From contig OX597818.1 of assembly GCA_951406725.2 (NCBI GenBank), forward strand, positions 40,982,001 through 41,046,000: 64,000 bases of DNA. Reading direction: 5' to 3'. Each line of letters opens with the position of its first letter. The stretch's first letter is position 1. The DNA comes from Octopus vulgaris. Its lineage: Eukaryota. Below are positions 1 to 64,000 of the stretch, one piece after another. A model generated the notes under the pieces. It was not told the DNA's origin, did no database searches, and worked only from the letters and a program-made list of their open reading frames with translations. A program made the position numbers and the translations under genes.

Positions 1-81
<81 letters not shown>

Positions 82-119
82 CATCATTATTATTATTATT
101 ATTATCATCATCATCATCA

Positions 120-159
<40 letters not shown>

Positions 160-179
160 CATTATTATTATTATTATTA

Positions 180-237
<58 letters not shown>

Positions 238-258
238 CATTATTATTATTATTATTAT
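1..258. repeat. (ATT)n microsatellite with ATC interruptions
   Basis: Direct reading of the sequence. Confidence 0.98.
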
Positions 259-274
259 ACATACATACATGCAT

Positions 275-365
275 GCTCCTTCCTTTAATGAGCGTCCGAT
301 AATACAATACTTGTACCACGTCCTCGCGTTGATGTTTTTCTTGTTTGTTCTTTGCTTGGATTCAC

Positions 366-433
<68 letters not shown>

Positions 434-644
434 ATCCCGCTTCAAAAAAAAAAACGAAGAAAAACCACAAGAAGAAAAAAACATCAACACGAGGACGTGA
501 TACACGCAATGTATTAGCAGACGCTCAGGGAAGGAAAGTAAGGTGGTTTTGCGTTTCTGACAGAAACAGAAGACAGAGGAAAGTCCAAGAGAAAAGGAAG
601 ACGGAGTGAAAAATCGCCAACGATCGACATGTGGTTACATTTTG

Positions 645-645
<1 letters not shown>
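275..645. mobile_element. Two inverted fragments of a Penelope-like terminal-repeat family (family HH-E) flanking a (TA)n(TG)n tract
   Basis: 275-345 (ccttcc..tgagcgtccgataatac..accacgtcctcgcgttgatgttttt) matches the reverse complement of ~470-538. Both resemble the hammerhead-bearing copy at 28953-29141. Confidence 0.6.
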
Positions 646-722
<77 letters not shown>

Positions 723-959
723 GGAAATCATCGTCTGACTGAAGTCTTCATTCGAAGGCTTGCAACCGTGTCCTGCGCTGAAAGTAATGATGCGACAGAG
801 TGGAGTAAAACCGGTTGACAGATGTGAAGAGGTATAACCGCATAGTGTCGGTCGCCTGATTAAATGTTCCGGTTTGGTCAGAGAAGAAAGAAGTTAAACA
901 TTGAAAACATGTTTTCAGACTTAAATTGCAGAAGCTTCGACCAGTTAGTTGCACTAAAA

Positions 960-1200
960 CTGAAAATGGGAGAGAGAGATGAGGAAAGGAGTAGATAATC
1001 CAGTATGGATCAGTAATAGATGGAGAAAGGTTTGTTCATATAGACGGTGTGTAGATCAAAGATATGACTAGAATAGTTTATGAAGTCAGTAGAGACACCA
1101 CAGGCTGGTAACAGAATCAGCCTGCATACGAGCAATGCTAGAACAAAAATGATTTGTGTACGTTGAACTCACCAAGAATGATGTTTATTAGAGAGGAGAG
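960..1200 (-). pseudogene. Degenerate LINE AP-endonuclease fragment
   Basis: Minus strand reads NIILGEFNVHK, resembling the APE motif ILGDFNxH. A SHIFDL stretch follows in another frame; many stops. Confidence 0.4.
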
Positions 1201-1327
1201 AGAGCGCGAGAGCGAGAGATCGAGAGAGATCTTAGCTGAGTTCACATGTAGTCCACCAACGCAGGCTGATAAATACGGCAATTGATGGTGGTGTGCAATA
1301 TACGAACAGTCATACGCGCATAAATTT

Positions 1328-1616
1328 GTGGAGGCACATGGCCTAGTGGTTAGAGCCGCGGACTCGCAGTCGAGGGATTGCGAGTTCAAATCTCAGACCA
1401 GGCGATGTGTGTGTTTATGAGCGAAGCACCTAAGCTCCACGCGGCTCTGGCAGAAGGTAATGGCGAACTTCTGCCGACTCTTTCGCCACCACTTTCTCTC
1501 ACTCTTTCCTCCTGCATCTTGCAGTTCACCTGCGACGAACCTATACGCCAAGGAAACCGAAAAGCGGTCCTTATGAGCTGGGCATGGCTCGAGAAGGAAC
1601 ACACAACAACATAACA
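1328..1616 (+). mobile_element. tRNA-derived SINE, family A (Arg-like head; possibly octopus OR-type)
   Basis: A-box tggcctagtgg, B-box-like gagttcaaatc, anticodon-like ctcgca. Near-identical copy at 40497-40802(-). TSD cataaattt at 1319-1327 and 1617-1625. Confidence 0.85.
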
Positions 1617-1925
1617 CATAAATTTACGTAAATACCCAGCACACATATGTATCTCTGTATACTTTAAGATGCACACATATAACTGAAACAGAATCAGAGA
1701 AAAAGATAGAGAGAGAGAGAGAGAGAGAAAGAAAGTAAAAGAGTGAGAGAGTGGAGGCAATGAGTGAGGGACTGAGCGAGAAAAATTTGGACTTAGAATT
1801 GCTCTTTTGGTACAACATATAATTATCATTACTACACGTTTTTGGCAAGCCTGACTGCCGCCAACTATAACTTGTAGCATATATATATATATATACATAA
1901 CAATATATACGTGTGTGTATACATA

Positions 1926-1991
<66 letters not shown>

Positions 1992-2825
1992 CACATATAT
2001 ATGTGTGTGTGCATATATATATACATATATATGTGCATATATATATATATACATATACATGCACACATGGGTTTTCTATATACATATATTTATATATATA
2101 TATGTGTGTGTGTGTATTATTGACTATGTAGATGAGTACATATGTATATATAGACATACACATACATATATATATACACACACACATTCACATACATGAA
2201 TTTTATGGAGGGGAAAAAATATACAATCACATGATTTATAAACAAATATAAAGAAATTATTTGTTGTTTGTATCTTGCATCATAATTCATTCCACCCCTA
2301 CACCAAATATCATAACCCCACTCCGCTGTTCTCTAATACCCCCTCCCCTACGCACACACACATATATTGCCCAAACGCCCCACCGCACACACACCTACAA
2401 GGAAAACAGAAAACTTAGAATATTCATCTAATTAGATTGATTCGCGATACCCAATCGAAACCAATTTTGTGCAGAGGGAGAAAATTCCGTTGAGCCATGA
2501 ACTGTTTGGTACATTTACAACGAAGCTATGCCAAACTTTATGGAGCCTTGCGAAGCCCATTTGACTTCATTTCTGACATTCGATTTCGATCGATTCTTTG
2601 TTTGCGTTTTTCGTTTTTTCTTTTGTTTGTTTTTTGTTGCTTCTATGTTTTTGTTTGTATATTTTTTAATGTCAAATCGGATTGATTTGAACAAACTTAA
2701 AAGACATACCGTATCGAAATTTTTTGTTAAATGAAATATATGTTTGTGACTTGAAAGACGAGCATTGCTCACAATCAAACGGTTAGAAATTTATGTGCAA
2801 ACGTTAATGTGCGTTTATATGTACG

Positions 2826-2882
<57 letters not shown>

Positions 2883-2891
2883 GTATATATA

Positions 2892-2929
<38 letters not shown>

Positions 2930-3183
2930 TGTGTATGTACGCATGTATGCATGTTGCGATGTGCGATTACATGCATAACTATGAACGAATGAATAAACAA
3001 ATTGTTGGATAGATGTGTGTATATATGACTAGGTAACCTATATGTGTTGACGTAGATTTAATTCAATCTTTGTGTTTAAATCCAAATCATAATATTTCTT
3101 ATTTTATCCCGTCTCCGCCACATTCATACTACCTCTTCTGTTTCTTTCCTGTATCGTATGTATTCTATATGTGTGTGTGTGTG

Positions 3184-3218
<35 letters not shown>

Positions 3219-3300
3219 GAAGCATTTTATTGATCATATAACAACACACGTACCTTTCTCGGCATACCTGCTCTTTCCTCTCCTCTCTAGACGTTTCCTT

Positions 3301-3331
3301 CTTTCTGACGAAGAACCTTCATCGAAACGTC
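3301..3331 (+). ncRNA. Degenerate minimal hammerhead motif (family HH-E)
   Basis: cttt-CTGACGA-A-gaaccttcatc-GAAAC-GTC. Stem II is only 2 bp and the 3' stem-I strand (aaag) seen in the 29044 copy is missing. Confidence 0.5.
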
Positions 3332-3573
3332 TTTTCCACTCCTATTTTTCTCTCAAATACTTTCACAGAGTATCGATCTAATATAGTCACTGTGCACGTC
3401 TAATTGACCTTTATCGTTTTTTCCCTTTTTTTATTTGCATGAGTGTGTGTGTGTGTGTATTAATCAATTGATTTATTGATTGATTGATTGTTGACGAATA
3501 CCTTTCAACTTTTTCTATCCAAGAGGATGTTTTCAACCCAGTTTTGCATGCTACTGGTCGTAGCTTTATGTTT

Positions 3574-3752
3574 AAAGCAGCGAGTTGGCAGAATTGTTAG
3601 CAAGCCTCAGCAAATGCTTATCGCCATTTCGTCCACCTTCACGTCCTGAGTTCAAAATCCGCGGTGTTCGACTTAGCCTTTTGGGATCGATGCAATCAAC
3701 TGGTCCTGTCCTTCAAAATTTCAGGTGCTGTGTCTATGATAGAGAGGACTAC
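3574..3752 (+). mobile_element. SINE family C, degenerate copy
   Basis: aagcagcgagttggcagaattgttagc..gagttcaaaatccgc.. matches the family C copies at 29516 and 38234. Confidence 0.7.
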
Positions 3753-4069
3753 TTATAATTATACGTGCACTTCTAGATTTCCATACACACACACTTATGT
3801 ATATATATATATATATATATAGTTCACAAATGAGATTCAGATATTCTCCATATATTCTCCACTTAGTAGTGTTCAAAAGATTCAAACATATATACCGATA
3901 TCTTTACATGGGATCATTCCACAAAGTAGAGAGGTTATAAGAGGGATCAGGTTGAGCGGACATATAGGCAATTGTGGGGATAAACAAATTTGATTCATCA
4001 AATATTTGATACCCAAACTCATAAATTTAATATATTTGATGCATCTAATATGTTTATCCGCATAATTGG

Positions 4070-4155
<86 letters not shown>

Positions 4156-4619
4156 GAACCATGATTATTGAAAAGGTTGCAAGACGCAACGAAAAGTTTA
4201 GCAAAATAAAAATAGGAAATAAGTGGAAATTTTACCGGTGGGTGTGTTAAATTATAAGGTACAAAAAGAAAATGACTCTCCTCAGACATAACAGAATATG
4301 CTTCAACACACGAACTCACATAAAGACTCTTGCAAACCAAATCCAAAAACGAAATATATATATATAAACATATGTATGTATCTATATCTGTACGTAAGAT
4401 TCAGTTTAAAAGTATATAAATGCAATATCTTATAACTGAGTTATAAATATTGTAAATATAACTCTGCTATGAAATTAGAAATTATGTCAGATATTTTGTT
4501 TGGACAACTGGCCTGGTCACAACACATAGTGTCCCCACTTCTGAAATATGTGGTTGAAGCATGTACTGCTTCCTAGGAAGTAAAAAGCAATACATAGACG
4601 CAGCACGGACAGCAACATT

Positions 4620-4870
4620 CGAACAGCAATCTTATTTGGATATGACTCAAAAGGTTCTAAAAGAGCTGACCTAGCTACAAGAAAAAGAACATCATAGAAA
4701 CGCATACCAGCACACAAGACCACTGCAAACGGCAAAATATCCAGGGTGGCCACGCCCGACGCCCCTACAAATTTCAGACCAGTGGCCGTTTCGGTTACCC
4801 CAGTTCCATAGCTGAATGCCAGAAGTACAGATCTTCATACCTGAAATATCTAGTTACATGTAATCGAACC
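4620..4870 (+). pseudogene. Highly degraded LINE reverse-transcriptase N-terminal fragment (CR1/L2-like)
   Basis: Colinear but frame-shifted motifs VLKEL, LQTAKYPGW and PTNFRPVA resemble VLKELA..G.PxxW..NYRPI. Confidence 0.35.
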
Positions 4871-6963
4871 ATATGTATGGCACTAACAAAAATACCATCT
4901 GGCACAGCAGATGCTGAAATACACATATAAAGATAGGTTGTATTTATGATAGAAATGATAGGAGACAAAGAACTCATGTTCGAGTTGTTTTGTACACCCC
5001 GGAAACAGTCACATCTGTAATTTTTGCTGTCCCGTGCTTACAAGTTGGATGAAAACAATCTTACTTACAAAGACTGGTTTGGGTTAGTGGCAGAATGAGT
5101 ATCCAAGTGTAAAAAAAATGTTCCAATAATATGTACTCACCTAATCCATGCTAACATAGAAAAATGGGTGTAAAACAAAACAGATATTACTTATGTATAT
5201 CTCCTATATTTTGAAATGATCAAATGTCAAGTTGACTTTGATAAGAATTGAACTCGGTATGTTGTAGTACCAAACTTGTTATAATGAAATGAGTTGGAAA
5301 ATACACACTACTCAAACTCAGTCTGTGACACACTGATAGTACATGTTCAGCAAATCAAAATGACAATATGTACTACATATCGTCCCCTACCATGTGTATA
5401 AAATCATGGAGACTGGTTCGAAGAGACCCTCAAGATACAAGAGATATTAACCACCTTAGGAGACAGTCTTCCCATACTTCCTCTGAGAGATTTCAGCCTC
5501 CTTAATGGTGAGTGGAGTGTGGGCCATTTCCTCTGGGGTATGTCACTGCATGAGTAGAGGTAGGCAGAGACTCTTCTTAGCCTTACAAACATGCTATTCC
5601 TGGAGGAAATAGCGGTCTACCCAACAAGAGGTCCTAGACATGTTTTTCACTATTAATGCAGTGCTCACCCATAATTTTCCGATGATACCAACGATTTTCT
5701 CGACCATAACGTTGTAGAACTAAAAATGTATGGTCCGAGAAAAACTGCAGCTGTTAACTCTGCCCTTTGTTCATCCGCCCTTTGACGGCTCTTGTCTTTT
5801 TAAAACAAGGAGGGTGTCGAAAAACCACCCTACTTACCAAGCAAGACCTTGTGTTTTTGCTGATTTAGTCGTTGATGGCTTTACCATGCAACAGGTTGTA
5901 TAGAATCCCATGCTGCCAGCAGCATTCAACAAAAATTTCGCACAGTCCCAATCAACTTCACAACCTATTGGTTATCAGAGAATTTAATTCAAGACAATTG
6001 CCCGAGTAGCCGTACAGTCAGATCGAACTCAGAACCATCTGGCTGCAAGTCTAACTTCTTAACCACGCAACTACACTTAACCCTTGAATGAGAACCGTTG
6101 TGACTTCTTGCATCCAACGGAATCGATACACGATCGATCACAGCGCTTATAGCAATAATATTAACTACGATTTTCATTTGAAGTGAATCCTGTCCACATT
6201 TTTCAAGTCAGTTTTACCCAAAGTCTATTAAGATATCAACAAAGATACCATAACTTAAAACACATCAAACAATGAACGGACTCCTACGTTGTTTCAATAG
6301 AGATTTACAAGAAACGTCTTCATTTTTTAAAACACATTTTATATGCAAATTAATTGTTAAGTTTTCTTTAAAAAAAGCATTCAATAAAGATAAGTCCGAA
6401 AGCTCTTACGTTATAACGTTGAAGCTTATCTAAATACCATTTTCGTCCGTGTTTCTTAATATCGTTTCTTGCCAACGTAATGTTTCTCTCTTTCTAACAT
6501 GATGATGATGATGATGATTCTGATGATGATGATGCTGATGATGAAGATGATGATGAAACATAAAAACATAAGCAAATATTAATGAGCTATTCATCTTTCG
6601 ACAAACAGCAATGAATAAGATTCTCTTAGATCGGAATCACGTTTTTTTTTTGGGGGGGTTCCAATTCTTGTATCTCTGTCAGCTTTTGTTACATGTTATA
6701 GATGTGGTTTTATATATAAATAAAGATACGGCAGATAACAGCGTGAATTTTGGAAAATATTGCAAGCAAGCGCACTTTCTCCTTTTCTCCCTCTTTCATT
6801 CTCCCTCTCTCTTTTTATCTCTCTCTCACACACATGCATATGCATAGGAATACACAGAGTTGTATATATGTGTATAAATGCATATGTGTGTATGGATATA
6901 TACATGTAGGTGTCTATGTACGTATGTATGTATTGTTATATACAAGTATAATTTTTATACTGT

Positions 6964-7035
<72 letters not shown>

Positions 7036-8177
7036 ACAGCATAATAATTGTACATGTATATAACAATACATACGTACATACACACCTACATATGAATGCA
7101 TATATATACATGAGTACATAAATATATGCATATATATCCATACACACACATGCATTTATACACATATATACGTATGTATATACGTATATTTGTGTGTGAC
7201 TATGTATGTATACAAGCACACATACATACGTACATATATATACACACACACACACATATATATATATACATATATATATGTACGTATGTGTGCGTGTGTG
7301 TATGTATGTATGTATATATGTATGTATATATGTATTATGTATGTGCGTGTGTGTGTATGTACGTATTATGTATCTATGTAATTATGCCTGTATGTGTGTG
7401 TATGTATGTATATTCGTGTATGTTTGTATGCATGTATGTATGTATGTATGTATGTATGTATGTATGTGTGTGTGTATGTATGCTTATGTCTGTATATGCA
7501 TATGTGTGCCATGCGTATAGAGAGATATCTATAGAGAGCAAGAAACGACGGAAAGAATTTTTAATAAGAGAATATACAGAGAGACATAGGAATAAAGAGA
7601 AAGAGAAATAGAGAGGAGGAAAAGAGGAGGAGGAAGAGTGGAGTGTTTATAATAAATAGAAAAATTGGTTAATTGAATGAATGTATATCTAGGTCCATAC
7701 ATTGATTTTTATTCATTATATTAGTATAATGTTCCGCTTCCACTACCACCACCATCGCCACCGCCACCAACATCAGAACCCCCATCACCGCCACCACCTT
7801 CACTATTACGACAACTACTACGATCATTATTATCGCCGCTATTGCAACAACAGCCATAGCTTTACTTCCACCATCTTTAATTAATACACCAGACACATAT
7901 CTAACAATATGGCCGCCGCAATGTAATCATCTGTAACTAATTTCTTCTCGATATTAAAAATATCCTTCCCACTTGCCATTTTCCTCTCGCTCCTGCTCTT
8001 TCTCTCATTACTGGCCTCTCTTTCTTCGTTTTCCTTTTGTTTCTCTGCTTCTGTTTGCTTGTGTATTTATCTATGTGTTTATGCATTTATGTATGTGTAT
8101 GGATGTACACTTGTAGCCTCTCTTTCTAGTACTCTCTTTCTCTCTCTCTATACGCACACACACATATACATACATAC

Positions 8178-8217
<40 letters not shown>

Positions 8218-8515
8218 TTCTCTCTGTCTATCTCTTTATTTACCTATTAATCCATCAAGCCTCACTATGTTTTCTATTTTCTCACTTTTTGTACTCTTGC
8301 ACAGTGTTTCTTTATTTTTTTCGCCCCCTTTTTTTCCATCTTTCTTCCTCGCCGTTGAGCTGCCCTTTCTATTTCTCATCTTCATCCATTTTTGCCTGTA
8401 AATACGTGAAAATGTATGTGTTTGTGTGTATTATATTTCTCTGCATGTGTGTGGATCTGTGTAAAGACTAACTATTTGAATAAACATGGAGTCCTCAAAG
8501 AATATCTAGAGTAAA

Positions 8516-8633
<118 letters not shown>

Positions 8634-8809
8634 TAGACTAGACAGAAAGATAGACAGATAGTGAGACAGATAGATAGAGAGAGAGAGATTTTTCTCCTTT
8701 TTCTCTCAGTCTCTTTTTTACTGTATCTCTTTAGCTGCACCTCACTTTAATCCCCACTTGCTTTGTGAACATTGTCTATATTTTTCGAATATTTATTTCT
8801 CTCCTCCTC

Positions 8810-8844
<35 letters not shown>

Positions 8845-8845
8845 A

Positions 8846-8888
<43 letters not shown>

Positions 8889-9438
8889 ATCCCTCTCACA
8901 TACATATGCACACACTTGCACCACATCTTTTTTGTTTCCGCTCATACAATTTGCACTCGACTTTTCAGGTCAGATCTGGTTATATTTCATTTTCTCTTCA
9001 TATCCCGCTTGCTCTCTCTCTCTCTTCAATTTTTGTTGTGCTCTTTTTCTTTCTCATTATTATTTTCTTTCTCACCTCTCACATATCTTTGTATATCTCT
9101 CACCCATTCTTTTCTTTTCACTATCATTCTCTCTCATATTCCCTCACTGACTCGCTGTCTCTCTCTCGCTCGCTCTCCCCTTTCTTTCTCTTTCTCCTCT
9201 CTCCCTCTCTCTAATTCTCATTCATGAATTTCACAATGTTTTTTGTTCTTCAAAATATTAATATCTTCATTTATTAATAACAAATATTATTTCTAAATAT
9301 TAAATGGTAAACTGAGTTTTGCTATCGCTTCTTTCTTCTCAAGAGCCAATCTTTTCAATATACATTCCCATCTATTAAACACTCAGTCTTCCTTTATATC
9401 TTCGAATTTTGTGTCTTTAATGAATATATTCATACATT

Positions 9439-9477
<39 letters not shown>

Positions 9478-10049
9478 AAACACAGCACGCACATTCATAC
9501 TTGGTGATAGCTCCATCTTCACAACTGACTGCCACTCCTTATGTTTCCTCGTTGTCTATGACATTTCTGACTTTCCATCCATGACCTTTCAGATGGCTAT
9601 TCAGTCCCGATGCGGATCTGCTTGGTTTGAAGCATAGGTGACAAAAAAAAACTTGTAACTTATTGCGCTCTTCCAAATAGTTAGGTCTGCATACGTCGCT
9701 GCTCTTTCATTACCATTGGACTTTCAGTAGATGGAATGACAAATTAGTTCACCGTAAAGGGGTATTTGTATGCCGTTGGATTATAGTAATAAACGCTTGT
9801 ATAAGACGAGTGCTAATCTCTGAATGTCCGTGATTAGTACCTAGTGACAGACAGAAGTGAGATGACCAGTAATCACGTTTTGGATTTGATTAGCAAGATT
9901 CTTGAAATGAAACAAAAAGACAGAGGTGAAAAGAGTTGGAGAAGAGAGGACATATCATTGATGAGGTTGCAATGCCGACGAAAGGGCATTGACAAATATA
10001 GCTGATTGATTAATTGAGCGAAAGATTAATCAAGATTAGTAAAATGTTT

Positions 10050-10192
10050 TTCCGGGTTCAGTCCCACTGCATGACACCTTGGGCAAGTGTCTTCTACTAT
10101 AGCCTCGGGCTGACCAAAGCCTTGTGAATGGATTTGTTGGACGGAAACTGAAAAGAAGCCCGTCGTATATATGTATATGTATATGTATATTA

Positions 10193-10255
<63 letters not shown>

Positions 10256-10462
10256 GCGGGGTTGTGTGTCTGTGTTTGTCCCCCAACATCGCTTGACAAA
10301 GGATGCTGGTGTGTTTACGTCCTCGTAACCTAGCGGTTCGGCAAAAGAGACCGATAGAATAAGTACGAGGCTTAAAAAGAATAAGTCTTGGGGTTGATTT
10401 GCTCAACTAAATGTAGTGCTCCAGCATGGCCGCAGACTGAAACAAGTAAGAGAGTAAAAGAG
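10050..10462 (+). mobile_element. SINE family B, 5'-truncated, with internal (TA)n
   Basis: ggttcagtcccactgc..gggcaagtgtcttctactatagcc..gactgaaacaagtaa; homologous to the 20512 copy. Confidence 0.85.
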
Positions 10463-10489
10463 AACTGACTAAGAATAATAAAATAGGTG

Positions 10490-10661
10490 AAATAGTACCT
10501 GTCTCGGTATCAGGGCGTGTATAAGTCTTTAAAAAAAGACTTATACACGCCCTGATACCGTCGGTATCTACATATCAAATTTGAGCCCAATCGGATGGAG
10601 GATGCCCGAGATCCTAGAAGACACACACACAAACAGACAGAACTGATTTTATATAATAGAT
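10490..10661 (+). mobile_element. Helentron/DINE-1-like non-autonomous fragment containing a perfect 26-bp hairpin
   Basis: caaatttgagcccaatcggat..cacacacacaaacagacag..ttttatataatagat resembles the end of DINE-1/Lep1-like elements. Hairpin at 10505-10560. Confidence 0.5.
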
Positions 10662-10689
10662 ATATAATGTATATACATTATATATATAC

Positions 10690-10848
10690 ATTCTTTCATT
10701 CTTTTACCTGTTTCAGTGATCTGACTGCAGCCATGCTGGAGCACTGCCTTAACGGGTATTAGTCGAAGCAATCGACCCCAGGGTTTATTCTTTCTTGGCC
10801 TAGTACTTATTTCATCACGTCCCTTTTGCCGAACCGCTAACTTACGAG
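10690..10848 (-). mobile_element. SINE family B, 3' portion
   Basis: Reverse complement matches cgtaa..gcggttcggcaaaag..ggggtcgatt..ctccagcatggctgcagtc..ctgaaaca. Confidence 0.75.
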
Positions 10849-10888
<40 letters not shown>

Positions 10889-11019
10889 AATTGCGTGTAT
10901 ACCTATAAATTTTCGTACATATATATGTGAGTATATAGATAGATAAGTAAATAGAAAGATAGATAGAAAAATAGATAGATACATACATACATACATACAT
11001 ACGTACGTAGGTAGGTAGG

Positions 11020-11094
<75 letters not shown>

Positions 11095-11212
11095 ACTTAT
11101 CGATTCATTTATAGAAAGAGAGAAATATATATCAATATAGATTGATATTTGTGTACGTGCCAAGTGTATGTGCATGTCTAAAATCATACATACATACATA
11201 TATACATACATT

Positions 11213-11272
<60 letters not shown>

Positions 11273-11287
11273 CACACACACACACAC

Positions 11288-11385
<98 letters not shown>

Positions 11386-11785
11386 ATAAAAATGTGTGTA
11401 TTAATGTTATTCATCTTTACATTTATTACCGCTCAGTAATCTATCTTTGCATATATGTGTGGTTTGTGTTTTCCTTCATCCACTGCCATTATTTCGCTGT
11501 TCAACTGTTTATTAATTTCCCAATGTATCCTCCTTGCACACTTCAGTTTTCCTAACACCCTTACCCCGGACTTCCTATACGCCATTGTTGACACGGGTCT
11601 CACTCTTCCATACACACCCATACACCCATACACATACACAGAAGCTGCACGAGCTCACGCAAGCGCACTCATGTACGTACAATCGTGCATTTGTCAGGCG
11701 CGTATACAGACAAACACGAATCCACGCATGCTTATACACCGTTGTTCCAATGCAGAGCTATTAGCTCTATTTCCTGTTATTTCAG

Positions 11786-11843
11786 TTGCTACTTCCGGCA
11801 TCGCAGACCATCCACTCGGTTGGCTCGATACTGTACTCAGCAG
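11786..11843 (+). CDS. Candidate 58-nt internal exon of an unidentified gene
   Basis: Acceptor tttcctgttatttcag, donor CAG|gtgagt. GC-richer unique sequence; all three frames are open. Protein not recognised. Confidence 0.45.
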
Positions 11844-12588
11844 GTGAGTATTGTAATGATAGGACTGCCAAGGAAGGATTCACAGGAAGACAGGAAGTTG
11901 ATGAGTGCTTTGGATGATGTGAAGGGTTAGCGGTAGAAATAAATTGATGTCGTGGTCGGATATTGTCTGCGAAGAATAAAGAATTTAAAAAAAAAGAAGG
12001 AAAGAAAGGAAAACAGAATAATGCCGGTTACAGAATAAGCGGTTTCTTGTCAAATCCTTGGCAAAAGACACCGACTACAGTTTCAAATCGATAAAACGAA
12101 AATAAAAGAAAAGTATCTATTTGTGAAGAAGAATACAAATACTTTACTCCCGTTTTAAATCAGATACATATACGAACGTGTTTGTATGCGTGTGATGTGT
12201 GTATGTGTGTGCTTCTGTACAGCGTTTAGTTATCCTTAAGAGCGTGTATTAGCAGTAAGTTTTAAGTTGATAGCAGACGACAGTTTCTAGAGGGGCAGTT
12301 ACGAGGTGTAATGGCGACATGTAAAAGACGTTGTTTCTTAAAATACTGATGTATACATAACCGCAGCTGTTTAAGTCCTTTGGAGATTCAATCCATTGGC
12401 CGACGCCTTCGCGTTTCCTTTTCTCTACCGGTATTGTTATGAGTCTATGGCAAATACACGGAACTTCGATATAACCAAGTTTTATACATTTCAAATAGCT
12501 ATCAGAGAGAGGCGCAGTTCCCTGCTGCTCCACCGATCTTTTTGCAATATACATGCATATTTAGATATATAGATACATATATAGATAC

Positions 12589-13150
<562 letters not shown>

Positions 13151-13188
13151 TATAATTATATATATATATGTATATATACACACACACA

Positions 13189-13259
<71 letters not shown>

Positions 13260-13440
13260 TCCTATGTAAACAAGCAAGTTTGTTTTTGAAGCGTTGAAAT
13301 GTATTGTAGAACAAGTATTGTAGAAAGATAGATTTTATTCAACGCGTAAATACTGAACAGTATATATATAAGGATAAAATCCTTTTAAGAGTAGAAAATA
13401 TAAATATCCCTCATATGCTCTACCCGACAGCTAAAGGGTA

Positions 13441-13491
13441 GGGCATATAAATATCCCTTAGACGGTTTATAACTTCTTATTCAACTCACCT

Positions 13492-13524
<33 letters not shown>

Positions 13525-13588
13525 CATATATATATAATCAGCCGAAATATATATATATATATGGCGTTCATGTTCTTGTCCATGTCTG

Positions 13589-13646
<58 letters not shown>

Positions 13647-13696
13647 TGAGTTCAATAAGAGGTTATAAAAACCGTCTAAGGGATATTTATATGCCC
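13441..13696. repeat. ~50-bp inverted repeat bracketing microsatellites (Penelope-like terminal fragments)
   Basis: gggcatataaatatcccttagacggtttataacttcttattcaactcacc (13441-13490) versus ggtgagttcaataagaggttataaaaaccgtctaagggatatttatatgccc (13645-13696). Confidence 0.85.
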
Positions 13697-13962
13697 AAAA
13701 TAGCGCGAACAGAAACAGCTGTTAGATGAGATATTGTCTTTTTGTAATCAATAAATAATAATCGATGTTTATCAACTATCAATTTTATCTTCATTTTCTT
13801 ATTTTTCCTTATATATATATATAATGAAAATAGCTTAGAAGATCTAATGATTATACCCTTATAAGACGGTAAAATGTAGCCAGGAAGCCGCTACAGAAAA
13901 TCAAACTCTGTACCTTTCACATTCCGGCAGTGAGCTATTATTTAATGTTATTAGTTAACATT

Positions 13963-14181
13963 CAAGGGCTGCGTGCTTGCAGAATCGGCAGCATGCCGGG
14001 TAAAATGTTTTGTAGTATTTCGTCAGTCTTTACAATCTGAGTTAAAATTCCGCCTAGGTCGACTTTGTCTTTCATCCTTTCGGAGTCGTTTAAAATAAAT
14101 ACCAGTTACTAGGGTCGATGTAGTCGGCTTAATCCCGTCCCTCAAATTTGAAACCTTGTGCTTCTGTTAGAAAGGTTTATT
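13963..14181 (+). mobile_element. SINE family C monomer, diverged
   Basis: Contains aaattccgcctaggtcgactttgtctttcatcctttcggagtcg. Confidence 0.75.
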
Positions 14182-14455
14182 AATTAACGTTCAAAAATAC
14201 AGTTTCTGTTCCTGGGGTTCGTTTAGCTTAAAAGTACGGAACGCTAAACCGGAATTTGAACGGGGCAAAGTTCGATTCTCTGTAGCGAGTTGTTGACCAC
14301 TTCCACCACCCTAGTCTCATAAGGGCATTTTTACCCGATCTTCTAAGCTGTTTTCACAGATATTCTCTAACGTTCAAGATTTCCTTAATTTCTAAAATAA
14401 AACAATTCACTCGACGCTTCGAGGTATGTTTATAAAAATGTACTCACATTAAAAT

Positions 14456-14839
14456 CAAATACAATCATTCATCAACAGATGTTTGCGTAGTATACTTAAA
14501 ATTAGATGGCCCGAACACATAAGCAATATGGAGCTATGGCAAAGAACAAATCAATTTTCGATTAGGGAGCAAATATTTAAGAAAAGGTGGAAGTGGATTG
14601 GTAGCACAATTAGAAAAGACACACCAAATGTAGCGAAAAGTGCTTTACAGTGGAATCCAGATGGATATAGAAAGAAAGTTAGACCTAAGAACTTGTGGCG
14701 TAGATCAACACAAAAGGAACTAGAAAGGGGGACATTCATGGCAGAGTATAAGTCCAGAAGCGAAAAATTATGCGACATGGTATTCAACTATACGTGGCCT
14801 ATACTCCGCGTTGGAGGGTTAAAGGTAGGAAGAAGGAAG
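14456..14839 (+). mobile_element. 5'-truncated RTE/RTE-X-like LINE (ORF2 C-terminus) with 14-bp TSD
   Basis: CLRSILKIRWPEHISNMELWQRTNQ..RWKWIG..ALQWNPDG.RK..RP..WRR is typical of the RTE ORF2 end. TSD actcacattaaaat at 14442-14455 and 14840-14853; purine-rich tail. Confidence 0.85.
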
Positions 14840-15061
14840 ACTCACATTAAAATAGAAAACAAAAAACAGTTATTTAGCCTTATAAAAAACGGTTTCTGTT
14901 GACCCTGGGTATCTATATATGATTTTAGGGGTCTACGGAAGCAGTATAGTAAATTAGGAGTTCACGGTAAGTTTTCATTGGTTTTACATCCAAAATGCAC
15001 AAACTATTTCAACAATTTTTATACAAGTCCTAATAATATTTAATTATAAAAATACAATAGG

Positions 15062-15116
<55 letters not shown>

Positions 15117-16568
15117 TGTGTATGTGTATACGTGCGTACTTATGCACATTTATATATGGATCGGTGGATGGATGGATGGATGGATGGATGGATGGATGGA
15201 TGGATGGATGGATAAATGGACAGAGAGAGACGGCTTAGTATTTGCCGATATATTGAAGAAATGAGATGTTGGAGCATTGAAGTATGTATATATAATGTGC
15301 TGGAACTAAATATGAGCAAATAACCAAAGACTTTCAAGTTCGAAACCGTGTTGGAAGTACGGTGAAAATGCTCACAAACTACAGTTATGCTAACACATTT
15401 CAAAAATATAGATACGATATCAGGACGACAACATAAGAATAAAAATGTAAGCACTAAGAAAGAATCATTATTTTGAAATATCTCATAGTGTCTCTATGAA
15501 GAAAACGTTAATATTCGTTTATCGGGAAATGTTCGTTTATCAGATACACCATCAAATAACTGTTGATCGATTAAATGTTACGTATAAAGTTTGAATTGGC
15601 TCGAGGCCAGAATAGAGTGTTTTAAATGATTTAGCAAACGATCGCCTTACACAAAACAAATTCAATAAATAGAACAAACAGACAATAATAAAATAGGAAG
15701 GAATCTAAATGAAAACCACTTATCTTTCGTTATTGTTATTTTATTCATAAAGACAGATAGAAAAATAACCTCGCAGGGAAATGCTTAGCTGAAAATCTGT
15801 TCAGGTTGCCTTCACGGGAACGTAGGAAAGTTATTCTATTCAAGACTGTATTATGTCTCTGAAAGTATTTCATATGAAACCCGAATATCCTCCGGGATGT
15901 TGATCTAAAGCAAAGAGATCAATGGCGTAAAAATAAGAATAACAGCATTCAAGGGAGAGCACTCGAATAATCTTAAGCTGAATAATCTTATGCTGAGAAA
16001 GAAAAGGAGAGACAGATAGAGAGAAAAATGGGGCTAAATTGAATTTGTAAATTCGTGTTGGGGGAAAGAGCACAAACATTCGAGATTGCGACGTATTCGG
16101 CGCTATACGGCTGTTTTGTAGGAATAGTGAAAGTAGATCGTGCACGAGAATTGGAATGGCCTGTCAAATGTCATATTGCGAATTTAACGTTTAGTCGTAA
16201 TCAGGAACTTGATACTTGACCTTTTGAAATATTCGCTTGATCTGGCAATGTGCAGTCATGTAAGTTTACTTATTAGTATACACGTCACTAAGTAACCCTG
16301 TCAATGAACATTGAACATCTAGCAATATACGATATTAGTACGCCATATCTTCCGAGCAATAAAATATAATACACGGATCATCAAAATGTAAAGAGGATCG
16401 AAAATACATACATACATACATACATACTTACATACATACATACATGCATACATACATACATAAATACGTGCGTACGTAGATACATTATATATATAAATGT
16501 GCGTGTGTATATTTTTGTATGGATATATATATATATATACATTCATACATACGTACATACATACATAC

Positions 16569-16599
<31 letters not shown>

Positions 16600-16646
16600 T
16601 GTATATATATATGTATATATACATGCATACATATATATATATATAC

Positions 16647-16720
<74 letters not shown>

Positions 16721-17560
16721 ATGTATATATACATTCACACATACAGATAAGTTTACATCACAAAGTCACAACAATTGGGAGATTTCAGTCAAACCATTTT
16801 CTTTAAAAAGAAAAACAAAACAAAACAAAAAACAGAAAAGACATGAAAGGTTGCTATATTTGTATTAGGAATTTAGTTAAGAGTGCTTCATCTCCAAACA
16901 ACATTCCGATAAAGACGCTGACATTTTGAGGATAAGAAATACTTCCGGTCTCCATAAAGAGTCATTGATCTCCTTCAAAATCACTCAATTCAGCCAATTC
17001 TATTAGAGTCTAATGCTATCTGGTTGTCGATGGAACTGAGCCGGCGGCGGCGGCAATGTGGAGGAAGATGGTGGTGGTTGTGGTGGTGGTGGTGGTGGTG
17101 GTCGTCGTCGTCGTGGCTGTGGTGATTGCGGTGATGGTATTGTTGTCGGACGTTTTCATGATTATTATGGTCTGTGAGTTTATGGTTGTATGTCTCCTTG
17201 TACCGTTAACTGGAATACGAAAGTGTAATACAGTGAGTTACGAAAACTTCGTTGAACAGATACTATCCTACATTTTAAAAAAGAACATTTTGGAAGGGTT
17301 TAAATTTTAGAAACAACAACATATAACACTGATAACTCCAATAAGATCAATTGGTCTAATTCTTTATACGATATAAACAATTTAAAATAGTCTTTAAACA
17401 CCCAAAGAGGAAAAGACTCCTTTTATTTTTGTCTGCGAATTACTTGGAGATGTTTTTTTATGGACCGAAATCATTTAACTCAACATATTACATATGTGAG
17501 GCTCTGTTTTTTTGTACTTAGAATACAAAACTCCAGGCTTATTGCCTCTTGTCATGTATT

Positions 17561-17742
17561 TAATATTCCTAATCAGCCCTCTATACACTGCCTGCATATC
17601 AATATGTATAGAAGGCTGATTATAATATTCATAATTAGCCACCTCTAATATTTATAATAAGCCTTCTCTACATACCTACTTATCTATATTTTATAAAGGA
17701 GTGGTTATAAATATTTAATATTCATAATTACCCCTCTATATA
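17561..17742. repeat. Degenerate minisatellite, core aatattcataattagcc
   Basis: About four irregularly spaced, imperfect copies. Confidence 0.55.
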
Positions 17743-18237
17743 TTCCCTCTCTTTCAATATCTATTGATCATTCTTCACATACGTAATACATCTTCACGCA
17801 CATAAACTTGCATCATAATACACATGCACATAATATACATGCGCACACATATATGCGGACGTGTTTGCAAGCATTCACACATGCACCTAGGTCAGTTTCT
17901 CAATCTCTAACCGCACACACATTAGCCATCATTTTCTATCTTTCTTTAAAATCTTTTAACATTAAATGCCATGTATAGGTCAAGACTTCCGCTCAAATAA
18001 TTTTGCCTGCTTTCTTTTTCTGGTTTAATTCCCCTTTTTAAAGAGACATTTTCCCTCCGTTTATGTTTATACTGTTTTTTTAAGCTAGAAGCACCAGTTG
18101 ATCGCCCGTTACCTGCTTACTTCCACTCATACTCACATCACTGACTTATAAAGCTTTACTTTCACTTTCCTTTCCAGTTCATTTTATTTTCCCGCTCACT
18201 TTACTTTTTTTTCTTTTCGCATTTTTCATTGTCATTC

Positions 18238-18271
<34 letters not shown>

Positions 18272-20511
18272 CTCCCTTCTCCCTTCTGTTGCTATTCAAT
18301 TGTATTTACCTTGGATCTCAAAAGATATCCAAATAAAGCCAATTAACTATCATTCCTCTTTCTTTCTCCATGCTTGTCGACTGCTTCTCGTCACGAAGAG
18401 GTCCCTGCTTGTTGAATGCTAACATACTTAAGCCAATTCTTCTTCTTGGATTCGAATTTGACAGCAATTTTTGCATGCATTGACGGAGGTGGTGATGATG
18501 ATGATGACGACAACGACGACGACGACGACGATATGCTAGCTTGTTGTTTTGTTGGCACTCTTTTTATTTTTCTAACCACTTCCTTTCCGGAATCATACAA
18601 TGTCTGAAATTGCAAATTTAAAACTAAAATGCACAACCCTTTGCTTTAATCATTCAACGTATGGGTAGTGTGAACGAGCGTGCAGAGAATGCATGCATAT
18701 GTGTGTATGTGCGTTCATGTGTGTGTCTGACTGAGTGAGACAGATTGTTTACCATTATTCTCGTGTGAGTGTGTGAGTATATGTGTGAATGTGTGCGAAG
18801 TGAGTGGTTTTGTTTGCTTAAATTGAATCGTACGTATTTTCTGAATTGTTTAGTGATTTTGTCAATTCTTTCTCGTGGGAGGTTCAATTCTTTATTAAAA
18901 GAAGGTCCTGCTGTCTTAAAGTTCCGATTATATGCATACCACATCTTTTTAGTTATATTTCTTTTCCTTTTCTTTTTTGTATACATGTAAACACATATTC
19001 CCAGACATACGAATACAGATATGTATAGGGTTCTACAAAACAGAAATTTTAGTGATATATTAATATAACTTCAGAGAGGACTAACCTGGAAACAACAATC
19101 ACCTCGGTGTATTTGGAATATAAATCAAACGATCTCAGAAACAAAAATAACTATACAAGCAAATTTCATTGCGCCATAAGGTAAAAAAAACAAAATAGTG
19201 CTCAATATTTCGGGTGTACGCTCTTCATCAAAAGACAGAATAACTGAATGGTGTTTTTTTAGCAGGATTTGATCGTAGTACTTCATCAAGAAACAGAATA
19301 TAGACATCAAGGATCTCGTACATTTTCGTCGGTATTTATTTGATATAATTTTGTATATGTACCTGGAATGTTATAAGCTTGCATATCTTAAAATAGGTCC
19401 TACAGTTTCTGCGTGGAATACAATATTGCTGATGTGTATTTCACATATTATTCATCACGTAGTGTTACTTTTTTTTATATATAGTTTCATTCCTGATACA
19501 GTATCATTTCTCACATTTTGTTCCTCCTAACATAATATGATTTACCAGATGGTGCATTTACTCGTTGTCCACCACTAAGGCGCGAACAGCCATGCGTTCA
19601 AATATGAGCAACAAATAAACACTGACTACAAACACCAAAGGTAATCACATAGTGCGCAATTGTTATACTATAGTAATTACCTTTAATCACATAGAGTTAT
19701 AGCAATCTAGTGTTTGTTTTTCCTTCTTCAATCTGTTGTCTTCCTTTTGGCACATGTCACGCCCCGGGATCGAATATTTGAATTGTGTGCCGAGTAGCTA
19801 TATAATTTGTCACACAACAAATTAAACAAATATTATATTGTCTAATAAACGAATTTTATCGATTCAGAGCGGAAAAATCTCTTTAGTCTTTGTTAGTTTG
19901 CAGGTCAATAGATGGATCGATAACGCAAAACAAAATCCTAATGGATGGTATATCTGCCCTGACATCAATGGAAACACTCATTAGCGTTCAGCGTGTTTGT
20001 CTCTTTTTGCAATTGTATATGTTTATTTGTATTTCTGTTTCTATGTGTGCATGTGTATGAGCGGATTTAGGTAAATGCGAGCATGCGTGTGCGCGCATAG
20101 AAAAAGAGGAAAGTGTTGTAGGTTTCTAATGGTTCGTCGTCGATGCAAGCGGCCGGTAGTAAAATATGGCGTAGTTAATTGTAATGAAGTGGACAGGAAA
20201 TAAACGGACACATTTCGTAATTCCTGCATTCGGAAAGTATGCAATTTTCCCGGGTAAAAGTATTTACATGAAATGTTGCGTAAAAGAGCAGCCTTAAATG
20301 GCGTTCTCAGAAATCCACCTTTACGGTTTGCGCTGATAGGGTCACACACTTTATAGAGTTGAATACAGTAAATGGAATTAAAACAGGCTCTTCAAAGGCT
20401 CCACCAGGAAGAAATGTTGAATTCGTATGCTTAATCCAAAGCCAGTCGGTACGATAGATCCTTGTGGTACGTTATAAGCAAGGTAACAAAACATGCTCCT
20501 ACGCCTATACA

Positions 20512-20694
20512 TAGGCGTAGGAGTGGCTGTGTGGTAAGTAGCTTGCTAACCAACCACATGGTCCCGGGTTCAGTCCCACAGCGTGGTACCTGGGCCAAGT
20601 GTCTTCTACTATAGCCTCGGGCCAACCAAAACCTTGTGAGTGGATTTGGTAGACGGAAATTGAAAGAAGCCCGTCGTATATATATGTATATATG

Positions 20695-20761
<67 letters not shown>

Positions 20762-20975
20762 TTGTGTATGTGTTTATACCCACAACATCGCTTGACAACC
20801 GATGCTAGTGTGTTTACGTCCCCGTAACTTTGCGGTTCGGCAAAACAGAACGATAGAATAAGTATTAGGTTTACAAAGAATAAGACCTGGGGTCGATTTG
20901 CTCGACTAAAGGCGGTGCTCCAGCATGGCCACAGTCAAATAACTGAAACAAATAAAAGAGTAAATAGTAAAGAGA
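20512..20975 (+). mobile_element. Full-length tRNA-derived SINE family B
   Basis: A-box tggctgtgtgg, B-box ggttcagtccc, internal (TG)n, CR1-like tail ggcggtgctccagcatggccacagtc..ctgaaac. Confidence 0.9.
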
Positions 20976-21069
20976 GAAGGGATTCTTTCGAAGAATAGAA
21001 GTTCGTCACTTTTCGCTGCAAGTTTCACATCCTTCGCCAATGTAAATCGGTGCAAAATGCACACGCACG

Positions 21070-21137
<68 letters not shown>

Positions 21138-21434
21138 CGTTGACACGCATGCTGGAAGACATCTGCACAGTTTCCGTCAAGTAACTTGCACTCAAGTGGA
21201 ATTGGTCAACTCGCTCGAAATGATGCACAGTGGAATCACACCCGGAACCACATACTTCCGAAACGAACTTTTGAAATATAATTCTCAAACTGCTTGCGTG
21301 TGATGGTTAAGGGCACATAAGAGTGCTCTTCTAGGGATACTCTTGGGTGCGCTTAGCCGTCGCTCGCAATCGAGTATGATTCAATAGACAGCACCATGCT
21401 TTCGCTAATAATTTTAATTAGCTTTGTAATCATA

Positions 21435-21667
21435 CGCAGATGCGACACCCTGTCGGCCTGCCCATCGGAAATAATATCACAGCTGGGGAGAGAGATCGAG
21501 CTCCGCCAACACCCAGCCGGTACTCAATTTTAGCTGGGTAGACTAAAACAACTGAAGGTGATGGTGTTTTGCTCCCGCACAAAATGCGCCATCCGGTCCA
21601 GGAATCGAACCCACGACCCTGCAATTGTGAGTCCAACCCCGCTATCCACTAGACTACTCATCTCCAT
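21435..21667 (-). mobile_element. tRNA-derived SINE family D, diverged
   Basis: Minus strand: tagtctagtgg..gggttcgattcctggaccgg..ctacccagctaaaattgagtacc; related to 26653 and 42905. Confidence 0.7.
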
Positions 21668-22184
21668 CAGCATATAAGTCATGTATTACAATCTTATGTA
21701 ATAAGCACTATGTCTAAAATTCGTAACTGACAGTTTGTTTAGCAAAGCATTATGAGCTGACTGGGGTAAGTATAATATAATGCTGTTTGTGTTATTCCTA
21801 TTGTTTATATTCTAAATAGAAATATTTCTTTTTTCCAGTCTCATGTGATTTGGTGAAAAGAGACAAGTAACAGGTAAGGAAAAATAGTTCTCTTTCATGT
21901 GCTTTAAATAACACACACACGCCTACATAATTAGGATTCAGTTGAATTAGGTACTTATTTTGAGACACCAAGTTAGCCCGGTAGTGTCCGCCCAGCTCGA
22001 AGTTAGGTGAATAAAGAGCAAATAAGTAACATGGACATACCCGGAGATACAATACTTGGAAATCTTTGTTAATTATTTGCTTCAGATATATATACATCCA
22101 TCAGGTCAATTAAATAAAGTCCTGGATTCATTGTAATCGATCGACTAAACTCCAACTCCAAAAGTTTATTTCGTCTCCTTTACA

Positions 22185-23194
22185 GGGCTGAGGTCCTGGG
22201 CTAAGAAAAGACCGAGCATAGGCGCCTGGCATCTAGGATGTTGTCAGGCTCCCACATCCCTCTATAAGTCGGGTAATCGGATCGGTGGATGTCCCGTTTT
22301 AGTAATTTATAAAGGATTTGTGGCGGGGAGTTGCGACGACTTTCTCGGGGGAGACTCTGGGCGCCGACGAGAGCGAACTGGCTAGTCTGTTCAGGAGGAC
22401 TTTCCGGTCGGGAACTATCATGGATATTTTCCAGATATCCTTGACCTGGCAGTGCTACCGGGAATTGGGGGCATTACCAGTTCGAGATAAACTCTACAGG
22501 CATAGATGTGCTGTCAGACGGGCTTGTCTGAGGTGCGCGCAGAGTGACGAAACTATTCTGCATCCCCTCGTTCAGTATCCGGGCAGTGCTGACTTGTGGG
22601 GTTATATCGAACATTTACTGTCACGTGTGGGACGGATCTGTCTGTCGGTCGAGTCGGTAGTGATGATCGCCCCACCGCCTCCTTCAATCGGACAGGCAAA
22701 GCAGTTTTTCTTTGCCTGGTGGCTGTGGCGAAAGAGGTTGTTTGGTGGACAAGGCTGAAATGCATGAGGACAGATACATTCCGCTTTGGTAGAGCTCTCA
22801 TTGACTTCTTAAAGTTTTACTTGAAAAGGAATTGAGAGTGGAGTGTGAAGTGCAGTCCTCGAATGAGTTTACTGAAAGGTGGGTGAAAGTTGCTAAAAGG
22901 GCAATAGTGGATGGTACCTCCCTAAGTGTAGACCTGTGAGTCGGAGCGAAGCAATTGGAGAGGGCACTTGCGCTTGGTGTTTCAGGGAAATCTCGGACAG
23001 CGGGGTTTCTCGATTATCCCTACAGGCTTTCCTGTATCAGGAGAACAACATCTCTCTCATCCTCCTCGCCACTTTTTTTTTCAATTTGTGTATCTTGTGT
23101 ATATATACACTTTTTCAGTGTATACTGTGTATACTTACTAAACCCCAACACTTTTTGTATTGTCCACCTTCGCCCTTGTGGCAAATAAAGGAAA

Positions 23195-23195
<1 letters not shown>
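22185..23195 (+). mobile_element. 5'-truncated L1/Tx1-clade LINE: ORF2 C-terminal zinc-binding (zf-RVT-like) region, 3'UTR, then (ATT)n
   Basis: W..YRE..LPVRDKL....C..C..SDETILH, continuing after frameshifts as AVAKEVVWWTR..FYLKR..ERW. 3' end gcccttgtggcaaataaaggaaa followed by (ATT)n. Confidence 0.85.
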
Positions 23196-23261
<66 letters not shown>

Positions 23262-23265
<4 letters not shown>

Positions 23266-23395
23266 TCCACCAAGGTCGGCTTTGCCTTTCATCTTTTCGG
23301 AGTCGATTAAACAAGTACCAGTTACGCGCTGGAGTCGATGTAATCGATTTAATCCTTTCCCCTAAATTTGAGGCCTTGTGCTTCCAGTAGAGAGG

Positions 23396-23457
<62 letters not shown>

Positions 23458-23878
23458 AAAGGTATGACATGCTAATTTAATTAGCAGGGATACCATCCTG
23501 AGGTTTACGTTCTGAGTCCAAATTCTGCAGAGTTCAACTTTGCATTTCATTCTTCTGGAATCGATAAAATAGTACCAGTTAAGTAATGAGGTTTATGCGA
23601 TCGACTAGCCCCATCATCCATAATTTCAGACCTTGCTCCTATAGTTAAAAGGATTCTTATATCAATGATTAAGGCGGTGAGCCCGTACAATCTTTAAAGC
23701 ATCGGTCAAAATGTTCAGCGACATTTCTTCCAGCTCTTTACATATTGCGTTCAAAAACCACTAAAATCAACTTTTCCTTTCATCATCTCAATAAAATAAG
23801 TATTAATTGGTCACCGGAGTTGATCTAATTTCCTAACCCATTCCCCCTAAAATTACTTGTGTCCAAATTTGAAACCAT
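23262..23878 (+). mobile_element. Cluster of three SINE family C fragments (about 23262-23398, 23500-23655, 23670-23878) interleaved with (ATT)n
   Basis: Repeated aaattc..gtc(g/a)actttgcctttcatc..gtaccagtt..gtcgat motifs. Confidence 0.7.
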
Positions 23879-25506
23879 TATCAATAGTTATGTTCAGCAA
23901 ACTAATCACTGGACTTCCTCAGCAGAAACGAAATACTTTATATACTTGACTAATATTGAGGTCTGGACGTAGCCAGACAGTATCTTGCCGTTGTTATGAC
24001 TATGTTCACTATGTATTAGTTCCTTATTTAAAAAAATACAGAGAGTTATAAACAGCTTTCAGAAACTATGTGTAATCTATTAGTTGTACGACGCAAAATG
24101 GGGTTCAGAGTTAATTTTACATAATTGGCTTATTACAGAGATTGAATATAGAGATGCAATTATGGTGTCGTATGTTTAGATCAATGTATGCGAGATTCAG
24201 CGTGCAGCAGATATCATTTTCATCATTATTATGACACAAATTCTTCTATCGCCACGGCCACCGTCACTGACAAATATAATGATAACAATAGTAACAAGAA
24301 CAATTATGATCAGCATCAGCATGGTCATAATTGTTATGATCATACCGAATCCTTTTGGTTCTCTTACAATGTGATGTTGACGCTATTAAGACCATTTACC
24401 AGAACTCGGTCCATATACATAGCATTCAGCTAATTGTATAAATTTACGATCTCATCAACAAACGTGGATTTATAAATATATACTAACACATAAGTACATA
24501 CATGTATGTGTGTGTGTGCGTGTGCGTACGTGTGTGTGTTGTAGGTATGATTAGATGCGCGACTCAGTTTTAAAATGTTTCTTCTTTTTTCTCTTCTTCA
24601 AAAAGAATTCTTAATAGAACCGCTGATACAGAACCGGCCCTTTTTGATTAAATAATTGCTCCAAAAAGCCATTTATTTCTTCTGGCACGAGCAAGACATC
24701 ATCTATATTTGTAACTAGATTGCATTACACATTATTTCTTCTTCACATATAAAACACCTTGATTTATAAAACTTGGCGCTGAATTTGCTTGACGATCCAT
24801 TAGCAACTAGCAGTGATAAATCTGTTTCATCTTGAAAACTACCTCCATCATCATCACCACCACTGCTACCACTAACAACAACAACAAAAACACTGGAGCG
24901 GTCATTTCCTTTGGAAAGCAACGCTTCCGCAATAATATCCTTGGCTGGCACACTTTTCTAAACAAGCTGTCTCTCTACTGGAGTGAAATCTATGCTAGCT
25001 AGATCTTCCTATCAATTACCACTTCTGAAATCGATATGGAATTTGATCCTTCAATGTAGCGTGTCTATAAGACCATTGAATTTAGTTCTACTCGGCGATA
25101 AGTTATTATACTTCGTATCGTAGCTGTGTGATAGCCGACTTTTATTTAATTGCCAACATGCAAATACAAACCACAAACGTTTTGCTGGCCGATTGCGTTC
25201 TACTGCAGATGCGGTCTGTTTTGGACCCAAGCACTTATCTCCCCTTTCGTTCATCTAGCTGTGAAATAAGAAGTAGTACTGTAAGCAGTTTCAGGATCTG
25301 TAGAAGTGTTGTATGGCTGTCCTTGGAAAGACTGCCTTGCAGTATTTATTTTGGTTCTCTTCACTTTGCGTTCAACCACTACGGAAGTCAAGCTGGTCTT
25401 TCTTTTATCGTTTCAGTGGTGATAAATATATTACTAATCCTGCATTGGAGTTAAGTCTTCTAGCCTTCCCTCCATCCCTCCTACCAGCATTCTTTCTTAC
25501 TCACAC

Positions 25507-25576
<70 letters not shown>

Positions 25577-25949
25577 TTCCGATCTTAAAGCATTTAGACT
25601 TATAGTACAAGCTTCGCTCCACCCACTAAACGTGGACCTCGTCCATTGTTTTCTTCTTCTTCTTCTTCTTCTTTTTCTTCTTCTTCCAACCAGGACTCAC
25701 GCCATTAGCCACAAAGTACAATCTCTAATTCGAGCCTGCTCTAAGCTACTAAGAATGCGTGTGGCAACTTGAAGATCCACCTACCACTCGTGATAGACTG
25801 GCGGTTGCACGGGCGCGTAGGCTACGTTGTTATCATCATTCCGTAAACGGTGGCTTTTAACAGGTGGAGAGCTGAATCATCCTGGGGTACAGAAGATTCG
25901 CAATCTAGCCTAGGGTCTGAAAGTTTACACACCAAAGTGGGTACACCAT

Positions 25950-26156
25950 GGTCCCTCTGCTTTGTGGAAGGAGTAGGAAGAAAGAGTGAAAGAAAGTTGT
26001 GGTGAAAGAGTACAGCGGGGTTCACCACCACCTGAGTGTCGTGGAGCTTAGGTGTTTTTGCTCAATAAACACTCACAATGCCTGGTCTGGGAAACGAAAC
26101 CGTGTTCTTACGACCGCAATTCCGCTGCCCTAACTACTGGGCCATTGCGCCTCCAC
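25950..26156 (-). mobile_element. SINE related to family A (variant subfamily)
   Basis: Minus strand gtggaggcgcaatggcccagtagttagggcagcgg..aaaacacctaagctccacg..cacaactttctttcactctttc. Confidence 0.75.
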
Positions 26157-26652
26157 TCCGTTGCTGTACTCATTTGCAGCTGAGTGTAATAGTGCGACGT
26201 GAAATAAAGTACCTTCCTGTACACAATATAACACCACAATAAAGTACACAAACTAAAGTAGAACCCACGGCCTAACATTCATAGGCCCAAAATCTTAACC
26301 ACTGGTCTGCACATCTTCACGTTCATACCTATGATGTCCTATTATATTCTGGGCGGGCGGAAGACTGCATTATCTAATGCGTTAATTATGATGATAGACA
26401 GTGATTTGAATGCGGTTTTGATGCTAATTCTAGCAAGTCGATCGAGAGTATAAAGGCGTCCTTGCTTGCTTACTACCTGAAGTATCATAGGTTATTTTAG
26501 GTAGTAGAGAGATTTCTAGAATCAAAACTGAAAGCCGACTCAATTCTAACTTGAAGTCGCTTCATTTCCTTTATACAGCTCATATTCATGAGATAGATAA
26601 GTGCATTAGATCTTTTCCTGTCATCCTGTAAAATAGAGTATTTATGTTTTGT

Positions 26653-26990
26653 ATGAAGGCGCATGACTCAGTGGTTAGAGCGTCGAGCTTACGATCGTGA
26701 CGTTGTGAGTTCGAATCCCGGACCGGGCTGCGTGTTGTGTTCTCGAGCAAGACACTTTATTTCACGTTGCTCCATTTCACTCAGCTGTAGAAATGAGTTG
26801 CGACGTCACAGATGTCAAGCTGTATAGGAATTTGCTTTTCCCTTGGATAACACTGGTAGCGTGGAGAGGGGAGGCCGGTATGCATGGGCGACTACTGGTC
26901 TTCCACAAACAACCTTGCCTGGACTTGTGCCTGGGAGGGTAACTTTCTAGGTGCAATCCCACGGTTAGTCATGACCGAAGGGCATCTCAG
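26653..26990 (+). mobile_element. tRNA-derived SINE family D with a distinct 3' tail
   Basis: tgactcagtgg A-box, gagttcgaatcc B-box, core cacgttgctcca..cactcagctg..aaatgagt. Confidence 0.8.
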
Positions 26991-27400
26991 CAATGTTTCG
27001 TAATAAACCAAAATATAAAAAAGAAGAAATGAATAATATTTATTATTTAGGTATTTCTGCAGTCAATAGTATTTAGTTCATTAAATAACCAGGAAAAACT
27101 GCATGGAGATTTCCTACTTGTTTCTACTATTGTAAGGGAGAGGTGTTTGCGCTTTTTGGGATATTGTTGGCGAGCTAAACAAGAGCTGCCTATTGACCTG
27201 CCTGTTATGGATGCTAAAGCATGGCTGTACTTGATAGGACGTCTAAACATAACGTAGGTAGATCAGCTCACCAGAGACACTGGATTCCAATCCGAAGACC
27301 TCATTCAAATAATGCAGGACTGAGATGTGATGTGTGGGTTTACAATATCCGAGCAAGGTCGACCAGATGATGAAGCCGAATTATTCAAAAAGCATTAATT

Positions 27401-27844
27401 TACTCTTTTACTTGTTTCAGTCATTTGACTGTGGCCATGCTGGAACACCGCCTTTAGTCGAGCAAATTGACCCCAGGACTTATTCTTTGTAAGCGTAGTA
27501 CTTATTCTATCTTTTGCCGATCCGCTAAGTTACGGAGACGTAAACACACCAGCATCGGTTGTCAAGCGATGTTGGGGGGACAAACACAGACACACAAACA
27601 CACACACACACACACACACATACATACATACATACATACATACATACATACATACATACATACATACATACATACATACATACGACGGGTTTCTTTCAGT
27701 TTCCGTCTGCCAAATCCACTCACAAATTTGGTCGGCCCGAGGCTATAGTAGAAGACACTCGCCGAAGGTGCCACGCAGTGGGACTGAACACGAAACCATG
27801 TGGTTGGTAAGCAAGATACTTACCACACACCCACTCCTACGCCT
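27401..27844 (-). mobile_element. Full-length SINE family B with internal (TATG)n
   Basis: Reverse complement is colinear with 20512-20975. Confidence 0.9.
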
Positions 27845-28866
27845 CGACGAAGTCGACAGTCAGCTAAAGTATTTAAAAATATATTCGAGTGAACCATAAT
27901 TGATATAAAATTGTTGCTTATTAACAAAATTAAGAACATCCATATAGAAATTCGAACTCAAATTGATAGTCTTTTGTCATCGCTATAATCGCCTTTGGCT
28001 TGTTTTTATTGTTTTTATTCATAGTGAGTATTGTTGTTGTTGTTGTTGGTACGGGTAATTTTATTGTTGTTGTTGCTGTTATGAGTAATTTTATTGTTGT
28101 TGTTCTCAAATTATTTGCCATCTCCATTCAACAAAGTAAAATGGAATAAATTTAATCAATAATGTAAATAAGTCAATAATCACAGTGATACAAAACACAA
28201 AGAATTGATTGTTTTGTTAATTAACCATTTTCTATGACTAAATCGAAGAACTGGAATGAGACTGACCACACACACACTCAGTACACTGTCTCCTGCTGTT
28301 ATCGCAGTCTTCATCTTCTTTCACTTCTTTGCCTCCATTTTAAACCAACATTCAATTAAACGATTCGAATTAGATAATATTTACGTTGTAAGTATAATTT
28401 AGACAAAAGTATAATTTTAAAAAATTATTATTTCTTCTATTCGTCATCTTATTTTCTCCTTCTCTTCCCGTCCGTCAGTTCACACACTTACCAAAGTACA
28501 AGAATCAAAAAGCAAATTATATTTTCTTAAGAAAACTATTTCCGTTTCTTTATATAGGTCAATGAATTACTGGAATCATTGACTTAAAAAGCTGAATTTT
28601 AATCTTTCCTTCGGCCTAACAACTTGATTGAAGTACTTAATTGCTGGCGATTATTTAGATAATAAACGTTCCTGTACAAGCTAAATACTTTCAAATAGTC
28701 CCCAAAATTAATATTTAGTCATAAGTATCCCTGCAATAATTAAGTTATGATCTTGTCATAATTTCGTCATGCCATTTTCATGCATTTAAAAGCAATTCTA
28801 TCGTCCAGCAGCTAATTAACTGAAGCTGTTGACATGAAAATGATGCACTTGCAATGCCTTCATTGT

Positions 28867-28912
<46 letters not shown>

Positions 28913-28913
28913 T

Positions 28914-28952
<39 letters not shown>

Positions 28953-28956
<4 letters not shown>

Positions 28957-29141
28957 AGAGTTTACGAAAAAAACAAAAGACGAAGGCAGGTGGTGTACAA
29001 AACAAATAGATGTATTAGTATAACGCTCAGGAATAGAAAAGGTCTTTTACGTTTCGAGCCTACGCTCTTCTACAGAAAGGGACACAGAAAAAACAAGGAG
29101 AGAAAAAATGTGTGTAGTGGCTAACGATCTATCATAGCGGC
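28953..29141 (-). mobile_element. Penelope-like terminal-repeat element (family HH-E) embedded in (TA)n
   Basis: About 190 bp of complex sequence with (TA)n on both sides; contains the hammerhead at 29044-29079. Related fragments at 275-645 and ~3220-3430. Confidence 0.65.
29044..29079 (-). ncRNA. Minimal type-I hammerhead ribozyme with one core substitution
   Basis: Minus strand: CUUU-CUGUAGA-A-GAGC(GUAG)GCUC-GAAAC-GUA-AAAG. Stems I and II are intact; core A6 is U. Confidence 0.7.
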
Positions 29142-29515
29142 TATATATATATATATATATATATACTTACATATTATTTGTAGGTACGTATATGTGAAAG
29201 AGCTATTTTGAAAGTTGTCTTTCAAAATATTGAATTAAGTATCTACAGAACTACAAGGGAGTAAAACAACCTCCTGGATGTTTCCTAAGTTTTATTATTG
29301 GCTAAAATTTTTTTTTAAAAAACCCTTGCTTTGTTTTAAGGTAGCTTATACATTTTTTGACATCAATCTAAATATATCGCAGAGTGTTGTGAGAAAATAG
29401 ATAAGCTCTCAACCGAAAGGATGACTTTTTTTCTGTTCTCGGTGATTCTTCTCAGTCGACAAGAGCTGCTGATGTCAAACAGAAACGCATAAACACCTCA
29501 ATATTCTTTATATGT

Positions 29516-29914
29516 TAAGGCGGTGAGCTGGCAGAAACGTTAGCGCGCCGGGCGAAATGCTTAGTGGCATTTCATCTGTCTTTACATTCTGAGTTGAAAT
29601 TCCTCCGAGGTCGACTTTGCCTTTCATCCTTTCGGGGTCGATTAAATAAGTACCAGTTACGTACTGGAGTCGATATAATCGACTTAATCCGTTTGTCTGT
29701 CCTTGTTCGTCCTCTCTGTGTTTAGTCCCTTGTGGGTAGTAAAGAAATAGGTATTTCGTCTGCCGTTACATTCTGAGTTCAAATTCTACCGAGGTCGACT
29801 TTGCCTTTCATCCTTTCGGGGTCAATAAATTAAGTACCAGTTGCGTACTGGTGTCGATCTAATCGACTGGCACCCTCCCAAAAACTTTCCGGTCGTGCGC
29901 CTAGAGTAGAAAAG
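29516..29914 (+). mobile_element. SINE family C, dimeric (184-bp internal repeat) with 14-bp TSD
   Basis: Units start at ~29566 and ~29750. TSD aatattctttatat at 29500-29513 and 29915-29928. Confidence 0.85.
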
Positions 29915-30727
29915 AATATTCTTTATATTTTCCTTTAAGACTTAAGGCCTTGTGAATACCAAAAACAAAAAAAAAAAAGTATCTTCAGTATTTAGTTGCA
30001 CATTTTTTCTTTGTTCACAAAAAAAATATTGGTTTTAAAATTACCGCAAAATCAAAATTTATAATTATTCTGATGTTGTTAATTAATGGACATATTTTAC
30101 TGAAATATAAAATAAAATTTAATTAAGCACTCTTTGAAATTTGAGAAAATTAAAATTTTTTAACGTCTAAAGTGCAATAAGACGGCTATCAAAAATTATA
30201 AGATGATACAAAACGATGTTCCATACCTAATTATCTTTCTTTACTTCGTGGTTTTGTATAATTAACGAAAACATCATTTGCACAAATTCTTAATAAAGAT
30301 AAATAGAAAATTAAATACCATAATTAAATTTTCAGATATGTAAGTTGACAAAATTTGGAATATCGAAAGACGGCAAAAGATTTCGATTCTATTTGCGATT
30401 TATTAAAGATTAAATAAAGTTTGGAACATGATTAATTTAAAAAATATATTGCAAAAATATAATTTCCTTTAATGAAATTTTTGATGAATAATTAGGTAAA
30501 TTCCAGTTCGTGATTACAAGCTGGCTGAATATATATACCGAATATATTTAGGTTTGTAAGATTACTAGAAAATGCATTTCGAAATCAAAGAAACTGTCAT
30601 TATTATCTATGTAAGTGATACTGAAAGTTGTACTGAAATATACGTTCGTCGAATATGAATGTAAGTGATGGCTTTAACGGCGAATCAACTTAAACGTAGA
30701 ATGCTAGAATATGTCAACAAGTATCTA

Positions 30728-31293
30728 TTGGGTTGTCGGGAAAGTTCATGCCGATTTATAGTAGCTTACCTTTCGACTTATTTTAGAACATGGTTGAGTC
30801 CATAAAATAGGATTTGACTACACCTCCATTTAGAGCACAGTTTAAGCTATCTTTACGTGAAAGAAGGTTTATGTTCCTATAAACTGTATTAATTTTGTAA
30901 CCCTTTAAAATAGAAGATAAGAAAGTTCATTTTCGGCACTTGATGCTTTGGGAACTAGACAAAAATTGCTGCAGCTCGGCTGGGATGTGTTACCCCACCC
31001 TCCATATTCACCAGATATTGCTCCTTCGGATTTCCACTTATTCAGGTCTCTGCAGAATAGTCTTAATGGTAAAAATTTCAATTCCTTAGATGACGTCAAA
31101 AGATACCTTGATGAATACTTTGCCACGAAACCACCTCAATTCAGGGACGAGGGTATTTTTAAGTAAAAGGAAAGATGGAGACGCACTGTGCTACAAAATG
31201 GTTCATATTTGGTCGATTAAAAATGTAATGGAAAGTATTTATTGACCATTTTCTTTCCTTTAAAAATCGGCACGAACTTTTCGGACAACCCAA
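30728..31293 (+). mobile_element. Internally deleted mariner (Tc1/mariner) transposon
   Basis: TIRs ttgggttgtcgggaaagttcatgccgattt and aaatcggcacgaacttttcggacaacccaa with TA on both sides. Remnant N-terminus (EDKKVHFRHLMLW) is fused to LGWDVLPHPPYSPDIAPSDFHLFRSLQN. Confidence 0.93.
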
Positions 31294-31660
31294 TAGTCCT
31301 ACCCATCTGTATTCCTAGTCTAAATACTACTGTACTCTTTTTTATCTTCGATTATGCATTTTGTACCAGTATCATATTCAAGTCAATTTAATTTTATTTT
31401 GAATATACATTTGGATTCGTACACAATCAAAAGAAATCGTATCTGACTTTTCCTGGTGAGTAACATACAACAAATATTATCGTGCCCTTAGTCAGAAATC
31501 ACGTCAGGGTTTCTTCTCCTGGTAGAAGTCCAGTCAACTTATTTGAGACACTAATATCCGTGGGGAAACTATAAATATCACAAAGAAAAATCAATATTTA
31601 TGGTATTAGAGAAGTTACGAGTTAGCAGCAACGTTAGGAAACCGATTCAGATATTTTAGA

Positions 31661-31895
31661 GTTTATTCCTTTATTGCTCACAAGGGGATAAACATAGAGG
31701 GGACAAACAAGGACAGACGAATGGATTAAGTCGATTACATCGACCCCAGTACGTAAGCGGTACTTAATTTATCGACACCGAAAGGATGAAAGGCAAAGTC
31801 GACCTCGGAGGAATTTGAACTCAGAACGTAATGGCAGACGAAATACCGATAAACATTTCGCCCGGCGTGCTAATGTTTCTGCCAGTTCGCCGCCT
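31661..31895 (-). mobile_element. SINE family C monomer ending in the ccccttgtgagcaataaagg tail
   Basis: Reverse complement is colinear with the first unit of the 38234 copy. Confidence 0.85.
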
Positions 31896-33062
31896 TTTTA
31901 AAGTCTCTGTTAAATCCTTGGACTATTTTATCTAATGTGATTGTTTATTTTTTTAAGAGGATAGGCTTGGATGTGGCTAAGATGTAAATGTTATTATTAA
32001 GTGATCAGGCTTTGTTGATGCTTCCTCGTTGCCTTATTATTTTAAAGTATTATCCAGTGTTCATTCAGAAGTCTGCATCAGCATAGCAATGGAACATGCA
32101 ATGGTTTTGAAATAAAATAAAAGCAAGAAAATAACGAGCAATGTTACAAAGTATATAATTACGTTGAATATAAAGAAGGAGTGTTCAACGTTTCGGAAAA
32201 TGTTTCTTTTTCAAGAATGGAAAAATAAACTGAATGTTTTAAATAAGAAAGCACCGTGTTTGCAGCATATGCAGAACGCTGAATGGAAGAATAGATATGT
32301 GTAGAGTAGAAGTGGCTAAAATGATGTCATGTAGTAAAAAAAAAAGTTAAAAGCCAGGGTAAGAGAGATGTGCGTAAGTAGGCTTAATAATTGTTGGAAA
32401 AAAGTGTGCGGGCAAGATATATATGTCTGTACGTCTCTTCATCGCCTTGTGTCACTGTCTTGTGGGACTATTTCAATATCCGATAGCGTGTAAGTCACCT
32501 AAATAGCTCCCGAGCTGCACATTCTGCACTCCGCTGTTTTCGAGTCTGGAACGACGACATCATTACGAAACCGACCGTCAAGGCTGTGCTTTGGCGGTGA
32601 TGGGGGCGGATGTCATATCCCTGCAAATCCTCCATCTTCCTATCCCTAATACACACACCTTCAACTACTTTCCCTTTTCCTTATCCCCCATCCCTCCACA
32701 TTGCCTCTTCAGTTTCGAAGACGAGTGTCCTAATTGCCCAGTCAACTAAGCTATCTAATCCTTGAATTATAGTTTGAGTGGCTACGCTCACACTTGTATG
32801 CTTAACGTAATAATTACGCAGAATCAGAGTGAAAGAAAATGACACTAGGATGGCATTTTGAATTGGAGATATAGTCCAGTAATCGCGTTTGAAGAACCCC
32901 ATGGCAAGATCCACCGAAAGGTCTCATGGCTGCGAAATGAACGTTTTTCAACTTTCGGCTATTATGCGCGCGGCAACATTTTTTATGTAGAGACCCACGC
33001 ACAACCAAACACACACGCACATACACAGAAATGCACATACATATACATGTCCTTGCATACAC

Positions 33063-33098
<36 letters not shown>

Positions 33099-33114
33099 AA
33101 GGGTACGTACGCCG

Positions 33115-33153
<39 letters not shown>

Positions 33154-33160
33154 TAGATAT

Positions 33161-33219
<59 letters not shown>

Positions 33220-33287
33220 CTCGTATATGTCTGTGTATGTGCGTGCATATATGCGCGTCTGTATACGCACGTGTTTATATATAAATA

Positions 33288-33326
<39 letters not shown>

Positions 33327-33482
33327 CATATGCAGGAAACATATCTTTCTCTCCACTCTCCTTTCTCTCATGCTCTCTCTCTACCTTTCCTTTTCACTTT
33401 CTTTTGTTCTATAGCTTTCTATCCATCCATCCATCCATCCATTTATCTAAGTACACAGTTCGCTAACTAGTTACCCACCCAA

Positions 33483-33556
<74 letters not shown>

Positions 33557-33576
33557 GTCTATCTATCTATCTATCA

Positions 33577-33638
33577 AAGCTCTACCTTGTAACTTGTCCC
33601 ATCTGTGTGCAGCCCTGTGTGGCCAATAAAGAAACATA
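33577..33638 (+). mobile_element. ~60-bp LINE 3'-end stub inside (TATC)n
   Basis: ttgtcccatctgtgtgcagccctgtgtggccaataaagaaa resembles the 3' end at 23160-23195. Confidence 0.55.
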
Positions 33639-33648
33639 TCTATCTATC

Positions 33649-33734
<86 letters not shown>

Positions 33735-33755
33735 CCTACCTACCTACCTACCTAC

Positions 33756-33803
<48 letters not shown>

Positions 33804-34625
33804 ATAATAAGCTATCAGTGTGTCTGCTTTTTTGTTCTTCCATTTTGTAACCCCTTATAATCCAATAACCCTTCGTTTGTTGATTACCATGCATGATGTT
33901 TGCCGAACCTTTACAGACACTTGCGTGCATGCATGTATCTGTTCACGCACACACACACACACACACACACGCACACACGTATATATCTTTTTGTATATTT
34001 TGTTGTTGATGTTTATTGTTATTTTTTAACATTTGCTCCACTAAGAAAATTGCACAATTTTTCACATTCGCTGTTATGATTACGGATTTTTCGTGTTTGC
34101 TTGTATTTTATATGTTTTTTCGTGTCCATTTTCTTCTTCTCCTCCTCCTCCTACTCCTTTTCTTCTCTTACTCCTCTTCCGTCAGCTTTTCTTATCCTAC
34201 TCCTCCTCTTCCTTCCTACATCACACCAACCTTTTTAGCTTCAATTTCTCAGAAAAACCTCTTCAGAGAAAATTACTGAAAATTGGGAATATTTTGAGAA
34301 AAAAAATGGTTCATTGTTCTTTTTATATTCTCCATTTTCTTCTAGTTTTTTTTTGTTTTTAGTTTCTATATTATTTTTCCTTCATGCAATTTTCTTTCTT
34401 TGCCTCCTTTTTTCTTTTCTTTTTTCCCCTGCACATTTTCTCATCTTTTTGTGATTATTTATCTTCTCCATCCTTTCTGCCTCTCAACATCACCATATCA
34501 TTTTCCCCACCTTCTCCTCTTTTTTCCCCATAATAATTCATATACATACATAATACATACATACATACATATATACATACATACACATATACATACACAC
34601 GTACACACACATGTGTATATATATG

Positions 34626-34660
<35 letters not shown>

Positions 34661-34826
34661 TCACATATACATATATATATATACATATACATTCATATTT
34701 ATATTTATATATGTATACATATATGCATACATATGTATACATATATACATATACATTCATATTTATATATGTATACATATATGCATACATACATACATGC
34801 AAACATATATATATGTATGCTTATAT

Positions 34827-34877
<51 letters not shown>

Positions 34878-35064
34878 ATACATACTTACATACATACATA
34901 CATACATACATACACCTTTCATCTACCACTCCAATCACAGAATTTTTCGCAGCCAAACAGAAAATGATGTGTAAAGTAAACTGCTTTTACAGATAGCTAA
35001 CACCTCAATATAGTAGTGGCTATCGTCGTCGTCGTCGTTGTTTTTCTGTTGTTGTTATTTTTGC

Positions 35065-35103
<39 letters not shown>

Positions 35104-35129
35104 CATTATAATTATTATTATTATTATTA

Positions 35130-35403
35130 TTGAGTGAGAGAGCAGCGCATGCCATCAAAGTGACACTGGGATAAAATATACGAAGCCCAGCATACCCATC
35201 ATGACTACCTGTCTGATAAGGGTACACCAGGCACATGCATCACAACCATATGTGCGCGACACGGTGACCTCATATCAAGATAAACAGCACATGACTTTGC
35301 AGGTGGGGCCCAGTTAGAATTTTCTTCTGGTCGAGTAACCCACCCCTCTCAAAAGGTCCCTGAATAAAGATTGTTTAAGAATGTTGAACGAACCACCCAT
35401 GTT
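35130..35403 (-). mobile_element. Probable retroelement 3' region abutting an (AAT)n tract; family unassigned
   Basis: GC-richer block with a sharp boundary at (ATT)n. No second copy in this window. Confidence 0.35.
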
Positions 35404-36186
35404 GAAGAATGTAATTAATGAGCTCTCTTAAAGTGATTTTAATGCATAGACACTTGTTCCCAGAGTAAATCGAAATGAATCATTGATACTAACATTTGGA
35501 AATTTTGCCATTTGGAGGTTGAAAATGTAAAATTAGGGGTTTTGCCCTAGTCACATAAGTAATTTGGTATTGAACAGAAATTTAAATGAAATCATTAATA
35601 ATGATGAGTATTCATCACAGTCGACCAGTGACATTTAAGAAACGTTCTTTGTTCGGTTAGCCTTTTATTCGCCGAGATTTCCATTCTATTAACCTACCTT
35701 TATAATTGAATATTACCAACGAAATCTATTAACTTTTTATTATTTGAAATCGTTATTTGAAAGGCAAGTATTCCGACTTCACTGATTGCTGTGGAGACGA
35801 TGATGTGTTTTAATCAAAGTAAATTTACTCAATGAAAGAATGGCTGATAGCAAGCCACGCAAAACGTCACTATTAACACGTCACACAGATGTCTAAGAGA
35901 CTTCGAAAACCGGTCTTCATATTTCCTAATGATCTTAAATAATAGGATGTAATTTTAGAGGTGGAGCAAATGCTGGGATTTTGACGATAGTTATTAGGAA
36001 TGAGTTATTTAAGATGGGAAAATATGACAGAAATGAAAGTGTGTTGGAGAGGAAGAGTAATACGGAGGTAATATTACGGACAGTTTGTTACTACTGACAG
36101 TTTCCGGCACAGCATATCTGTGTGGAGTGTATGTATGCGACTGCGGACGACTGTTAAAAGTATACTTACAGAGCCACACACGCATG

Positions 36187-36220
<34 letters not shown>

Positions 36221-36374
36221 TGTATGTATGTATGTATGTATGTATGTATGTATGCATGTATGCATGTATGTATGTACGTGTGTGCATATGTATGAGTGTG
36301 AATATGCATGTATGTATGTATGTATTACAGACGGATGTGTGTGTGTGTGTGCGTGAGTGTGTGTGTATGTGAGT

Positions 36375-36487
<113 letters not shown>

Positions 36488-37847
36488 CCCTTCTATTTCT
36501 AATTATTTGAAGTCTTCTTGTAGGAAAGGAGCTGGTTTTTTTACAAAGATACAAAGCTTCAGTGTTCGAATATTAATAACAGAACCACTGTCACATTTTC
36601 AACTTGGTGGTATGTAATGTATCTTATCACCGGTCCAGGAGAAGCTACTCTTTCTGTCAATGCTGTTATTGTCCTCTAGCTTACGGGATAAGTATCCATG
36701 CATTGCTTTTCGCATTATATATGTATATATGCACGCATGCATGTATGTATTGTAACGGTTACTGCACGACAAGTAAACAGTCCCCGCTCGAAACCAGGAA
36801 GTAAAACAAACAGATCTGTACAATTCAATTATGTATTGAGAAATATAGTAAAAGTTTACAATAATGGCAGTACAAAGTTGTTACAAAATAATTAGTCAGT
36901 AGCCAAATATTGGTCCAGATAAAATAGTCACTACAGTCATGAATCCAAGAAGTATAACTTGTATAAATGTGAGTTCTTGATAACAGAGAGTTCAATGTCA
37001 AAGATGGCGGTCGTATTTCCTTCTCAAACGCCTGCAATTTTGCCTAAAATCGTAATTTCTCCGAGCCGATCGAAGCGAAAGGGGAAGTAACCCTTTTTAT
37101 TTTTCTTGAGAATAGTTGGTGTAATATAGATCTGGACTTCACTGGTTCAAAACCAACCAATAGTCTAAACTTTTCCGACCCCAAAATAACTAAAACTCAA
37201 TCATTGCAATATTATAATTAAGAAAAATGCATTCTCACAACAGTAGGTATGCATGCATCTATGCATGCATGTATGCATGTATGTAATATAACTGGAACTC
37301 GGACACAATTTCCGACCATGAAATTTCCGTGGTTCCATTCACTGAACTAGCAGGATCATTGACTTAACACATAGCTGGGTGAATATTCCTGAGACACATG
37401 AACACTTAATGAAATTCTCAAGTGGAGTGAGCCCGACCACAGAGTGACAAGGTTAGACATCGGTATTACGGGCACACTCCAGCCAACAGGCTTCTGCACA
37501 GTTTCCGTCAACCTTGATTTCACTTACCTGTATGGGTGGACCGAAGTCTATAGAAAATTATACTAGTCAAAATGCAACGCAGCGGAACCGAAATCCGGGC
37601 TTCGTGATTGTGAGATTTCTTTATTATGATCATAAGATCTAATATAGAAGGACAGTACAGAACAATACAAAACATTAATAAAGAAATACTCAGCGAGTTT
37701 TTCTCAGTTCGTGTTTTTTTTAAACAAAAATATATTGAGTTAAAAATAGATGATTTATATTGTTAAAAATTTTGATTTCTTTACATTTTTTTTCTTGTTG
37801 GTCTACTGTCCAACGGCTACATCCTTTTTTGTTTTCCTCGCGGTAGA

Positions 37848-38040
37848 TTAAGTAGGGGCACTCACTCCCAACTTCCTTACCACATCCTTCCATCTTTTCT
37901 CATATATACTTCTAGACAGGTGTCTCCTTTCCAGCCCTATCTTGCTTTTCAGGTGATACCTGAAGTAGTAAAGCATTCCGTGACTGATTAGAAAATACAT
38001 TTCTATAATTTCCTCAGCAATCGTTAACCGTCTGCAATAT
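37848..38040 (-). pseudogene. Divergent L1/Tx1-like ORF2 C-terminal fragment
   Basis: YFRYHLKSKIGLERRHLSRSIYEKRWKDV aligns by eye with the frame-corrected FLKFYLKR.LRVE..QSSNEFTERWVKV at ~22805-22895. Confidence 0.45.
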
Positions 38041-38233
38041 GAAATCGTATTTAGAGTTACGGTTGTTACGCATATAACTAAATCATGTAGATAGATTTGT
38101 ATAGCTGACATATTTTCTGTCGTTAATTCTGTAACCTAAATTACAAACGGCTCAGTGGTGTTTATTTTTCATACAAAACTTTACTACAGAGTACACCCAA
38201 AGATTTTAGCTGTCAATATGTTCGTAAATTAAA

Positions 38234-38833
38234 GGTGGTGAGCTGGCAGAAACGTTAGCACGCCGGGCGAAATGCCTAGCGGTATTTCGTTTGCCGCTAC
38301 GTTCTGAGTTTAAATTCCGCCGAGGTCGACTTTGCCTTTCATCCTTTCTGGGTCGATTAAATAAGTATCAGTTACGCACTGGGGTCGATGTAATCGACAT
38401 AACCCGTTTGTCTGTCCTTGTTTGTCCTTTGTGTTTAGCCCCTTGTGTGTAGTAAATAAATAGGTATTTCGTCTGCCGTTACGTTCTGAGTTGAAATTCC
38501 GCCGAGGTCGACTTTGCCTTTCATGCTTTCGGGGTCGATTAAATAAGTACCAGTTACGCACTGGGGTCCATATAATCGACTGAACCCGTTTGTCTGTCCT
38601 TGATTGTCCTCTCTGTGTTTAGCCCCTTGTGGGTAGTAAAGAAATAGGTATTTCCTATCTTTTTGAATTCTGAGTTCAAATTCAATCGAGGTCGACTTTG
38701 CTTTTCATCCTTTCGGGTCGATTAAATAAGTACCAGTTACCAGTTAAATTAAGTACCAGTTCCGTACTGGACTCGATCGAATTGACTGGCCCCTTCCCCA
38801 AAAATTTCGGGCCTTGTACCTAGAGTGGAAAAG
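38234..38833 (+). mobile_element. SINE family C, trimeric (182-184-bp units) with 19-bp TSD
   Basis: Units begin ggtatttc at 38281, 38463 and 38647. TSD aatatgttcgtaaattaaa at 38215-38233 and 38834-38852. Confidence 0.9.
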
Positions 38834-39059
38834 AATATGTTCGTAAATTAAATCAATTTATTAGATACATAAGACAGGCGTAAACGTCAGTAACGTTTAT
38901 ACAATCTCATCGTGAACACTGAAAGTGGAGAGTGCGACTGGTCGATGTCATTTCAAGTATTCTATTTTTCTTCAACAGTGTATATGAGTGTGCATACCTA
39001 ACTTTGCATTTACACATATTAGACACATTCAAACATTGTATATATATATGTACATATAT

Positions 39060-39169
<110 letters not shown>

Positions 39170-39622
39170 CATTTATATATACATGTGTGTGTGTGCATAG
39201 TTTTTGTGTATATATATACATATTAACACGTAGTGCTGAAGTTGTGGTATTGCACATCTTGCGCTTTTAGACATTTATACACACTGCGGTAATATAAGCA
39301 GGCGAAGGAAATTGTTTGAAACGAGACAACAGAATCATCATTGGTTTACCTTTGTAATTGCATACAAAGCGACCTCTTCATCTCCGCCACCCGCACTCCA
39401 AACCACAAACCGCACACTACCACTCCCACATCTCCACCTACCCTTACATTGCCGCCGCATCACCTTGCAATCATCGAGTTATTGTAGCTGAAACACGGTT
39501 TGTTCTTCAAATGTGATGATGATGAAGAATTCCTCTTATATGCCATAAACCATTTGCAGCTGCCAATGAGCAACAAACGATTGTGCCATGTATATCGACC
39601 TTGTTTTAAGGAGAGAGAGAAA

Positions 39623-39666
<44 letters not shown>

Positions 39667-39812
39667 ATTAATCCCAGAGCTGTCTTATTCTATGCCAGCC
39701 ACTTCACAAGTTGGAATTGACCACTCAATACAGGGGAAGTAAGCAAAGCAATTTAAGATAGATGAATCTGTCCTTCTACTCGAATATATAAATGTGTGTG
39801 TTTGTGTGTGTT

Positions 39813-39884
<72 letters not shown>

Positions 39885-40496
39885 TGTACGTGAATATGTG
39901 TGACAATGTATTATGAATATATTTATGTATAGATAGATACATACATATACATATATATATATATAATATATATAATATGATATATATAATATAATATAAT
40001 ATAATATAATATAATATATATATATATATATACATATACACAAACACATATACACATACACAAAATATGTATATCTGCATATTGGTGGTGGTTGCAGCGT
40101 GGAGTGTGGGAAGGGGTTAAATTTTCTATTCTATTGAAGAGTATCCAAACGCCTACAGACTTCTTTCTTCGGCGCCGTTGAAGTATGTTGGCAACTGGAG
40201 GAGGAAGAAGAAAACAAGGAGAAGCAGAAAAGCAGGAGGAGGAGAAAGAGGAGAACACATTGAGAGGATGAAGAAAAGAAAACTGAGAACAACCACAAAA
40301 GGGGAAGAAAAACAAATATCATGGTTATGATGGCGGCTACAACAAGAACAACGATGATGATGTTGAACATAGTATTGGTAACGACGACAGTAATGAAGGC
40401 GGTGATGATGATAGCGACGACGATAACGACAATGAATAATAGTTGCCAATAGTCTTATACTTATTACATGCTTTCATTGCGCTTCCCAACACAGTT

Positions 40497-40802
40497 TGTT
40501 TGTGTGTTCCTTCTCGAGCCACGCCTGGCTCGTAAGGGCCGGTTTCCCGGTTTCCTTGACGTATAGGTTCCCCAACTGGACGCGACGCCGGTCCGTCGCA
40601 GGTGAGCTGCAAGATGCAGGAGGAAAGAGTGAGAGAAAGTTGTGGCGAAAGAGTCAGCAGAAGTTCGCCATTACTTTCTGCTGGAGCCGCGCGGAGCTTA
40701 GGTGTTTCGCTCATAAACACACACATCGCCCGGTCTGAGATTCGAACCTGCAATCCCTCGACAGCGAGTCCGATGATCTAACCACTAGACCATGTGCCTT
40801 CC
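40497..40802 (-). mobile_element. SINE family A, full length
   Basis: Reverse complement is near-identical to 1328-1616 and retains a segment deleted there. Flanking caa(c/t)acagtt is a likely TSD. Confidence 0.88.
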
Positions 40803-41084
40803 CAATACAGTTCTGTGTCCCATTTTTATCTGCAGAACCTTGTTTTGGTTTATTGTTTTGAGGATATTTTATATATAAGTTCGCAGTGCCTAATAAGGGT
40901 ATTTTCTGTGAGCTGTGTATATTTGAAAAGTCTTGGAGTTTGGGTTGTGAATTTGTCTACGTGTTTCTTTCTTTGCTTTACTTTAATCAGTCACAAGATG
41001 TCTATTGATATAAATCGTGTTTCTATTTTCAATCAATCCTACCAATTTTAGCCGACCTTATCATTAGTGCTTCATATTTTTCTT

Positions 41085-41481
41085 TATTTTTATTTTTTTA
41101 TTTCATCTAGTTTCAGCTCATGTGCTGTAGCCATGATGGGGCACCGCCATTTGGTTTTGCTACATAATTTTACTTCACGAATGCTTTTTAGCAATTGATA
41201 TTTGGTGCATGAGAGAGTTTGATGTAGCTATCCTCATCTGCACCTCTTGCCGCGAAGTTGGTTCATCTGGGACACCTGACAGGAAGAGGTCCAGCTTTAT
41301 TTTGAAGACACCTACAATCACTCAATGCAGGTCTCTCAGGTCCTTCGGGAGATTATTGAAGAGCTGTGGACCTCTGAAGCCCAGGCTATTGCGGTATCTT
41401 GTCCTACATCTTGATGGCAAATTTAGAGTCCTTGGCACTATGCAGTGGCACCCAGTTCTAGTATTTGCATAAATTTTCCAC
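41085..41481 (-). mobile_element. 5'-truncated CR1/L2-like LINE (ORF2 end plus 3'UTR)
   Basis: Minus strand: RNSLGFRGPQLFNNLPKDLRDL..VFKIKLDLFLSGVPDEP..SNSL. 3'UTR ggcggtgccccatcatggctacagc..gctgaaactag followed by an A-rich tail. Confidence 0.8.
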
Positions 41482-42017
41482 AGTTATGTTGTCATTTGTT
41501 GAGGCTAAAACTTCAGCCAGGTAATACTTCGTTTTCTGGTGATCATTACACCAGAGTTTTCAGTCATGTGCAGTGAACAATCTACAGAAGCTGACCGTAA
41601 ACTGGGATCAGTTCCAATCTAGTGAAGCGGAAAGTGATGACGTTGTTGTGTAAGTTTCCAACAAGGGCAACCAGTTAGAAAATCTTAACCCACAATAACT
41701 CTGTTCAACACAGTTAAAGAATCTCACAAAGGTACTCACCAAGGGTCGGTGCATGTTGTCGACAGTATAACTGAAGATCGGCAAACTCTACCGTCTTTAC
41801 AAGCATTGAATACGCATTGGATGTTGTCTGTGATAAACTATCAGATAAAGGGTGATCATGGTTAGAATGCTTTTAATCATAAGTCTGCTCAAGCAAATCT
41901 GATTTAGGCCCCCAACAACAACTTCCTGTGAAAATTTTGACTGTGTTCTAAATCAAAAGAAATTATTTTAGTTATTTATTTTATGAATATACAAGATAAC
42001 TAATATATAACGCTGAC

Positions 42018-42202
42018 AGGCGGCAAGTTGGCAGAAATGTTAGCACGGCTTTACGTTCAGAGTTCAAATTCCGCTGACGTCGACTTTGCTTTTCATCCTT
42101 TTAGAGTCGATAAATTAAGTACTAGTTGCGTACTAGGATCGATTTAATCGATTAGCCCCCTTCCCCCAAAATTTCGGGCCTTGTGCCTAGAGTAGAAAAG
42201 AA
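42018..42202 (+). mobile_element. SINE family C monomer with the gggccttgtgcctagagtagaaaagaat tail
   Basis: Colinear with the terminal unit of the 29516 and 38234 copies. Confidence 0.85.
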
Positions 42203-42904
42203 TTACACAGACAGTTGGACGTATGACGGGGTGGCTATTCCGCCCGAATAGAATTTCGTTGAACTTTAGAAATCGCCTCTAAGCACGAATGCGTTCCTCT
42301 TGGCAGTGGTCCGTAAATTTAGAGTACAGGATCTTTATTGGCATTCTTGTACCTAGCATCTTTTATATATGTCGTAAGCATAGAAGTTGATGTTTTTCAG
42401 GATGTTCTGGTCTCGCATGGATATTTTTGTTACTTATGTATCGTTGTTTCTGACACACTCATCCCATGTCACATTCAAGAACAAGTTCAGATTTTACTTG
42501 ACAAAATCTTTCTAGTTTACATATTTCATGTCGATATGGCGCCCAAGTTACATAACCATAGAGCGTAAAAGTTTGAAACAGATAAAAACAGTTTTGTTTT
42601 GAGTCTCAGATTACGTTGTGAAAAATATGGCATGAGATCTGCCGATAGTGAAGGCACCGTCATGTAAAACAGAAACATCAACAACACTGATGCAGAAGTT
42701 TGTATATGCTTTGGTCGAAAAATTGTAAATATTTTCTTGTGTTTTATCAGTCCACTTCCTTATAGAGTCATAAAATATAATTTTAAAATGACAAAACAAA
42801 GCTAAATTTTTTAATTTAGGTTATTTTGCAATGAAAATGTGCTGAAAGCAGCAGTTTGTTGTATAGTATGACGAAGTTAACATTATTTTTTAAAAAATAA
42901 ATAA

Positions 42905-43153
42905 ACGTGCCCTTTTAAAGCCTAGCCAGGCTCATGGACCCGGTTTCCCGGTTTCTATGGCGTATGTGTTCCTCAGCTGGACGAGACGCCAGTCCATTGC
43001 AGCGTTACTCATTTTTGCCAGCTGAGTGGACTGGAGCAACGTGAAATGAAGTGTTTTTCTCAAGAACACAACGCGTCACCCGGTCCAGGAATCGAAACCA
43101 CAATCTTATGATCATGGTGCTGACAACCTAACCACTAAGCCACGCGCCTCCAC
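42905..43153 (-). mobile_element. tRNA-derived SINE: family D core joined to a family A-type tail
   Basis: Minus strand gtggaggcgcgtggcttagtgg..ggtttcgattcctggaccggg..cacgttgctccagtccactcagctgg..gaaaccgggaaaccggg. Confidence 0.85.
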
Positions 43154-44706
43154 AACGTTATTCGTAGCGTCAAATAAATTATATCCTTGTACATGAAGCG
43201 TTTCATGCTTCTTCATAAATCGAACGATTTAATCTAACTTAGCACAAGAATCATAAGGCTTACACATCACTGCAGCCGCAATCTGAGATCTATTGAACTG
43301 AATAACTATTTGGCCTCAAGCTCTATTCACAGTGAGGAAATCACCGTTCAGAAAATATACTTCGGCATTTTCTTTTTTTTTTTTTGTTTTTTTTTTTTGT
43401 TTTCATAGAAGTAGAATATATTGATAAATAAAGATTTTATGGAATATTTCTCATCGGAGTAACAGGTCTTAGAAATTGAGTTTAAGCATGAGGAAGACAT
43501 TATTAGTAAAGTGGTTGGATTGAGCCCCAGGTTAAAATACCATGAGAACTTACGGTGATTCTGTTCAAAATATTAAGAAGCCAGAAAGTGTAAGGCGGAG
43601 AAAACCGTAATTGAAGTGTAATGTTTGAATTATTCAAGATGAATGGTGTCCAGATTTGACAAATGAGTGAATGAATCTAAAGTATGCCTGTTAAATAGTG
43701 TTTAAATGTGATTTATCCGTAGGCATGTTGGCTGACCGTCAGCCACCAGCGTTTGTATTCCTGCAGGAAGGTCAAAAAGTTGGCTATAGAAATTAAACCA
43801 TGTATATATGTAAATAAGCTTCGAGATTAATTCGTAATTTCCTCAAATTATCATCCCTTTCTCTTTGGAAATTACAGTGAAGCCTCGCAGATTTGCTTTT
43901 CCTTTGCCAATTAAGTGGAGAATTTGAAATAAGAATTTTTTTCTTATTTTAACATAGCAATAAATACATCGCCGTTACGTTCATTTGAACGAATTCGTGT
44001 CAATGGCTCGTTTAAGTTTATTTTCCTTATCCCGTTTTAGTTTGTAATTATGCTAATTGTACTGACCAAAAACTTATCTGAAACATGTTTTTAATTGTAC
44101 AAATATTTGTCTGCCAATCACGCAGGTTTATGTAGACAATGAAATGCTTATGAAATTTAATAGGCAGAAACATGTCGAAAGTTATCCCTTAACTGTAAGC
44201 AGAGTTCAGATTTTCCTTTCTAAAAACATGTAAGTTTGAAAGATTAAGACCGAATTATTTAAATTATTTTCACTTTTTCCTTAGGAGTTGCTAACATTTG
44301 CTGCTTGTTTTCTTTATCCGAAGAAACGGAAAATGTATTTAAGAATGTTTATATACAGTGTTCTTTACATCACCCTTAACTCATTACAAGAGACTAGGTC
44401 TATGGCACACCAATATATGCTACAATGTTTTGTTAGGAGATCTGCATATTGAAATTAAATATGCAAGTATACACACATACATGTGTATGTGTGCGCGTGC
44501 GCGTGTGTGACCCATCTACGTCTTTAATTACATTCTAACTGCCGTCAGTTTCGCATCCATGCATGTATGCATATATACATAGCAACATACGCGCAGAAAT
44601 ACGAAAAGACACGCATATGTATGTATTATTCTTTAACAGAATAATACATACATATTATACGGAAAGAATTATTGCGTAAACCTTCAGTTTTATTATAACT
44701 TGGCAT

Positions 44707-44745
<39 letters not shown>

Positions 44746-44772
44746 CACACACACACAGAAAGAGTAAAAGAC

Positions 44773-44861
<89 letters not shown>

Positions 44862-44931
44862 TCGAGGGTATCAGAGGTAATGGTGTCATATCTTCTCTAC
44901 AATAATTAATGCTCAAACATTTTCTTGCACC

Positions 44932-44979
44932 GTCTCTGACGAAGGGATTTATAAAATATCCCCGAAACAGCTGTAAGAC
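44932..44979 (+). ncRNA. Minimal type-I hammerhead ribozyme with intact core
   Basis: GUCU-CUGACGA-A-GGGAU(9 nt)AUCCC-C-GAAAC-AGCU-GUA/AGAC. Stem I is gtct/agac, stem III is the palindrome ACAGCUGU, and predicted cleavage is after 44975. Confidence 0.8.
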
Positions 44980-45392
44980 CTTTTCTTTATATATGTTCTG
45001 AAAACTACTTGCAGCCTTAGACTTTTTACTTCATTTTGTCAATTTACAGGATACAATCTATATTTGATTTTATCAGGTAGTCAGCATGTAATAACTACTT
45101 AAGGTAAAAAAATTAATAGAATATATAGTTTAATACGTATATCTATAAAACTATATTAAGAACAAAAAGCTAGTCTTACAAAAATGAATCTTTTCGTTTA
45201 TTTCCTCGCTTTCAGTGCATGGTTACATGAGGCAGTTTTGCGCCATTTAGCGCCTTCTTTCAACATGTGGCTTGGCTTGTAAGAATAGCCTTTTGCTCTT
45301 AATATGGTTTTATAAATATACTTATAAGATTATGTATTTTATAAATCCATATATATATATATCAAAATAAGGAACAAGGATATCCAGAGGTA

Positions 45393-45486
45393 ATATAGTA
45401 CGATCGTTTCATGCGACTCCATTTAATGGAACAATGCAATGATTTCATTACATCAATTTAAAATGTAGAGCAATCTTCAGCTGCAC
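45393..45486 (-). ncRNA. Type-I hammerhead with an enlarged stem-II region (family HH-F)
   Basis: Minus strand GUGCAG-CUGAAGA-(63 nt, UUGC...GCAU)-GAAAC-GAUC-GUA/CUAUAU. The paralog at 46558 has CUGCAU, which restores stem I. Confidence 0.65.
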
Positions 45487-45651
45487 AAATACATAGAATT
45501 TAATTAAATTAGGAAACATTGGTATAATTTTACCTAAAATCTCCAAGAGGATTACGATATAGACAAAGAACAATTACCATATTCATCTGAATCTAAATTT
45601 TTACTGAACCCATCCATATATACATATATATACATGCATACATGCATACAT

Positions 45652-45690
<39 letters not shown>

Positions 45691-45694
<4 letters not shown>

Positions 45695-45735
45695 GGTGCC
45701 CCAGCATGGCCACAGCTCATAAGCTGAAACTAGAA
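45691..45735 (+). mobile_element. 45-bp stub of the CR1-like LINE 3' tail
   Basis: tggcggtgccccagcatggccacagctcataagctgaaactaga matches 41107-41149(-); followed by (ATCA)n. Confidence 0.75.
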
Positions 45736-45750
45736 TCAATCAATCAATCA

Positions 45751-45793
<43 letters not shown>

Positions 45794-45911
45794 ATACATA
45801 CATGAATATATATACATACATATAGATTAGAGACAGGTATTCTCTGTATAGAATGAGTCCTCAAGAGATTTGAACTTGAGCAGGTATATATATAAATATA
45901 TATATACATAC

Positions 45912-45966
<55 letters not shown>

Positions 45967-46394
45967 TTATATAACCATACATACACACATAAAGAAAATC
46001 ATGCCATTTTTCAGTTCTTGTTATCTTATCTTATTTTACATACTAAGGAATAATTCTAACAAATGCATTGAGAAAGAAAGGAGAAAAATAAGAAAATAAG
46101 ATATCTAAATATAAAATGACCTTGCTGTCATCATAATTCCTTCTCCCCTTTCAGTTTCATCTTTAAATATCCACTATTTTCAATTCCAACCTCTTTACGT
46201 ACCTCTTACTATCTCTACCACACTCTATCTGTCTCTCACTTCGACCTCATTTCTCTTCCCCTGCATCTCCCTCTATTCTAGTTACTTCACTTCTTTGTTA
46301 CGTAAAATGTATACAGGTAAGAACGTACAAGTGTAATAATATATACATTTTATATGTACAAATATATATATACACACACATATACATTTATATA

Positions 46395-46526
<132 letters not shown>

Positions 46527-46536
46527 CATATAAATT

Positions 46537-46668
46537 AAAATAAGCAACAAGGATATCCTGCATTACCTCTGGATATCCTTGTTGCTTATTTTGATTTTAA
46601 CCACCTTATTTTGAAATTGTATGGATAATTCTGGTGCCTCAACTTAAGTACTTTATTCATATGAATCT
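46537..46668 (+). mobile_element. HH-F element fragment with a 22-bp 5' inverted duplication
   Basis: Arms 46537-46558 and 46571-46592 are exact reverse complements. Homologous to 45362-45398(-) and 47650-47683. Confidence 0.75.
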
Positions 46669-46705
46669 ATACATACATATATATATATATACATATCTAT
46701 GTATG

Positions 46706-46761
<56 letters not shown>

Positions 46762-46907
46762 CATATTTGCATATTTGCGTGTATATATATTTATTTATAT
46801 ATATATGTATATATATTTGTACGTACGCACGCATGCATTCATGAATGCTCGTATGTATGTATGTACGTATGTATGTATGTATGTATGTATGTATGTATGT
46901 ATGTATG

Positions 46908-46938
<31 letters not shown>

Positions 46939-46995
46939 GAAAGCAAATCGAATTGCGTTTTAGGAGTCTAGATGAATGAAGCTAATAACTAAGTG

Positions 46996-47077
<82 letters not shown>

Positions 47078-47510
47078 AAATTAATAGACAGAAAATTAAT
47101 TGGATGGATATCGACGGAGTAGAGGAATTGTGGAAGCCAGAGCGAGGAGGCAGGGTAGTGAAATGGAAAGTGAACGTTTCTAAAACGGGCATTGAGCTAT
47201 TTTATTCTGGAGTTGTATTTAAAAGGAACGCTTGCCTCGGGTTAAGAAGGCAACGCTGGAAGAATATCGGCGTGTTTAAGTGGTCATGCTTGGCTTACTT
47301 TGCAATTCGATAATGTGCGGTGGAGCATGAATAAACGATTTTGCACCGAGCAGCTCCACCTTCCCATTGCCATCATGTCGTGCAATCATGGCGGTTCTTT
47401 AATTGATTTTTCCTTTTGATCTTTTCTCCTAGACATATATTATGTGTAGACTAGAACGTGTGCAAAAATAGATCTAGACATATGTGCTTGCGTGCATGCA
47501 CGTATGTATG

Positions 47511-47544
<34 letters not shown>

Positions 47545-47576
47545 TGTTTGAATCTCTGTACACCTATATATATTTG

Positions 47577-47614
<38 letters not shown>

Positions 47615-47899
47615 ATATATAGAGATATATATGAGTATATCTATATAGATTATCTCTGGATATCCTTGTTGCTTATTTGGATTATATATATAATTATATA
47701 TATATATATACGTGTAATCCAGATACATCTACAAATGTATTACATAATCCATATGTATGCATATATATATATCCACAAATATTGATTTATATATATATAT
47801 ATATATACATACATATTTTACAAGCATATTTTCATTGAAATTGTTTTTGTTGAGGGGAGACTACAGTTAGATCCATAGATAAATAGACAGAAAGATAAT

Positions 47900-47957
<58 letters not shown>

Positions 47958-48102
47958 TGCGTGCGTGTGTGTAATGTATGTATGTTTGTATGTATGCACG
48001 TATGTATGCATGTATGCACGTATGTATGTATGTATGTATGGTATGTATGTATGTATGTATGTATGTATGTATGTATGTATGTATGTATGGTATGTATGTA
48101 TG

Positions 48103-48136
<34 letters not shown>

Positions 48137-48398
48137 TGTATGTATGTATGTATGTATGCATGTATGTACACCGTCTGATAGTCGGAAAACTCTGTTTTAT
48201 TTCATTTTTGTTGTATAGCCGATGGGATTTTGTCCATTGTATATGTTTAATTCTATTTTTTATGCTACGTTCGTCCGATAGTTGTTATTTCCTTGTGCTT
48301 GTATATGTACATTCGTTTGCCTTGCTTGGGGGCTTAATACCTTCAGCTTAAGCCCTTGGCCCAACTGGTTTCGATTAGTATCGGAGAGGATTGGGTGT

Positions 48399-48475
<77 letters not shown>

Positions 48476-48547
48476 AAACATAGAACAAAATATACTAATC
48501 TGCACATACACTACAATACATACATACATACATACATACAAACATAC

Positions 48548-48790
48548 AAAAATACCCTGTTGTTGATGTTGAAATTCCAATGAAAGAGCCTTAGATCTAG
48601 GTTAGAAACCGGTTCTTTCTATATTGGCACGAAATCTTGAAATAAACTGAATAATGACATAAATACATACATCAAAAATACCCTGCATTTTGATATTGAA
48701 ATTCCAAAGAAGGTGCTTTGAATCTAGGCTAGAAACCGGTTTTTTCTCTATTGGCAAAAAATCTTGAAATAAAACTAAACAATAACATAC
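48548..48790 (+). mobile_element. Tandem pair (126-bp period) of a short element with hammerhead-like geometry (family HH-G)
   Basis: taccctg at 48553 and 48679. Both copies contain ctagg(t/c)tagaaaccggtt..tattggc..aaatcttgaaataaa. Confidence 0.7.
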
Positions 48791-49660
48791 ATATATACAT
48801 ACAGACACACACGCATACACACACACACATACATACATACGTACATGCATACATACACACACGCATACATACATACATACATGCATACATACATACATAC
48901 ATACATACATACATACATACATACATACATAGTCTAAAAGCACAGATTTTTTTACAAACATCCACCAAACATTGGTCTGGTTGTACTCCCCTGCTCTTTT
49001 AATATCAAAGAGATAAGCATCATGTCTAATCCCTTTCTACTAACACAAAATATTCCAGGTAACTGCACACGTAAGCTGTCACTTTTAAAACAAAATGAGG
49101 CATCTCATTTTATACCATCCAGATTGCCACTGAAGTCATCCAGTGTCAGTCTCAGGAAAATATTAGAATATATGTTGAATAGTAAATCCGTCCTGCCTTT
49201 TAATACTTTAGTACAACGGATTTCTACTTGATTTTCGAATTCAGTAACATATAATTTTATATTCATTAATTTCGATGTATTTATGCATATATGCATATGC
49301 ACAACCTTAAATAAATAAATATCCACGAAGCGCTAGAATTTATTCAGTCTAGCCTTTCTTTGCGTTGGAAAAGCCTTGCACTATGTCCAAGAATGAAACA
49401 GCCATGTAAATAATTATGTAGTAATTCAATCATAAAATTACTTAATGGCAGCTATGGATTGGTTAAGCAAGTGGTAGATAGACAGACAGATAGATAGATA
49501 GATAGATAGATAGATCTGCGTGCATGTATGTGTGCACACATAACTTCATGTATATTATGTTTTTGACACACACATATATGCATACATGCATATATGTATG
49601 TGCATGTGTATGCATACATGCATGCGGATATACACACACACACGTGTATATATATATATG

Positions 49661-49696
<36 letters not shown>

Positions 49697-49854
49697 TCAG
49701 CCGAAATTGCGAGGATGATCCGGTTCTTGACTGAGGATAGGAAATTTCGAATGACCCGTCCTTGTTTTTTGGGATCGGCTATCTGGATGTTTTGTTGTCC
49801 CTTTTTGTATCACCTAGTTGTCCGGATGTTTTGCGTTCTTGTCCCATTTTGTAT

Positions 49855-49924
<70 letters not shown>

Positions 49925-50564
49925 TGTGTGTGTCTCTGTGTGTGTGTGTGTGTATTTTTTGTCTGATTAATATCTAATTGGAATCGAACTCACTACTTGC
50001 CTGACAGAGTCCCAGTCTTTCTTTCCGTGTCTCCCTCTCTCCTCACCTCTGTGTGTATGCAGTGGGGTGTGAGCGCTTGTGTGTATATATGTGTGTGTCT
50101 TTTGTCTCTCTCTCCCCATCACACACACACACACACAGACTGTTGTCTTGCAGGCAGTGAATACAATTCAAACTTGACATCAATCGGTCTAGTTACAGAA
50201 TTAGTCCTCGGAAGGAAAACAGCAGCAGCTTATTAGCTTATTAGCTTAAGCTACACCCAATCCATTACCCATCATTTCCTAAGATCCAGATGAATATATA
50301 TATAGCAGTCAAAATTCTCCCTAGTCATTCAATATGTCGCCATCAAAGACGGAATGCAATCTTAAAGCAGATCCAATTCTTTAGGCCTTACAAGACGACT
50401 CCAAGAACACTCAGTTTTGACTAACCAACCGTATCATTCCCATCGGTTAATCGCCAGTTATTCTCTCCTCCTACTCTTCTACATTTTGTCTTCACTTATT
50501 CCCTCCCACCACTTTCTATTCAATTTATTCTTCACTCTTTCCACTAAACGAATATTGATTGCAT

Positions 50565-50595
50565 CTCCTCTCTCTCTCTCTCTCTCTCTCTCTAA

Positions 50596-50633
<38 letters not shown>

Positions 50634-51377
50634 CCCTCTTTCTATCTATCTATCTATTTCTTTCCCTCTTTCTTTCTCTCTCTCTATCTCTTTCTCTTTA
50701 TGTCTCTCTGTAGCTCTATCCCTCTTTAAACCTCTCTCTCCTTCCCTCTCTTCCTTCTCTCTCTTTCCCTCTCTCACCTTCCCTCTCTCTCTCTCTCTCC
50801 CTGCCTCTGTCTCCCTGCCTTTCTCTTTCCTTGCATCTCCCTCCCTGCATCTCTCTCTCTGCCTCTCTTTCCCTGCCTCTATCTCCTTTCCTCACTCTCT
50901 TTCTCCCTGTCTGTCCCTCCATGTGTCTTTCTCTCCCGACCTCTCCGTCTCTCTCTCTCTCTCTCTCTCTATCAGCTTTTCTCTCTTATCCTGCCTATCT
51001 ATCCTTTTCTCTCCTTTTTTGTCTCTCGATCTCTCTCTTTCCCTGCCCCTCTCCCTTTCTCTATATATCTATCTCTCCAGTTGTCTCTCTCTCTCCCTGC
51101 CCATCTCTCCCTCTCACTTTTCTCTTTTTGTCTATCTGCCTCTCTCTTTCCTTGCCTCTCTCTCTCTCTCTCTCTCTCTTTCCCTATCTATCTTCCTCGG
51201 CGTGTCTCTCTCTTTCTCTGCCTACCTCTCTCTCTTAGCTTTTCTCTCTTTTCCTGCCCATCTATTCTTTTCTCTCTCTTTTTGTTTACCTAACTCTCTC
51301 TTTTTCCCTATCTATTTATCTCCCTCAGTGTCTCTCTCTTTCTTTCAGTCTTTCAGTCTTTCTCGCCTATCTATCCC

Positions 51378-51413
<36 letters not shown>

Positions 51414-51472
51414 TCCCTCTTGTCTATCTGCCTTCTGTCTTTTATTCTGTCTGCCTCTCTCTTTTTCTGTCT
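50565..51472. repeat. ~900-bp CT-rich polypyrimidine/polypurine low-complexity tract
   Basis: Plus strand is overwhelmingly C/T with (CT)n and (TATC)n sub-runs. Confidence 0.95.
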
Positions 51473-51969
51473 CACTGGATGCAAATTAAATCATGTGATT
51501 AAAACATGAGCTTCGCAATCATGTTCTGCCTCGTTCAATCGCAGCTTTAGAAACTCTTATTTATCATAGTCCCCAGTAGACGCAAGCTTTGCGCAGAAAT
51601 TATATAGATGGAAATTCTGTACCTTCAAATTGAATTCTACCTGTTCTTGGACGGTATACTTAATATGTAGCCACGTTTAACAGAACCGCGAGTTTAACAA
51701 CTGAAAACACTATTGTAAACCTACAGACAAGGTCTCTCCTCAGCTGATAACCCACGAATATGTTTTATTACTTTCGAACCCTCGGAGATCTCTAAAAGAT
51801 TTTGGTCAGTTATATCATAGCAAGAGCGTGTGCCATCTTAGATTTGTCTTCTGCCTCCTTTACAAGTCTGTACAGCAGACACCAAAACGGGGTCTACCTG
51901 AGGTGGATTGCCCATTCGCCCCACATTAGGGTTGCCACTCTGGGTCATAGCCACTGTTAAAACTATCAT

Positions 51970-52045
51970 TGTCATTATTCAGTTTATTTCAAGATTTCTT
52001 GCCAATAGAGAAAGAACCGGTTTCTAACCTAGATCCAAGGTTCCT
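51970..52045 (-). mobile_element. Third, truncated HH-G copy abutting (TATG)n
   Basis: Reverse complement aggaaccttggatctaggttagaaaccggttctttctctattggcaagaaatcttgaaataaactgaataatgaca matches ~48585-48659. Confidence 0.8.
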
Positions 52046-52151
52046 ATGTATGTATGTATGTATGTATGTATGTATGTATGTATGTATGTATGTATGTATG
52101 TATGTATGCATGCATGTATACTCATGCATGTGTGCATTTGCAAGTATATAT

Positions 52152-52152
52152 T

Positions 52153-52184
<32 letters not shown>

Positions 52185-52379
52185 TTCTTCTTCTTCTACT
52201 ACTACTACTACTACTACTACTACAACAACAACTACTACTACTTCTCCTCCTTCTTCGTCTACTACTACTACTACTACTATTACTACCAACACCACCACAA
52301 ATTTGGTGGGGGGTCCCTTAATGAGTCTGGGAAATGAAAAGGATAATGGATAACCATTGAAATAATCCCTAACGTAGCC

Positions 52380-52463
<84 letters not shown>
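52152..52463. repeat. Compound trinucleotide microsatellites (CTT/CTA/CAA; CAG/TAG)
   Basis: Direct reading of the sequence. Confidence 0.9.
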
Positions 52464-52531
52464 TGAAGTCGCTGTTTATAGCATAACTCTTTCATAATTT
52501 GATTAATTATATTTTTCCCCTTCTATTTCAG

Positions 52532-52574
52532 GTGTGCCCTCTACGATATGACAAGTACATCCTATTAGAGTGGG
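52532..52574 (+). CDS. Candidate 43-nt exon of an unidentified gene
   Basis: Acceptor tttttccccttctatttcag, donor GGG|gtaagt. One fully open frame, VCPLRYDKYILLEW. Confidence 0.45.
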
Positions 52575-52599
52575 GTAAGTAACTTCAATAATAAACTTA

Positions 52600-52700
52600 T
52601 TTAAGAAGGCTGGAGGGCATATCAGCCGAAACGTTGTGTTAACAACAAACAAGATGAGGACAAATACCCGTCCAATGTAAATAATGTAAATAATTCCTCT
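52600..52700 (+). mobile_element. 5'-damaged hammerhead-bearing terminal fragment (family HH-H)
   Basis: tttaaga-A-GGCTG(10 nt)CAGCC-GAAAC-GTT. Stem II and the 3' core are intact; CUGA is lost. Confidence 0.5.
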
Positions 52701-52770
52701 AAACTTACATATTTAATTATATTATACCATTGATATTACTATAAACAACGATATGTCATTAAAATCAATG

Positions 52771-52805
<35 letters not shown>

Positions 52806-52812
<7 letters not shown>

Positions 52813-53217
52813 TAAGAAGTTAGCTTCGCGACCATTGGTTGCAGGTTCAGTCCCACTGCGTGGCGCCTTGAGCACTTGTGTTTTACCGTAGCTCCGGGCC
52901 AACAAATGCATTTTGGATGGATTAGGTAGACTGAAACTGAAAGAAGTGCACCGTGTGTGTGTGTGTGTCTGTAACTATGTATGTGTATTTGTATTTGCCC
53001 CCCCCCCCCCACCACCACCACCACCACCACCGCTTGACAACCAGTCTTGGCTTATTTACATTCCTGGATCCTATTGAACCTGCAAAATATACCCATAGAA
53101 TACGTATCGGGCTTACAATCAAGTACTAGGAGTGATTCGTTCGTTTAAAACCGTTCCAGGAGGTGTCCCCAACATGACTGCAGTCTAATGACTGAAACAA
53201 GTAAACGATAAAAGATA
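52806..53217 (+). mobile_element. SINE family B, diverged copy
   Basis: ggttcagtcccactgcgtgg..cgcttgacaacc..atgactgaaacaagtaaa. Confidence 0.8.
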
Positions 53218-53221
53218 CGCT

Positions 53222-53540
53222 ATGTGACTATTGATTAATAAAGTGACTATGAATCAAATGAATGTGTCAAAAAATCGATCATATGTAACTATAAATCAAT
53301 GATAATTGACTATAAACCAATGATAAGTCTATAAGCAAATATATCTATGAACCAATGGTACGTAGCTATATATCAATCGTGTGATTATAAACCAATCATA
53401 AATTACAATAAACCAATAATATTACTATGAACGAATAAGAAGTCATTGAAAGTCAGTCATGTGTGACTATAAACCAATAACATAAGCATAAGCCAATATT
53501 TCTATGAATAATTATAAACGACTAAAAACTAATATGTGAT
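53222..53540. repeat. Degenerate ~20-bp minisatellite (consensus about tgactataaaccaatgata)
   Basis: More than ten imperfect units. Confidence 0.75.
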
Positions 53541-53563
53541 GAACACTGAAGGACAAATCTATT

Positions 53564-54310
53564 GAGGTAAGCGTGGCTGTAAGGTTAAAGAAGTCTATTT
53601 CGCAACTATGTATTTTAGAGTTAAGTTTCACTGCACGTCATCCTGGTGCGAGTGTGTTCGGCAGAGATCGAGAGAATACCGTAAATCCTCGTGTATAGTC
53701 CGCCCTTGAGTATAATACGCAGGGGATTTTGGGGGGATTGTACCTCTGAAAAACCTAAACTTTGTGTATAATACGCACCCCTTCTCTGACTTGAGGCGTG
53801 TGCAATTAAGCCAGCAGTACCTAGTGGAACAAACACTTCCGCGCATGCGTAATACTATAATGGTGATGTTCTTAACTGTTATATGGGAATGTAAATATGT
53901 TTGCAAGTTGATTTTGTTACATGTTATTCTGTGTTCTGAATACTTTTATTTTAATTAATGTTGCTTACTGAAAGTTAAAGATGATTCTTCATTGCTTTCA
54001 GGCTTAGCTTAAGGTATTTTCGCGCCCGACATCACAAAATGCGTCTGAATAAATATTGCCGGACGGCAAATAGAGACTCGGACATTGCTTAGAAAATATT
54101 TTTCATTTTTAACATCGTATATAGTACGCAGTAAGGATTTTGACCTTTAAATTTTTGGGGGAAAATGCGGATCAAACTCGAGGAATTACGATAAATACTG
54201 GACTTCAAATGAATATGTTCTAGGGTTGATTGGTCTGGCTTAAATCTTCGACATGGTGTCTCAGCATGAACAGAGTCCGATGACTGAAACAAATACAGAT
54301 TAAGAAGAAT
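53564..54310 (+). mobile_element. Old SINE family B copy split by a MITE
   Basis: Joining the flanks gives gttcggcagagatcgagagaaTAaatactggac.., matching the family B consensus gttcggcaaaagagaccgatagaaTAagtactaggc. Confidence 0.75.
53679..54191. mobile_element. Tc2/pogo-like non-autonomous DNA transposon (MITE) with TA TSD
   Basis: Left end TA|ccgtaaatcctcgtgtatagtccgc; right end gcggatcaaactcgaggaattacga|TA. Internal gtataatacgca repeats. Confidence 0.8.
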
Positions 54311-54714
54311 AATAATAAACTGTCAGTAGAGTGGTTGGTATTGACCCAAGGATTTTTTAATAATTAAAACTACATCATTAGTGATGATAAATAATTTACC
54401 TTAACAACTCATTACGGATAAGAAAAGAAGGGAGATAACCTAGGCATTTGTCGCGGATGTTATTCGTTGTCGTGGTAGTTACAGCAGCTACTGTTGTGCC
54501 GTCGTTGCTGGTGAATGAAAATGTATTTTTCGGGCTGCGTGAAGAAGTAACTAACATGTACGGACAATTAACAGGTTTTATAGTTGCATAAAATCTTTTG
54601 TGTTGACCTTTCACAAATACTTACAGCAACTAACTTATACTAACTTACACACCTGGAGAGACATACTGCTTGGAATCTACAACTGATATAACAATCTGTG
54701 ACTGGCCCGTCATA

Positions 54715-54805
54715 ACAAGAAAAGGTGTAGATGTGAGGATATTCAAAGAAAGTCTGGACAAATTTTTAGCTGAGATGCCAGATGAACCCTCATCGCTGCA
54801 GAAGT
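54715..54805 (+). pseudogene. CR1/L2-like LINE ORF2 end fragment
   Basis: KGVDVRIFKESLDKFLAEMPDEP is homologous to VFKIKLDLFLSGVPDEP at ~41260(-). Confidence 0.65.
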
Positions 54806-55094
54806 GACTAAGAAGAGAAGCCTATATAGAGAGGAAAATTAAGATAAGCACAGGTATAGATCATTAGTTTCTACGTTCGTTTCACCATTGCAGCTATTTG
54901 GAATTCCGTATTGGATATTCCAAATGCATTTCGATGCCTAACCGGCATGGATCATCAGGCGAGCATTTAATTGCATTCTGTTATAGAGATCTCTATAAAC
55001 GAATGCAAAAAAGTATATAGGCTAACAAATCACTACTCAGTTCACTATTTGTGACCAGATAGTTCTCGATTTTCACTAGTGATAAAGCTATTAA

Positions 55095-55483
55095 TCTCTC
55101 GACATATAAAGCTGAAGTTGTCTGTTTATGGGAGGTTTGGTAGCCTTCAACTAACACTATCTCCTCCGAGACCCTGCGGCGCAAGTTGACCAAAATTGAG
55201 AGTATGATAGAAGGCTTGCTCTTCAGTCCGTAGAAGAAAAAATTAAAATCGGACCATGTTAACACCAAAAATTATTTACATCAAAAAGGTGCTATTTTTT
55301 TATGAAAATCCCTATTTTTTTACGATTTTTTTACTGCTGTGTCGCCAGTTTTCGGTGTATTTCAACCAGAAAAATGTTCACTTAAAGAGAATAACAAGCT
55401 ACATAATGCAATTTTTTACTTTTCAAAAATTCCAATTCTAAAGAGTCGAAACAAATCCGAACAACGCCGGGCGATACTGCGAG
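55095..55483 (+). mobile_element. Non-autonomous Helitron-like element
   Basis: A|TC start; GC-rich subterminal hairpin (tccgaacaacgccggg) shortly before a CGAG|T end, read as mutated CTAG. Confidence 0.55.
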
Positions 55484-56644
55484 TATATATAAAAGATGTA
55501 CTTCTATTGCATGGCATAGTTTGTTTGTTGGCTGCGTCACTTCCGTATATCTGAACTATAATTAACTTTACTTTAGCTGGCAATAGGATAAGTACTGGTC
55601 AAGCCTTGTTGTCGATTTATTGGATAATATTTCTCACCTAAAACTGAGAGAAAATTATTATTATCAATGAAGACCGATGAAAATATCAGTTGAGTATCGG
55701 CTGAAACTACTTGTATTTAGTTCCGTATTTAGTTTCACTCAATTCCGCTAGGGTTAACTTGATTTTTCGTCCTTAAGAGATCGATAAAATAAACCACATG
55801 TAAAACCGACCATGCGCTTTCCTCAAAAATAGCTTTATGTTTTTGATAGAAACTACTGCTACAGTTACGTTAGTGCGCTGATGCCTTGTGGTATTCATTC
55901 CCAACCTTTTGTGATCAGAGATCAAATCAAGCCGAGGCTGACTTCACATTCTTATTTTTCTGGCTTCAGTAAAATAAAGTGCCAGGCATGTGCCAGGGGT
56001 AATACAATTGACGACAATCTCCTATAAATTTGTAAGAAATTAGAATTCTTATTCTCATTCGAAAAGATGGATGATGGGGAGAAGAATGATTGCGATTTCT
56101 TGCAGCATTTTAGGTACAATATCTTAAACTCGAACATGAATTCCAAGTATGAAAATTATTAGTATTTGTTATTGTTGTTGTTGTTGTTGTTGTTACTGCT
56201 GCTGCAGTTGTCATATATCCACAGTTTAACCCCACTCGAGCAAACTGACAACAAAGGGATTCCTACCGTGACACCACTCACCACCTTTTTCTTTTTACAT
56301 CCAGGACTAATTTATGGAATATATCGTTTTCTTTTTTGTTTATTGTTTATTTTTTTGTCGTTTTTTGTTTGATTTTTTTTTTAAAGCAGTAGAGTATTAT
56401 TTATTAGAAGAATTTGGCTACTCTTTCTTGCAGACTTTGAAAACAAAGTGGGAGTTGACCCCACCCCACCCTCACCTCATAGGCTTGTGACTACCACTAG
56501 TCACAAGTCTAGTTAGAGGAGGGATATCGGTAAATTCTACTGCGACTCAGCACCTCCACCCCCGCCCACCTCTTCCTAAATATAGGTGGTCTTATACCAA
56601 AATTAGAAATCATTAATTATTAACGATTCTTTATCCTAATCGAT

Positions 56645-56775
56645 AATGCGTAACCTCCCACCGTTCTTGGTAAATGTCTCCTTTTAATGTCCCTATCATT
56701 CATAGCCCTTGTAGCAAATAAAGAAACACCCAATTATTATTATTACTATTATTATTATTATCATTATTATTTTTA

Positions 56776-56822
<47 letters not shown>

Positions 56823-56838
56823 GTTATTATTATTATAA

Positions 56839-56869
<31 letters not shown>

Positions 56870-56954
56870 TATTACTATTATTGTTATTACTATTATTATT
56901 ATTATTATTATTGTTATTATTGTTATTATCATTATTATTATTATTATTATTATC

Positions 56955-57007
<53 letters not shown>

Positions 57008-57032
57008 CATTATTATTATTATTATTATTATT
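56645..57032 (+). mobile_element. LINE 3'-end stub followed by a ~300-bp (ATT)n tract
   Basis: tgtccctatcattcatagcccttgtagcaaataaagaaa resembles 23160-23195; (ATT)n spans 56732-57032. Confidence 0.6.
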
Positions 57033-57529
57033 AGCAGTAGGGAGATGCGTGTAGCAAATGGATTGTGCTTTTCTGAGACGTTCTCATAACATGAAATGTG
57101 GCACACCCACTCCATTATGAACGGAACCAATTGAAAGCTCAATTTTAATGAAGGTGGCGTCAGGTAAAAATAAATTTCCTACCTGACTACTAGCATTTTT
57201 TCTTTAAGAAGGTAAGGAAAGAGACGTTAGATATTTTTTTTTCTTTATTTCTTTCTTCACAATCATATATTATATTTTTCAAATTCCACCCCCTCGACGT
57301 AGCGTGATTCTTGTAATCGTATTCGCATATATTTCAAGAAAGAGTCTACTGTAGGTTTTTAAGTATGTATGAGAGAGAGATGGGGGGGGGTCGATAGCAG
57401 GGAGAGATAGAGGAGGGCTGGGGGACAGGTGCAATGTGAGCCTATAATATATAAAATTCAAGGTATCCTGAAAGAGATTAATTATTGAAAATAAACATTT
57501 AATTTTAGAATTACATATTCCATGTTTAT

Positions 57530-59910
<2,381 letters not shown>

Positions 59911-61391
59911 GAGGAGAGGGGAAGAGAGAATAACAGTCCTTGTTTTCTATTTTATCCTTTATATATAACAGTAATGGCTTAGTAATTTCTACCCTTACAA
60001 ATGTCTCCTACAACACTGTGACACCACTATGAATACTAGCACACATATTCTTGTCCACAAACCATCACAGACGAATTTTTAGAATCCTTATACATACTAT
60101 ACTACAATAAAACAATAGCGATCCTGCCTATTGCTTATCAACTGCTAAATATAGCAACCAAATGTGTCGACCTCAAATCATTGTTTATCTGCCTTGTTAA
60201 ATAAAAGGATACATTGGATAACGCCATCATGATTGCCCAAGACGGCCATGATTGAAATTATTTAATCTTAAGCCTTCTGGTCAGGATGGTGTTCCTGGGG
60301 TTACATGACTACAATAATAACTATAAATTTTGCAAACTTCGTATCAGGTAGACCATGCAAATTCATAATGTGGTTGGATTCTGGTTTAAATTATTTATGT
60401 AATGTATGCAAGAGAGCCAAACCAGTTCTATATATGGTTAGGTGCACCTATGAAAACTAGCCCACTCACTCACACAAAGTGACAATACGTGGGAGGACGA
60501 TGATTTAGACGAGGTAGCGGGGGAGGGTGCATTGTTGCAGTTTGTAGCTAAAGTCTCCTTCACAGCATACATCTAGGAAAGTCACCTTCAATTCTATTAT
60601 CATATTTCATTAGTTCATCAAAGCCATGAATTTCTCAAACACTCGCTTCTGCTTTTCACTCCCTCTCTATCTCTCTTTATCAATGCCTCTCTCTCTCTCC
60701 CCCTCTCTCTATCACTGACTCTCTCTCCTCCTCTCTTTCTATACTGATTCTTTCTCTCTCACCCTCTCTCTCTCTCTCTTTCTACCTCTTAATCTTTCTA
60801 TTTGCCTCACATGCTCATTTATTCAATACATACCCGCTTCACTAAATTCTCTCTCCCTCTTTTTCTTTCACTCTCACACAGTATCCCCCCCCCCTCTTGG
60901 TCTCTCTAATGATCTGATTTTCTATCAGTCTAGCTTTCTCTCAGTCTACTGGAGAATATCTGTCTGTCTTTCTGTGAGTCTGATTGGCTGTCTGACTGGC
61001 TGAAAGTCTGCCGGTGTTCAACATTCTAATGTCACCTTGATTATGTTTGGCCTAGAAGAGGAATATGCTATTTTGTTATTGTTGAAGTTATTTTTGATCA
61101 TGTGATTGATTTTGGGGTGGTAAAAGTTTTAGGCGTTGGTGATGGTGTCCATGTTGGTTATGGTGTTGGGGCTGGTTATTTTGTGTAGGAGGCAGGTAGC
61201 TACACTCACGCTACACGCTACACTCATCTGCAACACCATAATATTCTGTTGTAGATTAAACTGTCTTTCATGTAAAACATTATAAGATATATAATATATA
61301 AAATGTGTTCACATACGTATCTATAAGTTTGTAAGAACGCATGCATCGATATAGGTATACAGACATACGTAAGCACATATGTATGTGTATG

Positions 61392-61443
<52 letters not shown>

Positions 61444-61737
61444 TGTGTGTGTGTGTGTGCTGAAATCCATACGTGTGCAATTGTATGTGCGTCGTGTGTA
61501 TGAGTGAAAGGAAAGTATTCACAGGAGCATGTGAAATAAGTTCATATACATTCATAAAAATGTAGGTGTGTTGTGTTTTCTTGAATCCTTAAGTTTTCTG
61601 CAGGTAACATACAAATTCCCTACACAGGTCACAAACGCACAAAACTCACACAAATGTATATGCATTTTCCTTATTTACGCATATAGAAATATAAATGTCG
61701 AGATAGGTTAGATAGCTAGATAGTCAGATAGGGGGGG

Positions 61738-61768
<31 letters not shown>

Positions 61769-61918
61769 ATTTTCATTCGAATAGCTATCCACATATACAG
61801 TGTGCCCGCCGAAATTTTATAACCCAAACATTATCACAACTGCAAACACATTTTCTTTTAAATTCTGTTCGACATAAGTATATGCATATGCATATATATA
61901 TATATATATATATATACG

Positions 61919-61950
<32 letters not shown>

Positions 61951-61974
61951 TGTATGTATATATATATATATATG

Positions 61975-62010
<36 letters not shown>

Positions 62011-62282
62011 CTATTATATATATATATATACACGTATATATACATATGTATATATAACTATACATACATATATATATATGTATATTACACTTTATCTATA
62101 TTCTAGACCAAGTATGTGTGTGTGTGCACATATACGTATATACATGCATGTATATATGTACGCACTCAAACACATACATATATATATACACATACATATA
62201 TACACTTACATGCATATATATATATATAAACCTACATTATTTTAATTCCATTTTTCTCCTATTATATATGCGCATATATACA

Positions 62283-62354
62283 TATATATATTTGTGTTTG
62301 TTTATACACACACATATATATATATATGTGTGTATGCATATGTATGTATATAAG

Positions 62355-62406
<52 letters not shown>

Positions 62407-62412
62407 TTTATT

Positions 62413-62466
<54 letters not shown>

Positions 62467-62740
62467 CATACTCAGTCTCAATTTTGTTCTAATTTTATCT
62501 TTTCTTTTCCAATATCCCTATTTTTTTATTCTAACGCACTGGTCTATCATTTAATCTGGGCACATACAACTTAGTAGACTCCATCTAAGAATTTTATTCC
62601 GAAATATTATCAGGCTGTGGACGACTAAATTACAACAGGTATATAGCCCATAGTTTGTATTATAGTGCATTGTTGTACCATTCAAAACTTTTTATTCTTT
62701 ACAGACAATACACAATGCTTCAAGCGAACTACAATACTCT

Positions 62741-62789
<49 letters not shown>

Positions 62790-63072
62790 AGAGTATTGTA
62801 GTTCGCTTGAAGCATTGTGTATTGTCTGTAAAGAATAAAAAGTTTTGAATGGTACAACAATGCACTATAATACAAACTATGGGCTATATACCTGTTGTAA
62901 TTTAGTCGTCCACAGCCTGATAATATTTCGGAATAAAATTCTTAGATGGAGTCTACTAAGTTGTATGTACCCAGACTAAATGATGGACCAGTGCGTTAGT
63001 ATAATAACTTAGGGATATTGGAAAAAAAGATAAAATTAGAACAAAATTGAGACTGAGTATGTATGATGTATG

Positions 63073-63106
<34 letters not shown>

Positions 63107-63118
63107 AATAAATGCGTA

Positions 63119-63175
<57 letters not shown>

Positions 63176-63248
63176 CTTATATACATACATATGCATACAC
63201 ACATATATATATATATATGTGTGTGTATAAACAAACACAAATATATAT
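62283..63248. repeat. ~1-kb palindrome centred on (TA)n
   Basis: 62562-62743 and 62787-62968 are exact reverse complements (182 bp). The arms continue outward with several differences. Confidence 0.95.
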
Positions 63249-63344
63249 CTATATATATATAGAATAAAAAGTTTTGAATGGTACAACAATGCACTATAAT
63301 TCAGACAATAGGCTATATACCTGTTGTAATTTAGTCATCCATAA

Positions 63345-63386
63345 TCTGATAATATTTCGGAATAAAATTCCTTCTTCAGATAGTCT
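63345..63386 (-). ncRNA. Minimal hammerhead motif in a third copy of the palindrome-arm sequence (family HH-I)
   Basis: Minus strand gactat-CUGAAGA-A-GGAAU(UUU)AUUCC-GAAAU-AUU-atcag. Core and stem II are intact; stem I is weak. Confidence 0.6.
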
Positions 63387-63554
63387 TAGATGAAGTCGCT
63401 GCTATAAATGGAAATAAGAATTTTTCAAAACATCTTTTTTAGTTTGATTATTAGTTTTCCAGGAAATCGAAACATTTTTTTTTTCAGATAAAGTTTTTAT
63501 GTACGTATGTATATTACACTTTATCTATATTCTAGACCAAATACACACGCAAAC

Positions 63555-63603
<49 letters not shown>

Positions 63604-63605
<2 letters not shown>

Positions 63606-63811
63606 CGAGTGGATGCCGAAAAGTTCCTGGTTTTAAGTTTAAAAAATGTAGTAGGATCAAATAATTATGATTTTATTCAACATATTCCACTCTCAGATTC
63701 ACACACTTATTATAGCGGTCCTTCAGTTCTTCTAAGCCCTGTAAAAGAACTCGGAAGGTTGGCCTCCAACTAGGGTTTTCGCGACACTTTTAAAGTCAGG
63801 AACTTTTCCGC
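63604..63811 (-). mobile_element. Internally deleted mariner element (MITE-sized)
   Basis: Inverted ends gccgaaaagttcctggtttt and aaagtcaggaacttttccgc. Minus strand encodes QGLEELKDRYNKCVNLRVEYVE*, like a mariner transposase C-terminus. Confidence 0.8.
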
Positions 63812-64000
63812 TGAGGGCTGAAGAAGGGCTAAATGCGATTCCTGGAAGGATTTACACATGATGATAAGAGTAGGAGACCCCTAAGCCAAGTAGACTCCGA
63901 TCCAGCAGATCCCTGATCAGCTCATCCTGTACGATTCATACATATTACTTAATTCTTTCTCTATTTTAACGCCACTATCTTGTCCCCGTGTTGCTTCGGC

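What the first reader, a model, noticed from the sequence alone, without database searches (positions are those of the whole stretch)
46537..46592. Fold-back insertion starting exactly at the predicted ribozyme cleavage site
Seen: the copy at 45393-45486(-) predicts cleavage at GUA/CU(A)UAUUACCUCUGGAUAUCC. The copy here begins at ctgcattacctctggatatcc (46558), the first base after that cut, with nothing of the upstream ribozyme. It is preceded by a perfect 22-bp inverted duplication of its own downstream sequence, joined at the palindrome ggatatcc. Its CUGCAU also pairs with GUGCAG better than the other copy does. Inference: a self-cleaved RNA was fully reverse-transcribed and the cDNA then folded back or switched template. 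This would be a genomic fossil of ribozyme activity, though it rests on one copy.
Basis: partly seen in the sequence, partly recalled or inferred. Interest (0 to 1): 0.75.

Follow-up and report, generated by a model that had tools for sequence, protein, structure and literature searches.

The report
Penelope insertion starting at ribozyme cut
This is one head-to-head insertion of a common Penelope-type jumping gene, and across the genome such insertions start at the element's predicted hammerhead-ribozyme cut several times more often than expected, which likely records the ribozyme cutting some of the copied RNAs in the living animal.

Summary
The feature is a head-to-head pair of arms from the 3' end of an abundant Penelope-like retroelement (1,613 exact 27-mer matches in G000). 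That layout is published. It is not a fold-back: in 88 junctions one arm ends near +38 and the other usually beyond +105, each in its own microsatellite, as two separately primed cDNAs would. Inner arm ends pile up at the first base after the predicted cut (+1): 13 of 62 junctions against 1.1 expected, 10 of 46 against 3.0 in a sister subfamily with different sequence there, and 4 of 9 in an unrelated hammerhead family. Position -1 is empty in the first two sets, and some arms join blunt at +1/+1. About nine in ten copies read through the ribozyme, so cut RNA is a minority template. Other hot spots exist (+7, -70 to -74), so enzyme stalling and microhomology remain rivals; cleavage is untested. 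I found no paper reporting this pile-up in six searches. This scan noted similar hints in other genomes, with mixed verdicts.

The parts
46532..46558 (-). Short inverted arm: family positions +14/+15 to +40, ending at the usual proximal 3' end of the element
   Evidence: 96% to family majority over 27 nt; 79 of 88 short arms end at +35 to +44
46558..46558 (.). Junction base shared by both arms; first base after the predicted hammerhead cut (+1)
   Evidence: one-base overlap, partner starts +14/+15
46558..46668 (+). Long arm: family positions +1 to about +124, with a short internal deletion near 46627-46629, ending at the distal 3' end zone
   Evidence: 85% to family majority; end motif GAATCT then microsatellite; loose ends at 46627-46629
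46395..46531 (.). Left flank: (TG)n/(TA)n/(GA)n/(GATA)n microsatellite, likely the target
   Evidence: sequence; left boundary approximate
46669..46760 (.). Right flank: (TA)n/(TATG)n microsatellite, different from the left flank
   Evidence: sequence; right boundary approximate
45361..45572 (-). Sister copy of the same family, positions -177 to +38, holding the whole type I hammerhead (stem I 45486-45481 with 45398-45393; CTGAAGA 45480-45474; predicted cut 45399/45398)
   Evidence: 87% identity
45572..45615 (+). Inverted arm of the sister copy (from +101 to about +140): same head-to-head layout, junction far from the cut
   Evidence: right end approximate
47649..47686 (+). Third, tail-only copy (+5 to +42) between TA-rich repeats
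   Evidence: 92% identity

Best explanation
This is a head-to-head insertion of the 3' end of a Penelope-like retroelement, likely made by two cDNAs primed on the two strands of a cut microsatellite, one of which likely ran off the 5' end of an RNA that the element's hammerhead had cut. Steps. (1, shown) The arms belong to a family with a type I hammerhead at the end of a long AT-rich 3' region that follows an RT-like and a GIY-YIG-like frame. (2, shown) Each arm has its own outer end, one near +38 and one near +110 to +145. (3, inferred from published in vitro work on another Penelope element) The enzyme nicks both target strands and starts reverse transcription at these two internal sites. 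(4, shown as a statistic) Inner ends are enriched at +1/+2. (5, inferred) For a minority of templates, about 5-8% of copies that reach +9, the RNA had self-cleaved, so the cDNA stopped at ...AATGCAG-3'. (6, inferred) That 3' end annealed to, or jumped onto, the partner cDNA with 0-4 paired bases; here CAG on CAG (C-G, A.A, G-C) at +14 to +12. Host repair then closed the insertion.
For: Family size: 1,613 exact matches. Coding part: RT-like frame L125:5411-6784 and GIY-YIG-like frame L125:4058-4420 lie upstream of the shared 3' region; both match one 711-aa protein, P0001, in that order (36% and 35%). Ribozyme: core boxes kept and stem I changed on both sides in sister subfamilies (TTTTGG/CCGAAA, AATTGG/CCAAAT, ATGTGG/CTACAC). 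Two ends: short arm +35 to +44 in 79 of 88, long arm at or beyond +105 in 81 of 88, same end in 0 of 88. Peak, unfiltered sample: 8 of 97 copies start at +2 to -3 against 2.1 expected, P=0.0015, and none at -4 to -17. Peak, filtered genome-wide set: 17 of 97 at +1 against 3.5. Inverted junctions, main subfamily: +1 in 13 of 62 against 1.1 under a microhomology-plus-decay null; -1 in 0. Sister subfamily without the TGCA palindrome: +1 in 10 of 46 against 3.0, P=0.0007; +1 is the best spike position of 16 scanned; -1 in 0. Unrelated hammerhead family: an arm at +1 in 4 of 9 informative loci, one more ambiguous (read by eye). Both arms at +1 with no overlap: L232, L320 (3 extra bases), L419. No pair among 55 junction loci shared both flanks. 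Published: both strands cut and extended, two start sites (PMC11167929).
Against: About nine in ten copies that reach +9 run through the ribozyme. +1 is not the only hot spot: +7 holds 19 of 97, +8/+7 hold 12 of 46 in the sister subfamily, and -70 to -74 holds 6 in the unfiltered sample. The largest class (31 of 62 at +2) sits on a 12-base imperfect palindrome that pairs almost as well without any cut (-9.4 against -10.3 kcal/mol for the upstream palindrome), so it is not diagnostic. Most +1 joins share one G with the partner and could be +2. Nulls were built after seeing the data, and the sets overlap. The main subfamily has U.U instead of the usual G-C at the base of stem II, and the lone motif does not fold better than shuffles (z -0.64). 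No scars of jumping across the cut: 0 of 9 insertions there, 4-5 of 10 deletions touch it, no formal test. For the anole element, cleavage was not needed in vitro and no RNA reads ended at the cut. Pfam did not call the RT and gave GIY-YIG only E=0.01.
Confidence: 0.62

Rival explanations
1. Same two-primed Penelope insertion, but the RNA was uncut: the reverse transcriptase stalls on the folded hammerhead, and +1 is one of several stall points.
For: Other end clusters fall on ribozyme landmarks: +7/+8 is the 3' edge of stem I (19 of 97; 12 of 46) and -70 to -74 is the 3' edge of CUGAAGA (6 of 97). Unprocessed RNA was the dominant substrate for the anole element.
Against: A stop in front of stem III would leave ends at -1 (general knowledge of RT stops); -1 holds 0 of 62 and 0 of 46 inverted junctions and 4 of 97 in the filtered set. 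The +7 peak is also a TA site that matches (TA)n targets.
Confidence: 0.15
2. Ordinary 5' truncation plus microhomology; the match to the cut is a coincidence of local sequence.
For: GTACTGCATTAC is an imperfect palindrome centred 3 bases after the cut. The window's join and the GC[A/T]GC joins use a CAG/CTG near-match. Two of the four +1 joins in the third family have a 3-base overlap. With steep length decay, 19 TGCA against 3-4 upstream-palindrome joins needs no cut.
Against: Fitted microhomology-plus-decay nulls expect 1.1 and 3.0 at +1 against 13 and 10. The sister subfamily lacks the palindrome and keeps the peak; six of its ten have no overlap. Blunt +1/+1 joins exist (L232, L419).
Confidence: 0.12
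3. One reading: one cDNA ran off the cut RNA, folded back and copied itself.
For: The short arm duplicates sequence within the long arm, and the long arm starts at +1.
Against: Self-copying would stop at random or run to the long arm's end and into its flank. Instead short arms stop at the usual +35 to +44 end with their own flank (79 of 88; same end 0 of 88). Nineteen of 39 joins are loop-less palindromes, which a hairpin cannot prime. The cDNA ending at +1 has no stable hairpin (-1.1 kcal/mol).
Confidence: 0.05
4. Self-priming on an antisense transcript, as proposed for rotifer Penelope palindromes.
For: Arkhipova 2013 reads head-to-head palindromic joins this way (PMC3846280, passages).
Against: It does not predict two fixed outer ends or a peak at a sense-strand ribozyme cut.
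Confidence: 0.04
5. Terminal inverted repeat of a DNA transposon, or an assembly artefact.
For: Perfect short inverted repeat in microsatellite-rich DNA; no public contig laid spans this join.
Against: The join is unique, join positions vary between loci, arms face head to head without an interior, arms are unequal in a stereotyped way, and the family leads to RT-like and GIY-YIG-like frames.
Confidence: 0.02

Closest known systems
Endonuclease-positive Penelope-like elements with an inverted 5'-truncated copy and a one-sided tail (Craig et al. 2021, PMC8557442, passages read; Arkhipova et al. 2013, PMC3846280, passages read)
   Same: RT then GIY-YIG, hammerhead near the 3' end, head-to-head inverted arm with palindromic joins, extension at one end only, microsatellite targets, an Asn-rich stretch between RT and nuclease (L125).
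   Different: The two outer ends lie about 90-100 bases apart, not 30-40. The 3' region is about 3 kb with degenerate internal repeats. The passages read do not map inner join points on the ribozyme and call its function unclear.
Poseidon element of the green anole, PAc (Frangieh et al. 2024, PMC11167929; abstract, main text and start of methods read, supplements not read)
   Same: Both target strands cut and extended; reverse transcription starts at two internal sites downstream of the hammerhead; AT-rich targets.
   Different: There, cleavage was dispensable in vitro and no RNA reads began or ended at the cut. Here a minority of genomic arms do end at it.
Minimal and palindromic-stem-III hammerheads of Penelope elements (Cervera and de la Pena 2014, PMC4209133; results and discussion read)
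   Same: Type I motif with a palindromic stem III (ACGAUCGU) suited to a dimer; motif pairs on opposite strands were noted there.
   Different: Long stem II with U.U at its base in the main subfamily. They had low activity in vitro and state that in vivo evidence was absent.
R2 and L1Tc retrotransposons with 5' HDV-like ribozymes (review PMC6765202, passages read; mechanism otherwise recalled)
   Same: A ribozyme cut sets an RNA 5' end that can be read from genomic insertion ends.
   Different: Different ribozyme and enzyme; there the cut makes the full-length 5' end, here it yields short 3'-end stubs in a minority of insertions.
L1 twin priming (recalled; only search listings seen)
   Same: Both target strands prime, and the two cDNAs are joined by microhomology into an inversion.
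   Different: L1 arms copy non-overlapping parts and start at poly(A); here the arms overlap (+15 to +40 twice) and start at two internal sites.

Membership tests
Endonuclease-positive Penelope-like element | RT followed by a C-terminal GIY-YIG nuclease | tested here: met
   Broken frames in L125 match P0001 residues 237-471 (36%) and 586-676 (35%) in order. Pfam GIY-YIG E=0.01 and 0.024, below cut-off. Pfam RT not called. Atlas feature hits include RVT_1 clusters at 0.92-0.94, RVT_1 share 12-42%. Moderate strength.
Endonuclease-positive Penelope-like element | RT groups with Penelope-like RTs in a tree | not tested
   No named reference set was on hand; no clade is assigned.
Endonuclease-positive Penelope-like element | Type I hammerhead in the terminal repeat | tested here: met
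   no hammerhead family among the 150 Rfam rows shown of 356
Endonuclease-positive Penelope-like element | Inverted 5'-truncated copy adjoining the 5' end | tested here: met
   33 of 100 arms flagged, at least 4 of them false (TA)n hits; L125 has a 550-base inverted arm before the RT
Endonuclease-positive Penelope-like element | Tail present at one end only (two start sites) | tested here: met
   one short and one long outer end; spacing about 90-100 bases
Endonuclease-positive Penelope-like element | Direct partial-tandem repeats around a full-length frame | tested here: inconclusive
   No full-length copy among ten 10-kb stretches; not searched further
Endonuclease-positive Penelope-like element | Target-site duplication | tested here: inconclusive
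   Both flanks are microsatellite; no empty site available
Active hammerhead ribozyme | CUGANGA, GAAA and UH core with stem I | tested here: met
   84 copies; mean 5.4 of 6 stem I pairs; two-sided changes in 4 sister-subfamily copies. The scan required the core, so core presence is by selection.
Active hammerhead ribozyme | G10.1-C11.1 pair closing stem II | tested here: not met
   Main subfamily has U.U there; one sister copy has G-C and two have G.U
Active hammerhead ribozyme | Self-cleavage at the predicted site | not testable with these tools
   Only indirect: excess of arm ends at +1
Animal non-LTR retrozyme | Short non-coding unit in tandem, one hammerhead per unit | tested here: not met
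   The family continues about 3 kb upstream into coding frames
L1-type twin priming | Non-overlapping inverted segments and a poly(A) start (definition recalled) | tested here: not met
   Arms overlap; ends run into (TA)n, no poly(A)

The most novel reading that the evidence does not exclude
Penelope insertion joins are a fossil record of hammerhead self-cleavage in the animal germ line: cut RNA is a real template, two cDNAs that run off its 5' end are joined end to end, and the height of the +1 spike gives a per-family measure of ribozyme activity in vivo from genome sequence alone.
Probability: 0.55. Interest if true: 0.68.

Novelty: new member of a known kind. Interest (0 to 1): 0.52.

Why it matters
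What the hammerhead does in Penelope-like elements is open: Craig 2021 calls it unclear, Cervera 2014 had no in vivo evidence, and Frangieh 2024 found cleavage dispensable and no RNA ends at the cut. A spike of insertion ends at the cut would show that cleavage happens on RNA that the retrotransposon copies. It would also suggest that cutting limits rather than drives copying, since those products are short stubs and most copies read through. The stereotyped short-plus-long arm pair supports priming from both target strands over antisense self-priming as the source of Penelope inversions. Both points can be tested with an existing in vitro assay and with any large assembly.

Tried and rejected
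Rfam scan: only microsatellite-driven miRNA hits among 150 rows shown of 356. Frames in the first 1.4 kb upstream of the ribozyme: none. The RT fragment downstream in L033 did not align with the L125 RT and is treated as another element. PDB sequence search: nothing useful. No RNA holder listed among public runs; contigs of X1-X4 hold the family, but none listed spans this join, which proves nothing. First subfamily-B tally was wrong because the reference came from one copy; redone with a four-copy majority. The TGCA-against-GTAC contrast (19 against 1 of 39) looked decisive but was set aside because of the 12-base imperfect palindrome. Scars of jumping across the cut: not found. An A after +1 (10 of 10 in the sister subfamily) may be a non-templated base, but partners are A-rich; not tested. 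Apparent 5' ends near -107, -111 and -179 are subfamily divergence and lie outside the +9 to -100 range used. Lunse et al. 2016 was not held; seen only as a reference.

Full report
Numbering. +1 is the first base after the predicted cut (C of CTGCAT), -1 the base before it.

1. Observation. The 22-bp arms are exact and the 34-base join is unique in the 2.8-Gb genome G000. The forward arm follows the family from 46558 to about 46668 (+1 to +124); the inverted arm covers +14/+15 to +40. Base 46558 fits both arms. The copy at 45361-45572 (-) holds a type I hammerhead: GTGCAG, CTGAAGA, a 63-base stem II region, GAAA, CGATCG, TA, then CTATAT. That copy has its own inverted arm joined at -177/+101, and a third copy at 47649 starts at +5. 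So the window alone shows that inverted joins need not lie at the cut.

2. The family. The 27-mer has 1,613 exact matches; I fetched all 100 listed places. Upstream of the ribozyme lie about 3 kb of AT-rich sequence with degenerate internal repeats and no frame in the part translated. In L125 this follows broken RT-like and GIY-YIG-like frames with an Asn-rich stretch between them; parts of the same coding region adjoin the family in L126, L128 and L131. Both frames match one database protein in the right order. Profile support is weak and no tree was built. Stem I of the ribozyme is kept by two-sided changes in sister subfamilies; stem III is a palindrome that pairs as a dimer (-12 kcal/mol) and not alone. 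The base of stem II is U.U in the main subfamily.

3. Not a fold-back. Among 88 tight inverted joins in the loci then held (collected by searches aimed at inversions; one locus counted twice), the shorter arm ends at +35 to +44 in 79, the longer at or beyond +105 in 81, and none has both ends alike. Single copies end in the same two zones before (TA)n. This matches the one-sided tail and inverted copy described by Craig 2021 and Arkhipova 2013 (passages) and the two-strand, two-site priming shown by Frangieh 2024. Two separately primed cDNAs joined at their 3' ends is the simplest reading; that step is inferred.

4. (a) Unfiltered: 100 arms from contig C1, 97 after dropping two second views and one duplicate. 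Eight start at +2 to -3 against 2.1 expected from the +9 to -100 background (P=0.0015), none at -4 to -17; the next best 5-base window outside is -70 to -74 with 6. (b) Genome-wide set selected for ends between +8 and -11: 105 matches, 100 listed, 97 analysed; +1 has 17 (one is this window) against 3.5 under a null that includes the filter, +7 has 19 against 4.9. (c) All 39 joins where both arms reach +5, read by eye: 19 at TGCA (+2 to +5), 4 GC[A/T]GC, 1 at GTAC with a substitution, 3 at ACGATCGT plus 1 ambiguous, 11 other. (d) 68 rows, 62 loci, main subfamily: deepest end +2 in 31, +1 in 13, -1 in 0, -3 in 6, any other position 3 or fewer. A null with fitted microhomology weight and length decay expects 17.2 at +2 and 1.1 at +1. 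(e) Sister subfamily (CCAAAT after the cut, no TGCA): 58 rows, 46 loci; +1 in 10 against 3.0 (P=0.0007), +2 in 1, -1 in 0, +8 and +7 in 6 each; +1 is the best of 16 spike positions, about 8-fold. (f) Unrelated minimal-hammerhead family of window 44936-44979: 18 loci, 9 reach within 5 bases of the cut, 4 have an arm at +1 and one more is ambiguous (by eye). Among 55 join loci, 23 pairs shared a short stretch on one side and none shared both flanks. Sets (a)-(d) overlap in part and the nulls are my own, made after seeing the data.

5. What the peak means. The +2 class is not diagnostic: it sits on a 12-base imperfect palindrome. The +1 class needs no such help. It includes joins with one shared base (this window, L178, L190, L300, L304), GC[A/T]GC joins that fit two cDNAs both ending in CAG paired across an A.A mismatch, and blunt +1/+1 joins (L232, L419; L320 with three extra bases). 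A defined cDNA end at +1 explains all of them. RNA cleavage is the direct source of such an end. Stalling on an uncut fold is the main rival, because +7 and -70 to -74 also mark ribozyme edges; it would rather favour -1, which is empty in (d) and (e). Copies that cross the cut show no clear scars, so they likely come from intact or precisely rejoined RNA. Neither arm is preferred at the cut (long 9, short 6 in the main subfamily).

6. Print and earlier notes. Six searches and the texts named under Closest known systems, plus part 1 of 5 and passages of the 2026 retrozyme preprint, gave no report of insertion ends peaking at a Penelope hammerhead cut. Subscription papers and supplements were not seen. 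This scan has noted two-site priming in other families of this genome and the cut-site idea in several other genomes, with verdicts from 'over-used' to 'coincidence'. My reading was formed before those look-ups; they are unchecked notes.

7. Verdict. The insertion is a new member of a known kind. The single copy proves nothing, but the pile-up it points to is real in this genome and repeats in three sequence contexts. Cleavage as its cause is likely but untested. Interest 0.52.

Noticed in passing
window 44932-45050 (+): Copy of an unrelated minimal-hammerhead family (GTCT CTGACGA ... GAAACAGCTGTA/AGAC); 28 exact 19-mer matches in G000, many diverged relatives, also with inverted joins.
   Followed up: partly
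window 62662-62868: Long near-perfect inverted repeat (about 80-bp arms) around a (TA)n centre, seen as miRNA-model hits.
   Followed up: no
window 21929-22038 (-): Diverged relative of the family's 3' end (+16 to +128, 71%).
   Followed up: no
L122-L131, 3' region upstream of the ribozyme: About 3 kb AT-rich region with degenerate internal repeats about 850 bases apart, about 70% identical; unusually long for such an element.
   Followed up: no
L125:4480-5076 (-): Asn/Asp-rich low-complexity frame between the RT and the nuclease, like the N-rich inserts described in rotifer Penelope elements.
   Followed up: no
family positions -70 to -74 and +7/+8: Further clusters of 5' ends at the 3' edge of CUGAAGA and of stem I; possibly stalls on the folded ribozyme or TA microhomology.
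   Followed up: partly
L033:1-318 and 782-1409 (-): RT fragments of a different retroelement directly downstream of a family copy's tail.
   Followed up: partly
L308, L321, L322: The same join GGTTATTCC recurs at three loci of the sister subfamily, with 4 unmatched bases; unexplained.
   Followed up: no
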